Part shown: positions 1 to 64,000 of the stretch, one piece after another | Position numbering within the stretch: position 1 is the stretch's first letter | Layout: each line of letters begins with the position of its first letter | NCBI GenBank assembly: GCA_021813945.1 | Contig: JAKAJD010000001.1 | Coordinates: 206,115-270,114 of the forward strand | Source: a bacterium | GTDB taxonomy: Bacteria > Patescibacteriota > Microgenomatia > Curtissbacterales > GWA2-41-24 | Length of the DNA stretch: 64,000 nt | Direction of reading: 5' to 3' | Made by a program: the position numbers and the translations under genes | Notes under the pieces: model-generated | Told to the model about the DNA's origin: nothing | Seen by the model: the letters and a program-made list of their open reading frames with translations, nothing else | The model's database searches: none

Positions 1-1724
1 ATCGGGAAATCGCCAAGCTTTTCCATTCAGTAGCAGCAGCCTACACGGTTAAAAATGGAGATAGATTCAAAATTTTAGCATACGAAAGGGCAGCAGACAG
101 CATTGATAAGGCCACCAGCGAATTTAAAGATTTATGGGAAGAAGGCAATCTGGATTCTGTGCCCGGAATTGGAAAGGGCATTCAAGCACATTTAGATGAG
201 CTTTTCACGAGGGGCAAAGTAGCCCATTTTGAAACTGTTAAAAAAGATCTTCCCCAGTCGATGTTTGAATTTTTAGATATACCAGGCATGGGCCCGAAAA
301 CCGCTTATATTTTGGCATCAAAGCTCAAACTTAAAGACATTTCCGATCTTGAAAAAGCTGCCAAAACCGGCAAAATTCGAAAATTACCGGGCTTTGGCCT
401 AAAGAGTGAATCTGAAATTTTAGCTTCAATTGCGCAATTTAAACAAAAAACAAATCGATATTTATTGACGTTTGCCTTTCCAATCTCGCAGCGGATTGTA
501 AATTACTTAAAGCAGGAAAAAGAATGCCATGAAGCCTTACCGCTTGGTTCACTTCGCAGAATGGTATCAACGGTTGGTGATATAGATATTGCTGCTTCAT
601 CCAATAACCCCAAAAAAGTAATCGAGCATTTCAAAAAATTCAAAGAGGTAGATCGAATACTCGGCGCAGGACCAATGGCTTCCTCAGTGATTCTTAAAAA
701 TGGCCTCCAGATAGATCTTAAAGTTCTTCCTGAAGATTCATTTGGGGCGCTTCTACAGCATTTTACAGGCTCGAAAAACCACAATATTGCCCTTCGGGAA
801 TATTCCTTAAAAAAGGGCATGTCGCTTTCGGAACATGGCATTAAATTTAAAGGCCAAACGCAAAAATTTAAAGACGAAGAATCTTTTTACAAATTTTTAG
901 GAATGGAATATATTGAACCGGAATTAAGAGAAGACACAGGGGAAATTGAAGCAAGTTTAAAAAATGATTTGCCGCATCTAATCACCACCCAGGACATAAA
1001 AGGGGATATCCATCTTCATTCAAATTATCCCATTGAACCCAGTCACGATTTAGGAACTGGATCCATGGAACAAATAGTTAAAAAGGCAAAAGAGCTCGGA
1101 TATGATTATGTGGGTTTATCAGATCACTCCCCAAGCGTTAGCACACATTCGAAACAACAAATAATTGATTTAATTAAGCGCAGAACGGAAAAGATTGAAC
1201 AAATAAATGACTCGGAAAAGGGAATAAGAATACTAAATTTACTCGAAATAGATATTTTGGCAAATGGAGAACTCTCTGTACCCGATGAAGGACTAAAGCT
1301 ACTTGATGGATGCCTAGCAGGTATTCATTCCAGCCATAATCAGGCCAGAGATCTTATCACAAAGAGAATTCTAAAAGCTTGCGAGTCACCATATGTCAAA
1401 GTAATCTCGCACCCGACAAATAGGCTTCTTTTACAGAGGGAATCTTCAGATGCAAACTGGCCCGAAGTGTTTGAGTCTTGCGTGAAAACGAAAACACTAC
1501 TCGAAATCAACGCTTGGCCAAACCGACTTGACCTTCCAGACGTATTAGTTAAAGATGCTATTTCGACCGGAGTTAAGCTAATCATAAACACAGATTCGCA
1601 TGCCATCGACCAAATGGATAACATGAAATACGGCGTTTCTGTTGCCAGACGCGGCTGGGCCGAGCCTAAAAATATTGCCAACACCCTGCCTTGGCTTGAA
1701 TTCAGCAAAATATTTGGAGTATGA
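1..1724 (+). CDS. polX: DNA polymerase X family (Pol beta-like HhH/nucleotidyltransferase plus C-terminal PHP phosphoesterase domain). 5' end lies upstream of the window.
   Basis: The frame is open from position 3 ([34 protein letters not shown]..., an N-terminal 8-kDa-like domain). It contains HhH motifs (GIGKG..., LPGFGLKS) and a C-terminal PHP domain (HLHSNYP..., SDHSPS, HPTNR, NTDSHA). Stop TGA at 1722-1724. Confidence 0.85.
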
Positions 1725-1731
1725 TACAACC

Positions 1732-2283
1732 ATGTCGACAAACATAATCACTCTTGCTGTTGTTGCAATCATATTAATTTACATTTGGTTTCTCTATAAC
1801 GGTTTGGTTACCGCAAGAATCCGCGTCAAAGAGGCGTGGTCGCAGATAGACGTTCAACTTAAGCGCAGATCTTCTTTAATACCAAACTTGATGGAGACCG
1901 TAAAAGGTTATGCCAAGCACGAAAAAGAAGTCTTTGAAAATGTAACCAAGGCAAGGTCGGCACTTGTCGGAGCCAAAACTCCCAAAGAAGCGGCATCCGC
2001 CAACAATATGCTTTCGGGAGCCTTAAAAAGCCTCTTTGCTGTGGCGGAAGCGTATCCTAACTTAAGAGCTTCAGAAAATTTTAAAGAGCTTCAAGAAGAA
2101 CTTTCCGACACCGAAACAAAAGTCGCAGCGGCACGCCAGTTTTATAACTCGGTAGTAATGGACTACAACACAAAAATAAAAGTATTTCCTAACGTTTTAA
2201 TAGCAAATATGCTGGGGTTTAAAGATGAAGTATTTTTCGAGGCGGAAGAGGCAGAAAAAGCGGATGTTAAAGTAAAATTCTAA
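1732..2283 (+). CDS. lemA: LemA family membrane protein
   Basis: ATG at 1732 is followed by an N-terminal TM helix. LemA-like core [23 protein letters not shown]...[21 protein letters not shown]...QFYN. The ORF track's upstream extension overlaps polX and is unlikely to be translated. Confidence 0.85.
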
Positions 2284-2287
2284 ATCG

Positions 2288-3193
2288 ATGAATTCTCCCA
2301 AAATATTTGCAGGGTCTTCGAACTTACCTCTTACAAAACTTGTTTCAGAAAAATCTAAAATTCCACTAGGCAAAATTGAGCTTGGGGTATTTAAGGATAC
2401 CGAAATTGACGTTTGGGTAGAGGATGACGTTAACAACTCAAGTGTTTTTGTCCTACAGTCTAATTCTGTTCCCGTAAACGACAACATTATCGAGCTTGCC
2501 CTTATTGCGGATGCCCTAAAAAGATCCGGATCGCACAAAATTACGGCGGTTATTCCGTACTTGGGTTATTCCAGAAAAGAAAAACAAACAAGACGCGGTG
2601 AGCCGATTTCTGCAAAAGTCATAGCAGACCTTATCATTGCAAGCGGAATCAACAAGGTCGTTTGTTTAGATCTCCACGCCGACGCCATAGTCGGCTTTTT
2701 TAATGTGCCGGTAATATATCTTTCGGCTCTAGAGATTTTGGCAGACGCCTTAAAGCATGAAAACTTTAAAAAACCGTTAGTTGTTGCACCGGATGTTGGT
2801 GGAGTGAAGCGCGCCAGAAACTTTGCAGCTATTTTGAACGCCCCATTGGCTGTTATTGAAAAACACAGGCAAGTAGATGTTAGAGACCGTATGGAAGTTC
2901 TTTCTATAACAGGTGAAGTATCTGGTGACACGGCAATCATAATCGACGACGTAATATCCACAGGTGGCACAATTGTTGAGAGTGCCAACGCCCTTGCCAA
3001 AAAAGGTGCTAAAAAAATAATTGTTTGCGCAACTCATGGAGTGTTTGCGGGGGATGCAATTAAAAACCTTGAAGCAAGTCCTGTTGATAAAATTTTTGTG
3101 ACAGACAGCATAAAAAACGATGCAAAAAGTAAAAAAATCGAAACAGTTTCTGTATCCGGCCTTATAGCAGATTGCCTCAAGGACGAGCTCTAG
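2288..3193 (+). CDS. prs: ribose-phosphate pyrophosphokinase (PRPP synthetase)
   Basis: Prs architecture: N-terminal KIFAGSSN..., PRPP-binding loop DDVISTGGT, end ...VTDSI. Confidence 0.9.
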   Translation: MNSPKIFAGSSNLPLTKLVSEKSKIPLGKIELGVFKDTEIDVWVEDDVNNSSVFVLQSNSVPVNDNIIELALIADALKRSGSHKITAVIPYLGYSRKEKQTRRGEPISAKVIADLIIASGINKVVCLDLHADAIVGFFNVPVIYLSALEILADALKHENFKKPLVVAPDVGGVKRARNFAAILNAPLAVIEKHRQVDVRDRMEVLSITGEVSGDTAIIIDDVISTGGTIVESANALAKKGAKKIIVCATHGVFAGDAIKNLEASPVDKIFVTDSIKNDAKSKKIETVSVSGLIADCLKDEL

Positions 3194-3975
3194 TGAACTT
3201 TCAAGATAAACTTATATCAGCCCAAAGACAAAACAACAGCCTTCTTTGTGTCGGCCTGGATCCGGACCCTCAAAAACTTCAAAAAGCCGAAACTCAGTTT
3301 GACTTCAACAAAAAAATAATTGATGCAACATCGCAATCTGTCTGCTGCTATAAACCGCAAATCGCTTTTTACGCAGCCGCAGGTGAAAATGGCCTACAGA
3401 GTCTTAAAAAGACGGTCGATTACATTCATCAAGCTTACCCAAATGTCCCCGTCCTTCTGGATGCCAAAAGAAACGACGTTGGCCACACTTCTGAAATGTA
3501 CGCACAAGAGGTTTTCGATATCATAGCCGCAGACGGAGTGACGGTCACACCATATTGTGGGTTTGACTCTCTAGAACCGTTTTTCAAAAGGGGCGACAAG
3601 GGAATCTTTGTGATTTGCCGGACATCCAACCCCGGCGCGGCCGATTTTCAAGATCTCAAAGTAGGGGAAAGCCCGCTCTACGTCGAAGTTGCCAAGAAAA
3701 TCGTTGAATGGAGCAAAACGTATTCCAATGTTTATTTGGAAATTGGTGCAACATGGCCCGAAGAGATAGGAGTCCTCAGAAAACTTGCACCCGACATGCC
3801 GTTTTTGATTGCAGGAATTGGCGCTCAAGGTGGCGACCTTGAAGCAACTCTCAAAAATGGTCTGACAAAAGGTAAAGACGGCTTGATAATCTCAAGCTCC
3901 AGGGGCATAATTTACGCCGATAATCCCAAAAAAGCTGCCCAGGATTTGAAAGAAGAAATCAACAAGTACAGATGA
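3172..3975 (+). CDS. pyrF: orotidine-5'-phosphate decarboxylase (type 2, long form)
   Basis: LCVGLDPDP...CYKPQIAFY...LLDAKRNDVGHTS...ICRTSNPG motifs. The start is either ATG 3172 (22-nt overlap with prs) or the in-frame GTG at 3193. Confidence 0.85.
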   Translation: MPQGRALVNFQDKLISAQRQNNSLLCVGLDPDPQKLQKAETQFDFNKKIIDATSQSVCCYKPQIAFYAAAGENGLQSLKKTVDYIHQAYPNVPVLLDAKRNDVGHTSEMYAQEVFDIIAADGVTVTPYCGFDSLEPFFKRGDKGIFVICRTSNPGAADFQDLKVGESPLYVEVAKKIVEWSKTYSNVYLEIGATWPEEIGVLRKLAPDMPFLIAGIGAQGGDLEATLKNGLTKGKDGLIISSSRGIIYADNPKKAAQDLKEEINKYR

Positions 3976-4577
3976 TTAAAAATAGTCAAAAAGAAAAATT
4001 AGTTCTTGCTCTTTATGAAATTGGAGCAATCAAATTCGGAAAGTTTAAGCTGAAATCCGGGAAAATCTCGCCTTTTTATCTGGACCTTCGTTTCTTGTGC
4101 TCATACCCTGAAGTATTAAAGCTTGTGGCCAGCTCAATCAACGAGATACTCAATGATCTGAAATACGACTTAATTGTCGGAATCCCTTACACCGGAATCC
4201 CTATCGCTACAGCTGTCGCTCTCCAGTATGACAAAAAAATGATTTTTACCCGAAAAGAAGCAAAAGATCACGGGATCCAAAGAATGATCGAAGGCATTTA
4301 TAAAAAGGGCCAGCGTTCAGTTTTAATCGACGATGTAATAGCCGACGGAGCCAGCAAGTTTGAAGTTATTGAACCACTAGAAAAAGAAGGTCTAGTTGTC
4401 AAAGACGTCATTGTGATTTTAGATAGAGGACAGGGTGGCGCAGACATTATGAAAAAAAGAGGTTACAATTTGCATTCTGCCCTCAACATTGAAGAAGTCA
4501 TATCAATCTTAAGGTCTAAAGGTAAAATCAGCACCAAACAGGTAGCCGAAATCCGCGCTTTCTTATCAAGTCTTTGA
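3972..4577 (+). CDS. pyrE: orotate phosphoribosyltransferase
   Basis: ALYEIGAIKFGKFKLKSGKISPFYLDLR... and the PRTase motif VLIDDVIADGAS. ATGA overlap with pyrF. Confidence 0.9.
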   Translation: MIKNSQKEKLVLALYEIGAIKFGKFKLKSGKISPFYLDLRFLCSYPEVLKLVASSINEILNDLKYDLIVGIPYTGIPIATAVALQYDKKMIFTRKEAKDHGIQRMIEGIYKKGQRSVLIDDVIADGASKFEVIEPLEKEGLVVKDVIVILDRGQGGADIMKKRGYNLHSALNIEEVISILRSKGKISTKQVAEIRAFLSSL

Positions 4578-4608
4578 ATAAAACCGGCCCTCAAGCTAAA
4601 ATAAGCTA

Positions 4609-5679
4609 ATGCTTCAAGACCCGTTTTACGACCCAACGATATCCTACGAAGAAAATTACGAAGAAGGCCCGTTCAATGCGTTTGCAGACGGCAAAATTTA
4701 TCAGCAAAAAGGTGAACCAAAACATGGTTTTCTCGGTCAAAAAGTCTATCTTCCATTTGGAATTCCCGCAGGGCCACTCTTAAATAGTAAATTTGTAAAA
4801 AGCGCTTTTGAAAAAGGCTTTGATGTCTGCGTCTACAAAACCGTCCGCGCAAATGTCTTCCCGTGCCACGCTTTTCCAAACGTCCTCTCAATTCATTTTC
4901 AAGGCAAAGACTTATCAATGGAAAGGTTGAAAAAAGAAGTAGTTGCCGACGAAAATTTCCAGGATCCAATATCAATCACCAATTCTTTCGGAGTGCCGTC
5001 AAAAAACCCTGAAATATGGCAAGAAGACGCAAAAAGGGGCATCTCCTTTGCCGGCAAAGGCCAAGTTATGATTTTAAGTTTCATGGGAACAGTAAAAAAA
5101 GATCAAACACAAAAGGAATTTATAGATGATTTCATTCTTGCAGCAAAACTGGCTAATGAAACCGGAGCAAAAATTCTGGAAGCAAATCTTTCTTGTCCAA
5201 ATATCGGAAACGAAGGTCTTGTCTGCTATAACCTTCCGGTCACAGAGAAAGTAGTCAATGGAATAAGAAAAGCAATTGGCAACAAACCCCTAATTCTTAA
5301 AATCGGCTATTATCAAAACCAAAAGGATCTGGAAAAACTTGCAGAAATTACCAACGAGTATGCAGACGATGTAGCAGGTATAAATACTCTCCAGGCAACA
5401 ATAGTTGATCACGAAGGGCAGCAAGCTCTTCCAGGTCCAAACCGCCTAAGAAGCGGTGTCTGTGGATATGGTATTAAATGGGCCGGTCTTGAAACGGTTA
5501 GACAGCTGAAAAATATCAAAGAGAAAAGAAACTACAAATTCTCAATCACAGGTGTTGGCGGGGTTTTGTCAGTCAAAGACTATCAAGAGTACAAGACTGC
5601 CGGAGCCGATTGTGTTATGAGCGCAACCGGTGCAATGTGGAATCCATATTTAGCTCAGGAAATAAAAAAAGCGATTTAA
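4609..5679 (+). CDS. pyrD: dihydroorotate dehydrogenase-like (class 1 DHOD/DHPD family TIM barrel)
   Basis: ANLSCPN...KPLILKIG...ITGVGGV...GADCVMSATGAM are hallmarks of DHOD-family flavoenzymes. It completes a prs-pyrF-pyrE-pyrD block. Confidence 0.75.
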   Translation: MLQDPFYDPTISYEENYEEGPFNAFADGKIYQQKGEPKHGFLGQKVYLPFGIPAGPLLNSKFVKSAFEKGFDVCVYKTVRANVFPCHAFPNVLSIHFQGKDLSMERLKKEVVADENFQDPISITNSFGVPSKNPEIWQEDAKRGISFAGKGQVMILSFMGTVKKDQTQKEFIDDFILAAKLANETGAKILEANLSCPNIGNEGLVCYNLPVTEKVVNGIRKAIGNKPLILKIGYYQNQKDLEKLAEITNEYADDVAGINTLQATIVDHEGQQALPGPNRLRSGVCGYGIKWAGLETVRQLKNIKEKRNYKFSITGVGGVLSVKDYQEYKTAGADCVMSATGAMWNPYLAQEIKKAI

Positions 5680-5685
5680 TTAATT

Positions 5686-7176
5686 TTATCCTTTTCTGGC
5701 TAAAAGTTGAGAAAGCTGCTCGTAAAAAACCTTCGGATTATCGGTCATAGAAAAATGTTCACTATCGGGAATAACGATTTTTTGAACGTCCGGAATAGTT
5801 AGTAAAACCGGGACTAATCTTTGAGCGCTTCTTTCCCCGTAAACATAAGCTTTTCTTGCTTTAAGATCCCTGAATCTTTGAACTAATTCGCCATTTTTTA
5901 CTAAACGGGCTAAATCTTTCGAACTTCGATAAAAACCCAAAGAATCCGCCTTTTGCATCCACTCTGCCCATAATCTCCAACCAGGATCGGAAGATTGCGC
6001 AAATTCGTCTTTCATTCTACTAAAAACGCTTTCTTTAAATTCATCGTACGAGGCATCAACAGCTCTTGCACTAGAAGGACCTAAGATATTTAAAGTGCCC
6101 TCCACGTTTATAAATGACCCTAATCTATCACCTAGCCTTTCGGCCAGAAAAAGTCCTGGAGCATCACCGACACTATGAGCGACAGTATGAATTTTTTTAT
6201 GAGGGTATTTATCGAGCTCTAGCATTATTCTATCTGCCTGCTCTTTCATACGATAAGAAAAATATTCAGGTCTCGAAGAATCACCGTAACCTACAAAATC
6301 AGTCGCAAGCAATGAATATCCCTCCAAAGGTTTGGCTTCCCAAGCTCCTGCAAATGAATCTTTTGTGCATCCCAACCCATGAAGAAAAATAATAAGTTCG
6401 TCTCCACTTTCTCTATATTTGGACGAAATATGGATATCTTTTAATTCCGGTTTTTCAAGTTTATAAACTTCGACCTCATTATCAGGGTTGTCAACTGAGG
6501 CATAATGAAACTTGTCGTGTTTTGCTATTGCAAATCCTTTTGCTGCAACAAACCGTTCTATATCTGACTCAGAGGTAAAGTATACCTGCTCCCCTAATTG
6601 CGGTAACGATTCATGCGTAGCATAATTTACTACTTTCAATTCAAATTTCTCGCCATCTACCTCTATTTCTTTATCTTCTATTATTGCGCCCTTTTCTATT
6701 TGGGCTTGATAAAATGGTTCGTTGAATTTGTTGCCGAAAACCCTAAAATTAACTGCAGAATTTCCACCAGGTCTTAAAGCATAATGAAGAGTATCTAAAA
6801 CTGCGTTGGGGTTGTAAATCACAGCATTCACTGCTATTCCCACGTCTATCGAATTTTCAGCAACTGGTGGACGTTTCGTTGTGCCAAGAACAACATCAGC
6901 TCTCGCCGCAGAATCTTTAAATCTTTCTTGCGCTTGTTTGACAAGTTCAGGTGATATATCAAACCCTACTAAACGAAGTCCAGGGTCGTCTTCCATAAAT
7001 TCAAATTCATGCCCTGGACCGCATGCGACATTCAAGACAGTTATCTGGTGATTAAAAGATCTTTGCCTTGCTTCGGATATTAAAGGGGCGTGAAATTTCT
7101 CATAATAGGCTCTGCTTTTGGAAGGAGTATTAATACTTTGATCGTATTCTATTTCCCCAAAACCAGGTTCTGACAT
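5686..7176 (-). CDS. fusion protein: N-terminal class I SAM-dependent methyltransferase plus C-terminal alpha/beta-hydrolase (esterase/lipase fold)
   Basis: N-terminal motif I VLNVACGPGHEF and LVGFDISPEL. The C-terminal half has LIIFLHGLGCT and a nucleophile-elbow VAHSVGD (GxSxG-like). Confidence 0.7.
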   Translation of the reverse strand: MSEPGFGEIEYDQSINTPSKSRAYYEKFHAPLISEARQRSFNHQITVLNVACGPGHEFEFMEDDPGLRLVGFDISPELVKQAQERFKDSAARADVVLGTTKRPPVAENSIDVGIAVNAVIYNPNAVLDTLHYALRPGGNSAVNFRVFGNKFNEPFYQAQIEKGAIIEDKEIEVDGEKFELKVVNYATHESLPQLGEQVYFTSESDIERFVAAKGFAIAKHDKFHYASVDNPDNEVEVYKLEKPELKDIHISSKYRESGDELIIFLHGLGCTKDSFAGAWEAKPLEGYSLLATDFVGYGDSSRPEYFSYRMKEQADRIMLELDKYPHKKIHTVAHSVGDAPGLFLAERLGDRLGSFINVEGTLNILGPSSARAVDASYDEFKESVFSRMKDEFAQSSDPGWRLWAEWMQKADSLGFYRSSKDLARLVKNGELVQRFRDLKARKAYVYGERSAQRLVPVLLTIPDVQKIVIPDSEHFSMTDNPKVFYEQLSQLLARKG

Positions 7177-7190
7177 ATAATAATACTAGC

Positions 7191-8885
7191 ATGGCTGAAG
7201 CTGACTCTCAAAGCGAATCCCCAAAAACTGCTGAAACACCAATTATTGAAAGAATAAATGGTGCAAGCATTGAAGGAAAACTAATGGAGCTTGCACAAAT
7301 TGGAGGGTCTATAGAAGAAATTGGCAAAAGGGTTGCTGTAACTAGATTAGCATTTTCGGAAGAAGATAAAAGAGCGCGGGAGCTACTCAAACGTTCTATG
7401 TCAGAAGCCGGGATGTCCGTTGAAGAATTCCCCTTCGGTTTGGTTGGAACATATGGCGCGTCGGAAGACAGTTCACCTCAACCAGCGATCATGATGATGT
7501 CCCATTTTGACTCGGTTCCAAACGGTGGGGCATACGACGGAGATGTAGGCGTCATTTCGGCAATAGAAGTTGTAGATGCAATCAACAAACAAGGGATTAG
7601 ATTCCCTAGACCAATCAAGGTTCTTGCATTGACAGCCGAAGAATCTTCACGTTTCCAAATAGCTCTTCTTGGAAGCAAAATGGCCTTTAATGGATTAAGC
7701 CAAGATGAGCTGCAATCGGCTCGTCCTGGTGACGCAACTTTAGAAAAAGCTCTTGAAAACTGGGGGATAGATCCCCAAAGCGTCACAAAACCAACATTTC
7801 ATTCGCAGGATATCGCATCAGTCATTGAATTACATGTTGAACAAAACGACCGGCTTGCCGAAAAAAGTGTAGACCTCGGCGTAGTCGAAGCAATTGCCGC
7901 ACCAGTTAGGAAAGAATTTGTCATCGGCCAACCTATAACACAAGACACAACCGAATACCAAAATGCAAAATACCTTGAAATTACGGTTGCAGGACAAGCA
8001 GACCATTCCGGAGCGACCCCAATGGGAAAAGAAGATAGGGCGGACGGCCTGGTGCCGCTTGCCGATATTTTAATAACGGCAGGGGTATTACAAGATCAGG
8101 ATCCTAACGTAAAAATTTCAATAGGTAATGTCAAGGTTGAAGGCCAAGCCCTCAATAAGATTCCCGGCAACACTTCTTGCACAATAAAAATCGGTGGAAG
8201 CGATGAGCAAATCCAGGCAACAATAGCAACCCTTAAAGATAAAATTGAAAAAAGAAACGATTATTACGAACAGGAATATAAGGAATTCGGCAACGATCCG
8301 ATTAGCGTAAATATTTCGGATACTGCACCGCAGGACACAATCTTTTACAGGCCCAGCGATGTCCATGCATCCAACGAGCTTGCCGGACAGGTAATAAAAG
8401 CGGTAAATTCCGTAGCGCAAAATGTTGGTGAAGAAAATATTGTGGGCACTGTCGGAACTTACAATGTTAAAGACGGGCAAATCGTTTTAGGGGTCGATAT
8501 TAGAGGTATAGATAAAGCGCGGCTCGACGAAGTCTGGGACGAAATCCTTGAAAAACTGGACAGGATGAATAAACACAGAACTCCCTATGTACTCAAAGCG
8601 TTACCTGCAAGCGCCCCTCCAGCTAAAACTGATCAAAGACTTGTAGATTTAACAGAATCAGCAATCAAAGACAATAGCATAGGTTCATACGTTAAAACTT
8701 TTAGTCCTGCAGGTCATGATTCTCAAGTTACAGCAGAAGTTGGGATTCCAACAGGCATGATATTTATTCCAAGTAGAAATGGTGGTGCAAGCCACGTGCC
8801 CGAAGAATATTCTACTCAAGAAGATTTGGAAAAAGGTGCAAGAACTTTGGCTGCTTTGGTGATGAGATTGGCTAAATCCTCGTGA
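7191..8885 (+). CDS. M20 family Zn-dependent amidohydrolase (N-carbamoyl-L-amino-acid hydrolase / allantoate amidohydrolase-like), unusually long
   Basis: MMMSHFDSVPNGGAYDGDVGVISAIEV...LTAEES motifs typical of the AmaB/AllC M20 subfamily. It carries N-terminal and internal extensions (564 aa). Confidence 0.7.
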   Translation: MAEADSQSESPKTAETPIIERINGASIEGKLMELAQIGGSIEEIGKRVAVTRLAFSEEDKRARELLKRSMSEAGMSVEEFPFGLVGTYGASEDSSPQPAIMMMSHFDSVPNGGAYDGDVGVISAIEVVDAINKQGIRFPRPIKVLALTAEESSRFQIALLGSKMAFNGLSQDELQSARPGDATLEKALENWGIDPQSVTKPTFHSQDIASVIELHVEQNDRLAEKSVDLGVVEAIAAPVRKEFVIGQPITQDTTEYQNAKYLEITVAGQADHSGATPMGKEDRADGLVPLADILITAGVLQDQDPNVKISIGNVKVEGQALNKIPGNTSCTIKIGGSDEQIQATIATLKDKIEKRNDYYEQEYKEFGNDPISVNISDTAPQDTIFYRPSDVHASNELAGQVIKAVNSVAQNVGEENIVGTVGTYNVKDGQIVLGVDIRGIDKARLDEVWDEILEKLDRMNKHRTPYVLKALPASAPPAKTDQRLVDLTESAIKDNSIGSYVKTFSPAGHDSQVTAEVGIPTGMIFIPSRNGGASHVPEEYSTQEDLEKGARTLAALVMRLAKSS

Positions 8886-9402
8886 TTTTTTCCGCGGGGC
8901 AAATCCAAACTTGAATTGTCCTATCTCTTATCGGGTTTTTACCTTTTCCGTCTCTTCCGTCAAATTCAAAAGCCGCAACTTGCTGGTATTTCCCAAGCTC
9001 AAGCTTCCCGTTTAAAATCGGCACGACTACGCTCGGGTGGGAAAACTCAAGTGCTCTAATATGAGCAGCCGCATTGTAATCTTCATCTATCTCGTTGCAA
9101 TAGGGGTTATCCTGGCACCTGTGCCTATAATCTGTTGTCGGATGGTTGTAATCTTTTGAAACCCGGGTCGAACGTTTATCTTCCGGAATTGAATGAAGAG
9201 TGTGGTGCAAAATATCCTCAAGAAGGTTTGGCTCGGCAATTTCATTAACAACAATACCAAGCGTCGTATGCTTTGTATTTACAAAAACAAAGCCCTGTTT
9301 AACTTTAGATTTTTTTATCGCCGAGTTGATGTCGTCCGTGATGTCCAAAAAGTAAGTAGGCTTTGTTGACTTGAACTTGAGCTCTTTTAAAAAGGCTTTC
9401 AT
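8872..9402 (-). CDS. YjbQ/UPF0047 family protein (secondary thiamine-phosphate synthase-like)
   Basis: GFVFVNTKHTTLGIVVNEIAEP and HIRALEFSHPSVVVPILNGKLELGKYQQVAAFE match the YjbQ core, with an inserted Cys/His-rich segment. The 3' ends overlap convergently by 14 nt with the amidase. Confidence 0.7.
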   Translation of the reverse strand: MKAFLKELKFKSTKPTYFLDITDDINSAIKKSKVKQGFVFVNTKHTTLGIVVNEIAEPNLLEDILHHTLHSIPEDKRSTRVSKDYNHPTTDYRHRCQDNPYCNEIDEDYNAAAHIRALEFSHPSVVVPILNGKLELGKYQQVAAFEFDGRDGKGKNPIRDRTIQVWICPAEKITRI

Positions 9403-9456
9403 CGCTCAACTTTTAGATTTTACCAGAAAGCAGCCCAAAAGCAAAAAAGCCTAAGA

Positions 9457-9475
9457 AAAAGGTCAGCCCTTAACC
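9457..9475. repeat. intergenic motif AAAAGGTCAGCCCTTAACC, with two degenerate CTGACC/CCTTAAC copies at 9493-9510 and 9514-9529
   Basis: It matches 17 of 19 positions with 17982-18000. Confidence 0.5.
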
Positions 9476-9544
9476 AATGTATTTTCTCAAGCAAAGGCCT
9501 GACCTTAACTCAAGACCTCATCCTTAACTTTGCACATCAATTTC

Positions 9545-9550
9545 AGTTAT
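9545..9550 (+). promoter_or_regulatory. candidate -10 box (TATAAT) for htpX
   Basis: A consensus TATAAT lies 13 nt upstream of ATG 9563. This argues the ORF-track TTG start at 9530 is untranslated leader. Confidence 0.4.
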
Positions 9551-9562
9551 AATCCAAGCATA

Positions 9563-10474
9563 ATGACAGCTTACACCGGCTTAGAATCAAACCGCTTTAA
9601 AACTTGGCTAATTATGCTTCTTTTTGCTTTCTTTATAACTTTTGTCGTTTTTATCTTTTCGAACGCCTTAGGTTTTCGCGGACCCTCAGCTCTCGGATTT
9701 TCAGGAATAGCATTAATCATTGCCGGCATCATGAATTTTTTCTCCTACTACAACAGCGACAAAATTGTAATGGCTATATCTAGCGCCAAACAAATTCAAA
9801 AGAAAGATAACCCGACACTTTTCAGGACTGTTGAAAATCTCTGCATAGCATCCGGTCTTCCAATGCCCAAAATCTTTATTATCGATGATAGTGCTCCAAA
9901 CGCATTTGCAACCGGCAGAGATCCGCAACACGCCGCAATTGCTTTCACAACAGGAATACTATCAAAGCTTGACAAGCTCGAGCTTGAAGGGGTAACTGCC
10001 CATGAACTTTCGCATGTCGGCAACTACGACACAAGGCTTATGACAATAGTCTCGATACTTGTAGGCACGGTAGCCCTTCTTGCCGATTTTTTCCTTAGGA
10101 TCTCCTTTTACTCAAGAGGGGATAGGGATGATGACAGAGGAGGGCAGGCAATTTTTGTGATCCTAGGGCTTGTAATGGCAATTTTGGCGCCAATCGCAGC
10201 AACTTTGATCCAACTAGCCATTTCCAGAAAACGTGAATTTTTAGCAGATGCATCAGGAGCTCTCTTGACAAGAAACCCGGAAGAGCTGGCATCTGCTTTA
10301 ATCAAAATTTCTAACGACCCCGAGCCCTTGGAAGTTGCCAACAAAGCAACAGCCCATCTTTATATTGCCAATCCATTTAAGGACTCACACAAAGGTGTTA
10401 GCCTTTTTGCCAACCTATTTAACACTCACCCGCCAATCGCCGACCGCGTCAAAGCCCTGCGCGCAATGGAATAA
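9563..10474 (+). CDS. htpX: zinc metalloprotease HtpX (M48)
   Basis: N-terminal TM helices and HELSH (HExxH) in ...GVTAHELSHVGNYD. The alternative start is TTG 9530. Confidence 0.85.
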   Translation: MTAYTGLESNRFKTWLIMLLFAFFITFVVFIFSNALGFRGPSALGFSGIALIIAGIMNFFSYYNSDKIVMAISSAKQIQKKDNPTLFRTVENLCIASGLPMPKIFIIDDSAPNAFATGRDPQHAAIAFTTGILSKLDKLELEGVTAHELSHVGNYDTRLMTIVSILVGTVALLADFFLRISFYSRGDRDDDRGGQAIFVILGLVMAILAPIAATLIQLAISRKREFLADASGALLTRNPEELASALIKISNDPEPLEVANKATAHLYIANPFKDSHKGVSLFANLFNTHPPIADRVKALRAME

Positions 10475-10477
10475 ATT

Positions 10478-10771
10478 ATGTCAAAAGTTACATTAGATAT
10501 TGATCATGTTGCTAGGCTCGCAAATATTCCCTTGCAGAGCAACGAAAAATCAACTTTTTCAAAACAGCTCGAAGAGACATTGATTTATGTAGAAAAATTA
10601 GAGGAAGTCGAAACAAAAAATACCGAACCGACCAGCCAGGTAACAAATTTAGAAAATGTGACGAGAGAAGACGTTGCTTCACCATCCCTAACACAAGAGG
10701 AAGCGCTGCAAAATTCCAAATCGACTTATAACGGCTTTATATTAACGAATGCAATTTTGGAGGAACAATAA
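10478..10771 (+). CDS. gatC: Asp/Glu-tRNA amidotransferase subunit C
   Basis: Size and position immediately upstream of gatA and gatB. GatC-like N-terminus (VARLANIPL...). Confidence 0.85.
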   Translation: MSKVTLDIDHVARLANIPLQSNEKSTFSKQLEETLIYVEKLEEVETKNTEPTSQVTNLENVTREDVASPSLTQEEALQNSKSTYNGFILTNAILEEQ

Positions 10772-10774
10772 ACG

Positions 10775-12181
10775 ATGCTAAATAATCTGACCATAGCGCA
10801 AGCTAAAAAACTTCTAGATCAAAAAAAACTAAGCTCATCAGAGCTTACAAAATTTTACTTAGACAGGATAAAAAAATTAGAGCCAAAAATATCAGCGTTT
10901 GTTACTATCACCGATAAGGAAGCGCTTAAACAGGCAGAAAAAGCCGATAAATTAATCTCTCAAGGAGCAAAAAAACTATTATTGGGGATTCCAATAAGTA
11001 TTAAGGATAACTTCAACACAAAAGGGGTTCAAACAACTGCATCTAGCAAAGTTTTGGAAGGTTATATTCCTCCTTACGACGCAACTGTTGTCAATCTATT
11101 AAAAGAGGAAGGTGCTGTTATCGTTGGCAAGACCAATATGGACGCTTGGGCGCATGGTTCATCCACGGAAACCTCCGATTTTGGTTCGACTAAAAATCCA
11201 TGGAACATCAAAAGGCTTCCGGGTGGTTCATCGGGCGGGTCTACAGCAAGCGTAGCGGCTGATGAGGTAGTCATCTCGATTGGTTCAGAAACGGCCGGAT
11301 CGATTCGTCAACCTGCTGCCTGGTGCGGAGTAGTCGGCCTTAAGCCAACATATGGAAGGGTAAGCCGTTATGGCGTTATTGCCATGGGTTCTTCGTTGGA
11401 CAGCCCTGGTCCCATCACGAAAACAGTTGAGGAAAGTGCCTTTGTATTGAATATCCTCGCGGGCCAGGATAAATTCGACGCAACCACTTCACCGAAGAAT
11501 GTTGAGGATTACACAAAAAATTTAAACCAAAAAATATCAGACCTTAAAATTGGAATTTCAAAGCGTTATTTTGACCAATGCGAAAAAGATGTCAAAGACT
11601 CGGTTATGCAAGCTATCAAAGTTCTTGAAAAACTAGGTGCTAAAATCATCGAAATTGATTTATTCGACCCGCAATATGCAATAGCAGTTTACACAATAAT
11701 CCAAAGGGCTGAGGTCTCATCAAACTTGGCTCGCTACGATGGCATCAGATACGGAAATGGGCGAGATAAATTCGGTGAGGAAGCCAAAAGAAGAATAATG
11801 CTTGGAACTTACGCCCTTTCAGCCGGCTACTACGACCAGTATTACAATAAAGCTCAAAAAGTCAGAACGCTAATAATAAATGACTTCAAAAAAGCTTTTA
11901 GCCAAGTTGATGTAATAATTGGTCCCACAAGTCCGTCAACGGCACTCCCACTTGGCGCAAGTAAAGGCCATCCAATGTTTGGTGAAATGGCAGACGTTTT
12001 AGTCGAACCCTCATCGATTGCAGGCTTGCCCGGCATCAATGTCCCCTGCGGCCTTTCAAGCGAAAATCTTCCGATTGGAATGCAAATAATCGGCCCTCAA
12101 TTTTCAGAGAGTCTTATCTTAAATGTCGCCAACCAGTTTGAAAAAAATACAGATTTCCATAAAGCAAGTCCAAACATATGA
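10775..12181 (+). CDS. gatA: Asp/Glu-tRNA amidotransferase subunit A
   Basis: Amidase signature GGSSGGS and KDNFNTKG. 468 aa. Confidence 0.95.
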   Translation: MLNNLTIAQAKKLLDQKKLSSSELTKFYLDRIKKLEPKISAFVTITDKEALKQAEKADKLISQGAKKLLLGIPISIKDNFNTKGVQTTASSKVLEGYIPPYDATVVNLLKEEGAVIVGKTNMDAWAHGSSTETSDFGSTKNPWNIKRLPGGSSGGSTASVAADEVVISIGSETAGSIRQPAAWCGVVGLKPTYGRVSRYGVIAMGSSLDSPGPITKTVEESAFVLNILAGQDKFDATTSPKNVEDYTKNLNQKISDLKIGISKRYFDQCEKDVKDSVMQAIKVLEKLGAKIIEIDLFDPQYAIAVYTIIQRAEVSSNLARYDGIRYGNGRDKFGEEAKRRIMLGTYALSAGYYDQYYNKAQKVRTLIINDFKKAFSQVDVIIGPTSPSTALPLGASKGHPMFGEMADVLVEPSSIAGLPGINVPCGLSSENLPIGMQIIGPQFSESLILNVANQFEKNTDFHKASPNI

Positions 12182-13497
12182 AATATACACCTGTAATTGG
12201 TCTTGAGGTTCATATAGAACTTTACACAAAATCCAAAATGTTTTGTTCTTGCTCAGCCGACTATTTCGGAAAAGAACCGAATACTCACACTTGTCCGGTT
12301 TGCTTGGGTTTGCCGGGGGCTCTTCCTGTCCCTAACAAAAAGGCAATTGAATGGTGCATGGCAATCGGCCTCGCCCTAAATTGCGAAATTTCGGAATTCT
12401 CCAAATTCGACCGCAAAAATTATTTTTATCCGGATCTTCCGAAGGGTTATCAGATTAGCCAGTACGATCAGCCTTTCTGCAAAAAAGGGCAAGTCACTTT
12501 ATCAAGCGGCAAAAAAATCAGAATCACCCGGGCTCACATGGAGGAAGACACGGCAAAGCTGACTCACGCAAAGGTCGATGGCAAAAATGTTTCGCTAATC
12601 GACTTCAACCGCTCCGGTATTCCTTTGGTTGAAATTGTCACCGAACCCGATTTTGAAAATGCCAAAGATGTTGTTGAATATCTCAAGCTTCTCCAACAAA
12701 CTGCAAGATACCTCGGGGTTTCCAAAGCCGACATGGAAAAAGGGGATATGCGGCTCGAACCGAATATCTCTCTCAAAAAGGAGGGGTCAAGTGGTCTACC
12801 AAACTACAAGGTAGAAGTTAAAAATATAAACTCATTTAGATTTGTCGAAAAAGCCATAAATTTCGAGCTTGAGCGTCAAGAAAAAATTTTAGAAGAAGGC
12901 GAGACTCCCAAACAGGAAACACGCGGCTGGAATGAATCTAAACAAGCCACAATATCTCAGCGATCTAAAGAAGAAGCTCATGATTACCGCTATTTTCCGG
13001 AGCCAGATATTCCGCCTGTTAGAACAGGAAGAGATGAGATTGCCGAAATCAAAAGTACTCTACCGGAATTACCCCAAGAAAGACTCAAGCGATTCCAAAC
13101 GCTATACTCGCTCTCTTCCTACGATGCAGAAATCCTAGCAAGGGAAAAAGAAACGGCCGATTTTTTTGATCAAGCGGCAAAAGACGCTAAGTTGCACAAC
13201 GTCAGCCCAAAGCAGATCGCCAATTTCATAATTAACAAAAAACCAGACATTGAAAAAACTTTACCTGCCGAACTAATCCAATCGGTCATCAGTCAAAAAA
13301 CATCGGCGACCATCTCTCAATCGGATCTCGAAGAATTGGTAAAAGAAATTCTTTCTGAAAATCCAGATATTGTAGCGGATTACAAAAAAGGCAAAACCAA
13401 TTCAATTCAGGTCTTAATAGGAAAGGTCATGCAAAAAACAAAGGGTCAAGCAAATGCAAGTGAAGTCAAAACAGAACTCGAAAACCTGCTAAAGTAA
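12178..13497 (+). CDS. gatB: Asp/Glu-tRNA amidotransferase subunit B
   Basis: VIGLEVHIEL...CSCS...CPVCLGLPGALPV is the GatB N-terminus. ATGA overlap with gatA. Confidence 0.95.
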   Translation: MKYTPVIGLEVHIELYTKSKMFCSCSADYFGKEPNTHTCPVCLGLPGALPVPNKKAIEWCMAIGLALNCEISEFSKFDRKNYFYPDLPKGYQISQYDQPFCKKGQVTLSSGKKIRITRAHMEEDTAKLTHAKVDGKNVSLIDFNRSGIPLVEIVTEPDFENAKDVVEYLKLLQQTARYLGVSKADMEKGDMRLEPNISLKKEGSSGLPNYKVEVKNINSFRFVEKAINFELERQEKILEEGETPKQETRGWNESKQATISQRSKEEAHDYRYFPEPDIPPVRTGRDEIAEIKSTLPELPQERLKRFQTLYSLSSYDAEILAREKETADFFDQAAKDAKLHNVSPKQIANFIINKKPDIEKTLPAELIQSVISQKTSATISQSDLEELVKEILSENPDIVADYKKGKTNSIQVLIGKVMQKTKGQANASEVKTELENLLK

Positions 13498-13528
13498 AAT
13501 TTCAGTCTGCTAAAATATAGAGTAAATT

Positions 13529-16500
13529 ATGTCTAAATTCGTCCATCTTCACGTACACAGTGAATATTCTCTCTTAGACGGTCTTTCTAAAATTCCCAAA
13601 ATGGTAACTCAAGCAAAAATTTTGGGGATGCAGCATTTAGCAATAACAGACCACGGCGCAATGTACGGAGCGGTGAAATTTTATAAGGAATGCAAAAGCC
13701 AAGGTTTAAATCCCATCTTAGGTTGTGAGATGTATATTGCGAAAAGAAGTCTCAAAGATAAGGAAGCCGGCAAGGATAACGATTATCATCACCTAACCGT
13801 TTTAGCAAAAGATAGGGAAGGCTATGTCAACTTGATGAAGCTTGTGACAATAGCCCAGCTAGAAGGGTTTTATTATCGCCCAAGAATCGACAAATCAACT
13901 CTTGCCAAACATGCAAAAGGTCTTATGGCACTTTCTGGTTGTAACTCATCGGAGATTTCCAAGGAATTCATATCCAGAGATCTAAAAGCTGCCAGAAAGC
14001 TAGTCGAAGAGTATCAAGCTATCTTCGGTAAAGACGATTTTTACTTGGAAGTTCAAAGGCACGAATTTTCCAAATTTCAAGCTGCTCACGACAAAGGCTC
14101 CTATATCTACAACGAATTAGAAAGAATGCATCAGGAAGAACAAAAAATCATCGAAGGGGCCAAAAAATTATCAAAGGAAATGAGGCTTTCGCTAATAGCC
14201 ACAAATGACATCCATTACGTTATGCCACAAGATGCAAGCGCACAAGACGCCATTGTCTGCATTCAAACCGGCAAAAATATTCAGGACGAAAAACGCCTCA
14301 GAATGATAGACTCCCCTACTTTTTTTCTAAAAAGTGACGAAGAAATGAGAGAACTTTTTCCGGATATCCCAGAATCGATAGATAACACGGTAAAACTTGC
14401 AGAAAAAGTCAAAATTGATTTGACATTAGGAAAAGTTGCCTTTCCAAAGTATCAAGTTCCAAACCAAAAGTCCGCAGAAGATTATCTTAGGGATCTTTGC
14501 TTCGATAGAATTAAATCAAAAGTAGAAAAAGTAACTCCGGAGATTAAAGAGCGGTTAGATTATGAACTGTCCGTCATTTCCAAAAAAGGCTACTCGGCTT
14601 ATTTTTTAGTTGTGTCGGATTTTGTCAATTGGTCTCGCGAAAAAGGAATTATCTCAACAACTCGGGGGTCTGCATCCGGAAGCCTTGTTTCGTACGCTCT
14701 GGGAATAACGACTGTCAACCCGCTTTCATTTAAGCTGCCATTTGAAAGATTTTTAAATCTTTACAGACCGACATTACCAGATATTGACGTAGATTTTGAA
14801 GACAAAAGGCGCGACGAAGTGATCCAATATGTGCGCGAAAAGTACGGCCATGAAAAGGTCGCGCAAATTGGCACTTTCGGAACAATGATGGCCAGAGCAG
14901 CTGTTCGCGATGTCGCCCGCGTCTTAGGTTGGCCTTATTCAAAAGCCGATCGTATTGCCAAAATGATTCCCTTCGGAGCTCAAGGATTTCCTATGTCACT
15001 CGATCTGGCCAAAAAACAAAATAGAGATCTTGGAAATTTATACAACGATGATTCTGAAGTTAAAGAGCTTTTGGATTTAGCGGAAAAAGTAGAAGGCAAT
15101 GCCAGGCACGTTTCAGTCCATGCGGCGGGTGTCGTGATAGGTCCGGACGATCTATCCAATTACACACCACTTCAAAAAGAAACCACCGGAGAAAAAATCA
15201 TAACTCAGTACGATATGCATGATGTTGAAGATGTAGGTCTTGTAAAAATGGATTTTTTGGGAATCAGAAACCTTTCTATTCTGGGTCAGGCAGTGAAAAT
15301 TGTGCAATCGGAAAAGAATATCAAAATCAACCTCACAGATATTCCGCTTGACGACAAAAAAGCCTTTGATCTTCTTGCAAAAGGTGAAACGATGGGCCTT
15401 TTCCAGCTAGGCGGATCGGGAATGACGAGGTATTTAAAAGAACTTCGACCGACAACGGTCTTTGACATTATGGCGATGATTTCGCTTTTTCGCCCGGGAC
15501 CGATGAATTCAATCCCGGAATTTATCGAAAGGAAAAACGATCCGAAAAAAGTTAAATATTTCGACCCAAGAATGAAAGATTACCTGGATTTGTCTTATGG
15601 CGTCATAGTTTACCAAGACGATGTTCTTTTAACTGCTATCAACATTGCGGGATATACGTGGGAAGAGGCAGATAATTTCCGAAAGGCAATGGGTAAAAAA
15701 ATTCCGGCAGAAATGAGCAAGCAGCGCGAAAAATTCCTAGACGGAGCTATAAAAAACGGAATGACCGGAGAAAAATCGGAAGAGCTTTTTAAACTTATCG
15801 AGCCATTCGCGGCTTATGGTTTCAACAAAGCTCATGCCGCATCGTATGCAATTATTGCCTACCAAACTGCCTACATGAAAGCCAATTACCCGGTTGAGTT
15901 TATGACAGCTGTAATGACCGCTGAAGCCGACGATACGGACAAAATCGCCTCGGCTGTAGATGAGTGTGCCAAAATGGGTATCCTCGTTCTTCCGCCGGAC
16001 ATTAACGCATCGCACACAGGTTTCACTATTGAAAAAGTGCAAAAAACGAAAAAAGACGGTATCCGATTTGGGTTTTCCGCCATAAAAAACGTAGGTAAAG
16101 CCGCAATCGAGGCCATCATATCCGAACGTGAAGCACACGGACTTTTTAAATCTTTAGACAACTTTGTATCAAGAGTTAATTTAAGAGCAGTGAACAGGAA
16201 GACTTTAGAGAGTTTAATTAAAGCAGGCGCTATGGACGGTTTCGGGAAACGAAATGCCATGCTTAAAATTCTAGACGATATCAAAGCGCAAGGCACATCT
16301 CTTTCTAAAACCATAGCCGAAGGCCAGGGTACATTATTTGGTGAAGAAGAGCTGGATTCCAAAACCGTTATACCCAAATCAATGAGCTCTCTTTTAGAAT
16401 CAACCGAAGAGGCACCGAAGGAAGAAATACTTTCCTGGGAACGAGAGCTTTTAGGCTTTTATTTAACCGAACATCCGCTTGCAAATGTCTCAGAAAGAAT

Positions 16501-17041
16501 AGACAGAATTGCAACTGTTAAAATTGGCGAAATTGACCGTTTTACCTATGCCAACAAAACCATTAAACTCGGAGGAATAATCGCTTCTTTAAGAAAAACT
16601 GTTACCAAACTAAAGCAACAGGAAATGTGCTTTTTAAAGCTGCAGGACACAACAGGGACAATCGAGGTTATTGTATTTCCAAAAATTTACCAAATTGCCA
16701 GGGATATTATCGCCATGGATCAAATCGTCATCGTATCCGGTAAACTGGAAGCAGACGACGAAAGTTCAACCCTTATAGCAGACAGCATAACTCTACTTGA
16801 AAAGGAGCCGGAAACCGCAAGTATTGAAGAAATAAACATCTCTATCCCGAAAAATGCCGACAGGATTCTGCTTTCCAAAATTTATGAGGTTTTAAAAGAA
16901 AATTCTGGCAAAAGCCCTACTTTTCTAATCCTTCCCGGTCAGGATAGTGCAGTCCGCAAAATCCCTGTTCCTTTCGGCGTAGAAAGAAGTTTTAATCTAG
17001 AAGACAGTCTCTCAAATCTTGGTTGCCGCATTACAGGTTAA
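13529..17041 (+). CDS. dnaE: DNA polymerase III alpha subunit
   Basis: N-terminal PHP (FVHLHVHSEYSLLDG), a polymerase core and C-terminal OB region. 1170 aa. Confidence 0.95.
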   Translation: MSKFVHLHVHSEYSLLDGLSKIPKMVTQAKILGMQHLAITDHGAMYGAVKFYKECKSQGLNPILGCEMYIAKRSLKDKEAGKDNDYHHLTVLAKDREGYVNLMKLVTIAQLEGFYYRPRIDKSTLAKHAKGLMALSGCNSSEISKEFISRDLKAARKLVEEYQAIFGKDDFYLEVQRHEFSKFQAAHDKGSYIYNELERMHQEEQKIIEGAKKLSKEMRLSLIATNDIHYVMPQDASAQDAIVCIQTGKNIQDEKRLRMIDSPTFFLKSDEEMRELFPDIPESIDNTVKLAEKVKIDLTLGKVAFPKYQVPNQKSAEDYLRDLCFDRIKSKVEKVTPEIKERLDYELSVISKKGYSAYFLVVSDFVNWSREKGIISTTRGSASGSLVSYALGITTVNPLSFKLPFERFLNLYRPTLPDIDVDFEDKRRDEVIQYVREKYGHEKVAQIGTFGTMMARAAVRDVARVLGWPYSKADRIAKMIPFGAQGFPMSLDLAKKQNRDLGNLYNDDSEVKELLDLAEKVEGNARHVSVHAAGVVIGPDDLSNYTPLQKETTGEKIITQYDMHDVEDVGLVKMDFLGIRNLSILGQAVKIVQSEKNIKINLTDIPLDDKKAFDLLAKGETMGLFQLGGSGMTRYLKELRPTTVFDIMAMISLFRPGPMNSIPEFIERKNDPKKVKYFDPRMKDYLDLSYGVIVYQDDVLLTAINIAGYTWEEADNFRKAMGKKIPAEMSKQREKFLDGAIKNGMTGEKSEELFKLIEPFAAYGFNKAHAASYAIIAYQTAYMKANYPVEFMTAVMTAEADDTDKIASAVDECAKMGILVLPPDINASHTGFTIEKVQKTKKDGIRFGFSAIKNVGKAAIEAIISEREAHGLFKSLDNFVSRVNLRAVNRKTLESLIKAGAMDGFGKRNAMLKILDDIKAQGTSLSKTIAEGQGTLFGEEELDSKTVIPKSMSSLLESTEEAPKEEILSWERELLGFYLTEHPLANVSERIDRIATVKIGEIDRFTYANKTIKLGGIIASLRKTVTKLKQQEMCFLKLQDTTGTIEVIVFPKIYQIARDIIAMDQIVIVSGKLEADDESSTLIADSITLLEKEPETASIEEINISIPKNADRILLSKIYEVLKENSGKSPTFLILPGQDSAVRKIPVPFGVERSFNLEDSLSNLGCRITG

Positions 17042-17043
17042 GG

Positions 17044-17072
17044 TTTACAAAAACAGCCTTTTTGGATATACT
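17044..17072 (+). promoter_or_regulatory. near-consensus sigma70-type promoter (TTTACA-17 nt-TATACT) upstream of rplS
   Basis: Read directly from the sequence. ATG 17081 lies 8 nt downstream of the -10 box. Confidence 0.45.
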
Positions 17073-17080
17073 TTACCACT

Positions 17081-17356
17081 ATGGATATGACAAATTTTGC
17101 AGTCGGCGATATTATTCGTGTTTTTACAAAGGATCCGCAGGATAATAAAGTTCATGCAACGCCCTTTGAGGGAATTGTAATATCGCTGCGAGGCCAAAAA
17201 GAAAGCAGAACCTTTATAGTTAGGAAAAAAGGTGCGGACGGCGTTTTTGTGGAGCGCATTTTTCCAGTTGCTTCTCCTTCTATAGAAAAAATAACAGTTA
17301 TTAAATCTACGGGCGCAAGACGCGCAAAACTTTATCACCTTAGAAAAACAAAATAA
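17081..17356 (+). CDS. rplS: 50S ribosomal protein L19 (short N-terminus)
   Basis: GDIIRV...ATPFEGIVISLRG...VRKKGADGVFVERIFPVASP...ARRAKLYHLR matches the L19 core. Confidence 0.85.
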   Translation: MDMTNFAVGDIIRVFTKDPQDNKVHATPFEGIVISLRGQKESRTFIVRKKGADGVFVERIFPVASPSIEKITVIKSTGARRAKLYHLRKTK

Positions 17357-17358
17357 AA

Positions 17359-17976
17359 ATGGTTCTGCCTGACTTGTCAGAAGAAAAAATTCTTTGGCAT
17401 AAAGGTTTCTTAAGCGTAGTAGGAATAGACGAAGTAGGAAGAGGGTCATGGGCCGGTCCACTCGTCGCAGCGGGAATAGTCCTTCCAAGTGATTTTGAAA
17501 TTCCTAAAGGCCTTGCAGATTCAAAGCTTCTTAATCCTAAAAAAAGAGAAGAACTGGACAAGATGCTGAGAGCAAAGGCGCTAGGTTTTTTCATTTCAGA
17601 AGTTTCCCATCTTCAAATCGATAAACTCGGTATAGCCAAAGCAACGCAAGTTGCTTTCAGGAAAATAGTAAGCGCAATTTCACCAAAGCCTCAATATTGT
17701 CTGGTGGATGCTTTTCATATCAAATACGTAAGTTCGGAAGTTAAACAAAAAGCGATAAAACATGGAGATATGACTTGTGCCTCGATTGCTGCGGCCTCAA
17801 TAATTGCTAAAGTCTATCGTGATAATTTAATGGAGAACCTAGGGAAGAAATTCCCCAAATATAATTTTCAAAAGCACAAGGGATATGGGACCGAGGAACA
17901 TCAGAGGGCGATTCAAAAATTTGGCCTCACAAAGATTCATAGAACATCCTACAATTTGGATTTTCTGTATTCGTGA
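17359..17976 (+). CDS. rnhB: ribonuclease HII
   Basis: GIDEVGRGSWAGPLVAAGIVLP contains the DEVGRG active-site motif. Conserved rplS-rnhB adjacency. Confidence 0.9.
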   Translation: MVLPDLSEEKILWHKGFLSVVGIDEVGRGSWAGPLVAAGIVLPSDFEIPKGLADSKLLNPKKREELDKMLRAKALGFFISEVSHLQIDKLGIAKATQVAFRKIVSAISPKPQYCLVDAFHIKYVSSEVKQKAIKHGDMTCASIAAASIIAKVYRDNLMENLGKKFPKYNFQKHKGYGTEEHQRAIQKFGLTKIHRTSYNLDFLYS

Positions 17977-17981
17977 ACAGC

Positions 17982-18000
17982 AAAAGGTCAGGCCTTAACT
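17982..18000. repeat. intergenic motif AAAAGGTCAGGCCTTAACT, with a second CTGACCTTAAAC copy at 18016-18034
   Basis: Near-identical to 9457-9475. It lies between rnhB and yraN. Confidence 0.5.
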
Positions 18001-18041
18001 TAAGCTGCTTTTGGAAAAAGATCTGACCTTAAACAGAACCA

Positions 18042-18395
18042 ATGGATAGATCAAAAATAGGAAAATACGGTGAAGATCTTGCTGCGGCATACCTGTCAAA
18101 ACTTGGCTATAAAATAATTGAGCGAAATTTCAGGATTCGCGGCGGCGAAATCGATATAATTGCCCTAGATCAAGGAATACTTATCTACGTTGAAGTCAAA
18201 ACCCGATCGTCACACGATTTTGGTCTTCCAGAAGAATCCGTTACATATCATAAACTAAAATTTCTGGAGCGTGCTTCAAAATTTTACCGTGCAAACCGCC
18301 ATAACTTACCCCTTCAAGAGCGAATAGACGTTGTAAGCATCGACTTATCTCGTTCTAAACCATCAATAAACCTTATTAAAAACGCCGGCTTCTAA
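18042..18395 (+). CDS. yraN: YraN/UPF0102 family endonuclease
   Basis: GEDLAAAYLSKLGYKIIERNFR...GEIDIIALD...YVEVKTR is the YraN signature. Confidence 0.8.
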   Translation: MDRSKIGKYGEDLAAAYLSKLGYKIIERNFRIRGGEIDIIALDQGILIYVEVKTRSSHDFGLPEESVTYHKLKFLERASKFYRANRHNLPLQERIDVVSIDLSRSKPSINLIKNAGF

Positions 18396-18409
18396 AGATC
18401 TTCAAAAAA

Positions 18410-19378
18410 CTAACCAGTCTTAACAAGACCCATTGGGGTACGCCCCTCGAAAACATCTATCACGTTTTGTGCAGCGATTCTGGACATTGTTTCCCGGGTT
18501 TCAAAAGTTGCAGAAGCAATGTGGGGTGTCACCACGATATTATCAAGCGCCAGAAGTTCTTTAGAAATTTCAGGTTCGAACTCGAATACATCAAGTCCTG
18601 CTGATGCTATTACTTTTTCCTTAAGTGCCCAAACCAAAGCTTTTTCTTCAACTACGGGCCCCCGAGATGTGTTTATAAGAATAGCCGACTTTTTCATAGT
18701 CTTTAGCTCGTCACGGCCAATCATATGCCTGGTTTTTTCTGTTAAAGGAACATGAAGCGTTACAACATCTGCCTCTTTTAAAATTTCATGAACGGTTGAG
18801 TATCTGGCTTCACAAATAAGCTCAAAATCCTCGGCTCGTTTAACATCGTAATACATAACGTTCATCCTAAATCCTCCATAGGCAATTTGGCCGACAAATG
18901 TTCCTATTCTGCCGAGCCCGATAACGCCGATTGTTTGACCCCAAACCTGGTGCGAAAGAAATAAATTGGGATCCCAACGTTTGTATTTTCCTTCTCTGAC
19001 GAATTTATCAGCATCAATTATTGACTTGTTGCAAGCAAAAATTAAAGCAAATACGTGCTCTGCTACCGATTCATTGGCAACACCTGGAGTATTACAAACA
19101 ACAATCCCTTTTTGAGAAGCGGCCGAAAGGTCGATATTGTCGTATCCGACAGCATAATTGGCAATGAGTTTGAGTTTCGGTGAGGCAGCTTTCAGAACTT
19201 CGGAATCAAGCTTGTCATTTACCAAGGGGATTACGGCGTCGTATTCAGATAGGACTTTTTTTAAGCCTTCTTTTGTTAAATCTTTCCCGGAGTCATTTAC
19301 CTCGACAGAAAAACCCTTTTTGCGAAGTAGTTCTAGTCCAATATCGGGAATTACTCCGGTAACAAAAACCTTGGGCAT
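18410..19378 (-). CDS. D-isomer-specific 2-hydroxyacid dehydrogenase (glycerate dehydrogenase / hydroxypyruvate reductase-like)
   Basis: NAD-binding GVIGLGRIGTFVGQIA, catalytic ...HIASAT and RGPVVEE. The ATG at 19378 (MPKVFVTGV) is preferred over the TTG at 19417, which would overlap the upstream gene. Confidence 0.85.
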   Translation of the reverse strand: MPKVFVTGVIPDIGLELLRKKGFSVEVNDSGKDLTKEGLKKVLSEYDAVIPLVNDKLDSEVLKAASPKLKLIANYAVGYDNIDLSAASQKGIVVCNTPGVANESVAEHVFALIFACNKSIIDADKFVREGKYKRWDPNLFLSHQVWGQTIGVIGLGRIGTFVGQIAYGGFRMNVMYYDVKRAEDFELICEARYSTVHEILKEADVVTLHVPLTEKTRHMIGRDELKTMKKSAILINTSRGPVVEEKALVWALKEKVIASAGLDVFEFEPEISKELLALDNIVVTPHIASATFETRETMSRIAAQNVIDVFEGRTPMGLVKTG

Positions 19379-19397
19379 TATTATTATGATAAACGAT

Positions 19398-20393
19398 TTA
19401 GAGGGCGCTTGCCACAAATTCTGGAACAGTCGCCCGGTATCTTTCTATCTCCTCACGACTCATAAGACCGTTTTGTGCCCCAATTGAAGAAATTGCATGA
19501 GCAGAGTTGATAGAACCCCAAACCATAGCCTCACTTAGTTTTTTCCCAAAATTGGTAGCACCAATAAAACCAGCGGAGTATGCGTCACCCGCTCCAGTTT
19601 TCTCGACGACTTCCGTTGGGAAAATACCTAACTGTAGATATTGTTTCCCGTCCGAAGCATAAGATCCGCTATCTCCATTGGTTACAACTACTGTTTTTGG
19701 CCCCAAAAGCAACAGCTTAGAAAGAATATCCCTTATTACTTCTGGTTCCGAATCATCAAGACCCAGAATTTTTCGTGATTCTTCCAAATTAATAATTAAA
19801 ATCTCGCAGCGTTCCAGCACCCGGGGATATTTTTTAATATCGGCCCTAATCTGATAGGTTCCTGGAGCGAAAACAAGTTTTGAACCCGTTCTGTCGACGT
19901 ATCTACAGACCTCGTCCATGATGTTTGTTTTCTCAAAAGTCTCTGCCATAGATGTAAGATAAAGCCAATTAGAAGAAACCAAATCCCTGGGTAATTCATA
20001 ATCCCAATTCTGGTGATAAACAAAAATAGTACGCTCACCCTGATAAGATAAAACCACAGACATATTTGAACTTTTTGTGTCGGATTCAAAAACGTAGTCA
20101 GTTGAAACACCTTTATCAATAAGGGCCTTTCGTATTAACTCACCTTGGGAATCTTTACCTAAGTTTGTATAAATTGCGGATTTAAAACCTAAAATTGAGG
20201 ATCCAACCGCAACGTTTGCAGCATTGCCGGCAACTCCATGGTCAATTGCCTCAACAGGAATTTTACTCCCGTATTTAATACAAATTTTGCAATCTTTGGT
20301 ATTTATATCGCAAAAAACTGAAGCCCCCTCGACTTTAATGTAAGTATCTATCGTTGAATCGCCGACTGCTATGAGGTCAAAAGCCTTATCCAT
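19398..20393 (-). CDS. PfkB family carbohydrate/nucleoside kinase (ribokinase-like)
   Basis: N-terminal LIAVGDSTIDTY and C-terminal anion-hole GAGDAYSAGFIGA. Confidence 0.85.
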   Translation of the reverse strand: MDKAFDLIAVGDSTIDTYIKVEGASVFCDINTKDCKICIKYGSKIPVEAIDHGVAGNAANVAVGSSILGFKSAIYTNLGKDSQGELIRKALIDKGVSTDYVFESDTKSSNMSVVLSYQGERTIFVYHQNWDYELPRDLVSSNWLYLTSMAETFEKTNIMDEVCRYVDRTGSKLVFAPGTYQIRADIKKYPRVLERCEILIINLEESRKILGLDDSEPEVIRDILSKLLLLGPKTVVVTNGDSGSYASDGKQYLQLGIFPTEVVEKTGAGDAYSAGFIGATNFGKKLSEAMVWGSINSAHAISSIGAQNGLMSREEIERYRATVPEFVASAL

Positions 20394-21029
20394 CTAAATA
20401 GAAAATGTTGGGTGCTCATGGTTGTGATCAGAAGGTTTAAATTCTCTTTTTAAATCTTCAATCGATTTTATTGCGTCCTCTGGGGTATTTACTATCTTAA
20501 AAACCAGACGTTCTTCTGGCCTGATATACATTCCTCGAGTGAAGGCAAAAATTATCTCTTGCCAAAAATCACCAAAAAGAATAAGCGGCTTGTGGTGGCC
20601 AAAATAAAGCCTTGCCAATCCCCACGCCATACCAAATTCGGATATTGTTCCGGTCCCTCCATTAAAAATGATAAAAACTTGCCCAATCTCAAGAAGTTTC
20701 AGCGTTCTCTCTAAATAATTCTTTTCAACAATAAGCTTGTCAACTTTATTACTTTCATCTCTCCCCTCAAAAACAGGTATGTCCTTTGGATAGAAAGTAA
20801 TTCCTATGGTTTTTCCACCTTCACTTTTAGCTCCTAATGTTGAAGCTTTCATGATTCCAGGTCCGGCACCATTGACAACTGTGTAACCATGCTTTGCACA
20901 CAACGCCGCAGTTTTAAATGCGGCCTTAAAAGGGTCGTCAGCCTCCTTTGCATCCGCATATCCCAGAAAAGTTACATTTTTTATGGTTGTTTCCTCGCCA
21001 AAAACAGATCGGATAGGTTTTTTAATCAT
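20394..21029 (-). CDS. LOG family protein (nucleotide 5'-monophosphate phosphoribohydrolase / TIGR00730)
   Basis: IFNGGTGTISEFGMAW (PGGxGTxxE-like motif) in a Rossmann fold. Confidence 0.8.
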   Translation of the reverse strand: MIKKPIRSVFGEETTIKNVTFLGYADAKEADDPFKAAFKTAALCAKHGYTVVNGAGPGIMKASTLGAKSEGGKTIGITFYPKDIPVFEGRDESNKVDKLIVEKNYLERTLKLLEIGQVFIIFNGGTGTISEFGMAWGLARLYFGHHKPLILFGDFWQEIIFAFTRGMYIRPEERLVFKIVNTPEDAIKSIEDLKREFKPSDHNHEHPTFSI

Positions 21030-21053
21030 TTATCTTGAAGGGTCTTACAACTA

Positions 21054-21698
21054 TTATCGTTTAACCTTGGCAAGCTTATCAAGCTTCTCATAAGCAACAA
21101 CATAATCAGGAGCGTTGTGAAGTGCGGATGTTGCAACAAGGAAATCCGCACCTGCTTTTGCTAAAAGTGGCGCCGTATCAAAGTTAACACCAATATCAAT
21201 TTCGACTGGAAGATAAGGTTCAAGCAACTTTGATTCTTTGATCCTTCTATAAACAGGCTCTTGCAGCTTTTTTCCTGAAAAACCTGGGCTTGCTGAAAAT
21301 ATGCACAGCAGATCAAGATTTTCAGAAAAACCTATTATTGTTTCAACTGATGTCTCTGGATTGATTGAGAGACCGACTTGCTTGTCCATGCTCTTTACTT
21401 TGTAGATGTTTTCCAGAACATTTTCTTTAGTTTCGTAAGGAAAAATTATTCTCGAAACAAAATCTATATCAGCCAGTTTGGCGATGTGGCTCGATGGGTC
21501 TTTAACCATGAGCTGGACTTCCAACATAGAATTTGAGGGATATTTTTTTATTGTGTCGACACCCACAGTATGATTCGGAGCAAAAAAGCCATCTATAACA
21601 TCTACTTGAATAAGATCAGATACGTGTTCTGCCCGCCTTAATCTAGCAACATAATCGTTTTCGTCGTTAGTTAATATTCCAGGAACAATTTTTGCCAT
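21054..21698 (-). CDS. rpe: ribulose-phosphate 3-epimerase
   Basis: MAKIVPGILTND...VDVIDGFFAPN...LEVQLMV is the Rpe signature. Confidence 0.9.
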   Translation of the reverse strand: MAKIVPGILTNDENDYVARLRRAEHVSDLIQVDVIDGFFAPNHTVGVDTIKKYPSNSMLEVQLMVKDPSSHIAKLADIDFVSRIIFPYETKENVLENIYKVKSMDKQVGLSINPETSVETIIGFSENLDLLCIFSASPGFSGKKLQEPVYRRIKESKLLEPYLPVEIDIGVNFDTAPLLAKAGADFLVATSALHNAPDYVVAYEKLDKLAKVKR

Positions 21699-21707
21699 AT
21701 TTAGATT

Positions 21708-23055
21708 CTAGTATAAATCATGATATTCACCCATTTGCGGAATAATAACTTGCTTTCCAAGTTCCAATTTAATTTTTCCAGCAAGAGTTAGTTGTTGATC
21801 AACCTCTCCGTGTGTTAAAAAAATTCTTTTAACATTTTTTGAATAAGATAACCAGTCAATAAGCTGGGGCATGTCTGCGTGGGCGCTATACGATCCAATC
21901 GATTTAACTTGAGCGTTAACAACAACTTTTTTACCGTAAATTTTAACTTCTCTGTGCCCTTCGAAAATTCTTCTCCCTAAAGTTCCCTGCGCTTGATACC
22001 CCACAATAAGAATGCTGTTTTTGCCATCTTCTGCAAAATTTAAAAGGTGATGAAGTATCCTACCGCCATTCATCATTCCCGACCCGGCAATAATCACTTT
22101 GGGATTTGGCGCAAGTTCAATTTGTTTGGATTCTTCAACCGTGTTTGTCAAATGGATTCTTTCAAGGCCAAAAAAATTATTATCCCTATGGCTTTTTCGA
22201 ATAGTTGAGCTTAAATATTCCGGATATTTGCTAAATAGAGCAGTTGCCTTTTGGGCCAGAGGGCTATCAAGGTAAAAAGTTGGTTTTTCGCAGCCCTCTA
22301 TAGAGCAGAAATCCTCAATATCGTGCAGAAGCTCTTGGGTCCTCTCTATCGCAAAACTTGGGATCATCAAAACGCCATTTTGCCGTGTGGTATTATTAAT
22401 AATTTCAGCCAGTTTAGTCTTTCTCTTGGCCACATCCTCGTGAATTCTTCCGCCGTATGTACTCTCACAGATAATGTAATCGGCGGAAGTAATGTGCTCT
22501 GGAGGATTTAAAAGTAGTGAAGGTACATTGCCAAGGTCGCTCGTATAGGTAAGGCAAATACCGTCGGCTTCTAAAACGGCAAAAGCCGAACCGAGTATAT
22601 GGCCTGCATTTTTGAGAGTTAATTTAATGCCTGGTGAAACTTCGACAGTTTCATCGTAAGATATAGTTTCAAAAAGCTCTAAAATTCGCTCAATATCACC
22701 CTTTTCATAAAGAGGTTGAACATTTTCTCGCTCAGCTTTTTCTTCCATTAGCTTTTCACTATCGTCTAGAACTAGCTCGGCTAGTTCTTTTGTGGGAGCA
22801 GTTGCAAAAATCTTACCTCTAAACCCCTCTCTGGCAAGCTTTGGCAGCCTACCGGTATGGTCTAAGTGGGCATGGCAAACAATGACAAAATCAATCTTTG
22901 AAGCATCGTAAGGAAAAGGAGAATAGTTTCTTTCTTCGCTTGATTTTGAACCCTGAAAAAGGCCACAATCAAAAAGAATCAGCTTCCCGGCTGATTCAAT
23001 AAGGAAATTCGACCCTGTAACTTCACGAGTTCCACCAAAAAAAGATATCCGCACA
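21708..23055 (-). CDS. beta-CASP family RNA-metabolising metallo-beta-lactamase (CPSF73/RNase J-like)
   Basis: ISFFGGTREVTGS...DCGLFQG...CHAHLDHTGRLP (MBL motifs), with beta-CASP residues downstream. The likely start is the GTG at 23055 (MRISFFGG...). The ORF-track start at 23228 would overlap the matrixin gene. Confidence 0.75.
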
Positions 23056-23101
23056 ATTTTAGTATTAAACAAAAAATTGTCTAAGTAAAGTAAAATATGT
23101 T

Positions 23102-23953
23102 TTGGAAATGAAAAAACTAGCTTACATCGCCATTTATATAACAATAATTGCAGTTGTCGCAGCGCACGTTTTCCCGAAAAGCATAAGTCTCGACAATATT
23201 CTTCATAAATCCCCTTGCGACAAACCAAGTACCTACAGCATTGGTTTTATTGATGACCGTTTCAATATTACACAAGATCAATTTAAATCAGATGTCCAAG
23301 ATGCAGCCAACATCTGGAATAAGGCTGAAGGAAAACAGCTTCTAGTTTATGACCCGCAAGGCAAATTGCAAATTAATATGATCTACGACGAAAGACAGGC
23401 ATTAACCAGTCAGATCAATAACCTAGAAGGTAATCTCCAGGGTGGAAAACAAGCCTTACAACCGCAAATAGACGAGTACAACAAACTTGTGGCAGATTTT
23501 AAATCGCGAATCGATAGCCTGAACAGCCAAATTGACTATTGGAACTCACGAGGAGGGGCCCCTCCCGATGAATACAACAAGCTTATCCAAAAGCAGCAAG
23601 ATCTGCAGAAAGAATCAGACAGCATCAATGCGCTTGCCCAAAAGCTCAACTTACAAACCGCAAATTATAACAGCCAGGTTAAAAATCTTAATCAAAAGAT
23701 CGAATCTTTTAATCAGCAGCTTGCCCAAAAACCAGAAGAAGGACTCTATATTGGACAGGAAAATAGAATCGAAATATATTTCAATAGCACTAAAAATGAA
23801 CTGGAGCATACATTAGCCCACGAATTAGGGCATGCACTTGGAATAGACCACAACGAAGACCAAAACTCGATAATGTATCCTTACACTACGGAATCACTAA
23901 AGCCAACTCAAAGCGACATAAACGCGCTTAACGCCATTTGCAAAAATCAATAA
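23102..23953 (+). CDS. membrane-anchored matrixin (M10) zinc metalloprotease with a Gln/Asn-rich coiled-coil spacer
   Basis: N-terminal TM, coiled-coil heptads (QINNLEGNLQGGKQALQPQIDEYNKL...). The C-terminal HELGHALGIDH...SIMYP is the HExxHxxGxxH motif plus Met-turn. Confidence 0.75.
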   Translation: MEMKKLAYIAIYITIIAVVAAHVFPKSISLDNILHKSPCDKPSTYSIGFIDDRFNITQDQFKSDVQDAANIWNKAEGKQLLVYDPQGKLQINMIYDERQALTSQINNLEGNLQGGKQALQPQIDEYNKLVADFKSRIDSLNSQIDYWNSRGGAPPDEYNKLIQKQQDLQKESDSINALAQKLNLQTANYNSQVKNLNQKIESFNQQLAQKPEEGLYIGQENRIEIYFNSTKNELEHTLAHELGHALGIDHNEDQNSIMYPYTTESLKPTQSDINALNAICKNQ

Positions 23954-23961
23954 CAGAAAAA

Positions 23962-24213
23962 TTAATTAATTCCCAAAACGGAATCAAGTCTCACCTTGTC
24001 GAATCCTAAAATTTTATCAACTGAGCCATCATCTTTTGTGATGACAGTAAAAGGGACCCCCAACTGACCGGAAAGTTCAATCATCTTTTGGGCTTCTTCA
24101 GGGTTTTCATCAACGAGTATTTCCGAAAAATCTATATTTTTGGATTTGAGATACTCTTTTTGCATTTTGCAAAATGGGCAAGTCGTTGTTGTATAAATCG
24201 TTATTTTTGGCAT
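23962..24213 (-). CDS. glutaredoxin/NrdH-like thiol-disulfide oxidoreductase
   Basis: ITIYTTTTCPFCK CxxC motif and ...GVPFVIT... thioredoxin fold. 83 aa. Confidence 0.8.
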   Translation of the reverse strand: MPKITIYTTTTCPFCKMQKEYLKSKNIDFSEILVDENPEEAQKMIELSGQLGVPFTVITKDDGSVDKILGFDKVRLDSVLGIN

Positions 24214-24266
24214 TTGAAAGATTATATAAAAAAGCAGCTAATTATTCTATTTGCTAAAATTGACTA

Positions 24267-24899
24267 ATGTCCAGAGAAGGCCAAACCTTAACAACAATAG
24301 CCCTTATTTTTTTTGGACTATTTATTACATTTACTGTAATTGTTGGCTTAAGCTTGTTCAGCACGATAGATATACAGAGCACTGTCTATCTTCAAAACAT
24401 AGTGCCTCATTTTTTAGACCTGCCATTTTCCTTTTTAAGCTTTCTTGGATCATTTGAGGTAACTTTTGCAGTGTTGGTGGCAATTATAGTTACAAAGTAT
24501 GCAAAAAATTCGCGTCAAGCAATCTACACAATCATAGCCTTCTTGATTGGGACAATTGCCGAGCTCAGCGGTAAGTTGTACTTATTCCACCCATCGCCAC
24601 CTAAATTGTTTTTCCGCCATGTCGATATATTGTTTCCAACCACTTATGTTCATACAAATTATTCTTACCCCTCAGGGCATATGTTTAGAACAACATTTTT
24701 AATAGTGTTATTCATTTATTATTTATCCGGTTCAAAGAAAAAAATTTATCCAATAATTCTTCTTATAGTAATATTATTTTTAATGGCTTCGTCAAGAATT
24801 TATCTTGGTGAACACTGGTTAAGTGATGTAATTGGAGGAATACTTCTTGGAACTTTTTTTGGAATAACGCTCATCAATGTTGTAAACCGAACAAACTAA
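24267..24899 (+). CDS. PAP2 family lipid phosphate phosphatase
   Basis: YSYPSGH and SRIYLGEHWLSDV are PAP2 motifs 2 and 3. Multi-TM protein. Confidence 0.8.
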   Translation: MSREGQTLTTIALIFFGLFITFTVIVGLSLFSTIDIQSTVYLQNIVPHFLDLPFSFLSFLGSFEVTFAVLVAIIVTKYAKNSRQAIYTIIAFLIGTIAELSGKLYLFHPSPPKLFFRHVDILFPTTYVHTNYSYPSGHMFRTTFLIVLFIYYLSGSKKKIYPIILLIVILFLMASSRIYLGEHWLSDVIGGILLGTFFGITLINVVNRTN

Positions 24900-24902
24900 T
24901 TT

Positions 24903-26822
24903 GTGCACAAAAAGATAGATTTACTTTTGATTGCATTTTTACTTATTCTATCTATTTTTTTCATTAGCTCGCATATTGCACCGGGGTCAACTGATGCATA
25001 TTGGCATCTTGCCGTAGGTCGGCAAGTTTGGCAAGAAAAAAAAGTAGTGCAGGAAGACAAATTCATTTATGGGTCCCAAAATCATTACTTTACATCTGTA
25101 GAATGGTTGTCAGGCCTAATAACGTATGCACTTGTGAAAACAGCAAGTGTCAATTCAATTTATGTCTTGAGAGTTTCAATCGGCCTAGCCATTTTGCTTA
25201 TCGTTTATTCAACAAATCAACTATTCAATTTAAAAAAAAGCTTGAACTATGCGGCGATTTTGCTATTAGCGTACGTTTTGCCTTCAAGGTTAAGCCTCGA
25301 TCGTCCAGAAAATTTCAGCTTGCTTTTTGTCGCAGCCATCAACTTCTTTGGCTTTTACTATCTGACAAGGCGCAAAATTACATACTTTTTTTTAACTCTT
25401 CCAGTAATATTCTTGTTGTGGCCAAATCTGCACGTATATGTGCCAATAGGCATATTTTTATTGGTTGCCTGGCTTTTAATTTATTTTCTGTCTTTTCTGG
25501 AAGATCACACAAAAATAGCGGAATTAAGATCCATATCGATAATAGTGTCCCTTTCCGCCCTAATGGCCGTTATTCAGTTTAGACGATTCATTTTCTTTTT
25601 ATTCACACCGTCTTTTGCGAAGTTTAGCGTTGGCGAGCAAGTTTCAATATTTTCAAGATTAAACGAAATAAAAATAAACTTTTTAAACCAAGTGCCGTTC
25701 GAAATATACGTCTACTTTTTTGTCTCGGTAGTATTTTTTATTATCAGCACAATTTTTATTTTGAAGAAAAATTTTAAGCTCAGCAACTTGTGCGTTCTTC
25801 TAATGGGGGCCTTTATTACAATACTCCCTGCAATATATTTTAGGCTTATAGCCTTGGAGAGTATTCTTGTTATACCAGTCGCCCTTTATCTCTTGTCCTT
25901 AACGGGCCTGAAAGATAAAACGGTCACCTACATATCAAATTCAGTTTTAGCCTTTTTGACATTTATTATTTTGATCTCAATATTTATTGGCCACCCTCTA
26001 GGGTGGAGGCAGTATTGGCGTTATTATCAAAACAATCAAGGAGACTACATCGGGGTTAGAAATTTTTCATGGACTGCTCAATTTCCAAAAAGCATTTCAG
26101 AAAATATAAACAAAAATTTATATTCAAAAAGAATTATAACTTCTAAAATCTGGAGCAACTATTTAATTTGGATGCTGCCTGGCGTTAAAACATTTTCTGA
26201 TGCCCAGTGGACATTTAGAACAGAAGATGATTTTAAAGATGAACAGAATTTAAACGGCGGAACAAATAACTGGGAAGAGCTATTAAAAAAATATAACATA
26301 GACACAGTCGTAAATAGCCAGTATGATTCAATAATTGACAACTTTACACCTGTATACCAATTGCCAAATTGGAAGTTGGCTTATGTTGACAGCAATGCTG
26401 TGATTTATGCGCGCAATGATGTTATAAAAAATCTTCCAGTTAATTTATCCAAAATCCACCCAGAGCAAGCCTACATTCCCTTCAATTTATCTTTTGATCC
26501 TAAAGACGAAGAAGCAGCAAATCAGCTGAGAGCCTTACTGCGTTATGATGACAAAAATTCCTTTGCAAGATCACAATTAATTTTATATGAGATGAATTAT
26601 CAAAACGATTTGGAAAATGCAAAAAAATTAACATTAGAATCGAAGTTATTAATTCCACAAGACCCTATATTTAGCTATTTCATGACAGCAATTTACGCAA
26701 GAGAAAATAAATGTGACCTTGCATTAAGCTTTGCCAAAGAAATGAAGCAAAAGAGCTTCGGCGACATTAACTTCTCTCAAGCCGCAAACACGGAACTTGC
26801 AAAATGCCAAAAAGCGATATAA
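24903..26822 (+). CDS. large polytopic membrane protein, GT-C-like glycosyltransferase candidate with a C-terminal soluble/TPR-like domain
   Basis: About 12 predicted TM helices followed by a roughly 250-aa hydrophilic tail. GTG start at 24903. Lies directly downstream of PAP2. Confidence 0.5.
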   Translation: MHKKIDLLLIAFLLILSIFFISSHIAPGSTDAYWHLAVGRQVWQEKKVVQEDKFIYGSQNHYFTSVEWLSGLITYALVKTASVNSIYVLRVSIGLAILLIVYSTNQLFNLKKSLNYAAILLLAYVLPSRLSLDRPENFSLLFVAAINFFGFYYLTRRKITYFFLTLPVIFLLWPNLHVYVPIGIFLLVAWLLIYFLSFLEDHTKIAELRSISIIVSLSALMAVIQFRRFIFFLFTPSFAKFSVGEQVSIFSRLNEIKINFLNQVPFEIYVYFFVSVVFFIISTIFILKKNFKLSNLCVLLMGAFITILPAIYFRLIALESILVIPVALYLLSLTGLKDKTVTYISNSVLAFLTFIILISIFIGHPLGWRQYWRYYQNNQGDYIGVRNFSWTAQFPKSISENINKNLYSKRIITSKIWSNYLIWMLPGVKTFSDAQWTFRTEDDFKDEQNLNGGTNNWEELLKKYNIDTVVNSQYDSIIDNFTPVYQLPNWKLAYVDSNAVIYARNDVIKNLPVNLSKIHPEQAYIPFNLSFDPKDEEAANQLRALLRYDDKNSFARSQLILYEMNYQNDLENAKKLTLESKLLIPQDPIFSYFMTAIYARENKCDLALSFAKEMKQKSFGDINFSQAANTELAKCQKAI

Positions 26823-26826
26823 ATAT

Positions 26827-27225
26827 CTACAATAAATCTTGAGTAACTCTATAATTCGAATCTAATTTAAGTTGTCTTGCCGTTTTATGTAAAGCTGCCA
26901 CTGTGTGATATGCAGAGGTACCAAAAGCAAAGAATCCGCCTGCTTTAAGTACTTTGCCTCTTAAGTGATCAGTTTTAGTTCTCAGAAGTTTTCTGGATAT
27001 AAGGCCAGACAAAGCAGCAACGGCGATGTTTGTGTCGCGACACGCCCGGTTACTACTTCTAAAATGCTCAAGCCGTAAACCTTCAAAAACTGTACCGCTT
27101 TTCAGTTCTTGCAAACAATCTTGTAAATGAAGGCGTGGGAAAATAACTGAATTTAAAACTTCAATTCCATCTATGCTTTTTTTATCAACCGGTCTTCCAT
27201 GGGTGGCTGGCTCAACTTCAATCAT
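26827..27225 (-). CDS. hypothetical protein; possibly a gene remnant
   Basis: ORF only. The frame stays open 22 codons upstream (PKFQILIIVVRGARAFWYNFR-) without a canonical start. A 244-nt non-coding gap separates it from the next minus-strand ORF. Confidence 0.3.
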   Translation of the reverse strand: MIEVEPATHGRPVDKKSIDGIEVLNSVIFPRLHLQDCLQELKSGTVFEGLRLEHFRSSNRACRDTNIAVAALSGLISRKLLRTKTDHLRGKVLKAGGFFAFGTSAYHTVAALHKTARQLKLDSNYRVTQDLL

Positions 27226-27469
27226 TCGAAAATTATACCAAAATGCTCTTGCACCTCGAACTACGATAATCAGAATTTGAAATTTAGGTCAAAAACGTCA
27301 GCAACTGGCTTGAAAACGGTAAAGATGTTTTTGTCTATTTTAACAATGACGCAATGGGTTACGCCCCCAAAAACGCCCAAGATCTAAAAGGACTAGTTGG
27401 TTTGAGCTAAAAGATTCCAGAATATGAGCTCACCATTACCAAAAGACGAATCACAGAAACTCAAACGAA

Positions 27470-27979
27470 TTATTCTTTATATGGGCCAAATTCCAAATCG
27501 CCAGCTAAAATAGACCTCATAATACCAACCCCGTTAAGTGAAGATAGGCCTCTAGGAATTGAGCGTTCTGTGTTTATTAAATTTAGATCATGAGCAATTC
27601 TTAAAAATTCTCTATCTGGATTACGAGTGAAATCTAAATGTCCGGGCTGGCTCGTAAGTCGTAATATCATCAAATCAACGAGTAGTAACCCAGCATCGAT
27701 GTCATCCACAATGGATACTCGTTTGAGCATAGACCTGACAAGTGCATCGGGATACTCTCTTCTAGTCAGACACACGCTCTTTGAAGCTTCACGCAAAGAT
27801 TTAATTTGAGAAGTGAATGGGTGAAACTTTTCCGCTGCATCACGCCAAAGCTGTTCTCTTGACTCAAAATCATTTGAGGGGTCCATGCCTGCTAATTGGT
27901 CATCAATGTAAAGCTGCAAGATCTCTTGGGCGGCTGTTGGTAGCAATGCAAGTTCTTCTGGTGTCAAATCTCGTTCCAT
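27470..27979 (-). CDS. hypothetical protein (169 aa), adjacent to tRNA-Glu
   Basis: ORF only. No recognisable motif. Confidence 0.4.
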   Translation of the reverse strand: MERDLTPEELALLPTAAQEILQLYIDDQLAGMDPSNDFESREQLWRDAAEKFHPFTSQIKSLREASKSVCLTRREYPDALVRSMLKRVSIVDDIDAGLLLVDLMILRLTSQPGHLDFTRNPDREFLRIAHDLNLINTERSIPRGLSSLNGVGIMRSILAGDLEFGPYKE

Positions 27980-28033
27980 ATTGGGCTGGAATTATACAAA
28001 AGATCAGAAGATAAATCAACTATAGGTCTTAAG

Positions 28034-28105
28034 TGGCTCCACGGGGAATCGAACCCCGCTTTGGACCTTGAAAGGGTCCCGTCCTAACCGATAGACGATG
28101 GAGCC
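28034..28105 (-). tRNA. tRNA-Glu (anticodon UUC)
   Basis: Minus-strand sequence GGCTCCATCGTCTATCGGTTAGGACGGGACCCTTTCAAGGTCCAAAGCGGGGTTCGATTCCCCGTGGAGCCA folds as a cloverleaf (7-bp acceptor, T-loop TTCGATT, anticodon loop CTTTCAA). No encoded CCA. Confidence 0.85.
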
Positions 28106-28185
28106 AAATTTAGCTAGCAAATTTTACCACAAAACATCCACAAATTACCCCCTCAAACAGATCATCTATCGCTTGAGGCCAGAGC

Positions 28186-28854
28186 CTATTTCCTAAATTT
28201 CTCCAACAAGGCTTCGAGTAATGATTTCGCTGTTCCTTGGCCGCCGAGACCAAAAGCGAGTCCTCCGGCTAGTGCCAGCATCGCCACTAATCCACCGAAA
28301 AGAATTCTCAAAAGCTCTTGCGCAACGCCAAGCTGGTGCAAAACCAAAAAGGCCACAAAAACTATTACCGACCATTCGGCAACAAGCCCAACCGTGTTAG
28401 ATACTTGCTTGCCTAATGACTGACTTGCACTTTTTGCAAGCCTGTAACCCAATCTTGAGAATGCAAGACCTACCATGGCAACAATTACCGCAACAATCAC
28501 ATTTGGAATGTAAAGGATGACCCGGTTTAAAACTGTGTTAACCGCATCCAACCTCCATGCCTGAAGCGTTGGTACCAAAAAGACAATAATAATTGTCCAT
28601 CGGGAAAGCTCAGCTAAAATCTCACTCCACTCTATGTCTTTACCTTCAAGCTTAGTCACTCCATACCTTGCTAAAAACTTTTCAAGCTGGATCATCTTTA
28701 AAAGCCCGAAAACCACACGGTAGACGACAGCTGCTATCACAAGACCAACTATTAAAATAATCAAACCACCTATAAAGCCAGGTATAAAATTAATAAAAGC
28801 TGCAATGGACTTTAAAACGGCCGAAGAAACTGCTGTAGACAAATCGTTTATCAC
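28186..28854 (-). CDS. mechanosensitive-channel-related membrane protein (repeated conserved TM-helix, MscS/CmpX-like)
   Basis: Two repeats of a TM-helix unit (FIGGLIILIVGLVIAAVVYRVV... and LVAMLALAGGLAFGLGGQG). It is the only gene between two tRNAs. Confidence 0.5.
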   Translation of the reverse strand: MINDLSTAVSSAVLKSIAAFINFIPGFIGGLIILIVGLVIAAVVYRVVFGLLKMIQLEKFLARYGVTKLEGKDIEWSEILAELSRWTIIIVFLVPTLQAWRLDAVNTVLNRVILYIPNVIVAVIVAMVGLAFSRLGYRLAKSASQSLGKQVSNTVGLVAEWSVIVFVAFLVLHQLGVAQELLRILFGGLVAMLALAGGLAFGLGGQGTAKSLLEALLEKFRK

Positions 28855-28946
28855 AAATTCTCACCTCCTCCCTATTTCAGCTACACCTCCATTTAAAGAG
28901 ATGTATATGAAAAAAGCAAGTGAAAATAATTTTGGATAGCCAAATT

Positions 28947-28964
28947 TTGTGACCCGCACAGGAT
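28947..28964. repeat. 18-nt exact copy (TTGTGACCCGCACAGGAT) of the tRNA-Lys 3' end plus flank; extended similarity 28938-28964 versus 29036-29064
   Basis: Direct comparison of the two segments. The copies are exactly 100 bp apart. Confidence 0.6.
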
Positions 28965-28965
28965 G

Positions 28966-28990
28966 AAAACGTTTTGCTTCGCAAAATGCG
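28966..28990 (-). terminator. hairpin (TTTTGC-TTC-GCAAAA, extendable to 8 bp) followed on the minus strand by a TTTT run
   Basis: Perfect palindrome seen in the sequence. It lies about 60 nt downstream of tRNA-Lys on the minus strand. Confidence 0.4.
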
Positions 28991-29049
28991 AACCTAGGGG
29001 TTCAACTGGAGAAATCACAAACAATTTTGACCAGAGCCAAAATCATTTG

Positions 29050-29121
29050 TGACCCGCACAGGATTCGAACCTGTAACCAATTGCTTAAAAGGCAACTGCT
29101 CTACCATTGAGCTAGCGGGCC
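29050..29121 (-). tRNA. tRNA-Lys (anticodon UUU)
   Basis: Minus-strand sequence GGCCCGCTAGCTCAATGGTAGAGCAGTTGCCTTTTAAGCAATTGGTTACAGGTTCGAATCCTGTGCGGGTCA folds as a cloverleaf. Anticodon loop CTTTTAA. Confidence 0.85.
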
Positions 29122-29207
29122 AAACGAAGTAATCGTGTTTGATATTATATCCAAAGTAGCATTGATCATCAACCAAACTAAAAGGTAGAATTATCTAAGT
29201 CAAGCAT

Positions 29208-30164
29208 ATGAATTGGATTGATCTTGTAATTATTTTAGTTGTTTTGGCTTTTGCTATCGAAGGTCAGAGTCAAGGTTTTCTGGATCAAACATTAAATATT
29301 TTAGGGTTCGCATTTTCGCTTATTGCAGCGCTGCTATTTTATTCTTCTTTGGATAATGTATTATCAAAAGGTTTTAACTTATCACCCATAATCGCTGCTC
29401 CTATTGGATTTCTAATAATTTGGGTTGTAATAGAAACAGCATTTGCATTAATTATTAATGGTTTTCTCATAAAATATTTGCAAAAATTTGAAAAAAATAA
29501 GCTGAATCAATATTTAGGCTTTATACCCGCTATTTTTAATGCACTATTGTTTCTTTCATTTGTGCTATTGCTTTTCGTGTCTCTACCTGTAAGACCGGAT
29601 TTAAAAAACGATGTCTTTAGATCCAAAATCGGATCTTACTTAGTACAAAAAGCGATAACTTTAGAGCGCCCCTTAGACAAGGTTTTTGGACCTATTACAA
29701 AACAGTCACTGACATTTTTAACAGTTGATCCCAAAGAAAGCGGCTCCATCGACCTGCACTTTAAACAAGACCAACTGACAATAAATTACACAGACGAACG
29801 AGAGATGCTAAATCTAGTAAATAGTGAAAGGGCAAAAGTAGGAGTAGCACCCCTAACATGGAGCAATGCTTTGGCAGGTGTTGCCAGAGCTCACAGTGAG
29901 GATATGTTCAAACGTGGCTATTTTTCACACTTTTCGCCGGAAGGAAAAGACGTCGGGGACCGACTTTCGGATTCCGGCATTCCTTATACTTACGCTGGTG
30001 AAAACCTTGCACTTGCGCCAAATTTGCAAACAGCATTCCAGGGTTTAATGGGCAGTGAAGGCCACCGCCGGAATATGCTGGACCCAGCTTTTCATAAAAT
30101 AGGCATTGGCGCTGTAAACGGTGGTGTTTATGGCGAAATGTTTACACAAGTCTTTACCGAATGA
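29208..30164 (+). CDS. fusion of a CvpA-family membrane domain (N-terminal) with a CAP/SCP/PR-1 extracellular domain (C-terminal)
   Basis: The N-terminal 4-TM region resembles CvpA. The C-terminus has CAP motifs: ...LTWSNALAGVARAHSEDM..., HFSPEG, GENLA, GHRRNML. Confidence 0.7.
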   Translation: MNWIDLVIILVVLAFAIEGQSQGFLDQTLNILGFAFSLIAALLFYSSLDNVLSKGFNLSPIIAAPIGFLIIWVVIETAFALIINGFLIKYLQKFEKNKLNQYLGFIPAIFNALLFLSFVLLLFVSLPVRPDLKNDVFRSKIGSYLVQKAITLERPLDKVFGPITKQSLTFLTVDPKESGSIDLHFKQDQLTINYTDEREMLNLVNSERAKVGVAPLTWSNALAGVARAHSEDMFKRGYFSHFSPEGKDVGDRLSDSGIPYTYAGENLALAPNLQTAFQGLMGSEGHRRNMLDPAFHKIGIGAVNGGVYGEMFTQVFTE

Positions 30165-31711
30165 CGAAAAAACTCCCAAAATCATTACAAGTTTTTCTCA
30201 TCTTAATTCTTGCCCTCTTCTTGCTTACGCGAAAAATTGATAAACCCTTTTGGGGACATCACGACTGGAATAGCGTTGTCTACAGTAATATTGCAAGAAA
30301 CTATATTAGATATGGATATATAAAAACTAAATTTGGACAGGTCACGTCTGTTGATTTACAGAAACCTGAACATTTCACATATATCACTCATTACCCGCCA
30401 TTACTCCCGATTTTGATAAGCATAAATTTTCGTATATTCGGCCAATCAGAACTTGCTGCACGATCAACGATCGTCCTTTTTTCATTAATTTTAATTTTTT
30501 TCATTTATGAAATCGGTAATGAATTAGGAGGCAAATTGATGGGATCTCTAGCTTCAATATCTCTTACATTAACTCCTATTTTCATGTATTTCGGGAAATT
30601 ACCTGTTCACGACACAATAGTTCCTGCTATATCAGCAGCAGGTTTTTGGTCGTATATAAGATATATCAAAACGAAATCAAACAAATATTATGCACTCCTT
30701 GCCATAACTATTATTATAGGGGGCTTAATAAACTGGAGCGCATATTACTTAGTTCCAGCACTTCTATTTATGCAAATTACAACTAAAGCTGGTAAACAAA
30801 TAAGAGGCAATATCTATAAACTAATGCCACTCGCTATTCTTATTTTCTTAATTCAAATAATCCACACCAATATCTTGGATAGCGCATCTACAGGTTCAAT
30901 TTTCAGTAATGTTCTCGAGAGAATAGATCCTTATCTGACATCATCTCTTTATGGCTTTGCATTTTTCAAATACATAAGGCAAGAACTTTTATACCTAAGA
31001 ATTTATTACACAATGCCGGTGTTTTTAGGTTCTGCTTTTTTTATTCTGTTGACACTTTTTAATATATTTAAAAAGCAAAGAAGGTTAAATTCGGAGCAAC
31101 TTTTTATTTACGCACTATTTATTTACGGCGCTATCCAGCTTGTTCTTTTTTCTCAACTTTCATTTATTCATGATTATATGATCTATTATCTGGCGCCTTT
31201 TATGAGTTTATCCTTTGCCTACATTGCAACAAAAATGATAGACCCTTTTAAAAAATCTCTCATATGCCCGATTCTCTTGATTGGAATATTCTACTTCATA
31301 TTTGTAAGCCAGCTGAAATTTACTAAAGCCCTCATCGCAACAGATACAAATAAAAGGGGATTTCTTGTAGGTCAGTTAATAAATAAAGAATCGCCTTCAG
31401 GATCCTTAAGTTATATAACATCAAATTCATACAAAGAGTTTCAGGAAGTATTTATCGGTTATTATTCAGACAGAAATGTATCTTACGGGGAAAGTTTACC
31501 AAGGGATTTTGAAAGTAAATACGAGCTAATCGTAAGGCCAAAAGACCATGACCCTTTGCCGGTTGAACAAAAAGAAATTTTAGATACAAGATACCTGCGT
31601 TACGAAGATAATAATTTTATCTGGTACAAAACGAAGTTTACGCGAAGCAAATTTAACGTTTCTTCTCTACGGTCTCTACAACATCTAGAAGCCACGGATT
31701 TTCATCAATAA
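30161..31711 (+). CDS. GT-C fold membrane glycosyltransferase (ArnT/PMT family, GT39/GT83-like)
   Basis: N-terminal FWGHHDWNSVVYSNIARN, HYPPLLPIL and more than 10 TM helices are typical of ArnT/PMT_2 enzymes. ATGA overlap with the CvpA-CAP gene. Confidence 0.7.
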   Translation: MTKKLPKSLQVFLILILALFLLTRKIDKPFWGHHDWNSVVYSNIARNYIRYGYIKTKFGQVTSVDLQKPEHFTYITHYPPLLPILISINFRIFGQSELAARSTIVLFSLILIFFIYEIGNELGGKLMGSLASISLTLTPIFMYFGKLPVHDTIVPAISAAGFWSYIRYIKTKSNKYYALLAITIIIGGLINWSAYYLVPALLFMQITTKAGKQIRGNIYKLMPLAILIFLIQIIHTNILDSASTGSIFSNVLERIDPYLTSSLYGFAFFKYIRQELLYLRIYYTMPVFLGSAFFILLTLFNIFKKQRRLNSEQLFIYALFIYGAIQLVLFSQLSFIHDYMIYYLAPFMSLSFAYIATKMIDPFKKSLICPILLIGIFYFIFVSQLKFTKALIATDTNKRGFLVGQLINKESPSGSLSYITSNSYKEFQEVFIGYYSDRNVSYGESLPRDFESKYELIVRPKDHDPLPVEQKEILDTRYLRYEDNNFIWYKTKFTRSKFNVSSLRSLQHLEATDFHQ

Positions 31712-31958
31712 GCTGAGCGGTTGTACGCTCTTTATAATCCGAAAGGTCCCTCCTGTAAATTCCTTTCCAGTTTCCAGTCAAACCCTCGATGCGAGCTTCC
31801 TTTATTTCAACCATGCGCCTTATATGTGCAAGATCTCTAAGTAAATTGTCGTAGGGATTATCGGTTACTTGGTGTTGTGAATTTTCGCCAGGAACCTGTC
31901 TTCGTTCTGCCTCTGCTCCCAAACCATGCTCTATAGCCTCAATGCTTATCGCAGACAC
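31653..31958 (-). CDS. hypothetical protein (101 aa), last gene of the dinB operon
   Basis: ORF only. Co-directional, 27 nt downstream of dinB. Its 3' end overlaps the convergent glycosyltransferase gene by 59 nt. Confidence 0.35.
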   Translation of the reverse strand: MSAISIEAIEHGLGAEAERRQVPGENSQHQVTDNPYDNLLRDLAHIRRMVEIKEARIEGLTGNWKGIYRRDLSDYKERTTAQLIDENPWLLDVVETVEKKR

Positions 31959-31985
31959 TTATTATAGGTTAATTATATACCTTTT

Positions 31986-33266
31986 TCACGCCTTTTTCAA
32001 GAAATTTATCCTGTAGCTTTTGTCTCCAAAATAACCGGTCACTTCCGGCATTACAATTGGCATCCCCAAAAGCTGTCCAGGGAAAACAGTATAATGGCCA
32101 AAACGGCTGTTTATCCTATCAACCGACGATACTAGTCTTACACGCCTTCTCTCTTCATCAAAAAGCGGTACAGGTTGGTGTCTGCTCGCTGTAAGCATTC
32201 CAAGCGTAACTCCGCAAAAAATTATGTTTTTAGGTTGCCACTCGTCAGCAATCTGCTTACAAACCCTAAAAAGGTCTTGGCCTGTATTGATGTAACTTGC
32301 CAAGGTTTTGTGTCCATACCAGGATTTAGCCTCAGCATCGCTTTTTAAGTTCCCAGACCATTGCCTTGGCGAGGTTCTAAGACAAAACCCTACGTAACGC
32401 CCACAAAGCCTCATTGCACGGGCTTTTTCGGCGGCTTCCTCGCATAAATTTCGAGTAACTTTATAAATCTCAGATCTGCTTTCTAAAATCCTGTGTGCGG
32501 TATAAGTTCTGCCGACCGATTTGGCGTCTGGAATAGAATCAAGCCCAACTAAAGGACTGTTATCGATCCCTCTGGCAACATTATAAAGGTGTAAAGACCA
32601 ATAAGGCCCAAAATGTTTATATAAAAAGGGGAGTGATTGTTTTCGCAATTTGGCAAAATCATTTATCCCCAGGCTCGTTAAATGGCTATAAAGGCCCCAG
32701 CCGAGTCCGCAAATCTCCATCAATTTGGATTTGTCCAAAACCTCAAGCATATTATCGTGTGTAATCCAAAAAAGGCCATCAGGCTTGATTTGTTCAGAGG
32801 CAAGCTTAGCCAAAAGCTTATTGTGGGAAATTCCAACAGAACAAGTTAAATAATCACCAACTTCTCGCAGTCTCTTTTTAATATCAAATGCAATATTAAA
32901 AGCATTACCCCAGAACTTTTCAGTTTCAGTTACATCTATAAAACATTCATCCAGTGAAAAAACTTCGCAAAGCGGCGAATAACTTGAACAGATATCAATA
33001 AATTTCCGGCTTATATATTCGTATTTTGAAAAATCCGCAGGTACGAGAATAATTTCGGGGCAAAGTTTTCTAGCGTCATATGTTCTTGAACCTGTTCCAA
33101 CGCCTTTACGTTTGGCTTCAACAGAGGCCGCGATAATACAGCTTCTACCACGGGCTTTAACAACGCCAACAGGCTTCCCCCGGAGCGCAGGATTAGCTTG
33201 CTGTTCGGCCGTTGCAAAAAAGCTGTTTAAATCCGCATGGATGATAACTCGCTTGTCATTTTGCAT
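31986..33266 (-). CDS. dinB: DNA polymerase IV (Y-family translesion polymerase, DinB/UmuC-like)
   Basis: VIIHADLNSFFATAEQ...SCIIAASVEAKRKGV is the Y-family palm. 426 aa. Confidence 0.9.
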   Translation of the reverse strand: MQNDKRVIIHADLNSFFATAEQQANPALRGKPVGVVKARGRSCIIAASVEAKRKGVGTGSRTYDARKLCPEIILVPADFSKYEYISRKFIDICSSYSPLCEVFSLDECFIDVTETEKFWGNAFNIAFDIKKRLREVGDYLTCSVGISHNKLLAKLASEQIKPDGLFWITHDNMLEVLDKSKLMEICGLGWGLYSHLTSLGINDFAKLRKQSLPFLYKHFGPYWSLHLYNVARGIDNSPLVGLDSIPDAKSVGRTYTAHRILESRSEIYKVTRNLCEEAAEKARAMRLCGRYVGFCLRTSPRQWSGNLKSDAEAKSWYGHKTLASYINTGQDLFRVCKQIADEWQPKNIIFCGVTLGMLTASRHQPVPLFDEERRRVRLVSSVDRINSRFGHYTVFPGQLLGMPIVMPEVTGYFGDKSYRINFLKKA

Positions 33267-33276
33267 TTAAAAACGA

Positions 33277-33603
33277 TTAAACTTTCTCTGTCACCTTTTT
33301 GACCTTCCATATATAATTATTTGCATTGTATTCGAGTTCAAAATTTGCAGTATCCGAAGCGCAAACCAAATCGACCATCCGTGAATCACCAACTCGCCTA
33401 GAAGAGGAAAAAATTACCTTATCAAACTTTACAAAGCGCCGGTTCCAATTCATTGCAATAGGGAAAATTCCTTGATCAAAAAAAGCCCAAACTTTTACCT
33501 TATCATCAACCTCAGTATCCATAATCTCTTTATACCCAAATAAAACCCGAAAATCAAGTGGCAATTTAGCTAGATCTGTAGTATTCTCTAAATCCTTAGC
33601 CAA
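33277..33603 (-). CDS. hypothetical protein (108 aa), first gene of the dinB operon
   Basis: ORF only. 10-nt spacing to dinB. Lies 8 nt from the divergent rhomboid gene. Confidence 0.45.
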   Translation of the reverse strand: MAKDLENTTDLAKLPLDFRVLFGYKEIMDTEVDDKVKVWAFFDQGIFPIAMNWNRRFVKFDKVIFSSSRRVGDSRMVDLVCASDTANFELEYNANNYIWKVKKVTEKV

Positions 33604-33611
33604 AATTTAAA

Positions 33612-34271
33612 ATGTTTCCTATAAGAGATACTAAAAATTCCAATAAATTTCCTTTTGTAAACCTGGCAATAATAGGCACAAATATTTATGTTTTTTATCT
33701 TGAGCTGACAAACCCCGCAATCGAACAATTTATAGGCAAATACGCTCTAATACCGGCAAACATTAACTTTGCAGACATAAACACGCTATCACCGTTTGTG
33801 ACTTCGATGTTTCTGCACGCTGGGTTTTTACATATCATCTCTAACATGTGGTTTTTGTGGATTTTTGGTGACAACGTAGAAGCTAAAATTGGTCACATAA
33901 AGTACTTTACTTTTTACATATTTTGCGGAATCGTGGCAGCATTTGTGCAATATATATTTACGGCAAGCTCTAACATACCAATGCTAGGCGCATCTGGCGC
34001 GATAGCGGGTGTCCTGGGCGCTTATTTAAGGTTTTTTCCCCGCAACAAAGTTGACACGTTAATACCGGTTTTTTTCTTACCGCTTGTTATTAGTATTCCT
34101 GCGGTTTTTATGTTAGTTTACTGGTTTTTAATTCAAGCTTTTTCTACCTTTTCAGCCATAACCGAAACAGCCGGCGGCTTCGACGGCATTGCCTACAGTG
34201 CTCATATAGGAGGATTTTTAATTGGTTTTATAACAGCCCGCTATTTTGTATGGCAAAGCAGACGATTTTGA
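33612..34271 (+). CDS. rhomboid family intramembrane serine protease
   Basis: GASGAIAGVLGAY (GxSG) and the AHIGGFLIG catalytic His. Six TM helices. Confidence 0.85.
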   Translation: MFPIRDTKNSNKFPFVNLAIIGTNIYVFYLELTNPAIEQFIGKYALIPANINFADINTLSPFVTSMFLHAGFLHIISNMWFLWIFGDNVEAKIGHIKYFTFYIFCGIVAAFVQYIFTASSNIPMLGASGAIAGVLGAYLRFFPRNKVDTLIPVFFLPLVISIPAVFMLVYWFLIQAFSTFSAITETAGGFDGIAYSAHIGGFLIGFITARYFVWQSRRF

Positions 34272-34290
34272 CTTAGAATGAAATAAGGCA

Positions 34291-35334
34291 ATGTCACAAC
34301 CGTCGTATAGGGAATATCTTGATATCCTCAAAGGTCCAAGTACTCAAAAAAAAGTTTTCAAAAGTATCTTTCTTACTATTTTTATTGCATTGTTTCTTGT
34401 CGTTGGCACAGTAAGTTCCCTGTTCTTTTACTATAAAAAAAACATTGAGCCGCAAATAATTGCTTCGGATTTCATTCAAAGTACATCTGTTGGGTTCATT
34501 TCAACCAAGCAGTCCCTAAATGACGTGCTGGACACATTTCAAGTAGCCGGTGAAAAAGTTTCCGTAATTGATAAATTACAAAACAGTCAAAATTCCGAAG
34601 ATGGATATTTCGTGGACCTGCAAGATAAACAAAAATTACTGGAAAAGATACGCGTTGCAAAGGAAAATATCGAGTTTCAAAAAGGCCAACTTCAAAAAAC
34701 AAAATCACCGACAGAATTTAACAGCTTAACACAAGACCTTGTAAACTATTACAGCCAATCCGAAATCTTGCTTTCTCAAACGCAAAAAAATCACGAGTAT
34801 TTCAAAAACATGCTCCTAGCACTTGGGCCGGATTTCTATTTACCAATTCTTTCAAGCGACGCAGCATGGAACTCACAAGATCCTCAAAAAGTCCTTGCCT
34901 ATTACGAGGACAAAAGAACCAAAGCTCAGGATGCACTAACCAGCGTGGCTAAACTCTCACCACAGCCTGATTTTACAGATTATTATCAAGATGAAATAGC
35001 ATACTTGGAACTTTTTGCAAATCTCTCAGGCGATATAACTTCAATTCTAAAAACGCGGCAAGAGCAAAAACCGGACGAAGCACAACCTCTAGAGAAGGCA
35101 TACCAAAAGTTGATAAATGCACAATCAAAAAATAGTGTAATCGCAAGTCGTCTGCTTTCAGAAAAACAAAGGCTGCTTCTTCTAAACGAAAATCTAGACA
35201 AATTTGCGGCGGTAAGATTTCAAGGCAATTCTCTTGAATCAAGAATTAAGGAAGAAAATGCAAAATTTCAAAACGATTCAAGCCTAATTCCGACTTTGGT
35301 TAAATTCATCCATTCCCGAATCAAGACAACATGA
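34291..35334 (+). CDS. hypothetical membrane-anchored protein (single N-terminal TM, helical ectodomain)
   Basis: TM helix IFLTIFIALFLVVGTVSSLFFYY. The remainder is hydrophilic and helix-prone. Confidence 0.5.
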   Translation: MSQPSYREYLDILKGPSTQKKVFKSIFLTIFIALFLVVGTVSSLFFYYKKNIEPQIIASDFIQSTSVGFISTKQSLNDVLDTFQVAGEKVSVIDKLQNSQNSEDGYFVDLQDKQKLLEKIRVAKENIEFQKGQLQKTKSPTEFNSLTQDLVNYYSQSEILLSQTQKNHEYFKNMLLALGPDFYLPILSSDAAWNSQDPQKVLAYYEDKRTKAQDALTSVAKLSPQPDFTDYYQDEIAYLELFANLSGDITSILKTRQEQKPDEAQPLEKAYQKLINAQSKNSVIASRLLSEKQRLLLLNENLDKFAAVRFQGNSLESRIKEENAKFQNDSSLIPTLVKFIHSRIKTT

Positions 35335-35396
35335 AATTTGGTCCTTTACAATTGGCCTGTTAAATTTGTTAAAATTACATAAAGGAGGCTAATTTT

Positions 35397-35633
35397 ATGG
35401 ATCCCAACGACCAGAACCAAATGCCACCGGCAGACGGTGATAATGGCCAGGCACCAACTCCTCCGGCTCCGGAACCAACACCAACTCCGGCTCCGGAAGA
35501 ACCAGCTCAGGGTGGAATGGATGTTCCTCCAGCACCACCAGCAGGTGAAGATCAAGGTCTTCCAGTCCCGCCACCAGCAGGCGAGCCTGAAGTTCCTTCA
35601 GAAACACCTGCTCCTGAAACTCCTCAACAGTAA
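35397..35633 (+). CDS. small acidic Pro/Ala/Glu/Thr-rich low-complexity protein (78 aa)
   Basis: A perfect SD (AAAGGAGG) lies 8 nt upstream of the ATG. Local GC spike. Sequence PAPEPTPTPAPEEPA...PPAPPAGEDQGLPVPPPAGEPEVPSETPAPETPQQ. Confidence 0.5.
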   Translation: MDPNDQNQMPPADGDNGQAPTPPAPEPTPTPAPEEPAQGGMDVPPAPPAGEDQGLPVPPPAGEPEVPSETPAPETPQQ

Positions 35634-35689
35634 GGCTTTAGCCTTCTTAAAAATGGGGCAGCTAAAGTTCCTTTCAGAAGGGAGCATGG

Positions 35690-36358
35690 TTGACGTTAAA
35701 AAAATTTAAAACAGCTTTAAAAAGTTCGGTTGTTATTGGAGTGGTCGTATTCTATGGTTTGGCCGCGTTTATTGTCGGTAGATATACTTCGTCAAAAACT
35801 CCCGAGCAAGTAAAAGGGGTTAGAACTGAATCGACCGGTGACCAGATAGAGAAACCACAGCCTTACACAGACATTCAAAGCGGGTCGGTCATAGCCTCAA
35901 GTGTAAATTTTTGCTCAAACACAGTCTATTCTTTCCAACTCGCCTATCCTAAAGACTGGTTTACGACTTATAACAATAAGTATCAGGAGTGTACCTTTTT
36001 TGCACCGTTTTCCTTTGTTGTTCCAGGCTACCTAGAACATGATATTGTGCCCATAACAGTTGTTCCAGTTGCTCCAGCAGACTGGCAAACCACAGTCAAA
36101 CTCTATGAAAACCCCAACGATTACCAAAATGTTACATCCACAAAAAACGTTGAGATAAATGGAAGATCAACAGAAATAATCGACTCAACTTCAACGGGAA
36201 ATGGTTTTGTACCATTAGGTTTAGTTAAAAAAAGCTACCTTATATTTGATGGAAGAATGCCGCTTGTTATCTATTACCAGCAGCTGAATTCAAATGAAGA
36301 CGTTTTACGAACAGAAAAAGTTTTAGAAGAAACAGTAAGCAGCCTCAAATATTTTTAG
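35690..36358 (+). CDS. hypothetical membrane-anchored protein (N-terminal TM, about 190-aa extracytoplasmic domain)
   Basis: TTG start preceded by AAGGGAG. TM helix VVIGVVVFYGLAAFIVG. Confidence 0.5.
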   Translation: MTLKKFKTALKSSVVIGVVVFYGLAAFIVGRYTSSKTPEQVKGVRTESTGDQIEKPQPYTDIQSGSVIASSVNFCSNTVYSFQLAYPKDWFTTYNNKYQECTFFAPFSFVVPGYLEHDIVPITVVPVAPADWQTTVKLYENPNDYQNVTSTKNVEINGRSTEIIDSTSTGNGFVPLGLVKKSYLIFDGRMPLVIYYQQLNSNEDVLRTEKVLEETVSSLKYF

Positions 36359-36489
36359 ATAAAGAAAAGGCCTCTCTTGCGAGAAGCCCTTTCGAGTTGC
36401 CTATCTTGCGATAAGCACACATTTTATACATCTTGAAAAAAATCATGTCAAGGGATCAAAATGAGGCTAAATGCTATACTAGCTGAGTT

Positions 36490-37755
36490 ATGAAAATCCA
36501 AGAAGGTCAAGAAATTTATACCATTGCCGAGGTTAATCAGTCCGCAAAGCTTCTTTTGGAAGAGATGATCTTGTGGGTAGAGGGCGAAATTTCCCAAGTG
36601 CAAAAAGACCCAAAATGGTTCAACACTTTTATAACCTTAAAGGATGAAGGCAATGTGCTTGCTTGTTTTATGGAATCCGCTAGATTTTCGGCTCTCCCCG
36701 AAATAAAAGTTGGTGACAAAATAATAGCTTTCGGTAATCTAACCCTTTTCAAAAAAAATGAATATAAATTCAAAATAATAACAATCAAGCAAAACGGCGA
36801 TGGTGTTTTGCAACAGCAATTTCAAAAACTTTACGAAAAGCTTAAAAAAGAAGGCCTTTTCGAAGAAAGCAGAAAGAAAGATCTCCCAAAATATCCAAAA
36901 AAAATTTGTGTTGTGACGTCAATGGGCTCCGCCGGTTGGCACGATTTCAAAACCATAAGTGCCGATAAATACCCGCTTATAGAACTTTTTACTTTTGACA
37001 CAACAGTTAGCGGCCCTAAAGCAATAGGCCAACTTGTCAAAAAGTTGCCAATAGTCGACACAAAAGGCTTTGATGTTATCGCAATAACCAGAGGCGGCGG
37101 AGATGAAGCTTCACTTCTCGAGGTCTTTAACGACGAGCAAGTAGTCAGAACAATATCAAAGATGAAAACGCCAACAGTTGTAGCAATTGGCCACGAAATC
37201 AATATTACACTGTCAGAGCTTGCAGCCGACAAAAGAGCTTCAACTCCTACAGATGCCGCGAATATTATTGTCCAATCATATTCAAATCTTGAAGAAAAAT
37301 TAGAGAATATTAACTTTTATCTAAATTCAAAATTTAAAAGGGTATTGTCGGAAAATCAGCAAGTGCTCGATTCATTCTATTTAAGATTTACCCAAACAAA
37401 AGTCTCATTCAGGGAATTGCCGCACAGACTAAAAGCTGCAGAAAGCTATCTGGAAAACAGCAAAAAGCGCTTGATAATTGACGGTCAGGATAAAACGCAG
37501 CAAATCAAAGACCAGATGTTTAAAAACGCATATTTTTTAATGCAGACAAAAGGGCAAGCAGAAAAGTCACTATACAAATCTCTTGAAATCCTATCACCAC
37601 AAAACACCCTTGAGCGAGGTTACTCAATAACTTACAACGAAAACGGCCAAATTGTAACGTCAGTAAACCTCGTTGAGCCTCAAAGTACAATTGATGTAAA
37701 ATTACGTGACGGAAAAATAAAAGCCAAAGTAAAATCGAAATACAAAAATGACTAA
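36490..37755 (+). CDS. xseA: exodeoxyribonuclease VII large subunit
   Basis: N-terminal OB fold and catalytic region KICVVTSMGSAGWHDF...AITRGGG...AIGHE. Confidence 0.9.
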   Translation: MKIQEGQEIYTIAEVNQSAKLLLEEMILWVEGEISQVQKDPKWFNTFITLKDEGNVLACFMESARFSALPEIKVGDKIIAFGNLTLFKKNEYKFKIITIKQNGDGVLQQQFQKLYEKLKKEGLFEESRKKDLPKYPKKICVVTSMGSAGWHDFKTISADKYPLIELFTFDTTVSGPKAIGQLVKKLPIVDTKGFDVIAITRGGGDEASLLEVFNDEQVVRTISKMKTPTVVAIGHEINITLSELAADKRASTPTDAANIIVQSYSNLEEKLENINFYLNSKFKRVLSENQQVLDSFYLRFTQTKVSFRELPHRLKAAESYLENSKKRLIIDGQDKTQQIKDQMFKNAYFLMQTKGQAEKSLYKSLEILSPQNTLERGYSITYNENGQIVTSVNLVEPQSTIDVKLRDGKIKAKVKSKYKND

Positions 37756-37957
37756 AAAACAGCAGGAGATAAATTTTTCTGGAGCTTTAGTAAGGTTAGA
37801 AGAAATTGTCTCAAAGCTTGAAGATCCGAATTTGGATTTAGAAAAAGGCTTAGAGCTTCTTGAAGAAGGTGTCAGGTTGCATAAACTCTGCCGCACAAAA
37901 CTAAAACAAGCGAATGAAAAGATCACCAAAATCCTGGAAGACGATAAAGATATTTAA
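37748..37957 (+). CDS. xseB: exodeoxyribonuclease VII small subunit
   Basis: FSGALVRLEEIVSKLEDPNLDLEKGLELLEEGVRL. 8-nt overlap with xseA. Confidence 0.8.
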   Translation: MTKKQQEINFSGALVRLEEIVSKLEDPNLDLEKGLELLEEGVRLHKLCRTKLKQANEKITKILEDDKDI

Positions 37958-37962
37958 AAAAA

Positions 37963-38217
37963 ATGAAAAAAAATCAAATTGGAAAAATACTTCATTACTT
38001 TGACAAAATAAAAGTAGCAGTTATAAAACTTGAAAATGGTGATCTAAAAATTGGAGACGAAATAGAAATAGTTGACCAGGAAGGCAATGCTTTATCCCAA
38101 AAAGTTGATTCAATGCAGATTGAACACGCTCAAATAGATATTGCCAAAGCAGGAGACGAATTTGGTCTAAAAGTTGAAAAAGCAGTTAAAGCAAAATCCA
38201 AGGTATTTAAAACTTAA
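37963..38217 (+). CDS. small beta-barrel protein resembling a stand-alone EF-Tu domain-2-like fold
   Basis: The pattern IKVAVIKLENGDLKIGDEIEIVD...QIDIAKAGDEFGLKV resembles the G-x-I-x-x-G-D-E-x-x-I...A-x-A-G-D-x-x-G-L signature of translation-factor domain II. Confidence 0.4.
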   Translation: MKKNQIGKILHYFDKIKVAVIKLENGDLKIGDEIEIVDQEGNALSQKVDSMQIEHAQIDIAKAGDEFGLKVEKAVKAKSKVFKT

Positions 38218-38903
38218 TGTCAATCGTACTTCACGGAGAGGATATCCAAAATTCGTATCTTGAGCTTCAAAATACCCTTAGGCAATACCAAAACTTACAA
38301 AAATTAAGGCTCTCTTCTGAAAACGACCAGTCAATAAACGTGGCGCTTTTCTCAATCGATATGTTTGAAGCTAAAAAAGTTGTTATTGGGGAAGATCTTA
38401 TTGCAAGCAAAAAGGTAGACCCCAAAAGCCTTACTACAATACCAGAGGGCAATATCGTCATTTTTTGGGAGAAAAAAGAACTTCCCGCGTCAACTCTTAA
38501 GCTTTTTCCTCAGGGCACTACCATAAAACTTTTTAAGGCAAATCCTGTCTTATTCAAATTTCTTGATTCAATTGGATCCAGAAACGCAGTACAGCAAGGC
38601 CTTTTAGATAAACTAGAAAATACGAAAGTTGCCCTTACTTGGCAAATAGAAAATCGCCTTTTTTTGCTTATTCTCCTTAAGCTAGGCTACTCGGCAAAAA
38701 GAATCTCGGAAATTACCAAAAAACCAATGCAAGATTGGCAATTTGAGAAATTACAAACTCAAGCAAGAAATTTAAATCTCAACTTACTTAAGAAGTTATT
38801 CTCATCAACATTAAAAATAGAAACGTTGATAAAAAGCGGTCTCACAAATCAAGCTGAAAAAAATCTTATCTCACTGATGCTTTTGAAGCATTTCGCGAAC
38901 TAA
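38217..38903 (+). CDS. holA: DNA polymerase III delta subunit-like (HolA-like, short)
   Basis: HolA-like N-terminus (IVLHGEDIQNSY.ELQNTLRQY) and a helical C-terminal domain. At 228 aa it is shorter than canonical HolA. Confidence 0.45.
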   Translation: MSIVLHGEDIQNSYLELQNTLRQYQNLQKLRLSSENDQSINVALFSIDMFEAKKVVIGEDLIASKKVDPKSLTTIPEGNIVIFWEKKELPASTLKLFPQGTTIKLFKANPVLFKFLDSIGSRNAVQQGLLDKLENTKVALTWQIENRLFLLILLKLGYSAKRISEITKKPMQDWQFEKLQTQARNLNLNLLKKLFSSTLKIETLIKSGLTNQAEKNLISLMLLKHFAN

Positions 38904-38945
38904 ATATTTGTTACAATAAGTTAACTGCCCATCCTGCATTAAGAT

Positions 38946-41222
38946 GTGGCGGAAATTATGCAGGACATTGTATGGTTTTCTGAAGTTGATAAAAACGATG
39001 TTCAGCTTGTTGGCGGAAAAGGGGCCAACCTGGGCGAGATGTACCACGCCAAAATCCCCATACCAAACGGTTTCATAGTCACGTCGCAAGCTTACTTCAA
39101 CGCTGTAACTTCATCAGGTGCGGCAGATAGAATTAAAGCAATTCTCTACAATTTGGATCCTGACAACCCTCTCCAGCTCGAGGAAAAAGCCAAAGCCTGC
39201 CAAAAAGAAATCCTGGAAATTGATCTGGATCCTAAACTTGAAAAAGTCTTATTTGACTATTACAAAAAACTTGGGAACGGTAAAGATACATATGTAGCCG
39301 TAAGGTCTTCGGCAACGGCAGAAGACCTACCCGATGCGTCGTTTGCAGGCCAGCAATCCACGTTCTTGAATGTCTTGGGTACCAGAGATTTGAAAAAATC
39401 ACTTCTTGACGCATGGGCATCGCTCTTCGAAGCAAGAGCGATTTTTTACAGGCGCCAAAAAAACTACGACGATTTCAAAGTAAAAATAGCAATCCCTGTT
39501 CAAAAAATGGTTCAGTCGGAATCTTCTGGGGTGATGTTTACCGTTGACCCTGTAACTTCAAATAAAAAAATAGTCGTAATTGAGGCCATATTTGGACTGG
39601 GGGAATTAATTGTCCAAGGTGAAGAAACCCCTGATCATTATGAAGTAGACAAAAAAAGTCTCGAAATAACCACAAAAAAAATTAACAGCCAAAAAAATCA
39701 ATTAGTAAAAACCAAATCTAAAAACGTACTTTTAAAAATTGCCGAAAGTCACAGCAAAGACCAAAAAATAACCGACGAACAAATTATATCCCTTGCAAAA
39801 ATCGGCCTATCTTTAGAAAAGCATTATTTTTTTCCACAAGACATTGAATGGGCAACTGAAGACGGGGAAATTTTTATCGTCCAAACAAGACCAGTTACAA
39901 CCATAAAAAAAGAGCAAAAACCTCAAAAACTCAAAGAGTCAGAAAAACTAAAGATCTTGGCGGAAGGGTCACCAGCTTCACCTGTAATTGCCTCAGGAAG
40001 AGTCGTTATCGTCAAAAATGTCTCAGAGCTGGGAAAAGTCACAAAAGGTAGCGTTTTGGTTACAGAAATGACTAATCCGGACTTTGTCCCGGCAATGAAA
40101 AAAGCAGTTGCCATTGTAACGGAAAGAGGAGGAAGAACATCGCATGCAGCAATTGTCTCCCGAGAACTCGGAATAGCCAGCGCTGTAGGGGTTGAAGGAG
40201 CGCTAAAAAAATTAAAAGAGGGAATGGTTGTAACAGTGGATGGAGCAAAAGGCCTAATCTATGAAGGCTCACCTGTCAAACAAAAAGGCCAAGAGACAAC
40301 ACTCAAAAAAGAATCACGCGATGCCAACTTCAAAAAAACGGCGACGCACCTTTATGTCAATTTAGCAGAACCCGACCAGGCAGCAATTGTAGCTGCAAAA
40401 AACGTCGACGGGGTCGGCCTTTTAAGAGCTGAATTTTTACTTGCCAAAATTGGAACGCATCCCAAAGAATACATCAAGCAAAAAAAAGAAAAAGAATTTA
40501 TCGAAGAACTTTCGAAAGGATTAGCCATGTTTGGAAAAGCTTTTGGTAAAAGGCCTGTTATTTATCGCGCCAGCGATTTGAAATCCAATGAGTACCGGGA
40601 CTTAAAAGGCGGAGATAAATATGAACCGAACGAACCTAACCCATTAATGGGCTATCGTGGGGCCTACAGGTATGTAAAAGACCCTGATATTTTCAAAATG
40701 GAGCTCCAAAGCCTAATTGAAGTGCGCAAGAACTATAAAAACATTCACCTCATGATACCGTTTGTGAGAACACCTCAAGAGCTAAAAGCGGTTCGCGCTT
40801 TAGTAGAGGAAAAAGGGTTATTTGATGACAAGACATTTAAGTTTTATATGATGGCCGAGCTACCAACTAATGTAATCTCGCTTGAAGACTTCATAAAAGT
40901 AGGCGTAGATGGCGTTTCCATAGGGACAAATGATTTGACAATGTTAGTTTTAGGTACAGACAGGGACAACGAAGAAGTAGCCGCAGAGTATTTTGAGATG
41001 AACCCATCTGTGCTTTGGTGCCTGGAAAGAATTGTAAAAACGGCTGGCAAATTTAATGTCACATCATCCATTTGTGGTGAAGCAGCATCTACATATCCGG
41101 ATCTAACAGAAAAACTTGTCTCATGGGGCGTAACGTCTATTTCGGTAAATCAGGATGTCCTCGATTCTACCCGGGAAATTATTGCTGCCGCCGAAAAAAA
41201 GTTATTAGCCAAAGGAAACTAA
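38946..41222 (+). CDS. ppsA: phosphoenolpyruvate synthase (pyruvate, water dikinase)
   Basis: VGGKGANLGEM, VAVRSSATAEDLPDASFAGQQSTFLNV, phosphohistidine domain TERGGRTSHAAIVSRELGI and a C-terminal PEP-utilising TIM barrel. Confidence 0.9.
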   Translation: MAEIMQDIVWFSEVDKNDVQLVGGKGANLGEMYHAKIPIPNGFIVTSQAYFNAVTSSGAADRIKAILYNLDPDNPLQLEEKAKACQKEILEIDLDPKLEKVLFDYYKKLGNGKDTYVAVRSSATAEDLPDASFAGQQSTFLNVLGTRDLKKSLLDAWASLFEARAIFYRRQKNYDDFKVKIAIPVQKMVQSESSGVMFTVDPVTSNKKIVVIEAIFGLGELIVQGEETPDHYEVDKKSLEITTKKINSQKNQLVKTKSKNVLLKIAESHSKDQKITDEQIISLAKIGLSLEKHYFFPQDIEWATEDGEIFIVQTRPVTTIKKEQKPQKLKESEKLKILAEGSPASPVIASGRVVIVKNVSELGKVTKGSVLVTEMTNPDFVPAMKKAVAIVTERGGRTSHAAIVSRELGIASAVGVEGALKKLKEGMVVTVDGAKGLIYEGSPVKQKGQETTLKKESRDANFKKTATHLYVNLAEPDQAAIVAAKNVDGVGLLRAEFLLAKIGTHPKEYIKQKKEKEFIEELSKGLAMFGKAFGKRPVIYRASDLKSNEYRDLKGGDKYEPNEPNPLMGYRGAYRYVKDPDIFKMELQSLIEVRKNYKNIHLMIPFVRTPQELKAVRALVEEKGLFDDKTFKFYMMAELPTNVISLEDFIKVGVDGVSIGTNDLTMLVLGTDRDNEEVAAEYFEMNPSVLWCLERIVKTAGKFNVTSSICGEAASTYPDLTEKLVSWGVTSISVNQDVLDSTREIIAAAEKKLLAKGN

Positions 41223-42479
41223 ATGGCCAAAATTAAAAAAATCATAGCCAGAGAAATACTCGATAGTCGGGGTATGCCCACAATAGAAGCTATTGTACAG
41301 CTTGAAGATGGCGCTGTGGGCTCCTTTGCAACCCCATCCGGAATTTCCGTAGGCAAACATGAAGCAGTCGAACTACGTGATGGCGACAGCAAGAGGTATG
41401 GAGGTCACGGCGTGCTAAAAGCCTTAGAAAATATCTTAACATTTTTGGCACCTGCCTTAATTGGAAAAGATGCGCGAGATCAAGCAGAAATAGATAAATT
41501 AATGATACAAATCGACGGAACTGACAACAAATCCAAAATGGGAGCAAACAGCATACTTTCCCTTTCCGGGGCTATAACTCGTGCTCAAGCTGCGTCTCTC
41601 AAAATAACACTGTATCAATACATCTCCAGTATTTTAACTGGAAAAGTCGCAGCCCAATTTTCGATTCCCACACCAATGTTTAACATTTTAAATGGCGGAA
41701 AACATGGCGGAGGAAATATAGATTTTCAAGAGTTCTTAATTGTCCCTCCTCAGGCTAATTCTTATTCTCAAAATCTAAAAACCGGTGTCGAAATTTATTA
41801 TTCTCTAAAAGAGGTAATCACAAACCACAGTGGCGTCACGCTTCTTGGTGAGGAAGGTGGCTATGCACCGACTTTATATTCCAACTCAGACGCTTTTAAG
41901 ATCATAGAAGAATCTGTAACACGGGCAGGCTATACATTGGGTCTTGATACATTTTTAAGTGTGGATGTCGGGTCATCCTCTTTTATGAAGGGTGGAGCCT
42001 ACAAGATCAAAGACAGGCCTGTTGGTCTTACAGCTTCCGAATTTATCGATTTCTTTGTAGCACTAAACGAGCAATATCACATGCTCTCGTTGGAAGATCC
42101 GCTTTCGGAAGATGATTGGGATGGCTGGCACAAAATAACAGAAGCGATGGGTGAAAAGACAATAATAGTTGGTGACGATCTTATAACTACCAACATGGAA
42201 AGACTTAAAAAAGCTATTGATAAAAAATCTGCAAACGGAATAATCATAAAGCCCAATCAGGTTGGAACCATTACAGAAACTCTCGAGGTAGTAAAAGTTG
42301 CCAAAGCAGCAAACTTCAAAACAATTGTTTCGCATAGGTCGGGAGAGACTGATGACGATTTCATTGCTGATTTTGCTGTAGGGATTGGCTCCGATTATGC
42401 AAAATTTGGGGCACCCGCAAGAGGAGAAAGGGTAGCAAAATACAACAGGCTTTTGGCAATAGAGCATGAACTTTCCTAA
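41223..42479 (+). CDS. eno: enolase
   Basis: ILDSRGMPTIEA...SGISVGKHEAVELRDGD...SHRSGETDD are canonical. Confidence 0.95.
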   Translation: MAKIKKIIAREILDSRGMPTIEAIVQLEDGAVGSFATPSGISVGKHEAVELRDGDSKRYGGHGVLKALENILTFLAPALIGKDARDQAEIDKLMIQIDGTDNKSKMGANSILSLSGAITRAQAASLKITLYQYISSILTGKVAAQFSIPTPMFNILNGGKHGGGNIDFQEFLIVPPQANSYSQNLKTGVEIYYSLKEVITNHSGVTLLGEEGGYAPTLYSNSDAFKIIEESVTRAGYTLGLDTFLSVDVGSSSFMKGGAYKIKDRPVGLTASEFIDFFVALNEQYHMLSLEDPLSEDDWDGWHKITEAMGEKTIIVGDDLITTNMERLKKAIDKKSANGIIIKPNQVGTITETLEVVKVAKAANFKTIVSHRSGETDDDFIADFAVGIGSDYAKFGAPARGERVAKYNRLLAIEHELS

Positions 42480-44077
42480 TGTTAAGAGTAACTGAAAAAC
42501 CAAAGCCTGTAGTTTTGTGTATCCTAGATGGTTGGGGTGTTTCCCAAGACAGTCCAGGTAATGCAATAACCAGAGCTCGCCCCACAAACTACAACAATTT
42601 TTGGTTTTCTTATCCGCATGCTTTACTTGTAGCATCCGGCCAAGCAGTTGGGCTACCGGAGGGGCACGTAGGAAATAGTGAGGTGGGACACCTCAATCTT
42701 GGCGCCGGCAGGGTAGTTTTTCAAGATTTATTGAGGCTAAACAATGCGATAGCAGACGGTACTTTTTTTGAAAACCCTGCGCTTATTGGTGCAATCGATC
42801 ACATTACAAAAAATAACTCTAACATTCATCTGATGGGCCTTGTTGGCTTGGGCGCAGTCCACAGTGAAATGAGCCATCTTTACGCACTTTTGACTTTACT
42901 CCAAAAAAAACAGATCCCCGCCTCAAGAATTAAGCTCCACCTATTTACAGACGGTAGAGATAGCCCGCCAACTTCTGCAAAAATCTACATGAGTGATCTG
43001 GAAAATAAGCTTAAAACTGGGAATCTTGGAGAAATAGCATCTGTAAGCGGAAGGTATTTCGCAATGGACCGGGACAACCGCTGGGACAGGACTGCAAAGG
43101 CATATTTAACAATAGTCGGTAAAGGCCAAAACAAAGCTCCAAATGCGCTTTCCGTTATCGACAACTCTTACACTAACGGCAAAACAGACGAGTTTATTGA
43201 ACCGACAATAATTGCCGATGAAAGTGGTATCCCAATCGGCGCCGTCTCGGCCAATGATTCGATAATATTTTTCAATTACCGCCCGGATAGGGCCAGGCAA
43301 TTAACTCAAGCTTTTGTTTTGGACGATCTTACGCACCTAAGAACATCATCAGGTGAACAAGCAGCTGGATTCGAAAGAGGTCCAAAAATCGCAAATCTAT
43401 ATTTTGTTTCACTCACACGTTACTCGAAGGATCTACCTGTGACAGCTGCTGCTTTTAACCCGGAGGAAGTAACCATGCCAATTGCCCGAATTTTTGCAGA
43501 ACGAAATGCAAGGCAACTTCATATCGCCGAAACAGAAAAATACGGACACGTTACATATTTTTTTAATGGTGGTTTGGAAAAACCATTCAAGGGGGAAGAT
43601 AGAATTCTAATCGACTCTCCAAAAGTAGCTTCGTACGATAAGGCTCCAGAGATGTCTGCGGGTGCTTTAACCCAAAGATTAATTGAAAAAATTAATAGCA
43701 GAATCTATGACTTTATTGTCGTAAATTACGCAAATGCAGATATGGTCGGCCATAGCGGGAATATTGAAGCAACAATAAAAGGTGTTCAGACAATCGATCA
43801 AAATTTAGGAATTCTCGCCAAAACTGTTTTAGCTGCTGGCGGCGGTCTTATCGTAACCGCAGATCACGGTAACGCCGAAGAAATGATAAATCTAAGAACA
43901 GGGGAGCCAGACACCGAACATAACATAAGCCCAGTCCCTGCAATATTTATCTTTAAAGAATTGGAAGGAAACGCCCAGCAACTCCCTCAAGGTTTACTTG
44001 CAGACATTGCACCAACTGTACTCGGTGTTCTGCAAATCCCCAAACCTTCGCAGATGACCGGCAGAAGTTTACTTTAG
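42479..44077 (+). CDS. gpmI: 2,3-bisphosphoglycerate-independent phosphoglycerate mutase
   Basis: PVVLCILDGWGVS...GNSEVGHLNLGAGRVV...ADHGNAE. Confidence 0.95.
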   Translation: MLRVTEKPKPVVLCILDGWGVSQDSPGNAITRARPTNYNNFWFSYPHALLVASGQAVGLPEGHVGNSEVGHLNLGAGRVVFQDLLRLNNAIADGTFFENPALIGAIDHITKNNSNIHLMGLVGLGAVHSEMSHLYALLTLLQKKQIPASRIKLHLFTDGRDSPPTSAKIYMSDLENKLKTGNLGEIASVSGRYFAMDRDNRWDRTAKAYLTIVGKGQNKAPNALSVIDNSYTNGKTDEFIEPTIIADESGIPIGAVSANDSIIFFNYRPDRARQLTQAFVLDDLTHLRTSSGEQAAGFERGPKIANLYFVSLTRYSKDLPVTAAAFNPEEVTMPIARIFAERNARQLHIAETEKYGHVTYFFNGGLEKPFKGEDRILIDSPKVASYDKAPEMSAGALTQRLIEKINSRIYDFIVVNYANADMVGHSGNIEATIKGVQTIDQNLGILAKTVLAAGGGLIVTADHGNAEEMINLRTGEPDTEHNISPVPAIFIFKELEGNAQQLPQGLLADIAPTVLGVLQIPKPSQMTGRSLL

Positions 44078-44104
44078 TCACAAATCGATGTTATTATTTC
44101 TCTA

Positions 44105-44308
44105 ATGTTAGAGAGTGACATCGGATGTTCGATAGTTAACCGATCAAATCCAATAGATATACAGGCTCAGATGCAGACCCTCGCAGGGCAACCGTCAGAA
44201 ATTAGGTGGAAAGCACTTGAAAAATCACTTAAAGCAAACGCTGATTATCGTCGAAGACACAGGGTCGCTGATCCAAAATCGGTGAGGGAAATAGTCTTTT
44301 CTGCTTAA
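44105..44308 (+). CDS. possible small basic protein (67 aa); doubtful
   Basis: ORF only. Its end overlaps rsmI by 4 nt on the opposite strand. Confidence 0.2.
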   Translation: MLESDIGCSIVNRSNPIDIQAQMQTLAGQPSEIRWKALEKSLKANADYRRRHRVADPKSVREIVFSA

Positions 44309-44961
44309 AAAAGGATTACAAATTCTCCCTTAATAGTCATTTTAAACTCGCTAATTTTTCCCCGATAAATTTCTTCATGGAGCTTCGTTAGCTCTCTGCA
44401 TACAATAATTTCTATATCTCCAAATACATTCTTAATGGAATCGAGTGTTTTTAAAACACGAAAAGGCGATTCATATATTATAAAGGTTGTTTTGACAATA
44501 CCATCAATCTTTTTTAAATCCTCAAGCTGGCTTTTTCTTTTCCCATCTTTTTTCGAAAGATATCCAACAAACATAAGCTTGTCTGTTGGAAGACCCGATA
44601 CAGTCAATGCGGCAATAGCAGCAGTCGGACCTGGAATTGACTCCACCTTAATGCCTTGAGATATTGCTTCCCTAACAACCTTAAACCCGGGATCGGAAAC
44701 AAGTGGAGTGCCGGCATCAGAAATCAATGCAATACTTGCACCCAATTTTAATTTTTGAATGATTTCTGGCAATCTCGACTCTTCATTAAAGTCATTAACT
44801 GCTATCATAGGTTTGTTTATGGACAAATGGCTCAGAAGTTTTCCAGTCACCCTGGTATCCTCACAGCAAACAAAATCGACACTTTCCAAAACATCAATCG
44901 CCCTCAAAGTGATATCTTTCAAATTGCCTATTGGAGTCGATACAATATACAAAGTGCCCAT
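44305..44961 (-). CDS. rsmI: 16S rRNA (cytidine1402-2'-O)-methyltransferase
   Basis: LYIVSTPIGNLKDITLRAIDVL...CCEDTR...SDAGTPLVSDPG (tetrapyrrole-methylase fold). Lacks the C-terminal extension. Confidence 0.85.
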   Translation of the reverse strand: MGTLYIVSTPIGNLKDITLRAIDVLESVDFVCCEDTRVTGKLLSHLSINKPMIAVNDFNEESRLPEIIQKLKLGASIALISDAGTPLVSDPGFKVVREAISQGIKVESIPGPTAAIAALTVSGLPTDKLMFVGYLSKKDGKRKSQLEDLKKIDGIVKTTFIIYESPFRVLKTLDSIKNVFGDIEIIVCRELTKLHEEIYRGKISEFKMTIKGEFVILF

Positions 44962-45004
44962 AAGCGTGTTTATTGTTTACTGTTTATAAGCCTATGTCAA
45001 ATTA

Positions 45005-45652
45005 ATGAATCAATCAATTCTCGAAGCAATTGGTTTTTGGGTTATGGGAGTAATCTCTCACATGGGATACGGCGGCGTATTTTTCCTAATGACCCTTGAG
45101 TCTGCACTGATCCCAATACCGTCGGAAGTTATTATGCCCTTTTCTGGTTTCCTTGCGTCAACAGGCCGTTTTAGTCTTCCACTTGTCGCCTTAGTCGGGG
45201 CATTAGGTAACTTATTTGGATCCTGGATAGCCTACGCCATTGGTTATTACAAAGGAGAAAAATATGTAAGGATTCTAGTCAAAAAGTACGGTAAATTCAT
45301 TTTACTCACAGAAGAAGAGTTCGATTCGTCACTAAGACTTTTTAGTAAGTATGGACAGTGGCTTGCTGCTGCTTCACGCCTTTTACCTGCTGTAAGAACC
45401 GTAATCTCTCTTCCCGCTGGAATTGCCAAAGTCGATTTTTGGAAATTTTCAGCTTTAACCTTCTTCGGGTCTTTGATTTGGTCTTATGTATTAGCTTATA
45501 TCGGATACGTTTTGGGCCAAAATTGGGAAATAATAAGACCAATTTTTAGAAAATTTGATATTCTGATAGTTATTATTGCAATACTTCTTGTTGGAGCATA
45601 TCTTTACCACAAGTTGCTGAGTCCCAGGATTAAAGCGAAAAGATCTTCTTAA
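45005..45652 (+). CDS. dedA: DedA/SNARE-associated family membrane protein
   Basis: GYGGVFFLMTLESALIPIPSEVIMPFSGFLA is the DedA signature. Confidence 0.85.
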   Translation: MNQSILEAIGFWVMGVISHMGYGGVFFLMTLESALIPIPSEVIMPFSGFLASTGRFSLPLVALVGALGNLFGSWIAYAIGYYKGEKYVRILVKKYGKFILLTEEEFDSSLRLFSKYGQWLAAASRLLPAVRTVISLPAGIAKVDFWKFSALTFFGSLIWSYVLAYIGYVLGQNWEIIRPIFRKFDILIVIIAILLVGAYLYHKLLSPRIKAKRSS

Positions 45653-45722
45653 ATTTGTTACAAAAAGTTTATCTAATTAAAAGCTACTAGACAAAACGCT
45701 TAGGTACACTTATTCTTAAATT

Positions 45723-47078
45723 ATGAGCTTGCCTCAATTCCCGGATGAGGTTTTAAGAGTTTCAAAACGCGTTGCCGCATTTCCAAAGGAATCTAAAAGA
45801 AAAGGCTTTAGTCGTTTTCTTCGAATACTTGGCCCAGGTATTGTTACGGGCGCTGCCGATGACGACCCCTCAGGTATAGCAACTTACTCTCAAGCTGGTG
45901 CACAGTTTGGCTTCAACATGCCCTGGACCATGCTTTTTACCTTTCCACTCATGACAGCAGTCCAAGAAGCATGCGCAAGGGTTGGGGCCGTAACAGGCAA
46001 GGGCTTAGCCGCTTCTGTTAGAGATCATTATTCAAAAAAAGTACTTTATCCCGTTGTAGCTCTGGTAGTAACTGCAAACACGTTTAACATCGGATCAGAT
46101 ATAGGTGCTATGGCCGCGAGTACTAGGTTGCTTCTCCCCAATATACCTTTTGCTCTTTTAGCAGTTGCATTTGCAACAATTATTTTGATCTTAGAAATAA
46201 TGGTTTCCTACAGAACCTATATGCATATCTTAAAATGGTTAGCTATGGCTTTGTTTGCATATTTTATAACGGCATTCATGGTTCAAGTACCCTGGACTGA
46301 TGTACTAAAGGCAACACTTGTGCCACATATAGAATTGAACAAAGAATTTCTATATATAATCGTTGGAATTTTCGGAACAACTATTTCCCCTTACCTGTTT
46401 TTTTGGCAGACAAGTAACGTTGTAGAAGACGAAATAGCAGAACATCGCTTGGCAGAAAACACAGAAGGCACTCCCCGTATTTCAAAACCCTATATTCAAC
46501 GTTTGAGAATCGATACCGCTGTAGGAATGCTGTTTTCTAATGTGAGTGCCTGGTTTATCATCGTTGTAGGTGCGGTAGTTTTAAACAGTGCAGGAGTAAC
46601 AGATATAAAAACCGCAGCGGATGCGGCAAGAGCACTTGAGCCACTAGTCAAAAGCTTCCCCAATGCTGGTTTTCTTGCCAAGTTGATTTTTTCCATTGGT
46701 GTAATTGGCATCGGCCTCCAAAGCATACCCGTATTAGCAGGGTCATCTTCTTATGCAGTCTCTGAAACATTCAACTGGCGTGAAGGATTGTTTAGAAAAT
46801 TCAAACAGGCGCGTGAATTCTATTTTGTAATAATTTTTGGAACACTGGTCGGTCTCATATTTAATTTTATTGGCTTCGATCCTATGAAAGCACTTGTGCT
46901 AACGGCTGTTTTTAACGGTATTGCTGCTGTACCTCTTATTTTCCTAATCGCCAAGGTTTCAGGAAGGGAAGACATAATGGGAGAACACAAAAGCGGAGTT
47001 TGGTCTAAACTTGGTCTTTGGATATCTTTTGTGGTAATGGGAGTTTTCTCAGCCGCCTTACTTGTTTCTTTTCTCTAA
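45723..47078 (+). CDS. mntH: NRAMP family divalent metal (Mn2+/Fe2+) transporter
   Basis: LGPGIVTGAADDDPSGIATYSQAGAQFGF metal-binding motif. 11-12 TM helices. Confidence 0.85.
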   Translation: MSLPQFPDEVLRVSKRVAAFPKESKRKGFSRFLRILGPGIVTGAADDDPSGIATYSQAGAQFGFNMPWTMLFTFPLMTAVQEACARVGAVTGKGLAASVRDHYSKKVLYPVVALVVTANTFNIGSDIGAMAASTRLLLPNIPFALLAVAFATIILILEIMVSYRTYMHILKWLAMALFAYFITAFMVQVPWTDVLKATLVPHIELNKEFLYIIVGIFGTTISPYLFFWQTSNVVEDEIAEHRLAENTEGTPRISKPYIQRLRIDTAVGMLFSNVSAWFIIVVGAVVLNSAGVTDIKTAADAARALEPLVKSFPNAGFLAKLIFSIGVIGIGLQSIPVLAGSSSYAVSETFNWREGLFRKFKQAREFYFVIIFGTLVGLIFNFIGFDPMKALVLTAVFNGIAAVPLIFLIAKVSGREDIMGEHKSGVWSKLGLWISFVVMGVFSAALLVSFL

Positions 47079-47096
47079 AACGAAATGAGCTCGTAC

Positions 47097-47717
47097 TTAA
47101 TTCTGGTACTTTCTAATAACTGCAACACACTTACCCTGTATCGTTACATTTTTGGCAAATATTGGCTGCATAGTAGTATTTGAAGGCTGCAACCTAACTC
47201 TATCCTTTTCCTTAAAGAAACGTTTTAAAGTCACAACCCCGTTTTCTATCATCGCGACGACAATGTCCCCGTTATTCGCGTGGTTTGTCTCCTCAATAAC
47301 TACAAAGTCTCCATCCAAAATTCCGTCATCCACCATAGATTCTCCCTTAACTTGCAAAACATAAGATTTTTTGTTTGCGGAAACCATATTTGCGGAAACT
47401 GCAAAAGTTGCATTAGGGTCGGTATAAGGTTCGATTGGAGAACCAGCAGCAATGAAACCCGAAAGAGGCAACTCAATGCCCTTAACAATTTTTCCGATTT
47501 TTTGGTCTATCAGCTCTATGCTTCTGGACACTCCACCGGATTTTTTGATCAAACCCTTTTTCTCTAGCGTCTGTAAATGCTCATGGACTGTAGCAAGCGA
47601 TTTAACCCCAAGTTTTTTAGCAATCTCAACTAAAGTCGGCGCATGTCCGTACTTTTCAATATAGTCGTTAAGATAATCTAAAATTTGTTTTTGCCTTTTG
47701 TATAAAACTAAACTCAT
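47097..47717 (-). CDS. lexA: LexA repressor (S24 peptidase)
   Basis: N-terminal wHTH (LTKRQKQIL...GHAPTLVEIAKKLGVKS) and C-terminal KGESMVDDGILDGDFVVIEE...VTLKR (Ser/Lys dyad). ATG at 47717 (MSLVLYK...). Confidence 0.9.
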   Translation of the reverse strand: MSLVLYKRQKQILDYLNDYIEKYGHAPTLVEIAKKLGVKSLATVHEHLQTLEKKGLIKKSGGVSRSIELIDQKIGKIVKGIELPLSGFIAAGSPIEPYTDPNATFAVSANMVSANKKSYVLQVKGESMVDDGILDGDFVVIEETNHANNGDIVVAMIENGVVTLKRFFKEKDRVRLQPSNTTMQPIFAKNVTIQGKCVAVIRKYQN

Positions 47718-47740
47718 GTTATGATATATATATACCAAAT

Positions 47741-47759
47741 AAAACCCGAAATTGTCAAG
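47741..47759. promoter_or_regulatory. 19-bp element AAAACCCGAAATTGTCAAG, copy 1 (contains TTGACA on the lexA strand)
   Basis: Exact duplicate of 47797-47815. Lies in the lexA/uvrB divergent promoter region. Confidence 0.45.
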
Positions 47760-47796
47760 GGCCCAATTTATTGTTTTGAGCCGCTAAACCGGTCTA

Positions 47797-47815
47797 AAAA
47801 CCCGAAATTGTCAAG
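47797..47815. promoter_or_regulatory. 19-bp element AAAACCCGAAATTGTCAAG, copy 2
   Basis: Exact duplicate of 47741-47759. A TATAAT for uvrB lies at 47839-47844. Confidence 0.45.
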
Positions 47816-47855
47816 AATCAAATCTGGCGGATTTAATATATAATGTACGATTGAT

Positions 47856-49850
47856 ATGAAATTTGATCTAAAAGCAACATATAAACCAACCGGTGACCAG
47901 CCTCTAGCAATTGAGAAACTAGTTGATGGCCTAAGTAATAACTATCAACACCAAACGCTGCTTGGCGTAACTGGTTCCGGAAAAACTTTCACAGTTGCCA
48001 ATGTTATCCAAAAAATCCAAAAGCCAACGTTGGTTATCAGTCACAACAAGACGCTGGCAGCCCAACTCTACCAGGAATTCCGCGAATTCTTCCCAAACAA
48101 TGCGGTATGCTATTTCGTCTCTTATTACGACTATTACCAGCCCGAAGCCTATCTTCCCGCAACAGATACATATATAGAGAAAGAAACCGAGGTAAACGAG
48201 GAGATAGACAGGCTCAGGCTAGCAGCAACTACGGCACTTTCAACCAGAAACGACGTTATCGTAGTAGCTTCCGTCTCCGCAATCTACAATCTTGGGTCAC
48301 CTGAAGAATATAAAAACGCCCGCGTCGATCTAAAAGTCGGCCAGGCGTGGTCAAGACTCGACCTTCTCACAAATTTTGCCAGGCTTCAATATGAACGAAA
48401 CGATACGGATTTTGCCAGGGGAACCTACCGCGTCCGCGGCGAAAACGTAGAAATAATCCCTGCTTACGAAAATAATGGTTTAAGGCTCGCTTTCTCAAAC
48501 GATACAATCCGAAAAATAGAAACTATCCACCCCGTGACCGGGAAAATCATCAAGTCTCATGAAGCTTATGCCCTCTATCCGGCAAAGCATTATGTAACAG
48601 CTGATCCAACAAACGAAAACGTCATCTCCTCAATAAAAGACGAACTAAAAGCCCAGCTTAAATTCCTGGAATCAAAAGGGAAAGTTTTAGAAGCGCATCG
48701 CCTCAAACAACGTACGAACTACGATTTGGAAATGATAAAAACGCTGGGTTATTGCAAAGGTATCGAAAATTACTCCCGCTACTTTGACGGCAGAAAACCG
48801 GGCGAGGCACCATTTTCCCTAATTGAGCATTTTCCTAAAGATTATCTTTTAGTAATCGACGAGTCGCATATGACTATTCCTCAAATCCAGGGAATGTATA
48901 ACGGCGACCATGCCAGAAAAACCATGTTGGTTGATTTCGGCTTTCGGCTTCCGTCTGCATTCGACAACCGGCCGCTTAAGTTTGAAGAGTTTGCTCGCAG
49001 AATAAATCAGGCAATTTACACGTCGGCTACTCCGGCCCAATATGAAATATCCATATCAAACCAGGTAGTCGAGCAACTTATTCGTCCTACGGGATTAATA
49101 GATCCCCAAATATCTGTCCGCAAAACAGAAGGCCAGATAGAAGATCTAATAACAGAAATTGAAAAAAGAGTACAAAAACACCAACGGGTACTGGTCACCA
49201 CTCTCACAAAACGTATGGCCGAAGAACTTTCAAAATATCTCGAGGAAAAGAAAATTCGCGTAACCTACCTTCACAGCGAAATAGAAACACTAGACAGAAC
49301 GGATATTTTAGACGATCTTAGGCTTGGGAATTACGACGTTTTAGTTGGCATCAACCTTCTGCGCGAAGGTTTGGATCTTCCCGAAGTTACCCTCGTTGCC
49401 ATTCTAGACGCAGATAAAGAAGGTTTTCTCCGGTCGGAAACGTCACTTATCCAAACAATGGGCAGGGCTGCACGCCACGTAGACGGATCTGTAATTCTAT
49501 ATGCAGATACAGTCACCAAATCAATGGATAGAGCAATAAAAGAGGTCACAAGAAGAAGAAAAATCCAGATGGACTATAACGCCAAACACAACATCAAGCC
49601 CCGTTCAATCGAAAAACCTATCCGCGGAAAGCTAGTTGAGCGTCAAAAAGAAGAAGATAAAAAGCTAATCTACAGGGACACAGTAATAGCCAGTGTTATG
49701 GAAAGGGCCAAAGAAGGATCAATTTTACCTGAAGACAAAACAAAACTTATAAAATTTCTAAATCGCGAAATGAAATCAGCGGCCCGCGTCCTCGATTTCG
49801 AAAAAGCGGCGTATCTGCGTGATCAAATCATAGAACTCAAAACAAATTAG
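47856..49850 (+). CDS. uvrB: excinuclease ABC subunit B
   Basis: GVTGSGKTF Walker A, beta-hairpin and helicase motifs, and a C-terminal UVR domain (...AAYLRDQIIELK). Confidence 0.95.
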   Translation: MKFDLKATYKPTGDQPLAIEKLVDGLSNNYQHQTLLGVTGSGKTFTVANVIQKIQKPTLVISHNKTLAAQLYQEFREFFPNNAVCYFVSYYDYYQPEAYLPATDTYIEKETEVNEEIDRLRLAATTALSTRNDVIVVASVSAIYNLGSPEEYKNARVDLKVGQAWSRLDLLTNFARLQYERNDTDFARGTYRVRGENVEIIPAYENNGLRLAFSNDTIRKIETIHPVTGKIIKSHEAYALYPAKHYVTADPTNENVISSIKDELKAQLKFLESKGKVLEAHRLKQRTNYDLEMIKTLGYCKGIENYSRYFDGRKPGEAPFSLIEHFPKDYLLVIDESHMTIPQIQGMYNGDHARKTMLVDFGFRLPSAFDNRPLKFEEFARRINQAIYTSATPAQYEISISNQVVEQLIRPTGLIDPQISVRKTEGQIEDLITEIEKRVQKHQRVLVTTLTKRMAEELSKYLEEKKIRVTYLHSEIETLDRTDILDDLRLGNYDVLVGINLLREGLDLPEVTLVAILDADKEGFLRSETSLIQTMGRAARHVDGSVILYADTVTKSMDRAIKEVTRRRKIQMDYNAKHNIKPRSIEKPIRGKLVERQKEEDKKLIYRDTVIASVMERAKEGSILPEDKTKLIKFLNREMKSAARVLDFEKAAYLRDQIIELKTN

Positions 49851-49866
49851 CATCGGAAATTAAATT

Positions 49867-49876
49867 TGTGTATAAT
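49867..49876 (+). promoter_or_regulatory. TGTGTATAAT, a strong -10 (TG-extended-like) ahead of the unknown gene between uvrB and uvrA
   Basis: Read directly. It lies 8 nt upstream of ATG 49885. Confidence 0.4.
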
Positions 49877-49884
49877 TCCAACCC

Positions 49885-50712
49885 ATGCTGGAACGCTACG
49901 GCATAGAGTATAGCCCCGACGGCAAGCTTCAAAAGCTAGACGCCCAAAGAGCTTTTGAAGTTGTCAGAGAAGATATTAGTGGGCTCTTTCAAATCCAAAC
50001 ACATGGGGCGGTTGTTGAATTCACAAGTCCGGAGGGATACGCACAAAGACTCAGAGACTTACTTGCAGCAAGAAACATAACAGATCAAGCCGATATTGAC
50101 GCAACTGTTAAAAGAATTGGGGAAGCAACAGAGATAGGTGGTGTAACAGCCTACTGTGGAGATCTTGACTTAGCATTAGAATGGAGGCCCAGGTATATTA
50201 TCTTTTTAAGTAATGCGTCAAAAATAACACACTTACCAGCAATACTAGCAGAGGAAGTAACACACGGTGAACACGAAGCCTATATGATTGATGATGTGGG
50301 GATGTCGTACGCCGATTACCAAACATCTTTTCACGCAATCTCAAAAGAATTTTTGGGTTATCTTGGAAGAAAAAGGGTCATTGAGATTATCGGTCTGGAA
50401 GGCAGATATGGAACAACACTTGACGCATCAAGAGACTTAACGGAGAACGAGTGGTCACACTTTATTGGTTACTGGATTGCAGACGACCTCTTAGATAAAG
50501 GCAAAAAGTTACCTTATAGAGAACTTTTCCACGCAACAAGCGAAGAAGAAATGTGGCATATTTTAAAAACAGCAATGGGAGATGATTTCAACTTTACCTT
50601 AAATTTTGCGGAGAATTTAAATTACGAGAAACTACAAGAAGCGCTAAATTCTATAATAAGGAGAAATAAAGCGGCCGATTATATAAAGCTCAACTTCAGG
50701 CAGATAAATTAA
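49885..50712 (+). CDS. hypothetical protein (275 aa) inserted between uvrB and uvrA
   Basis: ORF with good coding texture. No TM helices. Contains ...ITHLPAILAEEVTHGEHEAYMIDD... No recognisable family. Confidence 0.5.
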   Translation: MLERYGIEYSPDGKLQKLDAQRAFEVVREDISGLFQIQTHGAVVEFTSPEGYAQRLRDLLAARNITDQADIDATVKRIGEATEIGGVTAYCGDLDLALEWRPRYIIFLSNASKITHLPAILAEEVTHGEHEAYMIDDVGMSYADYQTSFHAISKEFLGYLGRKRVIEIIGLEGRYGTTLDASRDLTENEWSHFIGYWIADDLLDKGKKLPYRELFHATSEEEMWHILKTAMGDDFNFTLNFAENLNYEKLQEALNSIIRRNKAADYIKLNFRQIN

Positions 50713-50869
50713 CCGGAAAATCAATTTCTATGTCAGGTTTAATCACTTGAACAAATCTTGCCAAAGGTGATAAAATTTTCCCTCAGTGTACTAATCTTGT
50801 TTCGGTAAATATTCGGGTTTACACTGAAAAGCATCGACGAAGTGTTGCCTTATAAATTGAAATGTTCAT

Positions 50870-53755
50870 ATGGACAAAATAATCATAAAAGGTGCAAGGG
50901 AAAACAACCTTAAAAATTTAAGCGTTGAAATCCCAAAAAATAAGCTGATTGTCTTCACCGGCATTTCCGGTTCAGGTAAATCATCTTTGGCTTTCGACAC
51001 AATCTACGCAGAAGGCCAACGCCGTTACGTCGAATCGTTAGCCTCGTACGCTCGTCAGTTTCTTGGTGTGATGGACAAACCCGACGTTGACTCAATTGAA
51101 GGCCTTTCCCCAGCAATCTCGATCGATCAAAAATCAACTTCCCATAACCCTCGTTCAACTGTAGGTACAGTCACGGAAATTTACGACTACCTTAGACTTT
51201 TATTCGCAAGAGTTGGTCATCCACATTGCCCGATTTGCGGGCGTGAAATTGCCCATCAGTCTGCAGCACAAATAGTCGACGAAATTCAAAAATTACCACA
51301 ACAGACAGGTTCTAAAAACTTTAAAATCTTGCTTCTTTCTCCTGTTGTCAAAGACCGCAAAGGAGAATTCACACAACTTTTCAGGGATCTTTTGAAAAAG
51401 GGCTACCGCGAAGCCAGAATCGACGGTCAAATTAGAGAAATCGATGAAGATTTTACCCTCATCAAAACTAACAAACATACAATAGAAGTAGTTATGGATA
51501 GGCTGATAATCCCTGCGGAAAAGCAGCGCCTTTCTCAGTCAGTCGAGCAAGCGCTGAAGTTATCAGAAGGATCCCTTATAGCCTCTGAGATCCTAGATAA
51601 AAGCTTCGAAATTCAGAAATATCCCAAAGAGTTAAAGGACCATCTTTTTTCCGAAAAATTCACTTGTCCTGTAGATAACATTTCTTTGCCAGAAATAGAA
51701 CCTAGATCATTTTCTTTTAATTCACCTCATGGCGCCTGTCCAAAATGTAATGGCTTAGGGGCAATTAAGAAAGTCGATCCTAAATTGGTCATCAATCCAA
51801 ACCTAACCATAGCAGAAGGCGCAATACTTCCTTGGGCAAGGATAGTTGGAAGCGATTCATGGTCCTGGAGGGTGTTAGAAACAGTCTGCAAAGAAAACAA
51901 CATAAACATAAACATCCCTTTCCGTGACCTAAATCAAAGCGCTCGAGAGCAAATCTTAAACGGTACAGGCGATAAGCTTTATCGAATCAAGGGCCCAAAC
52001 AGGTTTGGCAAAATCGTGACTTGGGATAGCAATTTTGAAGGCGTAACAGAAAACATTGAGAATAAATATTCCCAGACAGAATCAGATTTCGTCAGGCGCG
52101 AAATTGAACGTTTTATGAGGCAAGAAGAATGTGAAACTTGCGTGGGAACCAGGCTCAAGCCGGAAGCACTTTCGGTGACAATCGAGAAAAGATCGATAGC
52201 TGACATCTCGCTCCTGAGCATACAGGATTTCTTTGCTTGGTTAGAAAAACTCCAAAAGAACGAAACAAATATTCTGTCAGAACGAGAAGCCCTGATTGCC
52301 AAACCTATCTTAAAAGAGCTGATAGCTCGAACAAAGTTTCTTGTCGACGTAGGTTTAGATTACCTAACAATTGCCAGGTCGGCTGTAACCTTGGCCGGTG
52401 GGGAAGCACAACGCATTCGTCTGGCGTCACAAATTGGATCTGGTCTTTCAGGCGTTTTATATGTTTTGGACGAGCCCTCAATTGGCCTTCACCAAAGAGA
52501 CAATCAACGCCTTATATCAACATTAAAAAAACTTCGCGATTTGGAAAACACGGTTATTGTAGTCGAACACGATAGCGAAATGATGTTTGCATCCGATGAA
52601 ATTTTGGATTTCGGACCTGGTGCGGGCGAACACGGGGGGCAGATAATTTCTCAAGGTTCCCCTCAAGCGATAACTAAGGACACAAATTCTTTAACTGGAA
52701 AATATCTATCTGGCAAAAAGGAAATCAAGCTGCCTAAAAGACGCATTGTTTCCAAAAGCGGCTTAGCGCTAGATCTTATAGGTGCAAAAGAACACAACCT
52801 CAAAGATATAGACGTGACATTTCCCCTGGGAAATTTAATTTGTGTAACAGGTGTATCTGGATCTGGCAAGTCGACATTAATCCATGACGTTTTGTATAAC
52901 GCGATAGCTGCCGAACTATACACGTCAAAAGACAAACCAGGTGCTTATAAGTCACTAAGGGGCTTAGAAAATGTTGATAAAGTGATTCTTATAGATCAGT
53001 CACCAATTGGCAGGACACCACGCTCTAATCCTGCGACCTATACCGGTGCCTTTACGCATATTCGCGAACTGTTTTCTCAAACAACGGACGCTCGAATCCG
53101 CGGCTACAACCCCGGACGATTTTCTTTTAACGTCAAAGGTGGCCGCTGCGAAGCTTGCGAAGGTGAAGGCCAGGTAAAAATAGAAATGCAATTTCTTCCA
53201 GACGTTTATGTTGATTGTGAAGTATGCGGGGGCAAAAGGTATAACGAAGAAGCCCTAGAGGTTCATTACAAAGGGAAAAATATCTCAGAAGTTCTCCAAA
53301 TGACAGTGGAAACCGCTTTAGAGTTTTTCCAAAACATTCCGCAAATTAAACAAAAACTGGAAACAATAAACGATGTAGGTCTTTCTTATATCCATTTAGG
53401 CCAGCCTGCGCCAACACTCTCTGGCGGGGAGGCTCAACGGGTAAAACTGGCAACCGAGCTATCCAAAAAGGCAACAGGCAGAACTATTTATATTTTAGAC
53501 GAACCAACAACCGGGCTTCATTTTGCCGATATCGAGAGGCTGCTCAAGATTTTGGATAGATTAGTTTCAACAGGGAACACTGTTATAGTCATTGAACATA
53601 ACATGGATATAATTGCCAATGCAGATTGGATAATCGATTTAGGACCGGAAGGCGGAAACAATGGCGGCCAGGTAATTGCAGAGGCAACACCGCAAGATTT
53701 GGCTAAAATTCCTGCGTCTTATACAGGGCAATTTCTCAAAAAGTATCGCACTTGA
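50870..53755 (+). CDS. uvrA: excinuclease ABC subunit A
   Basis: Two ABC ATPase modules ([12 protein letters not shown] and [10 protein letters not shown]), LSGGEAQR signature motifs and Zn-finger Cys clusters. Confidence 0.95.
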
Positions 53756-53787
53756 CACGTTAAAGCCAAAAACAGATACTTAACACT

Positions 53788-55665
53788 GTGAAATCGCTTG
53801 CCCGATTTTTACTGATCCTCCCGCTTTTCTTGCTGTTTACTTATTGCTTTCCAAAGCCTGCATATGCCGAAGGTGAATTTCAAACAGATTATCAGGTCAA
53901 CTACCAAGTAGGAACTGATGGAAAAACCGATGTTACCCAAAACATTACATTAACCAATAAAACTGCCAATTATTATGCAGATAAATTTGAACTGAAAATC
54001 GGTTCAACTAAAGTTACAAACGTAAAAGCTTCGGACGATGCTGGCAATCTAGAAACTAAGGTAAATTTTGACAATAACGTTACAACAATAGCGGTAAAGT
54101 TTAATCAAAGAGTCATAGGTGAGGGTAAAAAACTAAGTTGGAATCTTTCTTATTCATCCAACGAATTGGCAACAAAATCCGGCCAAATTTGGGAAATATC
54201 AATCCCAAGACTGGCATCATCGCAAGATATGGGAAACTATAATGCAACATTGGCAATCCCGCGAATTTTTGGGCCAATGGCTTTCACTACCCCAACACCC
54301 ATATCGACTCAGCAAAAGTCACAATCCCAGGAATTCGCATTCACAAAAGATCAGCTTTTGCAATCAGGAATTTCAATGTCCTTTGGAGAAAAACAAGTAT
54401 TTGCCTTTAAACTCAATTACTATCTCCAAAATAACAATGTAACATCACAAACATCAACAATCACACTTCCACCTGATAACAATTACCAGAAGATTGTTTT
54501 AGAAAAAATAGACCCGAAGCCTCAAGATGTAACAGTAGATGAAGACGGAAACTTTATCGCAAAGTATAAGCTTTCACCAAAGCAAAAATTAAATATTACA
54601 ACGCAAGGTTATGTAGAAGTTTTTTCCAAGCCATTCAGAAATATCGACTCACTGAATCAAGATCAGAAAAACGAATATCTGCAGCCGCAAAGATATTGGG
54701 AAACAGATAACGGTTTTATTAAAGACAAAGCAAACGAGCTTAAAACCCCCAAGCAAATATACAATTTTGTTTCATCATACCTTAGCTATAGCAACGACCG
54801 TCTTGCCCAGCAAACCATAGAAAGGAAAGGGGCAGCTGCTGCAATCCAGACACCCAAAGATTCAATTTGTATGGAATTTACAGATTTGTTTATTGCCATA
54901 GCAAGAGCTGCAAAAATTCCGGCCCGAGAAGTCGAAGGTTATGCCTTCACCCAAAATGAGCGCCTTAGACCGCTTTCGCTGACATTAAACAGTGGTGATG
55001 TACTTCATGCCTGGCCAGAATATTGGGATGACAACTTAGGGTGGGTTCAAGTAGACCCGACTTGGGGGTCAACTTCTGGTGGCTTGGATTACTTCAATAA
55101 ATTAGATTTTAATCACATAACATTTATCCAAAGGGGCATTTCATCAACAGATCCCCAACCGGCAGGTGCTTTTAAAGATAAAACAAAGCTCAATCAAAAA
55201 AGCGTTGATGTTTCTTTTGCTGAAGATCTACCCACGCCAACCTCAAGCGTCCAACTGCAACTTCTTACTCCCGAAACAATCTATTCCGGTATACCAACTA
55301 CAGTTACAGCCAACCTTATTAATTCTGGCTCGACGTCGATTATCAAGCAAAAACTCACCCTTAACTCGCAGATTTTGTCAATTACATCGCAAAACCCGCT
55401 TCTTATCAACTTGCTTCCGCCGTTTGCAAATAGAAACGTCAAGTTTGATGTGGAAACTAAAGGGAAGCTTAATCAGCAAAGAGATAATCTGATTGCCGGA
55501 TTTGCTGACTCACAAATTTCCAAACCAATACTCATAAAACCGATTTACGAAATAGCCTATTCATTGCCTTTTTTGGCATCACTACCCATTGCAATAGCAT
55601 TACTATATTTAGGCTTGCGATTTTACAATAAGCATCACAAGAAATACCGCAGAGCACAATATTAA
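53788..55665 (+). CDS. secreted, C-terminally membrane-anchored transglutaminase-like cysteine protease domain protein
   Basis: Signal peptide (LLILPLFLLFTYCFPKPAYA). Transglutaminase-core triad context: DSICMEFTDLF (Cys), LHAWPEYW (His), VQVDPTWG (Asp). C-terminal TM LPIAIALLYLGL plus a basic tail. Confidence 0.75.
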   Translation: MKSLARFLLILPLFLLFTYCFPKPAYAEGEFQTDYQVNYQVGTDGKTDVTQNITLTNKTANYYADKFELKIGSTKVTNVKASDDAGNLETKVNFDNNVTTIAVKFNQRVIGEGKKLSWNLSYSSNELATKSGQIWEISIPRLASSQDMGNYNATLAIPRIFGPMAFTTPTPISTQQKSQSQEFAFTKDQLLQSGISMSFGEKQVFAFKLNYYLQNNNVTSQTSTITLPPDNNYQKIVLEKIDPKPQDVTVDEDGNFIAKYKLSPKQKLNITTQGYVEVFSKPFRNIDSLNQDQKNEYLQPQRYWETDNGFIKDKANELKTPKQIYNFVSSYLSYSNDRLAQQTIERKGAAAAIQTPKDSICMEFTDLFIAIARAAKIPAREVEGYAFTQNERLRPLSLTLNSGDVLHAWPEYWDDNLGWVQVDPTWGSTSGGLDYFNKLDFNHITFIQRGISSTDPQPAGAFKDKTKLNQKSVDVSFAEDLPTPTSSVQLQLLTPETIYSGIPTTVTANLINSGSTSIIKQKLTLNSQILSITSQNPLLINLLPPFANRNVKFDVETKGKLNQQRDNLIAGFADSQISKPILIKPIYEIAYSLPFLASLPIAIALLYLGLRFYNKHHKKYRRAQY

Positions 55666-55670
55666 CCTAT

Positions 55671-56954
55671 TTGTTACAATGCAAGGCTGTGAAGACTCTT
55701 GCAGAGAAGATTAAAAAACTCCCTAACACACCAGGGATTTACCAGTTTCTCTCGAAAGACAAAAAAATTATCTACGTCGGAAAATCTGTTTCGATCAAAA
55801 AACGCGTAGGTTCCTATTTTAACAACAAAAATTTAGGCCCTAAAACCGATATGCTCGTTAAAAATATTGCCGACGTAAAAACGATAAAGGTTTTTTCCGA
55901 ATTTGAAGCTTTAATGCTTGAATCGGAACTTATAAGAACCAATATGCCCTTTTACAACGTAATTGCCAAAGACGACAAAAGTCCAATTTACATCAAAATT
56001 GAAGGTGAGATTCCAATTATAAGCCTATCAAGAAAGGTAAAACCGCAACGGGGGGTATTTGTAAAAGGGCCTTTTCCGTCAGCAAAAGCCACAAAAGACG
56101 TTCTGAAAATCGTAAGAAAAGTTTTTCCATATTGCCAGCACAAAAACCCCAAGAAACCTTGTCTATACGTTCACCTAGGTCTATGCCCGTACCCATATAA
56201 AGACGCTGCGACGAAAATCGAATATAAAAAAACAGTCGATCGAATTAAAAAGCTTTTATCTGGTAAAAGTAAAAAGCTTATCCGAGAACTTTCTTCAGAA
56301 ATGCAACAAGCATCTAAAAAACTTGATTATGAAAAGGCAGCAAAAATTAAAAAACAGATTCAAAACCTTGAATATTTGGCTACTGTTTTTCACACCCCAA
56401 GAGAATTCCTGGAAAAACCAACACTTGTAGACGACTTAGCTTTAATAAGGTTAAAAGATTTAAAAGCGAAACTTAATTTGAAAAAGCTCCCTAGAAGGAT
56501 TGAATGCTACGACATTTCAAATTTGCAGGGTAAGCTTGCAACGGGATCGATGGTTGTATTTATAAACGGGGCAGTAGAAAAATCAGAGTACAGGCGTTTT
56601 AGAATAAAATTTTCAAACAAGCCGAACGATTATCAAATGCTTCAGGAAGTTATCACAAGGCGCCTTAAAAATTCTTGGCCTCAACCTGACTTAATGATCA
56701 TAGATGGTGGAAGAGGTCAACTAAATGCGGCGCTTTCAATACTTGCAAAATTTAAAAGTGGCGATATTCAGGTTGCATCCCTTGCGAAACGGCTGGAGCA
56801 GATATTCATTCCGGACAAAATATTACCAATTGCCCTTCCTAAGGAAAGCCCTGCGAGACAACTCGCACAAGCAGTTCGTGACGAAGCACATCGATTCGCC
56901 ATAACTTACCATAGACACTTAAGATCTAAAGCTTTCCTAAGCCGAATAACTTGA
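55671..56954 (+). CDS. uvrC: excinuclease ABC subunit C (short form lacking the C-terminal HhH region)
   Basis: GIY-YIG (PGIYQF...IIYVGKS...KRVGSYF), UvrB-interacting UVR-like segment, and an Endonuclease-V-like domain (MIIDGGRGQL). The start is TTG 55671 or GTG 55689. Confidence 0.8.
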   Translation: MLQCKAVKTLAEKIKKLPNTPGIYQFLSKDKKIIYVGKSVSIKKRVGSYFNNKNLGPKTDMLVKNIADVKTIKVFSEFEALMLESELIRTNMPFYNVIAKDDKSPIYIKIEGEIPIISLSRKVKPQRGVFVKGPFPSAKATKDVLKIVRKVFPYCQHKNPKKPCLYVHLGLCPYPYKDAATKIEYKKTVDRIKKLLSGKSKKLIRELSSEMQQASKKLDYEKAAKIKKQIQNLEYLATVFHTPREFLEKPTLVDDLALIRLKDLKAKLNLKKLPRRIECYDISNLQGKLATGSMVVFINGAVEKSEYRRFRIKFSNKPNDYQMLQEVITRRLKNSWPQPDLMIIDGGRGQLNAALSILAKFKSGDIQVASLAKRLEQIFIPDKILPIALPKESPARQLAQAVRDEAHRFAITYHRHLRSKAFLSRIT

Positions 56955-57000
56955 AAACCGTAAGATAAAATGCCAAAATCAGATGTGATCGCCTGTCCTT

Positions 57001-57402
57001 ATGCGCCATTACATAAAGTCTCTCTTAATCGCCATTGCCTCGGTCTATACAACCATTAACATATTCCCAGTTGTAGGGTTAGGCGCGAATCCAAAAAACC
57101 TTGTTCTTCTTATAGGCGGTTTTTGGCTAATAACACTTCTTATAAATCCTATTTTTTCAATCGTTTTTCTACCTATAAATATTTTAACTTTTGGCCTTGT
57201 TTCTGCAATTTTAAATATAGCTTTTCTATTTGCTCTAATGACCTTTCTTCCCGGTTTTCATATAAAAGCTTACACTTTTCCCGGTGCCACCATAAATGGA
57301 GTGATTTTACCGGCGGTTCATCTAAATCAGGTACTAACCATAGCTGCTATTGCCATCTCAATTACCATTTTACAAAAAATTCTCCACATAATTTTTGAGT
57401 AA
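57001..57402 (+). CDS. DUF360/YvlD-like 4-TM membrane protein ('phage holin family 4'-type)
   Basis: 133 aa, four predicted TM helices. Composition and pattern typical of this family. Confidence 0.5.
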   Translation: MRHYIKSLLIAIASVYTTINIFPVVGLGANPKNLVLLIGGFWLITLLINPIFSIVFLPINILTFGLVSAILNIAFLFALMTFLPGFHIKAYTFPGATINGVILPAVHLNQVLTIAAIAISITILQKILHIIFE

Positions 57403-57452
57403 GCAGAAAATATGCTCGACATAAAGTCAATTTTAGGTTAATATACCCAACA

Positions 57453-58448
57453 ATGTTTAGAAAATTTCTAAAACATTACTTCGAAATTCCAGAAGAAAAA
57501 AGTGCTATAACCTGCCTGGGTGGAGGCGTTGGCACCGCTCAAATCCTAAAAGGCCTAAGGGATCTGGATCTCGATATCACTGCTATAGTTTCGATGGCAG
57601 ACGACGGTGGTTCTGCAGGCAGGCTGCGGCGGGCATTTGCCGTTCCTCCTCCCGGTGATTTAATCAACTGCCTTGCTGCACTTTCGGAAGAAGAATCGGT
57701 AATCCGTGACCTCTTTTTGTATCGCTTCGAGGGTAAACGTTACGGTAAAGACACAGATTTAGGCGGTCAAAAACTCGGAAATTTAATTTTCGTTGCCTTA
57801 ACACATATTTACAAGGGTAATACCGAAAGGGCTCTTGAAGAACTTTCTAAAATCATCTCCTCTACAGGCAGGGTTCTTCCTGCAACAAAAGGCGATGTTA
57901 ATATTTGGGCAAAAACCCAAGAAGGCAAAAAAATATTCGGTGAAAAAAACATCGATTTCGGCAAATACAATGGCACAAGAACCCTAACTGAAGTCCATCT
58001 TAGCCCAGAATCACCTACAGCCTATAAACCATCTGTTGACGCAATTGCTGCTTCACAAGTATTAATCGCCGGGCCTGGCGACCTTTTCAGCACAGTTTTG
58101 CCAGTCCTTATAGTTCCCCAAATTAAAAAAGCAATCACGGCCTCTTTTGCGAAAAAACTTTTTATTGTCAATATTGCAAATAAGCCCTTTGAAACATCAG
58201 GCTTTAGCGTTTCGGATTACTTAAAAGCTCTAAAACACAATTTAGGTGCAAATATCTTTGACGCCGTTCTTGTAAATACTAACTACACTCCAAAAATCCC
58301 AAGCAAACTTAACTACTCTTATGTAAAATATGATAAAGAGAAGGTCGCGGATTATAATCTAAGGATAATTGAGGGAGATTTTGTTAAAGCAGATTTTCCT
58401 CTTTACCACGATCCGATAAAAGTGGCAAAAGCCATTGAAGATCTATGA
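57453..58448 (+). CDS. yvcK: YvcK/CofD-like (UPF0052) gluconeogenesis-factor family protein
   Basis: ITCLGGGVGTAQILKGLRDL...IVSMADDGGSAGRLRR...PPGDLINCL. Confidence 0.85.
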   Translation: MFRKFLKHYFEIPEEKSAITCLGGGVGTAQILKGLRDLDLDITAIVSMADDGGSAGRLRRAFAVPPPGDLINCLAALSEEESVIRDLFLYRFEGKRYGKDTDLGGQKLGNLIFVALTHIYKGNTERALEELSKIISSTGRVLPATKGDVNIWAKTQEGKKIFGEKNIDFGKYNGTRTLTEVHLSPESPTAYKPSVDAIAASQVLIAGPGDLFSTVLPVLIVPQIKKAITASFAKKLFIVNIANKPFETSGFSVSDYLKALKHNLGANIFDAVLVNTNYTPKIPSKLNYSYVKYDKEKVADYNLRIIEGDFVKADFPLYHDPIKVAKAIEDL

Positions 58449-58455
58449 AAAATTT

Positions 58456-58671
58456 ATGAAAACTTTCCTATTAATCTTACAACTTGTGGTATCGATCAGC
58501 CTGATAACACTTATTCTTTTACAATCAAAGGGATCAGGGCTCGGTTCGGTTTTTGGAGGTTCGGGTGGCGTTTATCGTTCAAAAAGAGGGATCGAAAAAC
58601 TTTTCGTATATTTAACTGTAATTTTTGCCTTTTTGTTTTTTCTGATTTCAGTCCTTCAAATTTTAATTTAG
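58456..58671 (+). CDS. secG: preprotein translocase subunit SecG
   Basis: LILQLVVSISLITLILLQSKGSGLGSVFGGSGG is the SecG signature. ATG at 58456 is preferred over 58435, which overlaps yvcK. Confidence 0.8.
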   Translation: MKTFLLILQLVVSISLITLILLQSKGSGLGSVFGGSGGVYRSKRGIEKLFVYLTVIFAFLFFLISVLQILI

Positions 58672-58675
58672 ATAA

Positions 58676-60049
58676 ATGTCACTTTTATCTGTACGAATAA
58701 GGCGCCTAAAATTTTGGTGGCATTTATTGCTAGCCTACACAAAAAGATACCAGCGTAGAGTGCTAATTTCAGCTTTAATACTCATCCTTATCATCTCAAC
58801 ACTAATAAAGTTATTCCCTATAATAGGGAACGGAAATACAATAACATTAGGCTATGTTGGGAATTACACTATAGAAACAATACCTTCCGAAGTGCTTTCG
58901 CTAGCAACACAGGCACTTATAACAGAAGGCCCAGACGGCAAGGCCCAACCCCAACTGGCATCTCATTGGACGGTTTCGGATGACCAAAAAACTTATACGG
59001 TTTTTTTAAAAGATAATCTGACCTGGCACGATTCAACAACAGTTGATGCCAAAGACATAAGCATTGCAATTTCAAATGTTACTGCAAGCGCAATAAACAA
59101 CAAAACAATCGAATTTCATCTTCCAAATCCGATATCCTCATTTCTCGAAGCTTTGGACAAACCTGTTTTTAAATCAAAAACTTTTTATGGAACCGGGGAA
59201 TTTAGAATTGTAAAAATCGACAAGGTAGATTCAATGATAAAAAGAATAAGACTTCACCCAAAAAACCCAAACTTACCAAAAGTTGAAATTAAATTCTATT
59301 CAACAGAGAAACAAGCTATTGCCGCTTTAAAGATGGGGGATATTAAAGTGTTAAAAGTTGCTAATGTCAAAGCTCTCACGTTATGGCCTAACGTTGATGT
59401 AAAAGTAGCAACCGACAAAAGCTCACTGGTTACCATATTTTTCAAAAACAGCGACCAACTTCTTTCATCTCGAGATTTGCGTCAAGCGCTAAGCTACGCA
59501 ATAAATAAGGACAATTTCGATGGAGAAGCCGCTTATGGCCCTATATCATCTGCAAGCTGGGCATATAATCCATCTGTAAAAAGATACGATTTTAGCCCTG
59601 CAAAGGCAAAAGAGCTTATAGCAAGAACAAATGCCAAAGGCCAAACAATTACACTCTCAGTAATGCCGGGTTTGGATGATGTTGCCAAACAGATCCAAGA
59701 AAATTGGCAAGCAATTGGGATAAACGTGAAACTTAAACCTGAAAAGGGAATACCTTTAAAATTTCAAGCACTTTTAGCGGTAAACCATCTTCCGCCGGAT
59801 CCCGATCAATACGCACTATGGCACTCTACACAAAAATCTACAAATATAACCGATTACGTAAATGTAAAAATAGACAAAATTTTAGAAGATGCAAGATCTA
59901 CACAAGACGATAGCCAAAGAAAAGATTTGTACTTCGATTTTCAACGGTATCTTGTAGAAGACGAACCTGCAGCCTTTTTGTATCACCCCAACACATATCA
60001 GGTAATTTATAAAAACTCAGAAAACATGTTTAAAGAATTGCCACTCTAA
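58676..60049 (+). CDS. extracellular solute-binding protein, family 5 (Opp/Dpp-type), orphan
   Basis: N-terminal anchor and SBP_bac_5-like core (TLGYVGNYTIETIP..., ...LTWHDSTTVDAKDI...). No permease or ATPase genes are adjacent. Confidence 0.65.
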   Translation: MSLLSVRIRRLKFWWHLLLAYTKRYQRRVLISALILILIISTLIKLFPIIGNGNTITLGYVGNYTIETIPSEVLSLATQALITEGPDGKAQPQLASHWTVSDDQKTYTVFLKDNLTWHDSTTVDAKDISIAISNVTASAINNKTIEFHLPNPISSFLEALDKPVFKSKTFYGTGEFRIVKIDKVDSMIKRIRLHPKNPNLPKVEIKFYSTEKQAIAALKMGDIKVLKVANVKALTLWPNVDVKVATDKSSLVTIFFKNSDQLLSSRDLRQALSYAINKDNFDGEAAYGPISSASWAYNPSVKRYDFSPAKAKELIARTNAKGQTITLSVMPGLDDVAKQIQENWQAIGINVKLKPEKGIPLKFQALLAVNHLPPDPDQYALWHSTQKSTNITDYVNVKIDKILEDARSTQDDSQRKDLYFDFQRYLVEDEPAAFLYHPNTYQVIYKNSENMFKELPL

Positions 60050-60061
60050 ACCAAAACTAAG

Positions 60062-61627
60062 CTAACTTGCCAGATTTAGGAAAAACCTTACAAAACCATT
60101 TCCCGAATTCTGTCTAATAAAATTCAACAAATCTCCATGGTCTATTTGTGGAGGATTCGTTTTCCACCACTCGACGTTTTTTTCAAATACATTAGAAGTA
60201 GCGACACTTTCTAAAAGATTAGTGCTTGTGCCTTCTCGGATAGGCTCCCAATTAAATTCACCACCTCTTTCACAAACCATTATATTTTTTCCATCCAGGC
60301 TTTCCCGACCGTCCATGTATATAAATAAAGAAAGTGGGTGGCTTATCCTGTTACCGTTTAGGGGACAGCTGAAAATATTAAAAGAATGAGTATAATTTTT
60401 TGAATAAATATCATTCTTAAGAAGGTTTATATTGTTAAAATTAATCTGGCTTGGACCCAAAAGCCCTAAAGATGTTTTTACAGACACCAAAACTACTAGC
60501 GTGACAAAAGCCATTCCTGTCAAAGCATTCTTTTTATAAAGTTCAAAACAAGCCCAAGACGAGAGGACGATTACCAAAGGATATGCAAATAAGCTGTAAT
60601 AGTTAAATCTCTCGCCACGATAGTATCGATAAATCACAATCTCGAATATAAAAACAAGAAGAATAACAAAAATAGGCCTTTTTAAAGATAAATTTCTGGC
60701 TTCCCGAAAAAGGAAAAGCAAAAGCAGAATAATGATTGCGTACGAAACAATGGAGTTGCCTGATACGATTTCTGACCAAGCCTTCGGCCAATAGGAGAAA
60801 ACGTATGTAAGCCAGCGGTTGGGAACCCAAATTTTATACTGATCAACAAGTAAATAAATCAATAAATTCCTTGTGTCAAACCAGAAATGATAATAATCAA
60901 AATAAACTAAAGGCGAAAATGGCAACACAAATCCGACAATACCGACAATAATACTTACAGCAATATTTTTAAATTTTTTTGAGAAAAAAACGTAAACCAC
61001 TCCAAAAAGAAAAGATGGGGTTAGCAAAATGCCCTGAAAATGAACAGTTATACTGAGTCCTGAAAAAAAACCTAAAAGAAATAAATAATAAATTCTTCCA
61101 TTTTCAATAAATTTCAAAAGCAGAAAAATTATTATCAAAGCGAAAAAAGGCATAATCGAAGGGTTCCAAACGGACAGTGAATTGTTAATAAGGCCAGGAG
61201 AAACCGACGCAAACATCAGGCTAAAAAGTCCAACGTATCTTCCACCAATTTTTGAACCTAAAAAGAAAATGCAAACAAGAAATAGTACGGATAGTAAAGA
61301 CATAAAATACCATACCGTTAAGTATCCCAGGGGATGAGCGTACAAAGTCTCTAGAAACCAATACCACCAAGGGCCGTAAAAAAAAGGGGCAGCAGACGAA
61401 AACTGGCCAATAATTGGAACTTTCCCGTGGTCATAGGCAAAGATCGCTATTTGCGCATCACGCGAATTATCTGCATCTAAATGAACTCTGTTAGCATAGT
61501 TATAAGTTCTAAAGAAAATTCCCAAAGCTACGGCAAAACCGACTAAAAAGTAATAAACTGAAAATCTGTTTGCTAAAGACTTGAGTTTTTCCGCAAAAAT
61601 TTTGACGTTATCCTTGGGCGGTCTCAT
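60062..61627 (-). CDS. GT-C-like polytopic membrane glycosyltransferase, paralogue 2
   Basis: N-terminal loop motif ...LDADNSRDAQIAIFAYDHGKVPIIGQFSSAAPFFYGPWWYWF... shared with the 61624-63141 and 63382-64000 ORFs. About 12 TM helices and a C-terminal soluble domain. Confidence 0.6.
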   Translation of the reverse strand: MRPPKDNVKIFAEKLKSLANRFSVYYFLVGFAVALGIFFRTYNYANRVHLDADNSRDAQIAIFAYDHGKVPIIGQFSSAAPFFYGPWWYWFLETLYAHPLGYLTVWYFMSLLSVLFLVCIFFLGSKIGGRYVGLFSLMFASVSPGLINNSLSVWNPSIMPFFALIIIFLLLKFIENGRIYYLFLLGFFSGLSITVHFQGILLTPSFLFGVVYVFFSKKFKNIAVSIIVGIVGFVLPFSPLVYFDYYHFWFDTRNLLIYLLVDQYKIWVPNRWLTYVFSYWPKAWSEIVSGNSIVSYAIIILLLLFLFREARNLSLKRPIFVILLVFIFEIVIYRYYRGERFNYYSLFAYPLVIVLSSWACFELYKKNALTGMAFVTLVVLVSVKTSLGLLGPSQINFNNINLLKNDIYSKNYTHSFNIFSCPLNGNRISHPLSLFIYMDGRESLDGKNIMVCERGGEFNWEPIREGTSTNLLESVATSNVFEKNVEWWKTNPPQIDHGDLLNFIRQNSGNGFVRFFLNLAS

Positions 61628-63141
61628 CTATAAAACAAACCAGGGTTGATTCCAAAATCGAATGATATCTTTTGCTGCTCATCAGAAAGAGCGTATTTTT
61701 CAATCTTAAAATTATTTTGAAGGTACCATGTTGTAAGCGGCTCATTGTTAATCCTTACCGCCCCGTATTTAAACTTGACTGCTGTTGTTGTTGGATTGTT
61801 AGATGGAGGCTCGTCAATAATGTAAGTAACAGCTCGTTTTGAAAAAGCGTAACCGTTTTTCCTAAAAACCTGATGAGCATACTCCATTGCATAACGAGGT
61901 CCATAGCCAAATATATCCGGCGAATAGATAAAGTAACCAAATTCCTTATCAGGTTGAGAGTATACGATTGACGACGTACTCAAAAGAGCTTTCCAGGAGA
62001 ACTGGTTCTTACCAATGATTTTTTTAGACTGGTCTATAAAGTTAAAAACGGAAATCATGTTTAAAATGTAAATAGCTATAAAAGCGGTAAGAAATAGTTT
62101 GCGGTATTTGGATGTCCAAAAAGAAGAAAATATCAAAAACACAAGTGAGTACATCGGGAAAGTATAGTTGTAAAGAAGGTCGTACCTATTTAAAAGGCTA
62201 AATACAAAAAATCCAAAATAAAAATAACAAAACCATAAGTAAATCTGACGATATTTACTTTCCTTAAACTGCCCAAACAAAAGAATAAAAAAGATTATAG
62301 AAGGAATGACGTTAATATAGGAAAAATTGAAGTGCAAAAATTCCGTGCTTCTGAATACATTTACAAAACGATTAAAAATTATCTCCAAAAAGGAAGAATG
62401 CGGATCACTTGTTCCCAAATGGCGAATGACGTTTCTGACTAAAATATGTTCGTGCCTTAAGTCAAATAATATAAATGTGCTAAATGGTATCGAGTATGCG
62501 CTTAGAAAAATTAAATGCCGAAAGTGTTTACTTTTCCAGCAGATATAGCAAATGGCAAGAACCGAAAGCGCAGAAAGAGGAATTCCAACTGCCATTTGCA
62601 TTTGTATCATTCCGCCGGCAAACAATATATGTAAGAGAAGGTGACGCAACTTAAACGTTTTAATATATCTAACGAATGAAAAGAAGAATAGTGGCAGTAG
62701 AAAAAAAGCTCCATGCGGATTAATAAACTCACGTGTGCGAAAAATCAAGTATACGGAGATTAAAAGAACGTACAAAATTGCGCTATTTTTATTAAATAAG
62801 GATTTTGCAACAAAATAAAAAATCGCGATAAAAGTTATATACAAGATCACCCAGTACCAGCCTAAAAAAACCGGGTTGCCATGACCCATTAAATACCCTG
62901 GATAAGTTAAATAAATCCATAAGGGGCCATGGTATAATCCCCCAACACTTGATCTTGGTCCGATCAGAATCAATTTCTTTTGGTCTACTTCTTTAAAAAT
63001 CCACATATCTCTTGCCACGTCGGCGCTAAAATAAATATCTCCATGTAGCGCGTACCAAGACGCAAAAAAGGCATTTAAAACCAGGAGAAAAACGACAAGA
63101 ATAAGAACAAGCTTTTTATAAGACCATTCAAGTTTTATCAC
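61624..63141 (-). CDS. GT-C-like polytopic membrane glycosyltransferase, paralogue 1
   Basis: ...FSADVARDMWIFKEVDQKKLILIGPRSSVGGLYHGPLWIYL... ATGA overlap with the downstream paralogue. Confidence 0.6.
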   Translation of the reverse strand: MIKLEWSYKKLVLILVVFLLVLNAFFASWYALHGDIYFSADVARDMWIFKEVDQKKLILIGPRSSVGGLYHGPLWIYLTYPGYLMGHGNPVFLGWYWVILYITFIAIFYFVAKSLFNKNSAILYVLLISVYLIFRTREFINPHGAFFLLPLFFFSFVRYIKTFKLRHLLLHILFAGGMIQMQMAVGIPLSALSVLAICYICWKSKHFRHLIFLSAYSIPFSTFILFDLRHEHILVRNVIRHLGTSDPHSSFLEIIFNRFVNVFRSTEFLHFNFSYINVIPSIIFFILLFGQFKESKYRQIYLWFCYFYFGFFVFSLLNRYDLLYNYTFPMYSLVFLIFSSFWTSKYRKLFLTAFIAIYILNMISVFNFIDQSKKIIGKNQFSWKALLSTSSIVYSQPDKEFGYFIYSPDIFGYGPRYAMEYAHQVFRKNGYAFSKRAVTYIIDEPPSNNPTTTAVKFKYGAVRINNEPLTTWYLQNNFKIEKYALSDEQQKISFDFGINPGLFYR

Positions 63142-63241
63142 AGCGCGAAGCAGATATACTAAACTTTAGTTGAAATCAGAAAGCTCTGCAATAAGTAGTT
63201 TAATAGGGAAATCCCAGAGTTTTATTAAGAAGAGCTTCTTG

Positions 63242-63316
63242 GGTGGCTGAGGGGACTCGAACCCCCGACATCCGGCTCCACAAGCCAGCGCTCTAACCAA
63301 CTGAGCTACAGCCACC
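63242..63316 (-). tRNA. tRNA-His (anticodon GUG) with an encoded G-1
   Basis: Minus-strand sequence G-GTGGCTGTAGCTCAGTTGGTTAGAGCGCTGGCTTGTGGAGCCGGATGTCGGGGGTTCGAGTCCCCTCAGCCACC. Anticodon loop TTGTGGA. G-1 pairs with C73. Confidence 0.85.
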
Positions 63317-63381
63317 AAGCATGCAAATTATACCAAAATACAGTTTGATTTATCTTGGAATTTGAAGGTATTATTCAAGAA

Positions 63382-64000
63382 GTGTTTGGAAACTCGCGGC
63401 AAATTATAAGATCAATTATTATTTTTTCACTTGCTTTTTTGTGCTTTGAATATCTTCGCAGCATTTTAAATGGGTATTCAGCATTTTGGTTTGATCCTGC
63501 AAGGGACTTTACTCTCGCGCTTTCTAATCTTAAAAAAATTTCTCTTATCGGCTCACCTACGGGAATACCAAGTGTTTTTTATGGACCTTACTGGATTTGG
63601 CTCATCAGCTTAGGAATGCTAACAACCAAAGATCCGGCACTGATTATAATTTTTCTTCAAGTTATTCCGTATCTTGTCATCTTTCCAGCATTGTTTTTTA
63701 AATTCAAAAAATTCTTTTCAAAAGAAATAATCTTGGCACTTTTATGGCTTTTTTACCTTTCATCAGGAAGTTACATAGTACAAATTTGGAATATAAACTA
63801 TGCTCCGCTGATATTTCTTGCAACAACTTATTTAGTAATCGCTCTCTCAAGCCTAAGAAAACCTACTCTAAAATTTCTTTGTCTTTTTATCATAGCGATT
63901 TTAAACGCGCTTCTTATTAATTTTCATTTCTCTTTCGGTTTTGCTGTCAGCTTATCAACGGTAATTTTTATTACCATATCGCAGCTGAAAGAAATCTTGT
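63382..64000 (+). CDS. GT-C-like membrane glycosyltransferase, paralogue 3 (3' end beyond the window)
   Basis: Open frame from GTG 63382 (or TTG 63355) to the window end. It is not in the ORF track because no stop is reached. ...FDPARDFTLALSNLKKISLIGSPTGIPSVFYGPYWIWL... is homologous to the two minus-strand paralogues. Confidence 0.5.
   Translation, partial: MFGNSRQIIRSIIIFSLAFLCFEYLRSILNGYSAFWFDPARDFTLALSNLKKISLIGSPTGIPSVFYGPYWIWLISLGMLTTKDPALIIIFLQVIPYLVIFPALFFKFKKFFSKEIILALLWLFYLSSGSYIVQIWNINYAPLIFLATTYLVIALSSLRKPTLKFLCLFIIAILNALLINFHFSFGFAVSLSTVIFITISQLKEIL

Follow-up and report, generated by a model that had tools for sequence, protein, structure and literature searches.

A small gene and the Y-family DNA polymerase gene that follows it in a Curtissbacteria-like member of the Candidate Phyla Radiation most probably constitute a conserved two-gene, DNA-damage-inducible translesion-synthesis cassette, imuB-C (33277-33522) and then polY (31986-33266). 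It is an ordinary system in an unusual bacterial lineage, and no new kind of system is revealed. The features involved, all located within the window, that is, the whole 64,000-nucleotide stretch of DNA that was analysed, are the following.

31653-31958, minus strand: down101, a lineage-restricted orphan with a GTG start, predicted to be helical (codon statistics of two copies)
31972-32000, minus strand: sigma-70-type promoter TTGAAA-17-TATAAT for down101 (11/12 consensus matches)
31986-33266, minus strand: Y-family DNA polymerase, 426 aa (Pfam IMS 1.3e-43, IMS_C, IMS_HHH_1)
33277-33522, minus strand: up81, an 81-aa standalone ImuB-C-like protein (homolog lengths, profile search, hhalign, AF2)
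33529-33557, minus strand: promoter whose spacer holds a candidate LexA operator (sequence, conservation, 16-mer count)
47097-47717, minus strand: lexA, encoding the putative repressor of the cassette (Pfam Peptidase_S24 7e-30, LexA_DNA_bind 9.6e-19)
47729-47758, minus strand: lexA promoter with the same candidate operator (TTGACA, then aatTTCGGGTTTTATTTGG, then TATATA)

The preliminary description depicted this locus as a three-gene dinB operon with two accessory proteins, and its geometry is accurate at the level of open reading frames. The three minus-strand ORFs lie at 33277-33603 (108 aa, TTG), 31986-33266 (426 aa) and 31653-31958 (101 aa, GTG), separated by gaps of 10 nt and 27 nt; 8 nt separate the start of the 108-aa ORF from that of the divergent rhomboid gene (33612), and the 101-aa ORF overlaps the convergent PMT_2 glycosyltransferase ORF (30161-31711) by 59 nt. 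The glycosyltransferase ends in a non-conserved tail of 19 residues that is missing from its closest homolog, and the overlap falls wholly inside this tail. Rfam and tRNA scans detected no RNA gene within the region of the finding.

The start of the upstream gene requires revision. It is almost certainly the ATG at 33522, yielding a protein of 81 rather than 108 aa, because most homologs are 80-83 aa long (the close ones number at least 55) and conservation begins at M28. Read in frame, a conserved promoter/operator DNA element gives codons 15-26 of the 108-aa ORF ('LDFRVLFGYKE'), so that the N-terminal extension is best read as translated promoter and operator. With the start set at 33522, the divergent region between up81 and the rhomboid gene expands to 89 nt, and the argument that the promoter must be internal or shared for want of room dissolves, having arisen from a mis-set start codon. 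The locus is a cautionary case on both counts: the seeming amino acid conservation in the N-terminal extension was conserved regulatory DNA, and the puzzling gene overlap was merely a non-conserved ORF tail.

The promoter revealed by this correction consists of a -35 element, TTGATT (33557-33552), and a -10 element, TATAAA (33534-33529), and was omitted from the consensus promoter scan because the last base of the -10 element is A. The ATG starts 6 nt past the -10 element and, therefore, the mRNA would be leaderless or nearly so. The 17-nt spacer ttcgggttttatttggg (33551-33535) contains a direct repeat, TTCGGGT-N4-TTTGGGT, which is retained upstream of the small gene in 16/16 orthologous promoters, with diverging flanks. 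The 16-mer TTCGGGTTTTATTTGG occurs in the window only twice, in the cassette promoter and in the lexA promoter (0/100 shuffles), and a further partial copy of the element, CTTGACAATTTCGGGTTTT, lies between lexA and uvrB (about 47797-47815). We infer TTCGGGTTTTATTTGGGTA as the candidate LexA-bound element. Direct-repeat LexA motifs feature in several reports, among them a 2017 study of Patescibacteria (Environ Microbiol 19:3465), as cited in PMC7739468. The sharing of the element between the cassette and the window's own lexA implies SOS control, and the gene pair thus appears to be damage-inducible. In the scenario that we propose, LexA would bind the direct-repeat element and repress both lexA and the cassette; upon DNA damage, RecA-stimulated cleavage of LexA would de-repress the leaderless or short-leader bicistronic mRNA; and the polymerase would then act, at the beta-clamp, within a PolY-[ImuB-C]-RecA complex, in which ImuB-C could be the non-catalytic regulatory or docking subunit, a role that has been proposed for it in this module (PMC6511836; PMC12926913). 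The SOS regulon of this lineage would gain a two-gene target, marked by the direct-repeat element in the promoter spacer.

The small protein itself escapes the standard domain libraries: up81 has no match among the Pfam, NCBIfam, PHROG or PADLOC models, Peptidase_S24 included. A search of 1.8e9 proteins with the family profile (A2) nevertheless recovers 113 cluster representatives at E<=1e-3, nearly all of them full-length proteins of 80-86 aa (about 82). A tblastn search with one family member (P0165) leads to plasmid pSD of Geobacter anodireducens, where lexA is followed by the gene for an 84-aa protein and that, in turn, by a Y-family polymerase gene. The hhalign comparison of the family profile with this 84-aa protein, a proxy for GSU0042 picked by taxon and operon architecture, gives 97% probability and an E-value of 8e-11 over 76/81 columns, at only about 25% identity between the two proteins. 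Standalone ImuB-C has been described as a globular domain of about 80 residues, mainly beta-strand, with HMM searches relating the GSU0042-like proteins to ImuB's C-terminal domain at E-values of 1e-4 to 1e-5 (PMC3765255), and as pairing with DinB-like polymerases in LexA-controlled operons (PMC3765255; PMC6511836). It is this published description, together with the operon architecture on the Geobacter plasmid, that provides the ImuB-C identity, and as judged from the profile comparison, up81 belongs, as a very divergent member, to the published family of standalone ImuB-C (GSU0042-like) proteins. Consequently, of the two small proteins presented as unfamiliar, the upstream one loses its claim to be a distinct new accessory factor, and the downstream one indeed matches nothing; neither matches Peptidase_S24, just as the preliminary description held.

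The AF2 model of up81 is consistent with the assignment, being all-beta, with six strands, no helix and a pLDDT of 93, and gives a confident picture of an ImuB-C domain that is very small and free-standing; a PDB sequence search with the family profile returned noise only (E>=0.12). W72 is invariant across 47 close sequences as well as in a 105-sequence set with distant relatives added, and R29 and K32 are conserved at >=90% in the close set. The connection to a Pfam family is less direct. DUF6504 (PF20114) is matched by 39/105 relatives scanned at E<=0.01 (best E 6.3e-8), by a single one of the 47 close homologs (E 0.039), and not by up81 itself in the Pfam scan; among ten relatives checked singly, nine matched, all below the 24.2-bit gathering threshold and in the N-terminal half only. 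The link of up81 to DUF6504 is transitive, at the superfamily level, and not formal membership, and the diverse small-protein alignment could seed a proper family model. Weak matches of nine family members to DUF3013 (best E 0.007) were taken as noise because they do not recur among distant relatives.

The partner gene encodes a Y-family polymerase with the catalytic D/DE motifs visible in the translation, and is predicted to be active, the catalytic residues having been kept. Beyond the core, a clamp-binding-like motif, QPVPLF, occurs at about residues 365-370, and positions 2-22 of DUF4113 align at residues 377-397, although at a sub-threshold E-value of 0.039; the N-terminal part of DUF4113 is found at the same site in 4/10 orthologs scanned, at E-values of 2e-4 to 0.08, all sub-threshold. 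We interpret this segment as a UmuC-like C-terminal extension, in which the clamp-like motif would be followed by a DUF4113-N/RecA-NT-like motif. After the latter comes a lineage-specific, highly conserved tail, ...QLLGMPIVMPEVTGYFGDKSYRINF, with the consensus QLLGMPI[VI]xPEV[TN]GYFGD[KR]xYRL across orthologs. All matches to the NCBIfam DinB and UmuC models fall below the curated cut-offs, the best being to the PRK03103 subfamily (247.5 bits against a cut-off of 381). The polymerase encoded after imuB-C in Geobacter is 40% identical (6e-67), and the C-termini of the two enzymes align as well (6e-9). The original label, dinB (Pol IV), is thus right with respect to the Y-family core and imprecise beyond it; given the clamp-binding-like and RecA-NT/DUF4113-like motifs in the C-terminal part, the enzyme differs from a plain Pol IV of the E. 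coli type.

The downstream ORF presents another facet of the locus. It has no Pfam, NCBIfam, PHROG or PADLOC match, a PDB sequence search yields noise only (E>=0.12), and Foldseek finds no match for its model (E>4). One could surmise that down101 is not a gene at all, but a frame left open by chance in a variable spacer: there are just two copies among 5.8e9 proteins, in the window and on one 912-nt contig (L002), and no other homologs; the start codon is GTG, with no detectable RBS; the AF2 model, with four helices, has a moderate pLDDT of 71; and the frame runs into the glycosyltransferase ORF. We consider this unlikely, however, given that the two copies, 70.6% identical in nucleotides, both keep the frame open, with a dN/dS of 0.18 and a dS of 1.3, near the 1.4 of the adjacent polymerase; that differences between the copies are distributed by codon position as 20/23/46, the third position accumulating twice as many as either of the others, and the other five frames hold 2-9 stops; and that the promoter and start context are conserved. 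It appears that down101 is coding and evolves under purifying selection.

The ImuB-C/PolY pair could also be imagined as a distinct minimal mutasome of this reduced CPR genome, in which the conserved polymerase tail is a dedicated dock for the free ImuB-C barrel and a sub-lineage has recruited down101 as a modulator. Such a mutasome would be a variant architecture outside the 11 complex types catalogued in 2026; we view it as a doubtful proposition compared with the two-gene cassette. Still less probable is the original notion of a three-gene operon, with both small proteins forming a new accessory set for Pol IV. The three ORFs do share one strand and are separated by short gaps; no terminator is predicted between any of them, so that read-through from the polymerase into down101 may occur; and down101, seemingly under purifying selection, adjoins the polymerase in both genomes that carry it. 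However, it is absent from 15 related loci, where the 3' side of the polymerase holds nothing, a glycoside hydrolase or an unrelated 130-aa ORF; its homologs are limited to one close relative; and it has a strong promoter of its own, which overlaps the polymerase stop codon, an arrangement kept in L002, the sole other copy. Moreover, the upstream protein already belongs to a known family. The synteny data largely refute the three-gene reading, and since the downstream ORF does not accompany the polymerase consistently and has its own promoter, the unit comprises two genes, not three. Comparison of the loci suggests that down101 arrived recently as an independent gene and occupies a variable slot, bounded by the polymerase gene and a conserved CAP/CvpA gene. 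The 130-aa ORF, present in L006, was considered as a relative of down101 and ruled out (BLASTP E 0.39).

The upstream gene behaves quite differently. It lies directly upstream of the polymerase gene in 16/16 related loci, namely, the window, 14 fetched Curtissbacteria-type loci carrying the small gene, and a more distant relative, L018 (45% and 55% identity), the one locus recovered in a metagenome scan with an intermediate relative (P0131). In 14/14 fetched Curtissbacteria-type loci, and in the window, the two genes are co-directional with the small one first, spaced by -8 to 158 nt; L018 keeps this order and orientation. The expectation of a small, non-S24 accessory-type protein accompanying a Y-family polymerase is borne out here, and conservation next to dinB in relatives holds for the upstream gene and fails for the downstream ORF. 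The co-occurrence count comes mostly from one syntenic clade, with L018 and Geobacter as the only independent arrangements, and one might attribute the adjacency to inherited, wholesale synteny devoid of functional coupling, the small protein acting elsewhere, for example, as a DNA-damage sensor serving other repair systems. A homolog on a Pelobacter plasmid does not adjoin a polymerase, and Aravind et al. report ImuB-C also with Ku/ligase, SplB and other partners (PMC3765255). Yet, loss or relocation of the rhomboid gene and turnover in the downstream region have left the two genes together, with their operator in place; in L018, the flanks are rearranged, with the rhomboid gene now downstream, and the pair is kept. 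The same pairing exists in Geobacter, and DinB-type polymerases are the most frequent partner of ImuB-C in the literature (PMC3765255). Inherited synteny without coupling is therefore a highly improbable explanation.

The two-gene cassette most closely resembles the Geobacter, or standalone, ImuB-C system, in which, likewise, a beta-rich protein of about 80 aa with a conserved C-terminal Trp and a fold without a PDB relative is encoded directly 5' of an active Y-family polymerase with a clamp motif and a RecA-NT-like motif (sub-threshold in the present case), in an apparently LexA-linked cassette; no DnaE2 or ImuA genes are present in the fetched regions. Unlike the Geobacter arrangement, the window's lexA is outside the operon, 14 kb away, with a candidate operator in common; identity between the small proteins is only about 25%, and up81 is unseen by Pfam, NCBIfam and PHROGs; and a distinct tail, PEVTGYFGD..., is conserved in the polymerase. 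The host also differs, belonging to the CPR/Patescibacteria, a group that goes unmentioned in the two published surveys consulted. The ImuB-C/PolY translesion module would thereby extend to the Candidate Phyla Radiation, where the genes for the small subunit are left 'hypothetical' because standard domain libraries miss it.

According to the literature, the ImuA-ImuB-DnaE2 mutasome follows the same logic of an ImuB-C domain combined with a RecA-NT motif, but there a fusion joins ImuB-C to an inactive polymerase, and the domain docks DnaE2, whereas here ImuB-C is separate, the Y-polymerase is catalytically intact and the locus lacks DnaE2 and ImuA. Pol V (UmuD'2C-RecA) and YqjX/YolD-YqjW also have a small-subunit gene 5' of a Y-family polymerase, SOS control (probable here), and a polymerase with a C-terminal clamp motif and a RecA-binding motif (again, sub-threshold here). 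That up81 itself is a UmuD or YolD/YqjX-type subunit, with an SH3-like barrel and an N-terminal arm inserted into the polymerase, is extremely unlikely: its position upstream of a polymerase with a RecA-NT-like motif recalls the umuDC and yqjX-yqjW operons (PMC6511836, PMC12926913), but up81 shows no Peptidase_S24 domain, Ser-Lys dyad or Ala/Cys-Gly autoproteolytic cleavage site, none of the 47 family members matches PF08863 (YolD) at E<=10, and the AF2 model has no disordered N-terminal arm. Finally, the polymerase of the cassette and E. coli DinB (Pol IV) have the same Y-family catalytic core (IMS, IMS_C), and LexA control would be expected, but the E. coli enzyme is described as the core plus a C-terminal clamp motif only, whereas the enzyme in the window scores under all DinB equivalog cut-offs, extends past the clamp motif and has a dedicated upstream partner gene.

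The conserved unit at this locus is a two-gene, SOS-type imuB-C-polY cassette, and the third ORF, previously grouped with it, is unrelated baggage. The preliminary description had seen here a three-gene operon with dinB (Pol IV) between two small proteins of a possibly distinct accessory set. Reading of the ORFs bore out all of its coordinates, the gaps of 10 nt between the 108-aa ORF and the polymerase and of 27 nt between the polymerase and the downstream ORF, the 8 nt separating the 108-aa ORF start from the divergent rhomboid gene, and the 59-nt convergent overlap; Rfam and tRNA scans placed no RNA family or tRNA inside the three-gene region. The genes are as follows.

30161-31711, PMT_2 glycosyltransferase ORF, convergent with down101
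31653-31958, minus strand, down101, the ORF 3' of the polymerase (101 aa, GTG start)
31986-33266, minus strand, Y-family polymerase (426 aa)
33277-33603, minus strand, upstream ORF as first called (108 aa, TTG start)
33277-33522, minus strand, up81, the same gene as corrected from homolog lengths and conservation from M28 (81 aa)
33612-34271, rhomboid gene, divergent from the upstream ORF

A search of 5.8e9 proteins yielded 55 homologs, most of them 80-83 aa long, with the named ones belonging to Candidatus Curtissbacteria, one of the CPR/Patescibacteria lineages. Conservation sets in at M28 of the 108-aa ORF, that is, at ATG 33522, and the few homologs with long annotated N-termini have in common the peptide LDFRVLFGYKE, which results when a conserved DNA element, cacTTGATTttcgggttttatttgggTATAAAgagattATG, is translated in frame; this element reads as a -35 box, a 17-nt spacer and a -10 box, and ends 6 nt 5' of this ATG. 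Because conservation begins at M28 and the N-terminal peptide is translated promoter DNA, we assign the gene to 33277-33522; its transcript would probably be leaderless or nearly so. With this start, an 89-nt divergent intergenic region holds the promoter, and therefore, the apparent lack of room that had seemed to force an internal or shared promoter is gone. Database gene calls of 103-156 aa in this family carry spurious N-terminal extensions, and the apparent amino acid conservation in window positions 33523-33603 and in the homologs P0002-P0004, P0010 and P0036 is promoter/operator DNA in translation.

Within the promoter, the spacer TTCGGGTTTTnTTTGGGTA forms a direct repeat of TTYGGGT, two copies with a period of 11 bp. 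A pattern search of 14 loci found exactly one copy of this element per locus, 5' of the small gene, and a script matched it in a more distant relative, L018, as well; the intergenic DNA around the element is not conserved. The 16-nt core has a single other occurrence in the window (0 in 100 shuffles), namely, in the promoter spacer of lexA, in the following pair of genes.

47097-47717, minus strand, lexA (Peptidase_S24 and LexA_DNA_bind domains), divergent from uvrB
47856-49850, uvrB, divergent from lexA

The intergenic region of this pair contains two copies of CTTGACAATTTCGGGTTTT, one in the lexA promoter spacer and the other partial, and uvrB may share the element. Presence of such an element in the promoter of the LexA repressor itself is what classically marks an SOS box. 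It appears likely, judging from the sequences, that the shared element is the SOS box of this lineage, in which case LexA would bind it and DNA damage would induce the cassette. Direct-repeat LexA motifs are the subject of several reports, a 2017 Patescibacteria study being among those cited in PMC7739468. In four loci, L009 (2891-3336), L010, L011 and L018, the operator lies 69-426 nt 5' of the small gene, compared to about 10 nt elsewhere; these loci would have a genuine 5' leader or, in the case of L009, possibly an extra element between operator and small gene.

No Pfam, NCBIfam, PHROG or PADLOC model matched up81 or down101, and the earlier remark that neither resembles an S24 peptidase thus stands. 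When 1.8e9 cluster representatives were searched exhaustively with a profile, 113 proteins were retrieved at E<=1e-3; almost all of them are 80-86 aa in length and align end to end. A Pfam scan detected DUF6504 in 39 of 105 up81 relatives (best E 6.3e-8), and nine of ten relatives examined singly produced DUF6504 matches, all below the Pfam cut-off and confined to the N-terminal half. Comparison of one relative, P0165, with plasmids by tblastn led to pSD of Geobacter anodireducens (L016), with this gene order.

3377-3985, lexA, first gene of the lexA/84-aa/polymerase order
3989-4243, 84-aa hypothetical protein, between lexA and polymerase
4240-5468, Y-family polymerase, frameshifted, after the 84-aa gene

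This order matches the published lexA-imuB-C-polY order of GSU0041-0043 in Geobacter sulfurreducens, where GSU0042 is the prototype of the standalone ImuB-C domain in the account of Aravind et al. 2013 (PMC3765255). The domain is characterized there as a beta-rich unit of ~80 residues in which a C-terminal Trp and two basic residues are conserved, and as paired most often with DinB-type polymerases and LexA; in Timinskas & Venclovas 2019 (PMC6511836), standalone ImuB-C is coupled to active polymerases termed 'GeoPolY-like'. In a profile comparison, the Curtissbacteria family matched the Geobacter 84-aa protein with 97% probability (E 8e-11, 76 columns), and within the up81 family, the C-terminal W72 is invariant and R29 and K32 are conserved. 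The empty fold searches here agree with the portrayal of ImuB-C in a 2026 survey (PMC12926913) as a beta-barrel without a close PDB relative. We conclude that up81 is a predicted divergent standalone ImuB-C, the comparison running through the Geobacter 84-aa protein and extending to GSU0042 and ImuB by description only. Profile searches of both small proteins, as initially proposed, thus connect the upstream one to ImuB-C but leave down101 without a match.

Several peripheral observations concern this family. The pSD polymerase (CP014964.1) is broken by a frameshift into ORFs 4240-5106 and 5082-5468 and is absent from the plasmid gene table, and therefore, is probably a pseudogene. On Pelobacter propionicus plasmid pPRO1 (L017, NC_008607.1), an unannotated ImuB-C-like ORF (129425-129628) lies beside the IHF-alpha gene, with no adjoining polymerase. 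In P0178 (871 aa) and P0223 (909 aa), the C-terminal half of the up81 family profile matched 7-8 repeated stretches, which might represent either a hairpin motif present in several copies or a repeat protein with no relation to the family.

The window polymerase is no plain Pol IV. It belongs to the Y-family (Pfam IMS 1.3e-43, plus IMS_C and IMS_HHH_1) and keeps the catalytic acidic motifs HADLNSFFA and SLDECFIDVT, but falls below every NCBIfam DinB/UmuC cut-off, the best match being the PRK03103 subfamily at 247 bits vs a cut-off of 381. The motif QPVPLF, C-terminal to the little-finger domain, resembles a clamp-binding motif and is followed by RRRVRLVSSVDRINSRFGHYTVFPG, which matches DUF4113 over its first 22 positions with a sub-threshold E of 0.039; sub-threshold matches at the equivalent site were found in 4 of 10 orthologs scanned. 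The N-terminal part of DUF4113 is treated in PMC6511836 as a RecA-NT-like motif common to UmuC, YqjW, ImuB and others. Identity between the window polymerase and Geobacter polY is 40% (6e-67), and their C-termini align across this motif (6e-9). A further tail, QLLGMPI[VI]xPEV[TN]GYFGD[KR]xYRL (window 31986-32090), is conserved among orthologs as strongly as the catalytic core, is covered by no model, and may be a partner-docking motif.

The small gene lies immediately 5' of the polymerase and is codirectional with it in the window and in all 14 fetched relatives, with gaps of -8 to 158 nt. Clade-wide synteny is behind much of this linkage, the pair being flanked by xseA, two hypothetical genes and the rhomboid gene on one side and by a CAP/CvpA gene on the opposite side. 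Five loci, however, lack the rhomboid gene, and what lies 3' of the polymerase differs from locus to locus. In L018 (small protein, 45% identity; polymerase, 55%), the flanks are rearranged, with the rhomboid gene now 3' of the polymerase, and the pair is retained together with the upstream element. Persistence of the pair in the rearranged L018 and in Geobacter supports a putative functional two-gene unit.

Co-occurrence with the polymerase, suggested as a check on the proposed operon, thus holds for the upstream gene but fails for down101, which none of the 15 other related loci contains. There, the polymerase is followed directly by the convergent CAP gene (gaps of 93-291 nt), by an MGH1-like glycoside hydrolase, or by an unrelated 130-aa ORF. 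Only two copies of down101 are present in a large protein database, that of the window and a 67%-identical one on a 912-nt contig, where it is again located 3' of the polymerase and lies directly next to the CAP/CvpA gene without an intervening glycosyltransferase. The two copies differ with a dN/dS of 0.18 (dS 1.30; adjoining polymerase segment, 0.07 and 1.40) and with 20, 23 and 46 differences at the three codon positions, and every other frame contains stops; therefore, down101 appears to be a genuine gene subject to purifying selection. A near-consensus promoter of its own, TTGAAA-17-TATAAT, overlaps the polymerase stop codon and is conserved in the second copy; transcriptional read-through from the polymerase is possible. 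The structural model has four helices and is of moderate confidence (pLDDT 71), and neither fold nor sequence searches gave a match. The preliminary description is partly right in that a conserved small partner gene exists, although one of a known family; down101 fits better as an orphan restricted to its lineage and occupying a variable slot than as a conserved partner of the polymerase.

The slot between the polymerase and CAP/CvpA is a variable hot spot (L001, L003, L005-L007, L009-L011, L013-L015), containing, depending on the genome, nothing, an MGH1-like glycoside hydrolase (416-465 aa), a PMT_2 glycosyltransferase, the 130-aa ORF (L006 7833-8225) or down101. The 59-nt overlap in the window corresponds exactly to a non-conserved 19-residue glycosyltransferase tail (31653-31711): the closest homolog (L006, 62% identity) terminates at ...FIWYKLKLKKSI, and the window ORF continues for 19 more residues, ...SKFNVSSLRSLQHLEATDFHQ. 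In their conserved portions, the two convergent genes simply abut.

The family of the small partner is already known, and the novelty is limited to the host lineage, with the CPR going without mention in two surveys of these polymerase systems, to a small protein so divergent that all standard libraries miss it, and to the placement of the operator inside the promoter spacer. Elsewhere in the window, the minus strand carries tRNA-Glu(TTC) at 28033-28105 and tRNA-Lys(TTT) at 29049-29121, the latter of which, read as protein, accounts for a 53-aa 'ORF' at 29015-29176. A proline-rich, low-complexity 78-aa ORF at 35397-35633 coincides with a local GC peak (0.51) and is flanked by conserved hypothetical genes of 347 and 222 aa.

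Follow-up and report, generated by a model that had tools for sequence, protein, structure and literature searches.

A lineage-specific gene for a small, acidic, proline-rich and putatively disordered protein in Microgenomates/Curtissbacteria-type CPR bacteria

Is the short, GC-rich open reading frame at 35397..35633 (+ strand; ATG start, TAA stop at 35631-35633) of the 64,000 nt stretch of DNA analyzed here (the window) a gene, and if so, what might its acidic, proline-rich, disordered product of 78 amino acids do? A preliminary description had offered a DNA or protein mimic, a regulator, or the precursor of a modified peptide as candidate roles.

The Open Reading Frame and Its Relatives

The host lineage consists of uncultured groundwater bacteria (Microgenomates/Curtissbacteria). 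Among 13 relatives located through a neighboring gene, 12 have an open reading frame of 70-87 amino acids at the equivalent place, and about 35 further relatives were found by scanning with a DNA pattern made up of the Shine-Dalgarno (SD) sequence plus MDPND. Across the 32 distinct homologs only the annotated frame is open throughout; each of the other five is open in 0-11 of them. All insertions and deletions in the small gene are multiples of three, dN/dS lies between 0.07 and 0.47, and the differences are concentrated at codon position 3. The comparison thus indicates that the frame is a real protein gene, one specific to CPR bacteria of the Microgenomates/Curtissbacteria type, and purifying selection is shown, as judged from the aligned homologs, to have kept its frame, its MDPND N-terminus, its acidic, Pro/Gly-rich composition free of basic residues, and its length. 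The preliminary description had staked its gene claim on conservation of the frame in related genomes, and the claim survives. One relative (L135; GCA_016196855.1, contig JACPWX010000056.1) carries a 5'-truncated small gene, not called in the NCBI assembly, next to an intact downstream gene, which suggests that the small gene is dispensable if this truncation is not a misassembly.

The overlapping open frames at 35437-35709 (+), 35346-35555 (-), and 35395-35607 (-), earlier put down as artefacts, do not stay open across the relatives. The idea that the annotated frame is itself a chance opening in GC-rich, low-complexity DNA can point to the several frames open in the window and to the absence of relatives in HMMER searches, but it is refuted by the comparative data and deserves practically no credence, since only one frame is open across the 32 homologs, dN/dS is below 0.5, GC is 0.28 at third against 0.85 at first codon positions, and start codon, SD, and promoter are conserved.

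In the window GC peaks in the 200 nt that begin at 35397 (0.595; window mean 0.395, standard deviation 0.047, z = 4.3), so the local GC spike of the preliminary description turns out to be the highest GC of the entire 64 kb. What that description did not say is that the spike is purely compositional. GC at the three codon positions of the small gene is 0.85/0.60/0.28, and its synonymous codons end in A or T, as they do in the host; because of the low value at the third position, the spike is ascribed to Pro, Ala, Gly, and Glu codons and not to foreign DNA, and horizontal transfer as its source is ruled out by that value together with the native codon choice.

The small protein fits no described family. 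Scans of Pfam, NCBIfam, PHROGs, and PADLOC gave no matches, and a PDB sequence search returned nothing at E values up to 10. An HMMER profile built from three members and run against 1.84 billion representative proteins recovered only the query's own cluster, for which we suspect the program's composition-bias correction, and a word-indexed search of 5.8 billion proteins found just two homologs. Viral contigs scanned with the SD plus MDPND pattern yielded four matches; none of these belongs to the family, and nothing therefore points to a phage origin. The literature searched, on small or disordered proteins of Patescibacteria, on SD-led and leaderless genes in CPR bacteria, on Microgenomates metaproteomics, and on the string MDPNDQ contained nothing on this family.

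Composition of the Small Protein

The product of the window's gene is 32% Pro, has 14 Asp plus Glu residues and a net charge of -14, and has no Lys, Arg, His, aromatic residue, or Cys. Family members are 70-89 amino acids long with net charges of -10 to -21 and 10-32% Pro; basic (K, R, H) and aromatic (F, W, Y) residues and C make up nearly 0% across the 32. Charge-hydropathy criteria class all 32 as disordered, and on these criteria the earlier picture of an acidic, Pro-rich, disordered peptide holds, the product being a disordered polyanion. The composition used for assessing foldability (~24% Pro, 15% Gly, and ~9% hydrophobic) is incompatible with a fold. As had been stated before, the 78 amino acid protein has neither a signal peptide nor a transmembrane helix (its 19-residue hydropathy peaks at -0.31), and no known export motif was found in it.

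Conservation is confined to the first five to seven residues. The N-terminal motif MDPNDQ (35397..35414, +) appears as MDPN in 11 of the 12 intact relatives found by synteny and as MDPDE in the remaining one, and because its third codon positions vary, the constraint acts on the peptide. A second motif, DVPPAPP (residues 42-48; 35520..35540, +), follows the family pattern [DE]-[ILV..]-x-P-x(1,2)-PP; the strict form (of the acidic-[IVL]-x-PPxPP type) occurs in 22 of the 32 distinct members and looser variants in most others, and some members (for example L019) lack the Pro motif or any polyproline and keep their acidity. The window's protein contains six xPPx motifs, VPPP and PPPA among them. 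Ser plus Thr make up 12%, Cys 0%, and there is no leader/core partition. The C-terminal PQQ is invariant only in the window's close clade, and elsewhere the C-termini vary (PTS, SMS, TVS, QPA, TAA, SSL, and PGG among others). The window's gene has no tandem repeats; a perfect threefold 21 bp repeat is found solely in relative L003.

Transcription and Translation Signals

The SD sequence AAAGGAGG (35381..35388, +) lies 8 nt ahead of the ATG. This octamer occurs three times when both strands of the window are counted, and the other two copies are inside open reading frames (12178..13497, +, and 20394..21029, -), neither ahead of the start codon assigned to its gene. With a calculated anti-SD duplex energy of -11.7 kcal/mol the small gene ranks second among 56 genes, behind GGGAGGAGGTGA (-16.2), which precedes a minus-strand GTG at 28854; the preliminary description was therefore right to see one of the two strongest SDs here but not in calling it the strongest. 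Its remark that most genes here have a weak SD or none holds, since only about 4 of the 56 genes reach -7.9 or better, which makes this an SD-poor genome. Conservation of the SD in relatives, a check which that description had proposed, was borne out in each of the 12 intact relatives that synteny alone had brought up, the SD having played no part in finding them. The SD is mostly unpaired in the predicted fold of the leader.

Just before the SD the small gene has what appears to be its own conserved promoter (TTTACAAA ... TGnTAAAAT), a promoter-like block that went unremarked in the preliminary description. A -35-like hexamer, TTTACA (35345..35350, +), is part of the conserved block (GGGG)TTTACAAA, and an extended -10 element, TGTTAAAAT, follows at 35367..35375 (+). 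In an alignment of 31 upstream regions the TTTACAAA block is at least 80% conserved, as is T.TG.TAAAAT in the family; the search pattern fixed none of the bases in the -35/-10 block. The arrangement TTTACA-N16-20-TAAAAT has a single match in the window. TGnTAWAAT occurs there 19 times where 10.6 would be expected, and tRNAs and leaderless genes have it in front of them; the extended -10 is the general promoter type of this genome. Transcription would be expected to start about 7 nt downstream of the extended -10.

The Downstream Gene and the Surrounding Locus

The gene directly downstream (35690..36358, +; called down222 here) has a TTG start and should encode a protein with a basic N-terminal tail (MTLKKFKTALK), one transmembrane helix, and an extracytoplasmic ectodomain of the PsbP/DcrB/LpqN fold with two invariant Cys residues. 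A down222 homolog lies directly 3' of the small gene in every locus with enough flanking sequence and an intact small gene. The small gene is thus invariably paired with its downstream neighbor and not with both flanks, which the preliminary description had missed in placing it between two genes for membrane-anchored proteins. It was correct as to their anchoring, for each combines a single hydrophobic helix at the N-terminus with a large domain C-terminal to it. The tail consensus is MTLxxFKxxLK, in which T2 and L3 are invariant or nearly so, and only about 12 residues of the protein face the cytoplasm. The small gene's stop codon is conserved, so that it stays separate from down222, and none of 82 down222 homologs is fused to a Pro-rich region. 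Among the genomes that keep the small gene, down222 diverges to ~40% identity.

The spacer between the two genes is 56-330 nt long. In most distant relatives it holds a promoter of down222's own (TTGACA-N17-TATGCT), and in the window's clade, where no separate promoter is recognizable, read-through from the small gene is suggested. A small hairpin, AAGGC-TTTA-GCCTT (35632..35645, +), overlaps the stop codon with no T-run behind it and is retained with G-U changes in the close clade; since the terminator scan did not report it, it can be a weak terminator at most. The conserved intergenic block GGGCAGCTAAAGTTCCTTTC (35656..35675, +) contains CCTTTC, which can pair with the down222 SD, GAAGGGAG (35677-35684, +), and GGGCAGCT in this block is invariant in the close clade. 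An SD-sequestering hairpin is predicted in each sequence. RNAalifold analysis of the spacer gave a 7 bp hairpin over the SD; its consensus energy is a mere -3 kcal/mol and covariation is absent, and for these reasons we do not claim it as a structure.

On the other side, the upstream gene (34291..35334, +) encodes a 347 amino acid protein with one transmembrane helix and an all-helical bundle, for which a fold search returned only generic helical bundles; it is a frequent but dispensable neighbor. Before it lies a rhomboid protease gene (33612..34271, +; Pfam PF01694, E = 1.5e-34), present in most loci but not all. These two genes and yjbQ come and go around the small gene/down222 pair, and a PMT_2 glycosyltransferase gene lies ~4 kb upstream of the small gene. 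Because the whole region (dinB ... xseAB ... ppdK-eno) is syntenic throughout the lineage, adjacency is weak evidence of a functional link.

Possible Functions

The reading we favor, with confidence that stops a little short of even, is that the small gene encodes a disordered polyanion that is abundant in the cytoplasm and works through binding, with docking to the down222 tail as a further step. The promoter would give rise to a ~15 nt leader that starts at the exposed AAAGGAGG, and in this SD-poor genome a gene with an ATG and a strong SD would be translated far more than down222, with its TTG and its weak or sequestered SD. Strong translation, and with it abundance, is what these signals predict for the small protein. 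The product would be a cytoplasmic polyanion of ~8 kDa that has no fixed fold and acts stoichiometrically, not catalytically; it would dock through MDPNDQ and, in the majority of the family, also through the acidic-[IVL]-x-PPxPP motif, and the remaining acidic chain would contribute charge and bulk, shielding basic surfaces or competing for them. The likeliest docking site would be the basic cytoplasmic tail of down222 (MTLKKFKxxLK), and we suggest tentatively that the small protein could there line the inside of the envelope as an acidic brush. The strong asymmetry of the translation signals would be odd for an obligate 1:1 partnership with down222. Against the favored explanation as a whole count the promoter that down222 has in most distant relatives, the shortness of its cytoplasmic part (~12 residues), the lineage-wide synteny that weakens adjacency as evidence, the truncation in L135, and the lack of PPxPP in some members.

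A rather unlikely alternative is that the polyanion is free in the cytoplasm and has nothing to do with its neighbors: it could mimic or compete with nucleic acids, act as an electrostatic chaperone of the prothymosin-alpha/Hero type, or serve as a counter-ion or hydration buffer. The clients of such a chaperone would be basic nucleoid or ribosomal proteins, and the setting of such a buffer an ultra-small cell. Composition, charge, length, and N-terminal motif are universal in the family while the remaining sequence drifts fast, the strong expression signals are conserved and do not match those of down222, and members of the L019 type stay acidic without the Pro motif, all as this idea would have it; it leaves unexplained why the gene sits right beside down222 at every locus, and the PDB sequence search found no similarity to any solved structure. 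Prothymosin-alpha and Hero proteins, and the acidic disordered tails on SSB, Hfq, and RNA polymerase delta, act by charge. Like these eukaryotic and bacterial polyanions the small protein is small and acidic with few hydrophobic or aromatic residues, and like prothymosin-alpha and Hero proteins it combines high negative charge and disorder with a composition conserved over sequence. It is, however, unrelated to them in sequence, stands alone at 75-89 amino acids instead of forming a tail, is unusually rich in Pro and Gly (24% and 15%), has practically no Lys or Arg, and has its MDPND N-terminus. It might possibly act like a polyanionic competitor. The DNA mimics Ocr, ArdA, and the DMP type are folded scaffolds with carboxylates patterned like the DNA backbone, which a protein with ~24% Pro and 15% Gly cannot form. 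The earlier suggestions of a DNA or protein mimic and of a regulator might each hold.

It is quite unlikely that the protein is instead an exported Pro-rich acidic peptide that partners in trans with down222's ectodomain (PsbP/LpqN fold), as a split version of Apa/MTC28 or as some other surface, secreted, or modified peptide. Apa and MTC28 are mycobacterial Pro/Ala-rich secreted antigens of the LpqN-like fold family that carry their disordered Pro-rich arms in cis; profilins, for their part, bind polyproline. The PT/PA-rich acidic segments do resemble extracellular linkers, the composition would resist most proteases, the PMT_2 gene is not far off, and down222 has the core domain of Apa and MTC28. 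In those proteins, though, the Pro-rich segment belongs to the same polypeptide, whereas here it is encoded separately, lacks a signal peptide, should by prediction be found across the membrane from the domain, and is fused to it in 0 of 82 homologs; transmembrane segment, known export motif, and Cys are likewise absent, and no locus has a transporter or modifying-enzyme gene within ~8 kb.

Small open frames upstream of membrane-protein genes also include arrest and leader peptides (SecM, MifM, and polyproline/EF-P sensors), and the small gene shares with them its position directly ahead of down222 and its six xPPx motifs. A regulatory upstream frame in which polyproline stalls ribosomes and EF-P relieves them, so tuning transcription or translation of down222, would also suit a down222 SD that a hairpin can sequester and the lack of an evident separate promoter in the window's clade. 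We nevertheless consider it very unlikely: purifying selection covers the full 75-89 amino acids and the N-terminus is conserved, the Pro motif lies ~140 nt upstream of the down222 SD, the 56-330 nt spacer carries an independent promoter in most relatives, some members (L019) have no polyproline, the hairpin lacks covariation, and a sensor frame, unlike this gene, needs no consensus SD and promoter.

A Pup/UBact-like tag ligated through a C-terminal Gln is hardly credible and largely refuted, for although the protein is disordered, acidic, and at 70-89 amino acids within the ~60-90 of such tags, and has PQQ as its invariant C-terminus throughout the window's clade, it has no GGQ or GGE, the family as a whole has no conserved terminal Q or E, and neither Dop/PafA (ligase/deamidase) nor proteasome genes or domains appear in the gene table of any locus (within ~3-8 kb in more than 10 loci). 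The precursor of a modified peptide is disfavored and a RiPP precursor rejected, since there is no Cys, no core of modifiable residues behind a leader, and no YcaO, radical-SAM, LanM, or ABC exporter gene within ~8 kb in any locus; the neighbors are the rhomboid (the sole protease, missing in several loci), the two single-pass membrane proteins, DinB, and XseAB. A type II antitoxin, which would be a labile acidic protein with a domain for binding DNA, be followed by the gene of a cytoplasmic toxin, and show the scattered occurrence of a mobile element, is rejected as well, as the small protein has no folded domain, down222 is extracytoplasmic and membrane-anchored, and the synteny is stable and chromosomal.

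Significance

The finding opens no long-standing question. It concerns genomes of ~1 Mb in which much coding capacity is unannotated, and a family that the usual homology tools do not see; it shows how small proteins of biased composition go unannotated and can be recovered by a search that combines synteny with DNA signals. Trypsin-based metaproteomics would be blind to this protein because it has no Lys or Arg, which bears on the proteomic check proposed in the preliminary description. The small gene is probably important to its hosts, as it is kept with a near-consensus promoter and SD while down222 diverges. The polyanion could also be imagined as a lysine-free, protease-resistant, abundant and lineage-specific structural component of the envelope system of these ultra-small bacteria, either an acidic brush docked through MDPND to the basic tail of down222 or a Pro-rich arm that is exported by an unrecognized route and acts in trans; this is unlikely, but if true, the two genes would in either version make up an envelope module of a new type.

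The small gene and its expression signals

The small ORF (35397-35633, + strand) has an ATG start, 78 codons and a TAA stop, and the Shine-Dalgarno (SD) sequence AAAGGAGG (35381-35388, +) lies 8 nt 5′ of its ATG. When anti-SD pairing was scored over the 20 nt that precede each of 56 long ORFs of the window, this site reached −11.7 kcal/mol and ranked second; scores of −7.9 or better are limited to about four genes, and the majority lie above −4. The preliminary description was thus right that most genes here have a weak SD or none, but its "strongest SD in the window" must be amended to one of the two best, in a genome where SDs are scarce. The sole better SD is GGGAGGAGGTGA, the strongest in the window, which precedes a GTG at 28854 (−). 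That GTG opens an ORF at 28186-28854 (−) whose public gene call begins 38 codons later, at 28740, so that a TM-rich N-terminus (MINDLSTAVSSAVLKSIAAFINFIPGFIGGLIILIVG) has probably been cut off; this SD and the stretch ahead of the called start lie within 28740-28871 (−).

Alignment of 31 upstream regions gives the following order, at least 80% conserved: TTT..GGGGTTTACAAA, 14-15 nt, T.TG.TAAAAT, usually 4-5 nt, AAAGGAGG, 4-8 nt, ATG; sequence further upstream is not conserved. The small gene thus has conserved promoter-like and SD signals, which in the window include a TTTACA element (35345-35350, +) and an extended −10, TGTTAAAAT (35367-35375, +), a pair unique within the 64 kb. The sequence TGnTAWAAT occurs 19 times in the window (10.6 expected) and is a common promoter form (for example, 13508-13516 (+), 24252-24260 (+), 27232-27240 (−), 9417-9425 (−), 28121-28129 (−) and 63327-63335 (−)), found 6-15 nt 5′ of several start codons and also before the tRNA-Glu and tRNA-His genes. 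Many genes have it or a TATAAT-like element 6-15 nt 5′ of the start codon, which suggests that many mRNAs of this genome are leaderless. The small-gene transcript would start about 7 nt past its −10, giving a ∼15-nt leader that opens at the SD, a stretch predicted to be mostly unpaired. What follows the stop codon is just a 5-bp hairpin lacking a T-run.

Relatives of the small gene

A word-indexed protein search found two homologues of the small protein (85 and 74 aa), both in the gene order rhomboid, ∼350-aa protein, small ORF, ∼223-aa protein, xseA, xseB. An HMMER profile search of 1.84 billion representatives recovered the query's own cluster alone; HMMER cannot see this low-complexity family, and the downstream gene (35690-36358, +), which encodes a 222-aa membrane-anchored protein of the PsbP/DcrB/LpqN fold, was therefore taken as the search anchor. 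It has 82 homologues (39-100% identity), of which the full-length ones are all 196-236 aa and a few shorter entries look truncated; the source names of some are Candidatus Microgenomates or Curtissbacteria.

Thirteen distinct relatives (L003, L006, L007, L008, L010-L013, L128-L130, L135 and L136) were located via this anchor or by peptide matches, the anchored ones independently of the small ORF. An intact ORF of 70-87 aa occupies the same position in 12 of the 13, each preceded by AAAGGAGG; 11 begin with MDPN and one with MDPDE. The other, L135 (GCA_016196855.1, contig JACPWX010000056.1), is 3.3 kb long, comes from a Curtissbacteria MAG and retains the gene's 3′ two-thirds alone (1280-1500). 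It lacks the promoter, the SD and the N-terminal first third; what is left, which includes GGDQPQTPPPAEPPAEDTGEIAPPPPAVEEPG and runs to the stop, abuts, out of frame, the end of the homologue of the 347-aa upstream gene, owing either to a real deletion or to a misassembly.

Scanning metagenome contigs for the DNA pattern AAAGGAGG-N4-8-ATGGAYCCNRAYGA gave 114 loci, about 40 of which encode the same kind of protein. As the pattern demanded both SD and N-terminus, conservation of these two is circular in that set, and the rest is independent evidence. The records of two loci, L008 (CAYTEJ010000022.1) and L009 (CAZEDQ010000031.1), are titled "uncultured Gammaproteobacteria bacterium"; these bin labels are probably wrong, because the gene order is that of the window and homologues of the downstream protein are elsewhere labelled Microgenomates or Curtissbacteria. 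As far as sampled, the family is confined to CPR genomes of the Microgenomates/Curtissbacteria type that come from groundwater and sediment.

Selection on the reading frame

In a three-way DNA alignment all indels are multiples of three (3, 12, 30 and 42 nt), and the ATG, SD and TAA stop are invariant. The annotated frame has no stops in the genes of all 32 distinct proteins; the remaining five stay open in just 0-11 members, and the overlapping alternative-frame ORFs are therefore artefacts. Values of dN/dS are 0.07-0.47 in 16 pairwise comparisons, with changes concentrated at codon position 3. These comparative measures show the small ORF to be a conserved gene under selection on its protein, and the reading frame, not merely the nucleotide composition, is retained in relatives.

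The GC spike remarked on earlier is the maximum of the whole window (0.595 over the 200 nt starting at 35397, z = 4.3); the window, taken from a 976 kb metagenomic contig, is 39.5% GC. The gene's GC1/2/3 values are 0.85/0.60/0.28 (GC3 is 0.33-0.37 in neighbouring genes), and its synonymous codons are A/T-ending as in the rest of the genome. Low GC3 and native codon choice rule out foreign DNA as the source, and the spike is therefore the compositional footprint, in a native gene, of Pro (CCN), Ala (GCN), Gly (GGN) and Glu/Asp codons.

The protein family

The window's protein is 32% Pro, with 14 acidic residues, no basic or aromatic residues, no Cys and no hydrophobic segment, in keeping with its description as an acidic, disordered peptide lacking a signal peptide and TM helix. 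Family members are 70-89 aa long, with a mean composition of P 23.6%, G 15%, D 10%, Q 9%, A 9% and E 8%, and K, R, H, F, W, Y and C each about 0%. Their net charge is −10 to −21 and the charge-hydropathy criterion classes every one as disordered, so the gene encodes what by composition is a basic-free, polyanionic, disordered protein.

The N-terminus, MDPND(Q), is conserved. About two-thirds along the chain lies an acidic-[IVL]-x-PPxPP motif, strict in 22 of 32 members and loose in most others (DVPPAPP, residues 42-48, in the window's protein); the C-terminal PQQ is confined to the window's clade. Repeat number differs among relatives. The homologue in L003 contains a perfect 21-bp tandem repeat in three copies (CACCTCCGGCTCCGGAACCAA; 8071-8133) encoding (PPAPEPT)3, and the unlike copy number between close relatives points to a recent slippage-type expansion.

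Genomic neighborhood

A homologue of the 222-aa protein gene lies directly 3′ of the small gene in every family locus with adequate flank and an intact small gene, an invariable pairing, in the loci compared, with a PsbP-fold membrane protein gene. Other neighbours vary: the 347-aa upstream gene (34291-35334, +), whose product is a TM-anchored helical bundle that gave no informative structural match, is missing in one sub-clade, the rhomboid gene (33612-34271, +) is missing from several loci, and yjbQ is inserted downstream in some. With the whole dinB-to-eno region syntenic throughout the lineage, the adjacency by itself argues only moderately for a functional link. A 108-aa ORF (33277-33603, −) between dinB and the rhomboid gene has no Pfam or NCBIfam match and may specify a further conserved hypothetical small protein; in L003, L010, L012 and L136 the equivalent position holds a called gene of 81-87 aa.

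The downstream gene starts with TTG or GTG in nearly all relatives (TTGACGCT = MTL; 35690 in the window); its product carries two invariant Cys, one TM helix and a basic N-terminal tail that is conserved (consensus MTLxxFKxxLK). Pfam PsbP_2 matches 18 of 47 homologues weakly, and the AF2 model is confident for the C-terminal half only. Among the spacers examined (L011-L013, L015, L021, L042, L085, L100, L128 and L129), a TTGACA-N17-TATGCT promoter for this gene is conserved in most distant relatives, whereas in the window's clade it has decayed and GGGCAGCTAA..GTTCCTTTC is conserved in its place. There a modelled CCUUUC...GAAGGGAG hairpin could cover the downstream gene's SD; no covariation support for it was found.

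Possible function

The small protein would be highly expressed from its short leader, stay in the cytoplasm and act stoichiometrically, by means of its N-terminal motif, in many cases also the PPxPP motif, and its long acidic chain. The preferred target, proposed tentatively, is the conserved basic cytoplasmic tail of the downstream membrane protein. Nearly as likely, it would be a free polyanion serving as a mimic, electrostatic chaperone or counter-ion. Were it exported to act in trans as a Pro-rich arm of the PsbP/LpqN-fold ectodomain, the parallel to Apa and MTC28 would be attractive, but the protein has no export signal of any kind. A polyproline leader peptide is disfavoured by selection over the whole length of the gene, by independent downstream promoters and by family members that have no polyproline. 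Against a Pup-like role stand the unconserved C-terminus and a neighbourhood without ligase genes, and the earlier suggestion of a modified-peptide (RiPP) precursor is disfavoured by composition and gene context. Nothing in PHROG, PADLOC or viral-contig searches pointed to a phage or defence origin.

Having neither Lys nor Arg, the protein yields no tryptic peptides, and its proteomic detection requires Glu-C, Asp-N or top-down methods. Family, structure and literature searches found no curated family, solved structure or paper for it. It behaves like known charge-driven disordered polyanions but is a member of no defined family and represents, on solid grounds, a new small-protein family.

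What the first reader, a model, noticed from the sequence alone, without database searches (positions are those of the whole stretch)
47739..47855. Exact 19-bp direct repeat in the divergent lexA/uvrB promoter region: candidate lineage-specific SOS operator
AAAACCCGAAATTGTCAAG occurs twice with no mismatch, at 47741-47759 and 47797-47815, 56 bp apart. The repeats sit between the divergently transcribed lexA (start 47717) and uvrB (start 47856). Neither the E. coli CTGT-N8-ACAG box nor the Gram-positive GAAC-N4-GTTC box is present in this region, so the operator of this LexA is not a known type. The repeat contains TTGACA on the lexA-coding strand, consistent with an operator overlapping a -35 element (autoregulation). 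The uvrB strand carries TATAAT at 47839-47844. A perfectly conserved 19-mer in non-coding DNA is unlikely by chance.
Basis: partly seen in the sequence, partly recalled or inferred. Interest (0 to 1): 0.6.

Follow-up and report, generated by a model that had tools for sequence, protein, structure and literature searches.

The report
Duplicated lexA promoter/half-operator module
The exact 19-bp repeat is real, but it is not itself a new kind of SOS operator. Each copy is the lexA promoter's -35 box joined to the first half of a direct-repeat LexA box (TTCGG-N6-TTYGG), a kind already reported for this bacterial group, and the upstream copy belongs to a conserved ~55-bp promoter module of unknown function whose copy number varies between relatives.

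Summary
Observation confirmed. AAAACCCGAAATTGTCAAG occurs exactly twice, at 47741-47759 and 47797-47815, between divergent lexA and uvrB, and the region is identical in two independent assemblies.

Interpretation partly right. About 50 distinct orthologous lexA promoters from Ca. Curtissbacteria and other Microgenomates show that the conserved element is a 16-nt direct repeat, TTCGGGTTTTATTTGG (47735-47750, minus strand), filling the -35/-10 spacer.

The 19-mer is TTGACA plus only the first 10 nt of that box. The core TTCGG-N6-TTYGG has 4 exact hits in the window against 0.42 expected. Three lie in sense inside the promoters of lexA, a small-ORF/Y-family polymerase operon (33536-33551) and uvrA (50801-50816). 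Both non-lexA sites are conserved in relatives.

A direct-repeat LexA motif was already reported for Patescibacteria in 2017, so "not a known type" is very probably wrong.

The distal copy lacks the second half-site and any -10, so it is not a full operator. It is the upstream arm of a conserved direct-inverted-direct (D-I-P) module. Among close relatives this module is present in 0, 1 or 2 units, and one genome has it at a polymerase promoter. The inverted arm covaries with the promoter arm.

The module's function is unresolved. Interest is modest.

The parts
47097..47717 (-). lexA coding sequence (206 aa)
   Evidence: Pfam LexA_DNA_bind 9e-19 and Peptidase_S24 7e-30. The translation shows the AAG cleavage motif (FIAAGSP), the catalytic Ser (GESM) and the Lys (TLKRF). 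Homologs at 80-94% identity are Ca. Curtissbacteria / Patescibacteria LexA.
47741..47759 (+). Proximal copy (P) of the 19-mer. In lexA sense it reads CTTGACAATTTCGGGTTTT, which is the -35 box, a 2-nt linker and the first 10 nt of the SOS box.
   Evidence: The alignment of about 20 orthologous promoters is.
47753..47758 (-). -35 hexamer TTGACA of the lexA promoter (inferred)
   Evidence: Read directly from the sequence. TTGAC is conserved at this position in all Microgenomates lexA promoters examined. The transcription start has not been mapped.
47735..47750 (-). SOS (LexA) box of lexA: TTCGGGTTTTATTTGG, a direct repeat TTCGG-N6-TTTGG that fills the 18-nt -35/-10 spacer
   Evidence: Conserved in all Curtissbacteria lexA promoters. 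PSSM score 27.5 bits. One of 4 exact matches to TTCGG-N6-TTYGG, against 0.42 expected.
47729..47734 (-). -10-like hexamer TATATA of the lexA promoter, 11 nt before the ATG (inferred; the mRNA is probably near-leaderless)
   Evidence: Sequence. Relatives have an equivalent TAnnAT at this position. The strict consensus scan did not call it, because position 6 is A.
47755..47763 (.). 9-nt segment between the I and P arms, containing most of the -35 box. It would be the loop of the I:P hairpin.
   Evidence: The gap is 8-9 nt in 12 of the 13 loci that have an I arm (6 nt in L061, whose arms are 1 nt shorter).
47764..47777 (-). Inverted arm (I): AAAACAATAAATTG in lexA sense, a degenerate inverted copy of the P/D arm CAATTTCGGGTTTT (11 of 14 complementary)
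   Evidence: the repeat finder pairs I1 and I3. The homologous arms in relatives are 12-13 of 14 complementary and covary with P.
47778..47796 (-). Inner segment of the module: TAGACCGGTTTAGCGGCTC in lexA sense, weakly self-complementary
   Evidence: Together with the I arm, about 30 of 37 positions match the corresponding stretch of L128 (my by-eye count).
47797..47815 (+). Distal copy (D) of the 19-mer: a -35-like TTGACA plus a half box, followed by TAGACC instead of ATTTGG. It has no second pentamer and no -10 at 16-18 nt.
   Evidence: PSSM score -4.0 bits. Homologous D arms occur in at least 11 other genomes.
47839..47844 (+). TATAAT, the -10-like element of uvrB, 11 nt before the uvrB ATG (inferred)
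   Evidence: An equivalent TATAAT lies 8-11 nt before uvrB in L001, L003 and L006.
47856..49850 (+). uvrB coding sequence. No complete SOS box lies in its promoter.
   Evidence: Pfam UvrB_inter, UvrB, UVR and Helicase_C. No box match on the + strand in 47756-47855.
33536..33551 (-). Second SOS box, TTCGGGTTTTATTTGG, within TTGATT-box-G-TATAAA-6 nt-ATG. This is the promoter of the small-ORF/Y-family polymerase operon.
   Evidence: The box is conserved at the orthologous promoters in L119, L120, L121 and L122.
31986..33522 (-). SOS-controlled operon: an 81-aa conserved ORF (33277-33522) followed by a Y-family (DinB/UmuC-type) polymerase (31986-33266)
   Evidence: Pfam IMS 1e-43 and IMS_C for the polymerase; no Pfam hit for the small ORF. 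The small ORF is conserved in L119, L120 and L122.
50801..50816 (+). Third SOS box, TTCGGTAAATATTCGG (a perfect TTCGG-N6-TTCGG), between a TTGTTT -35-like and a TACACT -10-like element, 54 nt upstream of uvrA (50870-53755)
   Evidence: Conserved directly upstream of uvrA in L001, L003, L006 and L057.

Best explanation
What the proximal copy is. In lexA sense it reads CTTGACA-AT-TTCGGGTTTT. That is the -35 hexamer of the autoregulated lexA promoter plus the first 11-bp unit of a two-unit direct-repeat LexA operator, TTCGGGTTTTA|TTTGG, at 47735-47750.

How the operator most likely works. It occupies the whole -35/-10 spacer, so a bound LexA dimer would block RNA polymerase. RecA-stimulated LexA self-cleavage would then derepress lexA, the small-ORF/Y-family polymerase operon (box at 33536-33551) and uvrA (box at 50801-50816). 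This is a Patescibacteria-type direct-repeat SOS box, not a new operator class.

What the distal copy is. It is the 5' arm (D) of an inherited module of about 55 bp: [-35-like hexamer + half box] - TAG - GC-rich palindromic inner segment - [inverted half box, I] - 8-9 nt holding the real -35 - [P]. Among close relatives the module is present in 0, 1 or 2 units. D has only one pentamer and no -10, so on its own it is neither a full operator nor a promoter.

Most likely role of D and I (inferred, low confidence). They act as auxiliary low-affinity LexA half-sites and/or as a hairpin-forming element that modulates the SOS promoter. In this genome the I arm has decayed, so only D's sequence is kept.

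Shown here: the sequence anatomy, the conservation, the regulon sites, the I:P covariation and the copy-number variation.

Inferred: LexA binding, the promoter elements and transcription start, and the role of D and I.
For: Operator:
- The box is conserved in the -35/-10 spacer of the lexA promoter in about 50 distinct Microgenomates loci. Variants move toward a perfect repeat, for example L005 TTCGGGttatcTTCGGGG and WWE3 TTCGtataataTTCGG.
- The window holds only two PSSM hits at 27.5 bits, at lexA and the Y-family polymerase operon; the next best scores 13.
- TTCGG-N6-TTYGG has 4 exact hits against 0.42 expected, and 0 of 100 shuffles reach 4. Three lie in sense inside promoters of SOS-type genes.
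- The uvrA box is conserved in 4 relatives. The polymerase-operon box is conserved in 4 relatives.
- Literature: Patescibacteria LexA recognises a direct repeat (PMC7739468, ref 52). LexA proteins from a Microgenomates and a Parcubacteria genome are listed as characterised in PMID 28618189 (PMC8565304, Suppl. Table S2).

Module:
- D arms followed by TAG...GCGCAAAAC and an I arm occur in at least 11 other genomes.
- L128, at 89% LexA identity, has two tandem units, and its inner segment is homologous to the window's. L001, at 94%, has none.
- rc(I) matches P at 11-13 of 14 positions, with a gap of 8-9 nt in 12 of the 13 loci that have an I arm, against 7 or fewer of 14 in the 25 without.
- RNAalifold picks I:P as the consensus structure.
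- I:P covariation score is 0.231 against 0.098 in shuffles, with 0 of 500 shuffles reaching it. The slid controls score 0.074 or less.
- In a permutation test at the variable dinucleotide, I and P match at 13 of 18 positions against a mean of 6.2, P about 0.0005.
- A module with locally matching arms is also present at a polymerase promoter, in L121.
Against: - No binding or expression data exist for this organism.
- I could not read the 2017 paper, so identity with the published consensus is unverified.
- The second pentamer TTTGG overlaps a possible extended -10 (TGn), which could explain part of its conservation. The TTCG(G/T) variants and the uvrA and L006-type boxes argue against that.
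- The covariation tests are inflated by relatedness, because several loci are close relatives. Template-switch "correction" of a quasi-palindrome could also produce I:P complementarity without selection.
- In the window itself the I:P fold is no better than shuffled sequence (z -0.8).
- The D-P spacing varies from 45 to 58 bp between genomes, which does not fit phased cooperative binding.
Confidence: 0.8

Rival explanations
1. First reader's model. Each 19-mer is a complete operator of a new type, so that LexA binds both copies. The proximal copy would autoregulate lexA and the distal copy would repress uvrB.
For: Two exact copies lie between the two divergent genes. The distal copy ends right next to the position expected for the uvrB -35, 23 nt from TATAAT. 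L001 and L064 have similar spacing.
Against: The 19-mer does not recur at any other SOS gene. What recurs at the polymerase operon and at uvrA is the 16-nt box, which the distal copy lacks; it scores -4 bits. The first 9 nt of the 19-mer are a -35 hexamer. In relatives, D lies about 55 to 70 nt from the uvrB -10, or uvrB is not the neighbour at all (L010, L007, L061, L067, L070), so D travels with lexA. Where uvrB does seem to have its own site, in L006, L057 and L059, it is a complete two-pentamer box.
Confidence: 0.07
2. The distal copy is a selectively neutral product of slippage or duplication, with no function in this genome. On this view it is a decaying remnant of the module.
For: The closest relative, L001, does well with one copy. 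L125, L126 and L127 are also single-copy. The window's I arm has lost its GC core (CACG to CAAT), and the hairpin is no better than shuffled sequence. Direct repeats of 19 bp make gain and loss easy.
Against: The unit predates the split between the window and L128 lineages, yet D is still 19 of 19 identical to P while the neighbouring intergenic DNA has diverged (about 65% identity to L001 in the flanks). D arms (TTGACA, TTCGG, GTTTT, TAG) are at least 90% conserved across 10 genomes whose inner segments are unalignable. The module also occurs at a different SOS promoter.
Confidence: 0.15
3. The module acts through nucleic-acid structure. The I:P hairpin, followed by TTTTATTT in lexA sense, would be an intrinsic, possibly bidirectional, terminator or insulator overlapping the promoter. 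D could compete for I as an anti-terminator, giving an attenuator-like 1:2 / 2:3 topology.
For: I:P covaries. Single-sequence folds have z from -2.9 to -6.0 in L010, L049, L058, L064, L069 and L070. In L069 the stem is 14 bp with a GC-rich base, followed by UUUUCUUU. Inner segments between D and I tend to be self-complementary with different sequences (my hand-computed Fisher combination gives about 0.015).
Against: Presence of the I arm does not track a co-directional upstream gene. In 6 of 12 loci with an I arm uvrB is the adjacent divergent neighbour, while L066, L077 and L012 have a co-directional gene and no hairpin. D:I shows no covariation (0.080 against 0.086). No promoter is evident that would transcribe across D-I-P. 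lexA mRNA probably starts downstream of P. In the window the structure is weak, and the terminator scan finds nothing in the intergenic region.
Confidence: 0.2
4. D-inner-I is a miniature palindromic element (MITE/REP-like) or a template-switch "direct-inverted-direct" triplication that arises repeatedly at SOS boxes. Its distribution would reflect mutational dynamics rather than regulation.
For: The arms look like terminal inverted repeats, TTCGGGTTTTTAGC / GCGCAAAACnCGAA, with inner segments of variable length (3-20 nt; 55 nt in the second L058 copy). The phylogenetic distribution is patchy and the copy number is 0, 1 or 2. The module is present at a polymerase promoter in a genome whose lexA promoter appears to lack it (L121 against L011). 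The TAGC/GCGC junctions are shared.
Against: The D and I arms track the local promoter variant (the spacing between the -35 and the box, and the variable dinucleotide), so they are copied locally rather than carried in. The exact half-box is not dispersed: the window has only 3 copies, all at SOS promoters. No transposase or target-site logic is known for a 40-bp element.
Confidence: 0.15

Closest known systems
Patescibacteria LexA-binding motif (Sanchez-Osuna, Barbe & Erill 2017, Environ Microbiol 19:3465, PMID 28618189)
   Same: Same superphylum. LexA from a Microgenomates genome (Ca. Collierbacteria) and from a Parcubacteria genome is listed as characterised in that paper (PMC8565304, Suppl. 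Table S2). The motif is described as a direct repeat (PMC7739468). The box found here is a direct repeat in the lexA promoter and upstream of a translesion polymerase and uvrA.
   Different: I could not read the paper, so I cannot confirm that its consensus equals TTCGG-N6-TTYGG. As far as I could check, the D-I-P module and its copy-number variation are not described in the accessible literature.
Alphaproteobacteria / Acidobacterium capsulatum direct-repeat SOS box GTTC-N7-GTTC
   Same: A head-to-tail repeat with an 11-bp period and a TTC core. It is a non-palindromic operator for an otherwise canonical LexA (the motif is listed in PMC8565304; the Acidobacterium reference is in PMC7739468).
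   Different: The pentamer here is TTCGG or TTTGG, and the base before TTC is usually T, C or A, not G. There is no exact GTTC-N7-GTTC anywhere in the window. The phylum is different.
Balneolaeota direct-repeat LexA motif TTACACATATTTTWTACATA (PMC7739468)
   Same: Another independently evolved direct-repeat LexA operator, also found by motif discovery on lexA promoters followed by regulon reconstruction.
   Different: The sequence is unrelated and the phylum is different.
Multiple SOS boxes at autoregulated or tightly repressed promoters, such as the two boxes at E. coli lexA and several at recN (my own background knowledge)
   Same: More than one LexA-type element sits in the lexA control region. 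L006, L057 and L059 do have two complete boxes.
   Different: In this window the extra copies are single half-boxes fused to a -35-like hexamer, plus an inverted half-box. They are not complete operators, and their spacing to the main box is not fixed.
Intrinsic (bidirectional) terminators and small palindromic repeat elements (REP/MITE-like)
   Same: An inverted repeat with an A-tract and a T-tract flanking the stem, and inner stems of variable length. The I:P stem is followed by a T-rich run in relatives.
   Different: The structure overlaps the -35 and the operator of a promoter. It does not correlate with upstream gene orientation, it is not dispersed in the genome, and in this window it is weak.

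Membership tests
LexA repressor (S24 self-cleaving, winged-helix DNA-binding) | N-terminal LexA DNA-binding domain plus C-terminal S24 peptidase domain | tested here: met
   PF01726 at 9e-19 (residues 5-65) and PF00717 at 7e-30 (residues 84-198).
LexA repressor (S24 self-cleaving, winged-helix DNA-binding) | Ala-Gly cleavage site and Ser/Lys catalytic dyad | tested here: met
   Read from the translation: FIAAGSP (cleavage site), KGESMVDDGI (Ser) and VVTLKRF (Lys). Alignment to E. coli LexA is from memory and was not computed.
SOS box (LexA operator) | Conserved in the lexA promoter of orthologs and overlapping core promoter elements | tested here: met
   TTCGGGTTTTnTT(T/C)GG lies in the -35/-10 spacer in all Curtissbacteria loci, with related forms in Blackburnbacteria, Shapirobacteria and WWE3.
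SOS box (LexA operator) | Recurs upstream of other DNA-damage genes in the same genome and in relatives | tested here: met
   Boxes at the Y-family polymerase operon (33536-33551) and at uvrA (50801-50816). There are 4 exact hits against 0.42 expected. Orthologous sites are conserved.
SOS box (LexA operator) | Specific binding by the cognate LexA, and derepression on DNA damage | not testable with these tools
   This needs EMSA or footprinting and expression data, and the organism is uncultured.
Patescibacteria direct-repeat LexA motif (PMID 28618189) | Direct-repeat (non-palindromic) architecture | tested here: met
   Two TTCGG-like pentamers 11 bp apart in the same orientation. The literature statement is in PMC7739468.
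Patescibacteria direct-repeat LexA motif (PMID 28618189) | Same consensus sequence as the published, EMSA-validated motif | not testable with these tools
   The paper is not held in the library, and the supplements of citing papers list only the protein accessions.
   There are only the two copies, even at 3 mismatches. The other SOS promoters share the 16-nt box, not the 19-mer.
Complete LexA operator, for the distal copy 47797-47815 | Two pentamers 11 bp apart | tested here: not met
   The distal site reads TTCGGGTTTTTAGACC. The second pentamer is absent and the PSSM score is -4.0 bits against 27.5.
Sigma-70-type promoter, for the distal copy | A -10 hexamer 16-18 nt downstream of the -35 | tested here: not met
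   The hexamers at 16, 17 and 18 nt are CCGGTT, CGGTTT and GGTTTA. The same is true of D arms in relatives. The promoter scan finds nothing.
Intrinsic terminator, for the I:P hairpin | A stable GC-containing stem followed by a U-tract | tested here: inconclusive
   Relatives meet it. L069 has a 14-bp stem at -19.4 kcal/mol, z -6.0, followed by UUUUCUUU. The window does not: -5.2 kcal/mol, z -0.8, and the terminator scan is negative in the intergenic region. Presence does not track upstream gene orientation.
Miniature mobile palindromic element (MITE/REP-like) | Many dispersed copies in the genome | tested here: not met
   The exact half-box occurs only 3 times in 64 kb, always at SOS promoters. 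D-type junctions in 122 loci occur only in lexA or polymerase upstream regions, plus one extra copy in L058. The whole genome was not scanned.

The most novel reading that the evidence does not exclude
The D-I-P unit is a previously undescribed cis-regulatory array attached to SOS promoters in Curtissbacteria (CPR bacteria), and its copy number varies. The array repeats a "-35 decoy plus LexA half-site", alternating with inverted half-sites that can pair with the promoter arm. It would tune LexA occupancy or promoter availability, either by recruiting extra LexA or RNA polymerase, or through a DNA/RNA hairpin that hides the -35 and half the operator. It would expand and contract by recombination between its 19-bp direct repeats, giving lineage-specific settings of the SOS threshold.
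Probability: 0.3. Interest if true: 0.55.

Novelty: new variant of a known kind. Interest (0 to 1): 0.35.

Why it matters
The practical result is a correction. The SOS operator of this genome is TTCGG-N6-TTYGG, and the minimal regulon visible in the window is lexA, a small-ORF/Y-family polymerase operon and uvrA. uvrB, the 49885 ORF and every other gene in the window lack a promoter-located box. This fits what is already reported for Patescibacteria, so it does not open a new operator class.

The part that may be new is the conserved, copy-number-variable direct-inverted-direct module built from the promoter's own -35 and half-operator. If it is functional, it would be an unusual way to tune autoregulation of a master stress regulator in reduced-genome, uncultured bacteria. 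It is also a clear example of promoter elements being duplicated and kept. If it only reflects template-switch or slippage mutation at a strongly constrained site, it is a minor curiosity.

Tried and rejected
- The 19-mer and its sub-motifs (AAAACNNNAAATTG, CGAAATTGTCAAG) were searched in the window. No enrichment was found beyond the locus itself.
- My first PSSM, built only from lexA promoters, was over-fitted to the GTTTT spacer and missed the uvrA box. I replaced it with a pentamer model.
- Rfam found nothing above noise on the intergenic region. Rfam and ARAGORN found nothing on relatives' upstream regions.
- The strict sigma-70 and terminator scan of 47600-47950 found no promoter call and no intergenic terminator.
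- D:I pairing was tested for covariation and none was found. Self-complementarity of the inner segment is only weakly supported.
- The idea that D serves uvrB was rejected. The D-to-uvrB spacing is not conserved, and uvrB is often not the neighbour.
- The idea that I:P terminates an upstream co-directional gene was rejected as a general explanation. Presence of the I arm does not correlate with upstream gene orientation.
- The idea of a recent de novo duplication in this genome was rejected. L128 has a homologous inner segment.
- An assembly artefact was ruled out.
- I tried to obtain the published Patescibacteria consensus by DOI, three literature searches and the supplements of PMC8565304. 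Only indirect statements were found.
- The fourth exact box hit (16404-16419) and all one-mismatch hits lie inside ORFs and were dismissed as chance.
Full report
OBSERVATION

The 19-mer AAAACCCGAAATTGTCAAG is present, without mismatch, at 47741-47759 and 47797-47815 on the + strand. No third copy exists in the 64-kb window even when 3 mismatches are allowed, where 0.08 are expected. The sequences flanking the two copies are unrelated, so the repeat is sharply bounded. The ORF at 47097-47717 (-) carries LexA_DNA_bind and Peptidase_S24 domains, and the ORF at 47856-49850 (+) is UvrB. TTGACA is on the minus strand of both copies and TATAAT is at 47839-47844. Neither CTGT-N8-ACAG nor GAAC-N4-GTTC occurs in the intergenic region. 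The same 138-bp intergenic sequence is found, 100% identical, in two other public assemblies from different samples, so it is not an assembly artefact.

ORGANISM AND COMPARATIVE MATERIAL

The LexA protein has thousands of homologs. The best named ones are from Candidatus Curtissbacteria and "Patescibacteria group" genomes, at about 80-94% identity. I fetched 45 loci from reference genomes and 73 from metagenomes, and a few more by exact-protein look-up. Sixty loci encode a LexA at 55% identity or better with an intact N-terminus. They give 47 distinct upstream regions, counting the window's own.

WHAT THE PROXIMAL COPY IS

Read in lexA sense, every Curtissbacteria lexA promoter has the form cTTGACA-nn-TTCGGGTTTT-n-TT(T/C)GG-TAnnAT, followed 6-11 nt later by the ATG. 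Related forms occur in Blackburnbacteria, Shapirobacteria and WWE3. The window's proximal 19-mer, CTTGACAATTTCGGGTTTT, is therefore three things joined together:
- the -35 hexamer (47753-47758);
- a 2-nt linker that varies between genomes;
- the first 10 nt of a conserved 16-nt element, TTCGGGTTTTATTTGG (47735-47750, minus strand), which fills the 18-nt spacer up to a TATATA -10-like hexamer (47729-47734).

The variants are informative. L005 reads TTCGGGttatcTTCGGGG, L006 and L019 read TTCGGGTTnTGTTCGT, and WWE3 reads TTCGtataataTTCGG. So the element is a head-to-tail repeat of a TTCGG-like pentamer with an 11-bp period.

THE ELEMENT BEHAVES AS THE SOS BOX

A PSSM built from the spacer element alone gives only two top hits in the window, both at 27.5 bits, with the next best at 13.1. 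One is the lexA promoter. The other is 33536-33551 (-), in cacTTGATT-TTCGGGTTTTATTTGG-G-TATAAA-gagatt-ATG. That promoter drives an 81-aa ORF followed by a Y-family (IMS/IMS_C) polymerase.

A PSSM hit upstream of uvrA in the closest relative, L001, led me to the window's uvrA leader. It holds TTCGGTAAATATTCGG at 50801-50816, a perfect TTCGG-N6-TTCGG that my first PSSM had missed because its spacer differs.

With the pentamer model TTCGG-N6-TTYGG the window has 4 exact hits against 0.42 expected, and 0 of 100 shuffles reach 4. Three are in sense orientation inside the -35/-10 spacer of lexA, the polymerase operon and uvrA. The fourth is antisense inside a 1170-aa ORF. All 13 one-mismatch hits are also inside ORFs.

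Both non-lexA sites are conserved in relatives:
- uvrA in L001, L003, L006 and L057;
- the polymerase operon in L119, L120, L121 and L122.

This is the standard comparative-genomics signature of a LexA operator. Binding itself is inferred. uvrB, the 49885 ORF and every other gene in the window lack a promoter-located box.

RELATION TO WHAT IS KNOWN

The open-access literature states that LexA has evolved direct-repeat recognition several times, and it cites Sanchez-Osuna, Barbe & Erill 2017 for the Patescibacteria (PMC7739468). Supplementary Table S2 of PMC8565304 lists LexA of Ca. Collierbacteria (Microgenomates) and of a Parcubacteria genome as characterised in that paper. The paper itself is not held, so I cannot confirm that its consensus equals TTCGG-N6-TTYGG. 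The architecture (direct repeat, 11-bp period, TTC core) also resembles the GTTC-N7-GTTC box of Alphaproteobacteria and Acidobacterium, but no exact GTTC-N7-GTTC exists in the window.

WHAT THE DISTAL COPY IS

In lexA sense it reads CTTGACAATTTCGGGTTTT-TAGACC. The second pentamer is missing, it scores -4.0 bits against 27.5, and there is no -10-like hexamer 16-18 nt downstream. On its own it is neither a complete operator nor a promoter. It is not a private accident of this genome either.

A distal arm (D) of the same kind is present in L007, L010, L049, L058, L061, L064, L067, L069, L070 and L072, among others. In each case D is followed by these parts, in order:
1. TAG;
2. a variable GC-rich segment of 3-20 nt;
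3. GCGCAAAAC-n-CGAA-nn-TG, which is an inverted copy (I) of the arm CAnnTTCGGGTTTT;
4. 8-9 nt that contain the real -35;
5. the proximal arm (P).

In the window, I is at 47764-47777 and is degenerate, with 11 of 14 positions complementary.

L128, whose LexA is 89% identical to the window's, has two such units in tandem before P. The inner segment of the unit next to P matches the window's at about 30 of 37 positions by my count. L001, at 94%, has none, and its single copy is flanked by the homologs of the window's D-left and P-right flanks. So the window's unit is inherited and L001 has lost it, most simply by deletion between the 19-bp direct repeats. Copy number varies 0, 1 and 2 among close relatives. 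On a LexA tree the module is dense in one large clade with sporadic absences, and scattered elsewhere. The polymerase promoter of L121 carries its own D-I-P module, with arms that match the local promoter variant. The lexA promoter that appears to come from the same genome (L011) has none. The module therefore goes with the SOS box, not with lexA or uvrB. uvrB is not even the upstream neighbour in about half of the module-bearing loci, and where it is, the D-to-uvrB spacing ranges from 23 to about 70 nt.

STRUCTURE TESTS

- Arm identity: rc(I) matches P at 11-13 of 14 positions, with an 8-9-nt gap in 12 of the 13 loci that have an I arm (6 nt in L061, whose arms are 1 nt shorter), against 7 or fewer of 14 in 25 Curtissbacteria loci without an I arm.
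- Variable dinucleotide: it is complementary between I and P at 13 of 18 positions, against a permutation mean of 6.2 (P about 0.0005). For I:D the count is only 7 of 16.
- Consensus fold: RNAalifold on 10 aligned modules picks the I:P hairpin.
- Covariation for I:P: the named-structure count gives 95% paired cells and a covariation score of 0.231 against 0.098 in shuffles (0 of 500 reach it). The slid controls score 0.074 or less.
- Covariation for D:I: there is none (0.080 against 0.086).
- Single-sequence folds: the I:P hairpin has z from -2.9 to -6.0 in six relatives. It is no better than shuffled sequence in the window (z -0.8), because the GC core of I has mutated from CACG to CAAT.

In lexA sense the hairpin is followed by TTTTATTT, which looks like a terminator. 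Its presence does not track a co-directional upstream gene, however. Relatedness of the sequences and template-switch homogenisation of quasi-palindromes are alternative sources of the covariation.

MECHANISM

Shown:
- the anatomy of the promoter and box;
- its conservation;
- its recurrence at three SOS-type operons;
- the inheritance, conservation and copy-number variation of the D-I unit;
- the I:P complementarity.

Inferred with good confidence: LexA binds the two-pentamer box in the -35/-10 spacer and occludes RNA polymerase at lexA, the polymerase operon and uvrA. The short distance from the -10 to the ATG (6-11 nt) at lexA and at the polymerase operon suggests leaderless mRNAs.

Inferred with low confidence: D and I act as auxiliary single half-sites for LexA and/or as a hairpin-forming element that modulates the promoter. 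A purely mutational origin with little function in this particular genome cannot be excluded.

VERDICT

The SOS box is a new member of a kind already described for Patescibacteria. The D-I-P module is, as far as I could check, an undescribed variant of multi-site SOS promoter architecture. Interest is modest, at 0.35.

Noticed in passing
window 33277-33522 (-): An 81-aa ORF (MDTEVDDKVKVWAFFDQGIFPIAMNWNRRFVKF...LVCASDTANFELEYN...) with no Pfam hit sits directly upstream of the Y-family polymerase and shares its SOS-box promoter. It is conserved in the same position in L119, L120 and L122. It may be a polymerase accessory factor, analogous in position to UmuD or YolD.
   Followed up: partly
window 49885-50712 (+): A 275-aa ORF without any Pfam hit lies between uvrB and uvrA. 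It is absent in the closest relative, L001, where uvrA follows uvrB after about 110 nt. It has its own TATAAT about 8 nt before the ATG and no SOS box.
   Followed up: partly
window 47078-47097: lexA and the Nramp-family transporter gene (45723-47078) converge with only 18 nt between their stop codons and no visible terminator. Read-through antisense to lexA therefore seems possible.
   Followed up: no
L121 1360-1460: The promoter of the Y-family polymerase in this Curtissbacteria genome carries its own direct-inverted-direct module, cTTGTAATTCGGGTTTTTAGC-CCGTCAATTTGTTGACT-GCGCAAAACCTGAAT-ggcgTTGATA-TTCGGGTTTTATTCGG. The lexA promoter that appears to come from the same genome (L011) has a single copy.
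   Followed up: partly
L128 200-400: Two tandem D-inner-I units precede the lexA promoter in the second-closest LexA homolog (89% identity). The 55-bp module therefore behaves like a copy-number-variable tandem repeat (0 units in L001, 1 in the window, 2 in L128).
   Followed up: yes
L006/L062 2939-2954; L057 2436-2451; L059 2438-2453: A different architecture in another Curtissbacteria subclade. A second complete box, TACGGGTTTT(A/G)TTTGG, lies about 35 bp upstream of the lexA box and abuts the predicted uvrB -35. In those genomes uvrB may be LexA-regulated.
   Followed up: partly
L058 1-290; L009 2770-2970 (also L068, L087): L058 has a second D'...I' pair (TTTTCGGGTTTTTAGCCCC ... GGAGCGCAAAACCTGAAA) enclosing a 55-nt AT-rich palindromic insert. 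Downstream is a conserved non-coding stretch of about 150 nt with strong hairpins, shared with L009. It has no Rfam or tRNA match.
   Followed up: partly
L004 2780-2860; L049 2415-2500; L014 2885-3000; L117 1830-1906: In several relatives a 70-110-nt AT-rich insert full of ATACA/GTAT-type short repeats separates the lexA promoter and box from the ATG. Most relatives are near-leaderless at this position.
   Followed up: no
L046/L047 around 630-700: An extra gene (MSERELFWQ...) with its own box, TACGGGTTTTGTTTGG, and a leaderless-type promoter is inserted between uvrB and lexA. It is a candidate additional SOS gene of unknown function.
   Followed up: no
window 16404-16419 (-): This is the fourth exact match to TTCGG-N6-TTYGG (TTCGGTGCCTCTTCGG). 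It lies antisense inside a 1170-aa ORF (13529-17041) and I judged it a chance match.
   Followed up: partly
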